From: Naegleria gruberi
Taxonomy: Eukaryota
Length of the DNA: 8,155 bases
Reading direction: 5' to 3' (one strand)
Assembly: GCA_000004985.1 (NCBI GenBank)
Contig: GG739087.1
A model generated the notes under the pieces. The model was not told the DNA's origin, did not search any database, and saw nothing but the letters and a program-made list of their open reading frames with translations. The translations under genes and the position numbers were made by a program. This document shows positions 1-8,155 of this stretch, piece after piece. Every line of letters begins with the position of its first letter. Position 1 is the first letter of the stretch.

Positions 1-362
1 CATCAAAGAAATCTGCAAAAAAACCATTCACAGGAGGAATTAAAAAGCCACACAGATATAGACCAGGTACTGTAGCTTTAAGAGAAATCCGAAAGTATCA
101 AAAAAGCACTGAATTATTGATAAAAAAAAAACCTTTTTGTAGGTTGGTGAGAGAAGTTGCTCAAGATTACAAATCTGATGTTAGATTTCAAGCGAATTCA
201 CTCCTTGCACTTCAAGAAGCAGCTGAGGCATTTATTATTGATATTTTTGAGGATACTAATCTTTGTGCCATTCACTCCAAAAGAGTTACTATTTTGCTCA
301 AAGATATGCAACTTGCATTAAGAGTAAAAGGTGTTAATTATATTGGTTTATTAAATAAATAA
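1..362 (+). CDS. Histone H3 variant, 5'-partial; reading frame starts at nt 3, stop TAA at 360-362
   Basis: Translating from nt 3 gives [119 protein letters not shown]. This aligns along its whole length to the canonical H3 histone fold ([26 protein letters not shown]...PF.RLVRE.AQD.K.D.RFQ...ALQEA.EA....[22 protein letters not shown]). By eye it is about 73% identical to canonical H3 and carries a 9-aa C-terminal extension. The ORF-track entry 117..362 is only the portion after an internal Met. The open frame runs to the window start, so the N-terminal tail lies upstream. Confidence 0.85.
354..359 (+). promoter_or_regulatory. AATAAA polyadenylation-signal-like hexamer overlapping the H3-variant stop codon
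   Basis: The sequence aaATAAAtaa contains AATAAA at 354-359. It sits only about 40 nt upstream of the next gene's ATG. Confidence 0.35.
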
Positions 363-395
363 TATTAATCATCATCATTTAATATCTTTAAAAAA

Positions 396-3293
396 ATGTC
401 TTGTACTTTAGAAGATATTTTTCAAGACACACAATTCAAAAAGTTCAACGATAAAGGAAAACCGTATTGTGAAGGAGTTGTATATTTAAAACAAGAAGAC
501 TTATACAAATTTTTAGGAATAAAAGAAGTTAAAAAGAAAAGGATATTAGAAACATCCGAATTAAATCGATGTAAAAATGTTTGTGGTAGTAATTATATTC
601 CAGAAGACATTTGTTTAAAGTTAATATTAACCCAAAAACAATTCCATGATCAAGTAGTAAAATTTATTTATTCAAAACAACAAGATGAGTCTGATCAACT
701 ATTATCACAATTACAACAACTATTACAAGAACAACAAGAACAACAATTACAACAATTACAACAACAACAAGAACAACAACAACAACAACAATTAGAAGAA
801 ACAAGTAATGAAATTACTATTAGAACACAAATACAACAACAAATAAAACATCATACGGAATTATTAAAATTGCTTCAAGAAGAATTACAACAATGTAGAG
901 TAGAATTAGAAGATGACTGTGACTTTGCAGAAACACAAGAATCCAAGAAAAGAAAAGTAAGTGTTCGAACTTATGATTGCAATATGAAAGATATAGCTTA
1001 TTCGGAAGATAGAACAACTTATACTCCTAAAAAACCATCCAAGGTAAACGAAAAATTAGACAAAATAGAGAATCAATTAGATGAATGCATCAAAAAATAT
1101 GATGAACAATTAAATGTTGATGTCAATTTAGCGCCATTAAATTTGGTGTCTGAATGTGAATGTAGAGGTGTAAAATTACGACATAATTCATGTAAATCTA
1201 GTTCTATTGATAATAGTTTTGAATATTCTGACAGAAAGTTAGAAGATTTCATTCAGATTTTTAAAGAAATAGCTCATACTTGTAATGTTAAATTTTCTCA
1301 TATATTATATCATTTATTTAAACAATATCCATCACACGTACTCGATATAATAGAGAGTATTGCTATAACTAGTAAGCTTAAACCACATAATTTTACTGAG
1401 ACTGAATTTAAGAAATACAAAAACCTAATACAAAAACAAATATCTGAAAGTTTACAATTAAAAGTAAAGGATGAACTTAATATTTCACATGAAGCTTGGA
1501 AAGAGTTAATTTATACACTAAATATTGATCACATTTTAAATCCAAATTTATCAGAAATTACAAAAACAACAAATACTTTAGTTAAAGATTTTTTTAAATT
1601 TAAACAACTGAATAATGGATTCATCGTAAACCTTACATCCATCATAGAAGCAGCCATTAAAGCTCATTTACATACTGTTCACACAAGAAAACAGAATGAT
1701 AAAGTATGTGTAGATAAATTACCAGAAAAAGTAATGATTAAATTGTCAATGGATGGTAGAGAATTTGGAAATTTACGAACAGTTGTAGTTACTTTGAATA
1801 TTTTAAATTTACATTTATTCGGAACACAAGAAAGAGACTGTGTTTTCCCAATTCTAATGTATATAGGTGAAGAGAAAGATATTATTAATTATATAACTGA
1901 AATTGAAAAAGAAGTTATTGAACTTTCTACCAAACATATTACTATCAAAGAAAACGAGCATGATGCTACACTATCACTTGAAAATACAACCCAAACAATT
2001 CCATTAGAATTCTATTGGGTGAGTGATTTAAAATCACTTGAATATTGTTCATTATTGAAAGAACATGCTATGTTTTGTCCTTTCTGCAACATTAAGAAAC
2101 AAAATTCATTGTCTGGGATTTGTTCTGAAAATAGTAGAAATTTACAACACAAAATGGGTGTTAAATCATCCAATATTTTCATATGCATTTTGCATATGGA
2201 TGAACGAATTACTGAATATATTTTGAAAATGACCTTAAAAACTTCGGAACTTGAAAAGCAAATGAAAACCAATATTTGTTCATTGGAAGGTTTTGCTGAT
2301 TTTAATTTTCATTCATCAAGTGTTTTAGTGAAAGATACAATCGAAGAAGAAAATGCTCTCACAGTTAAGGAATATTCATTTATGTTATCTGGCGGGCATT
2401 GTAATAAGCTTTTTGGATCTTTTGATAAAGTTTTTGGATTTTTGAAAGATTCAAACTCAAATATGTATAATATTTGGAAAAAATACAAATCAATTAGACA
2501 GTGGTTGTATTATACAAATGAAGATTTGGAAAAGAAATCATTAAAGGATTGGGAAAATTTTGATTCTGAGTTAAATGAATGGAGATTGCTTTTTGTTCTA
2601 CAAAAAGCTGATAGTGGAAGAATAGGAGATTACATTCATATTGCCACTGCACATCTTTATGACTTGCTTTCAACTTATGGAAGTCTGGTTCCTCTTTCAA
2701 ATCAAGGTGTAGAAAGTTCTCATCAATTAGATTGTTTGATTATGGAAAGAGGGACAAGTAAGGGTAAAATGTCTATTGGTACCAAAAAAGCTCAAGCTGG
2801 CTCCTCAAAACCAAACGTGGAAACTGTATCCAAACCTGCTTCCCATACTCTTGAGTCTAGTGATCTTGATAATGAGCAAGAACATAAGGAATTTAATTAT
2901 GAATCATTTATTAAGAAGACAGAATCTTGTGACTGGAATGATTTATTCCAAGTTTGTCAAATCATGCTGAAGAAACTTAGAAAGTTGTATTTATCTTTTA
3001 CTTGTGAAGAAGTACTATTTGTCCGGTTAGAAAGAAGGACTGGTAAGGTAATAAGAAAAGATTGGACAAGAGACATTTTAACTATGTCTCCCAACTTTAC
3101 TCTGCCTATCCGAAAACCAACCAATGTTCTCATTCAAAAACCAGATAACATTAACACTGAAGTGATATCTCCACAGCTTGCTCCATCCCAAGATGTTCCT
3201 AAAAGAACAGTTGAACTCAAACAATCCCAGGAATATGGATTGGTTGTGAATGGTGATGATGATGGGTTGATGAATGATGATGTCTTCTATTAA
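396..3293 (+). CDS. Large (965 aa) Q-rich, probably nuclear, Cys/His-rich protein of unknown function; possible RNase-H-fold transposase-derived core (hypothesis)
   Basis: A single uninterrupted 2,898-nt ORF with an A-rich pre-ATG context (aaaaaaATG) and a TAA stop. It encodes a poly-Q/coiled-coil tract (aa ~95-170, CAA codons) and an SV40-like basic NLS ESKKRKVSV (aa ~182-190). A small Cys cluster CECRGVKLRHNSC lies at aa 254-266. The central region holds LSMDGREF (D453), EFYWVSDLK (D544), CPFC (C561/C564), ILHMDER (H600) and GVESSHQLDCLIMERG (aa 771-786). The C-terminus is acidic (DDDGLMNDDVFY). No in-frame evidence requires an intron. Confidence 0.8.
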   Translation: MSCTLEDIFQDTQFKKFNDKGKPYCEGVVYLKQEDLYKFLGIKEVKKKRILETSELNRCKNVCGSNYIPEDICLKLILTQKQFHDQVVKFIYSKQQDESDQLLSQLQQLLQEQQEQQLQQLQQQQEQQQQQQLEETSNEITIRTQIQQQIKHHTELLKLLQEELQQCRVELEDDCDFAETQESKKRKVSVRTYDCNMKDIAYSEDRTTYTPKKPSKVNEKLDKIENQLDECIKKYDEQLNVDVNLAPLNLVSECECRGVKLRHNSCKSSSIDNSFEYSDRKLEDFIQIFKEIAHTCNVKFSHILYHLFKQYPSHVLDIIESIAITSKLKPHNFTETEFKKYKNLIQKQISESLQLKVKDELNISHEAWKELIYTLNIDHILNPNLSEITKTTNTLVKDFFKFKQLNNGFIVNLTSIIEAAIKAHLHTVHTRKQNDKVCVDKLPEKVMIKLSMDGREFGNLRTVVVTLNILNLHLFGTQERDCVFPILMYIGEEKDIINYITEIEKEVIELSTKHITIKENEHDATLSLENTTQTIPLEFYWVSDLKSLEYCSLLKEHAMFCPFCNIKKQNSLSGICSENSRNLQHKMGVKSSNIFICILHMDERITEYILKMTLKTSELEKQMKTNICSLEGFADFNFHSSSVLVKDTIEEENALTVKEYSFMLSGGHCNKLFGSFDKVFGFLKDSNSNMYNIWKKYKSIRQWLYYTNEDLEKKSLKDWENFDSELNEWRLLFVLQKADSGRIGDYIHIATAHLYDLLSTYGSLVPLSNQGVESSHQLDCLIMERGTSKGKMSIGTKKAQAGSSKPNVETVSKPASHTLESSDLDNEQEHKEFNYESFIKKTESCDWNDLFQVCQIMLKKLRKLYLSFTCEEVLFVRLERRTGKVIRKDWTRDILTMSPNFTLPIRKPTNVLIQKPDNINTEVISPQLAPSQDVPKRTVELKQSQEYGLVVNGDDDGLMNDDVFY
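711..791 (+). repeat. Imperfect (CAA)n coding trinucleotide repeat giving a poly-Gln/Glu tract
   Basis: Runs such as caacaacaagaacaacaacaacaacaacaa lie inside the 396-3293 ORF. They translate to QQLLQEQQEQQLQQLQQQQEQQQQQQ. Confidence 0.8.
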
Positions 3294-3305
3294 AAATATT
3301 TGATC

Positions 3306-3356
3306 GTCGATTCCCCGTGCCAGTGTTGTGGTAGTCAAAGCGATTCCGGAATCGAC
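3306..3356. repeat. GC-rich inverted repeat / hairpin (9-bp perfect arms GTCGATTCC...GGAATCGAC, 33-nt loop) containing a 14-bp perfect palindrome CGATTCCGGAATCG
   Basis: Read directly: GTCGATTCC at 3306-3314 is the exact reverse complement of GGAATCGAC at 3348-3356. The segment 3341-3354 is CGATTCC|GGAATCG. It begins 13 nt after the stop codon of the 396-3293 gene and is embedded in otherwise very AT-rich DNA. Confidence 0.6.
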
Positions 3357-3368
3357 TTTCAAAAATTC

Positions 3369-3391
3369 AATAAAATGTGCCATCAAATAAA
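3369..3391 (+). promoter_or_regulatory. Two AATAAA polyadenylation-signal-like hexamers (3369-3374 and 3386-3391) downstream of the 396-3293 gene
   Basis: The sequence caATAAAatgtgccatcaaATAAAatttt lies 76-98 nt after the TAA stop and just past the hairpin. Confidence 0.4.
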
Positions 3392-3801
3392 ATTTTATCA
3401 AAGGCCTTTATTGTTAGAAATAATAATTATTATTTAAATATTAAACATTGTTACTTCATATAATCAAATTAAAAGCATGTTAAATGTTTAATATAACAAA
3501 TAATAACTGTAATAATCGGAATTGTAAAATTCTGGAAGATTTTAAACAGTAGTGGTTTTAATTGGTTCAAAAAGTGGCAAAAAAAAATTTGGCGCAAAGA
3601 GCGGTCGACAATTTGTCGAGTCTTGCTGAATGGTTATTTTCAACTCTAGATTTGTAGTGTGGAGAAGCCAACAATTCCTTCTCATTCTTATTTAACAATT
3701 TGTCAATTATTATCCTAAACAGTTTCTAACATTAATTTTCGAGTAACAGTATATGTAAATTACTCCATAACCATGTATTCGACATTGATATTTCATTCTT
3801 T

Positions 3802-3846
3802 CTAATAAGGTGTTAAATGTGCTTCTTTAAATGGAACCGGAATTGA
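3802..3846 (-). CDS. Putative 3' end (last 14 codons plus TAG stop) of a minus-strand gene interrupted by the assembly gap
   Basis: The minus-strand frame reads ...SIPVPFKEAHLTPY* up to the gap edge. It is too short to validate on its own. Its continuity with the 5' fragment at 6442-6528 cannot be established, because gap length and frame are unknown. Confidence 0.3.
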   Translation of the reverse strand, partial: SIPVPFKEAHLTPY

Positions 3847-6441
3847 NNNNNNNNNNNNNNNNNNNNNNNNNNNNNNNNNNNNNNNNNNNNNNNNNNNNNN
3901 NNNNNNNNNNNNNNNNNNNNNNNNNNNNNNNNNNNNNNNNNNNNNNNNNNNNNNNNNNNNNNNNNNNNNNNNNNNNNNNNNNNNNNNNNNNNNNNNNNNN
4001 NNNNNNNNNNNNNNNNNNNNNNNNNNNNNNNNNNNNNNNNNNNNNNNNNNNNNNNNNNNNNNNNNNNNNNNNNNNNNNNNNNNNNNNNNNNNNNNNNNNN
4101 NNNNNNNNNNNNNNNNNNNNNNNNNNNNNNNNNNNNNNNNNNNNNNNNNNNNNNNNNNNNNNNNNNNNNNNNNNNNNNNNNNNNNNNNNNNNNNNNNNNN
4201 NNNNNNNNNNNNNNNNNNNNNNNNNNNNNNNNNNNNNNNNNNNNNNNNNNNNNNNNNNNNNNNNNNNNNNNNNNNNNNNNNNNNNNNNNNNNNNNNNNNN
4301 NNNNNNNNNNNNNNNNNNNNNNNNNNNNNNNNNNNNNNNNNNNNNNNNNNNNNNNNNNNNNNNNNNNNNNNNNNNNNNNNNNNNNNNNNNNNNNNNNNNN
4401 NNNNNNNNNNNNNNNNNNNNNNNNNNNNNNNNNNNNNNNNNNNNNNNNNNNNNNNNNNNNNNNNNNNNNNNNNNNNNNNNNNNNNNNNNNNNNNNNNNNN
4501 NNNNNNNNNNNNNNNNNNNNNNNNNNNNNNNNNNNNNNNNNNNNNNNNNNNNNNNNNNNNNNNNNNNNNNNNNNNNNNNNNNNNNNNNNNNNNNNNNNNN
4601 NNNNNNNNNNNNNNNNNNNNNNNNNNNNNNNNNNNNNNNNNNNNNNNNNNNNNNNNNNNNNNNNNNNNNNNNNNNNNNNNNNNNNNNNNNNNNNNNNNNN
4701 NNNNNNNNNNNNNNNNNNNNNNNNNNNNNNNNNNNNNNNNNNNNNNNNNNNNNNNNNNNNNNNNNNNNNNNNNNNNNNNNNNNNNNNNNNNNNNNNNNNN
4801 NNNNNNNNNNNNNNNNNNNNNNNNNNNNNNNNNNNNNNNNNNNNNNNNNNNNNNNNNNNNNNNNNNNNNNNNNNNNNNNNNNNNNNNNNNNNNNNNNNNN
4901 NNNNNNNNNNNNNNNNNNNNNNNNNNNNNNNNNNNNNNNNNNNNNNNNNNNNNNNNNNNNNNNNNNNNNNNNNNNNNNNNNNNNNNNNNNNNNNNNNNNN
5001 NNNNNNNNNNNNNNNNNNNNNNNNNNNNNNNNNNNNNNNNNNNNNNNNNNNNNNNNNNNNNNNNNNNNNNNNNNNNNNNNNNNNNNNNNNNNNNNNNNNN
5101 NNNNNNNNNNNNNNNNNNNNNNNNNNNNNNNNNNNNNNNNNNNNNNNNNNNNNNNNNNNNNNNNNNNNNNNNNNNNNNNNNNNNNNNNNNNNNNNNNNNN
5201 NNNNNNNNNNNNNNNNNNNNNNNNNNNNNNNNNNNNNNNNNNNNNNNNNNNNNNNNNNNNNNNNNNNNNNNNNNNNNNNNNNNNNNNNNNNNNNNNNNNN
5301 NNNNNNNNNNNNNNNNNNNNNNNNNNNNNNNNNNNNNNNNNNNNNNNNNNNNNNNNNNNNNNNNNNNNNNNNNNNNNNNNNNNNNNNNNNNNNNNNNNNN
5401 NNNNNNNNNNNNNNNNNNNNNNNNNNNNNNNNNNNNNNNNNNNNNNNNNNNNNNNNNNNNNNNNNNNNNNNNNNNNNNNNNNNNNNNNNNNNNNNNNNNN
5501 NNNNNNNNNNNNNNNNNNNNNNNNNNNNNNNNNNNNNNNNNNNNNNNNNNNNNNNNNNNNNNNNNNNNNNNNNNNNNNNNNNNNNNNNNNNNNNNNNNNN
5601 NNNNNNNNNNNNNNNNNNNNNNNNNNNNNNNNNNNNNNNNNNNNNNNNNNNNNNNNNNNNNNNNNNNNNNNNNNNNNNNNNNNNNNNNNNNNNNNNNNNN
5701 NNNNNNNNNNNNNNNNNNNNNNNNNNNNNNNNNNNNNNNNNNNNNNNNNNNNNNNNNNNNNNNNNNNNNNNNNNNNNNNNNNNNNNNNNNNNNNNNNNNN
5801 NNNNNNNNNNNNNNNNNNNNNNNNNNNNNNNNNNNNNNNNNNNNNNNNNNNNNNNNNNNNNNNNNNNNNNNNNNNNNNNNNNNNNNNNNNNNNNNNNNNN
5901 NNNNNNNNNNNNNNNNNNNNNNNNNNNNNNNNNNNNNNNNNNNNNNNNNNNNNNNNNNNNNNNNNNNNNNNNNNNNNNNNNNNNNNNNNNNNNNNNNNNN
6001 NNNNNNNNNNNNNNNNNNNNNNNNNNNNNNNNNNNNNNNNNNNNNNNNNNNNNNNNNNNNNNNNNNNNNNNNNNNNNNNNNNNNNNNNNNNNNNNNNNNN
6101 NNNNNNNNNNNNNNNNNNNNNNNNNNNNNNNNNNNNNNNNNNNNNNNNNNNNNNNNNNNNNNNNNNNNNNNNNNNNNNNNNNNNNNNNNNNNNNNNNNNN
6201 NNNNNNNNNNNNNNNNNNNNNNNNNNNNNNNNNNNNNNNNNNNNNNNNNNNNNNNNNNNNNNNNNNNNNNNNNNNNNNNNNNNNNNNNNNNNNNNNNNNN
6301 NNNNNNNNNNNNNNNNNNNNNNNNNNNNNNNNNNNNNNNNNNNNNNNNNNNNNNNNNNNNNNNNNNNNNNNNNNNNNNNNNNNNNNNNNNNNNNNNNNNN
6401 NNNNNNNNNNNNNNNNNNNNNNNNNNNNNNNNNNNNNNNNN
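3847..6441. other. Assembly gap: 2,595 consecutive N
   Basis: An uninterrupted run of n. All three gap-spanning ORFs in the track (3802..6528-, 3813..6512-, 3831..6491+) are artefacts of translating N as X. Confidence 0.99.
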
Positions 6442-6528
6442 AGGAATTGGATATTCATTATCAATGTATAAATCTTTGGCTGATTTGGTGATTGGTTGAC
6501 GAACTTGAACAACTCGTTGTTGACTCAT
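6442..6528 (-). CDS. 5' end (first 29 codons) of a minus-strand protein-coding gene running into the gap
   Basis: ATG at 6528-6526 (minus strand) is preceded by an A7 run (plus-strand T-run 6529-6535), the same AAAAAAATG context as the other genes here. It reads MSQQRVVQVRQPITKSAKDLYIDNEYPIP and is then lost in N. An AT-rich promoter-like region lies at 6529-6800. Confidence 0.5.
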
Positions 6529-6860
6529 TTTTTTTAAATATACTTTACAATATTACTATTAAATGTATAATACTACTTTTAATTAAGTTCAATACTTGTC
6601 TAAATGTTTTAAATTTTTCAGACATTTAAAATTTCTTCTTCGATTTTGTCTTTGTTTTAGTTTTTTTGAGATTCGGATAGTTTCAAAAGAGATAATCTTG
6701 GTGTTGAGGTTTTTCTTCAATTTTTAAAGTTTGCCTTAATTAAAATTTGTAAAGTTTTGAGAAATGATTGTTAAGACACCCTTGGTGAAATTTGGGTGAA
6801 TGTAAAGCTAATACAGCTGTCCCCATCAGTCATATTCTCAATTTTTTAAATATTTCCGAA

Positions 6861-6941
6861 GGTGTGTTGACCGAGTGGTTATGGTGCTGGCTTCAGGTGC
6901 CAGTGGGTAAAACCGCGTGGGTTCAAATCCCACACACATCA
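6861..6941 (+). tRNA. tRNA-Leu (anticodon CAG), type II with long variable arm, no intron
   Basis: Hand-folded cloverleaf. The acceptor GGTGTGT (6861-6867) pairs with ACACATC (6934-6940), with one G-U. U8 and G9 are present. The D stem is ACC/GGT with D loop GAGTGGTTAT. The anticodon stem is CTGGC/GCCAG with loop TTCAGGT (U33, anticodon CAG 6894-6896, G37). The 13-nt variable arm TGGGTAAAACCGC has a GGT/ACC stem. The T stem is GTGGG/CCCAC with loop TTCAAAT. The discriminator A73 at 6941 is a Leu identity element. There is an A box (TGACCGAGTGG) and a B box (GGTTCAAATCC). The anticodon and T arms closely resemble eukaryotic tRNA-Leu(CAG), recalled from memory. Confidence 0.85.
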
Positions 6942-6950
6942 GTTCAAATT
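6942..6950 (+). promoter_or_regulatory. B-box-like duplicate (GTTCAAATT) immediately 3' of the tRNA; candidate external B box
   Basis: GTTCAAATT at 6942-6950 repeats the internal T-loop B box GTTCAAATCC (6921-6930), differing only in its last two bases. Dictyostelid tRNA genes are known to carry an extra downstream B box, but usually about 20-40 bp away, so the assignment is tentative. Confidence 0.3.
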
Positions 6951-6954
6951 TTTT
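6949..6954 (+). terminator. RNA polymerase III terminator T-run (T6), 8 nt past the tRNA 3' end
   Basis: The sequence tttttt at 6949-6954 is followed by aTTT. A run of four or more T on the coding strand is the canonical pol III terminator. Confidence 0.55.
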
Positions 6955-7070
6955 ATTTCCCTTCTTTTTTGCCAAGTTATCTATATTATTCAATGTTCTT
7001 TGTTGAATAATCATATAAATTGTTTCAAAATCATATTTTAGTAATTTCAAAATAGTTTTTCTTCGTCTAA

Positions 7071-7087
7071 GTCAATCTAGTCAATCT
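7071..7087 (+). repeat. Tandem direct repeat GTCAATCT-a-GTCAATCT in the putative promoter, about 35-50 nt upstream of the 7122 ATG
   Basis: The two copies are at 7071-7078 and 7080-7087, read directly. Confidence 0.35.
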
Positions 7088-7121
7088 TCTTGAAAGAAAA
7101 GGGGGAAATAATTCTAAAAAA

Positions 7122-8155
7122 ATGAATGAACCCAAACTTAATGAATACATCACCGTTCCGTTGGTTTTTATTTGCTTTTCTTCCTCTTCAGAATCATCAT
7201 CACCATTAAATTATTATTTTCTTGAAAAGGAATTTAATGGAAAGAGAAATGATCATGTTTCGTATGCTATTTGCTTGAGAAAGAGATTATATTTTTGGGA
7301 AGATGAATTTGATCAGGGAATGATAATTAATATGAAAGTGCAATTGATAAAACTATTAACCATCCAGCAGCATGATTATGGAAAATTTGAAAAGTTTAAT
7401 TTTGAGGAATTATCTAACATTGAAATGAAATTTGAAAGAGTTGATTTCAAATTTAGTAAGCCAATGTTTAATGAACATCCCAGCACTAATGGTGGAACCA
7501 GGAAGGAAATTGATTATTATTGTGGAGTTAGGGCATTTAGAATTACAATTGAATTGGATCAGAAGGATATTAGCAAGTCAATTGTGAAAATTCGTGAAAT
7601 TAACTCTATATTTGAAATTGAATACAATCCATTTTGTGATATGAATCACTTTGTGGATGAACCATTTCTACAACATGACATGTGCATGAATTTAATTGTA
7701 GACGCTGATGATAAGACTCTTCTCATTGAACCCAATTTGTTGAGTGAGAATTCGAAACAAAGATTAATTGGAAATCCTGTTAAAATTCCTCCAATGCCAT
7801 TCGATTCCTTACTTCTCCATGCAACAATTCTCTCAAGATTGGATGAATCCAACGAAAAAGTTCTAATGATTCACTATCGTGATACTGCTAAAAAGTATCG
7901 TCATCTTGTGAGAAGAATTTCATTTGAAGATAATAATGGGAAACTTGTTGGAAAATTGGGAAAGTGTGAATTGCATAATTATTTCAAATATTTCAATGAA
8001 AAAGTGAGAATTATTTCACATTGTAGAGTCAGTGAAACGTGCTACCTTTACAAAATTGTTTCAAATCATGATTGTGATACACAATTACATTTCAAATCGG
8101 TTAAAGAATTTTCAAAGCATACTCAATGGATATTAATTGATCTGGAAAGCCGTAT
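7122..8155 (+). CDS. Protein of unknown function, 3'-partial (at least 344 codons, open to the window end); hydrophobic N-terminal segment, Cys-containing
   Basis: Manual translation in frame from ATG 7122 (context aaaaaaATG; in-frame upstream TAA at 7068-7070) finds no stop before nt 8155. It reads MNEPKLNEYITVPLVFICFSSSSESSSPLNYYFLEKEFNGKRNDHVSYAICLRK...SVKEFSKHTQWILIDLESR. It is absent from the ORF track only because it has no stop inside the window. Residues 10-20 (ITVPLVFICF) could be a signal peptide or anchor. Codon usage matches the other genes in the window. Confidence 0.7.
   Translation, partial: MNEPKLNEYITVPLVFICFSSSSESSSPLNYYFLEKEFNGKRNDHVSYAICLRKRLYFWEDEFDQGMIINMKVQLIKLLTIQQHDYGKFEKFNFEELSNIEMKFERVDFKFSKPMFNEHPSTNGGTRKEIDYYCGVRAFRITIELDQKDISKSIVKIREINSIFEIEYNPFCDMNHFVDEPFLQHDMCMNLIVDADDKTLLIEPNLLSENSKQRLIGNPVKIPPMPFDSLLLHATILSRLDESNEKVLMIHYRDTAKKYRHLVRRISFEDNNGKLVGKLGKCELHNYFKYFNEKVRIISHCRVSETCYLYKIVSNHDCDTQLHFKSVKEFSKHTQWILIDLESR

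Follow-up and report, generated by a model that had tools for sequence, protein, structure and literature searches.

The window, the 8,155-nucleotide stretch of Naegleria gruberi contig GG739087.1 that was analyzed as a whole, contains a listed open reading frame of 965 aa (positions 396..3293, plus strand, as are all features below unless stated otherwise), which corresponds to the N. gruberi protein XP_002668398.1/D2W5J7, annotated as a "predicted protein." Full-length homologues with 36-44% identity are present in Heterolobosea. The N-terminal domain of approximately 95 aa (396..680), a putative DNA-binding region, shows weak conservation among the N-termini of the family and has no Pfam match at E<=10. 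It is followed by a Q-rich, low-complexity, coiled-coil-like linker (681..944) that is not conserved in the relatives and includes CAA/CAG-type direct repeats at 706-894, and then by a KKRK basic cluster at aa 184-187 (945..956). The latter had been described as an SV40-like nuclear localization signal; the cluster is present as claimed, K/R-rich stretches occur in the equivalent region of the relatives, and it may have this function. The remainder is dominated by a predicted RAG1-like catalytic core (aa ~351-791; 1446..2768), comprising an RNase-H fold and an all-helical zinc-binding insertion domain, which the original prediction had placed at 1743-2766 (aa 450-790). Upstream lies a histone H3-variant gene (3..362, stop codon TAA at 360-362; Pfam Histone PF00125, E 2.5e-37), the 5′ end of which is cut by the scaffold start, and a spacer of 33 nt (363..395) separates its stop codon from the ATG of the long reading frame. 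Downstream, a non-coding region (3294..3647) in which short inverted repeats lie at 3295-3314 and at 3348-3367, putatively a binding site, extends to a terminal inverted repeat (TIR) on the minus strand (3648..3659; CACTACAAATCT read inward from the end), 366 bp past the stop codon.

In an alignment of 37 relatives that are 16-44% identical to the window protein, the core displays a conserved set of acidic and metal-binding residues. The putative first catalytic Asp, D453 (1752..1754), lies in the motif KLSMDGREF and in strand E225-236 (beta1) of the AF2 model, and the putative second, D544 (2025..2027), lies in YWVSDLKSL directly after strand beta4. These are followed by the putative zinc ligands C561-x2-C564 in FCPFC (2076..2087), a CILHMDE motif (C597, H600, and E603; 2184..2204), Y746-x-H748-x4-H753 (2631..2654) as the second half of the putative zinc site, and the putative catalytic Glu, E773, in GVESSH (2712..2714), which is situated on a helix 20 residues past H753, a spacing identical to that of RAG1. 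Seven residues (D544, C561, H600, Y746, H748, H753, and E773) are invariant among the 37 relatives, and D453, E493, C564, and C597 reach a conservation of at least 90%, so that the candidate catalytic residues are retained in the relatives as the original prediction demanded. Because it is conserved in this way, the residue pattern is more than a product of chance. Every residue and spacing in that prediction lies where it had been put: D453 and D544 are 91 aa apart, C561 and C564 follow D544 by 17 and 20 aa, and a Glu expected about 220 aa past the second Asp is found 229 aa after it. As to which Glu, E773 or E784, the former is invariant and the latter falls outside the conserved columns. 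The RAG1 spacing from D708 to C727/C730 used there was checked against the actual protein (mouse RAG1 595-1008; 955 bits against PDB 4wwx).

The predicted fold of the 965-aa protein is closest to that of the V(D)J recombinase RAG1. Since a first AF2 model from seven sequences was poor (pLDDT 56.5), the model was redone with 37 sequences (pLDDT 82.1, pTM 0.77). In a Foldseek search of the PDB, the top 43 matches were all RAG1 or RAGL (E 2.5e-11 to 3.7e-8), and the shallow first model gave the same ranking. The RNase-H-like fold anticipated for this region is thus predicted, in its RAG1-type form and including the zinc-clamped insertion domain. Alignment of the 37-sequence family profile with a RAG1 profile by hhalign (90.7%, E 1.3e-6, 317 columns) pairs D544 with D708, C561-x2-C564 with C727/C730, H600 with H795 in ALHCD, H748 and H753 with H937 and H942, and E773 with E962. 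This best alignment leaves D453 unpaired with RAG1 D600; a permissive local alignment pairs KLSMDGR with KESCDGM (D600), and a reliable global alignment was not obtained. Run against a single RAG1 sequence, hhalign yielded a local match only, at E 0.032 for the 7-sequence profile and at 83% for the 37-sequence one. The window protein has no Pfam match at E<=10, the RAG1 and tnp2/Transposase_21 families included, and phmmer and profile hmmsearch against PDB sequences returned nothing for it. The Pfam search that had been proposed is therefore negative for this protein alone and positive through one of the 37 relatives, which matches Pfam RAG1 (PF12940, 5.1e-5); another relative matches Transposase_21/tnp2 (0.0079).

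The terminus at 3648-3659 is of the type that bounds the elements of five relatives (L001, L002, L003, L004, and L006) as perfect 12-bp TIRs (CAC[T/A]ACAA...), namely CACTACAAACCA in L006, CACTACAATTTA in Willaertia L004, and CACAACAATTTA in N. lovaniensis. The window has one occurrence of CACTACAAA, oriented as expected, where chance alone would give 0.09 matches. The TIR-bounded relatives come from N. lovaniensis, Willaertia magna, and a metagenome contig. A left TIR is absent from the window only because the scaffold starts inside the upstream histone gene; the N. gruberi element is partial here, with its left end falling before the start of the scaffold. The earlier statement that no TIRs flank the reading frame consequently applies to the left side but not to the right. 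No direct duplication of 1-10 bp was detected at L001, L002, L003, L004, or L006, and duplications of the target site (TSDs) with a length of 2-5 bp, which are normal for elements of the CACTA/EnSpm-Mirage-Chapaev-Transib (CMCT) clade, are thus not seen at these five insertions.

The original prediction regarded the locus as a possible host-domesticated gene, in which case the 965-aa gene and the H3 variant would be immobile host genes, used for example in programmed DNA rearrangement or chromatin specialization. The reading frame is intact with all of its catalytic residues, related copies are under strong purifying selection (omega 0.14), the linkage of H3 and transposase is kept across 36-42% protein divergence, the window shows no left TIR, and TSDs are absent at every insertion examined, all of which would suit such a history. 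However, purifying selection is also to be expected when an autonomous element spreads by transposition, and the right terminus of the family is present in the window. Moreover, the relatives reside in TIR-bounded elements at non-syntenic loci: the N. lovaniensis copies occupy three unrelated loci, the genes outside the TIRs differ completely between copies, and L002 and L003, with unrelated flanks, share 99.98% identity from TIR to TIR, a distance of exactly 5017 bp. Judged on the N. lovaniensis copies and the TIRs, neither TIR loss, nor a single copy, nor conserved synteny was found, and domestication is considered unlikely. It is probable that the window carries the right-hand two thirds of a cut-and-paste CMCT DNA transposon, with the 965-aa reading frame as its transposase and the adjacent H3 as cargo. 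Elsewhere in N. gruberi, a 297-kb scaffold of strain NEG-M contains an annotated H3, EFC38803, that is 99% identical to the window H3, and the next gene model in accession order, EFC38804, is truncated and reproduces aa 587-965 of the window protein without change; this pair points to a second copy or a haplotig of the window genes. In N. lovaniensis, RepeatModeler has identified 38 CMC-EnSpm fragments (PMC6125883).

The window H3 is 99% identical to the N. gruberi "histone H3" XP_002671547.1/D2VWB2 (186 aa). It has a histone fold with conserved alphaN-to-alpha3 sequence and shares 75-78% of its fold-region residues with canonical heterolobosean H3; its loop 1 is of canonical length, and Q68 is absent, as in CenH3s. 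Its identification as the Naegleria CENP-A was rejected, as it matches XP_002671547.1 and not the validated CENP-A1 (XP_002682707.1; bioRxiv 10.64898/2026.08.18.745565). An 81-nt GT...AG intron (331-411) by which H3 would be joined in frame with the transposase was also dropped, because comparable sites are not apparent in L006 or N. lovaniensis. The complete relatives also encode ORF1 (~220 aa), and three lineages add a module consisting of a 140-aa ORF (ORF141) and an H3 variant upstream of the transposase ATG, to which the H3 adjoining the window reading frame would belong. Neither ORF1 nor ORF141 matches Pfam. Intact H3 ORFs are located inside the TIRs of L001-L003 (N. lovaniensis) and L006, and in three divergent lineages a gap of only 3-33 nt separates H3 from the transposase downstream of it; N. 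lovaniensis has a gap of 3 nt and L006 one of 10 nt. The element-borne H3s form a clade of their own apart from host H3 (92% NJ bootstrap). Between the L001 and L002 elements, the H3 fold has a dN/dS of 0.16, compared with 0.14 in the transposase, 0.23 in ORF1, and 0.09 in ORF141, and the element H3 is under purifying selection. The original prediction correctly noted that the transposase sits directly beside a histone variant; a view of H3 as a host neighbor does not hold, since H3 lies inside the TIRs of the relatives; by this comparison, the window H3 appears to be a gene carried by the transposon. The only further locus from the metagenome scan, L009, lacks H3. No earlier description of a transposon-encoded H3 or other histone was found in the literature searched.

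The C(2)C and H(3-4)H signature together with CA..TG termini defines the CMCT clade (PMC12730594). In the window family, the signature corresponds to the conserved C561-x2-C564 and H748-x4-H753, the RNase-H-fold DDE triad to D453, D544, and E773 (by conservation and the AF2 model), and TIRs with 5′-CA...TG-3′ (CAC...GTG) termini are found in five relatives and at the right end of the window. The placement stops at the clade level, with CMC and Transib not separated, because we know of no CMC structure for comparison. With CMC (CACTA/EnSpm, Mirage, and Chapaev), the family shares CACTA-type termini (CACTACAA), multi-gene elements, and a core in which the second Asp and the Glu enclose C(2)C and H(3-4)H, and some of the relatives carry a fused Ulp1 protease or weakly match DUF1280 or Transposase_21. 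By contrast, the 2-4 bp TSD of CMC is not seen, the window protein has no significant tnp2/Transposase_21 match, and the accessory genes (ORF1, ORF141, and H3) are unrelated to CMC TnpA. Its distance from RAG1, RAG1-like (ProtoRAG), and Transib proteins is also considerable: identity to the window protein is only 10-14%, the 5-bp TSD of Transib/RAG1 is lacking, there is no RAG2-like Kelch partner among accessory ORFs devoid of Pfam matches, the RSS heptamer CACAGTG shares only its first three bases with the element termini CACTACA/CACAACA, and the host is a heterolobosean amoeba and not an animal. Membership in the Transib/RAG1 family proper was accordingly not found, either by sequence (Pfam RAG1 families) or by a 5-bp TSD.

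The original prediction also considered a hAT-like transposase, in which the L-S-x-D block and the acidic spacing would reflect a Hermes/Ac-type enzyme. Neither a C-terminal dimerization domain, a BED finger, an 8-bp TSD, nor a best fold match to Hermes was found, which makes a hAT origin very improbable; of that prediction, the RAG1-like transposase is supported, and the domesticated, TIR-less, and hAT-like parts are not. The least credible alternative, a chance motif resemblance in a lineage-specific protein unconnected with transposition, would accord with the absent Pfam and PDB sequence matches for the protein alone and with a prediction based on spacing only, and is refuted by the conservation in 37 relatives, the hhalign match to the RAG1 profile, and the Foldseek fold match.

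By analogy with RAG1, D453, D544, and E773 of the CMCT transposase would hold two catalytic metal ions in the DDE core, and the Cys2-His2 zinc site (C561, C564, H748, and H753) would clamp the helical insertion domain. Ahead of the core stand the N-terminal domain, the Q-rich linker, and the basic cluster as a possible nuclear localization signal. The transposase may recognize the 12-bp CAC[T/A]ACAA... termini, excise the element, and reinsert it, and the window copy itself may still be mobile. It is tempting to speculate, albeit tentatively, that heterolobosean RAG1-fold transposons keep their own H3 variant, with a divergent tail lacking the canonical K4/K9/K27 context and with Q68 lost, which is expressed just upstream of the transposase and may build special nucleosomes on the transposon DNA or at target sites, thereby escaping host silencing or guiding transposition. 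This model includes integration without a TSD and would therefore imply a strand-transfer geometry that is unusual among RAG1-like enzymes. Should the apparent absence of TSDs be confirmed, the mechanism would be unusual among CMCT DDE transposases.

RAG1 is thought to have descended from Transib-type transposases, and, to our knowledge, almost all structural information on the RAG1/Transib group is derived from animal proteins. A protist transposase whose predicted resemblance to RAG1, over ~440 residues, exceeds that of the solved insect Transib would provide a broader basis on which to decide by comparison which modules of RAG1 are ancestral. As for its cargo, giant viruses are also mobile genetic elements that encode their own core-histone homologues; however, those are viruses packaging their genomes, and the present element is a small (~5-6 kb) cut-and-paste transposon with a single H3 variant that would need a host H4 partner. 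Fungal DNA transposons, several of them CMCT, carry TET/JBP dioxygenase genes inside their TIRs (PMC12730594); this is likewise chromatin or epigenetic cargo, but theirs is an enzyme and that of the present element a core histone H3 variant. If true, a transposon carrying a selected core-histone variant would constitute a new interaction between mobile elements and chromatin, parallel to that of the fungal TET/JBP transposons, and some annotated Naegleria "histone H3" paralogues would be transposon genes, a point that bears on work with H3 and CENP-A paralogues in Naegleria. A Tet-like dioxygenase gene, not found in the other loci or in the window, is located 1.1 kb downstream of the transposase in one relative (L007).

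The 965-aa ORF at window positions 396-3293 (+) corresponds to XP_002668398.1 (D2W5J7), which is annotated as "predicted protein" and by itself had no match in Pfam or among PDB sequences. The motifs on which the original prediction was based were all confirmed in the window sequence, namely D453 (KLSMDGREF), D544 (YWVSDLKSL), C561 and C564 (FCPFC) at +17 and +20 from D544, and a KKRK basic cluster at aa 184-187, where an NLS had been placed. A word-indexed search identified eight relatives (36-44% identity) from Naegleria lovaniensis, Willaertia magna, and metagenomes, in which the predicted residues are invariant. Profile searching with HMMER across 1.84 billion representatives yielded 327 proteins at E ≤ 1e-3, 37 of which (16-44% identity) make up the family alignment. 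D544, C561, H600, Y746, H748, H753, and E773 are invariant in this alignment, and conservation is 90% or more at D453, E493, C564, and C597; thus, the residue pattern is real and strongly constrained. As to the two proposed catalytic glutamates, the conserved one is E773 (GVESSH, +229 from D544) and not E784.

When modeled with AlphaFold2 from the 37-sequence alignment (mean pLDDT 82.1, pTM 0.77; pLDDT >90 across core residues 130-570), the protein has D453 on β1, D544 right after β4, and E773 on a helix past a helical insertion of ~230 residues, and this modeled arrangement is the textbook one for DDE transposases with an RNase-H fold. The prediction had left open whether such a transposase would be hAT-like or RAG1/Transib-like. 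The former is rejected, because the top 43 Foldseek matches were RAG1 or RAGL without exception (E 2.5e-11 to 3.7e-8, TM ≤0.59) and Hermes came after them (E ~6e-4, TM ~0.25), an order also obtained with an earlier structure model of lower confidence. The latter is supported at the levels of both fold and profile. When the family profile was compared by hhalign with a small RAG1 profile that included a starfish RAG1-like protein (the mouse RAG1 595-1008 query sequence was checked against PDB, with 955 bits to 4wwx), the probability was 90.7% (E 1.3e-6) over 317 co-linear columns, pairing D544/D708, C561-C564/C727-C730, H600/H795, E493/E662, H748-H753/H937-H942, and E773/E962 (window/RAG1). The second His is 20 residues from the Glu in both proteins. 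In the best alignment, D453 is unpaired with D600, the strands being shifted by one, and an alternative local alignment matches KLSMDGR to RAG1 KESCDGM. A C(2)C and H(3-4)H pattern between the second Asp and the Glu is the signature of the CACTA/Mirage/Chapaev/Transib (CMCT) clade, in which RAG1 is included (PMC12730594). Pfam matches among the 37 relatives were to RAG1 (one protein, 5.1e-5), Transposase_21/tnp2 of CACTA elements (one, 0.0079), DUF1280 (one, 1.9e-5), and Ulp1 protease domains (two). In some distant relatives (P0012, P0014, and P0038), the family protein is joined to a further domain, either a Ulp1 protease domain (Peptidase_C48, as low as 7e-16) or a fungal Zn2Cys6 domain (4.4e-10); this indicates that the superfamily is far broader (327 clusters at E ≤ 1e-3) and unannotated.

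The ORF had further been proposed, if its similarity was real, to be a domesticated host gene without terminal inverted repeats (TIRs), a reading that is not borne out, since its relatives are TIR-bounded and occur as near-identical copies at unrelated N. lovaniensis loci. One N. lovaniensis transposase paralogue is present at two loci (L002 and L003) with unrelated flanking genes; identity between them is 99.98% across exactly 5017 bp (8103-13119) and breaks off abruptly on both sides, where a perfect inverted repeat of 12 bp, CACAACAATTTA, forms the boundaries. A third, diverged N. lovaniensis copy of 4911 bp (L001) has the same termini, and the terminus is CACTACAATTTA in a Willaertia element of 8062 bp (L004) and CACTACAAACCA in a metagenomic element of 5906 bp (L006). 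The window itself carries a right-end terminus, CACTACAAATCT, at 3648-3659 (-), 366 bp past the transposase stop codon, and the 9-mer CACTACAAA occurs once against 0.09 expected. The left end would fall outside the scaffold, before its first base, and the whole of this scaffold (a small scaffold of N. gruberi NEG-M) is the window, so that the window alone could not decide the absence of TIRs. The original interpretation is supported in part: the 965-aa protein is RAG1-like and neither hAT-like nor domesticated. For N. lovaniensis, the genome paper gives 38 repeat fragments labeled "CMC-EnSpm" (PMC6125883), which could not be linked to these copies. An apparent inverted repeat at the locus of a further relative (L007, 1-22 and 6373-6394) was rejected, because both ends of this Logan contig are Illumina adapter (CTACACGACGCTCTTCCGATCT and AGATCGGAAGAGCGTCGTGTAG).

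A TIR-like palindrome, CACAACGAAATGTTGTTGTG, lies just past the right end of the L003 element (13140-13174) and may have been left by another copy as a remnant or footprint. In L002 and L003, the transposase frame is broken at 10702-10781, where an intron is annotated, and the product is short of ~37 residues present in relatives; these recent duplicates may rely on transposase from another copy. A second Willaertia copy (L008, 9022-9063) has a truncated transposase (440 aa) and a left terminus, CACTACAAATTA, whose right partner was not detectable at this locus; a subterminal motif, CAAATTGCCAAT, lies outside this terminus, a sign of possible rearrangement or nesting of the ends. The AT-rich 8155-bp window (GC ~25-36%) contains an assembly gap of 2595 N at 3847-6441, starting 188 bp past the element's putative right terminus, and ORF calls spanning it are spurious. 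An 81-nt tRNA-Leu(CAG) gene is located at 6861-6941 (+), ~400 bp past the gap.

The histone variant noted beside the ORF is a partial H3 ORF at window 3-362 (PF00125, E 2.5e-37), separated from the transposase ATG by a 33-nt spacer. A 297-kb N. gruberi scaffold encodes a "histone H3," XP_002671547.1, with which it shares 99% identity; the gene that follows there by accession number, XP_002671548.1, is represented by a truncated model whose sequence equals aa 587-965 of the 965-aa protein. The H3-ORF pair is therefore present in the N. gruberi assembly as two or more copies or haplotigs. XP_002671547.1, the full-length counterpart, has a T/S/P/K-rich N-terminal tail of ~85 aa with TPSKT and TPRKT repeats, has neither the canonical ARTKQTARKS nor the K27 context, retains GGIKKPHRY, and is annotated just as "histone H3." The CENP-A1 published for Naegleria is a different protein, XP_002682707.1. 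An 81-nt GT...AG interval (window 331-411) that would splice H3 in frame to transposase codon 6 has no evident counterpart in L006 or N. lovaniensis and is probably coincidental.

In L006, a 128-aa H3 (PF00125, 7.8e-39) precedes the transposase ATG, with a gap of 10 nt. In each of the three N. lovaniensis copies, tblastn found an intact, unannotated H3 ORF within the TIRs, and the gap to the transposase ATG is 3 nt. The H3-bearing elements share the gene order ORF1 (~220 aa, +), a 140-aa ORF (ORF141, -), H3 (+), and transposase (+); Willaertia L004 and the loci L005, L007, and L009 have ORF1 and transposase without H3. In the fold region, element H3s are 55-70% identical to one another and 60-78% identical to canonical H3s, versus 92-94% among canonical heterolobosean H3s. 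They have in common the loss of Q68, S86/87, S96, and P121, and form one clade (92% bootstrap in a small NJ tree, subject to long-branch attraction). The dN/dS values of the L001-L002 comparison are 0.16 (H3 fold), 0.14 (transposase), 0.23 (ORF1), and 0.09 (ORF141). Its location within TIRs, its own clade, and its low dN/dS therefore identify H3 as a maintained cargo gene. The H3 tail differs by 11 non-synonymous and 1 synonymous changes, which suggests that it is evolving fast, and the uneven dS (0.12-0.17 for H3, 0.39-0.50 for ORF1 and ORF141, and 1.34 for transposase) suggests recombination between element lineages. No homologues of known function were detected for ORF1, ORF141, or the transposase N-terminal domain. 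Directly 5′ of the divergent ORF141 and H3 starts, L006 has a perfect 22-nt inverted repeat, CCATTTTTTAGGGTGTCGAATG (1453-1474/1510-1531), which suggests a bidirectional promoter common to both genes; the motif TTTTAGGGTGTCGA recurs as an inverted pair just 3′ of the transposase stop (5156-5218).

The explanation that we favor, and consider quite probable, is a CMCT-clade DNA transposon with a RAG1-fold transposase and an H3 variant as cargo, belonging to a divergent family of Heterolobosea. Like RAG1/Transib/CMC transposases, this family has the catalytic residues, zinc motif, and termini of the clade, and its transposase is predicted to work as these enzymes do. By sequence-membership tests, the enzyme does not fall within RAG1 or Transib proper. 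The family also departs from what is usual for CMCT elements, a target-site duplication (TSD) of 2-5 bp (PMC12730594), in that no TSD, whatever its length, is seen at the five insertions, the near-identical L002/L003 pair among them. A RAG1-fold transposon with its own H3 variant and no visible TSD is what is new relative to the original prediction. Full-text literature searches gave no description of a transposon-encoded histone H3, and the family may already be curated in Repbase or Dfam. The closest analogue is the fungal transposons with TET/JBP cargo genes (PMC12730594). At L007 alone, and neither in the window nor at any other locus, a Tet-like 5mC dioxygenase gene (5368-6393, -; E 2.7e-12 to Naegleria NgTet1, PDB 5cg8/4lt5) lies 1.1 kb downstream of the transposase (P0003) in convergent orientation, which parallels the fungal TET-carrying transposons.
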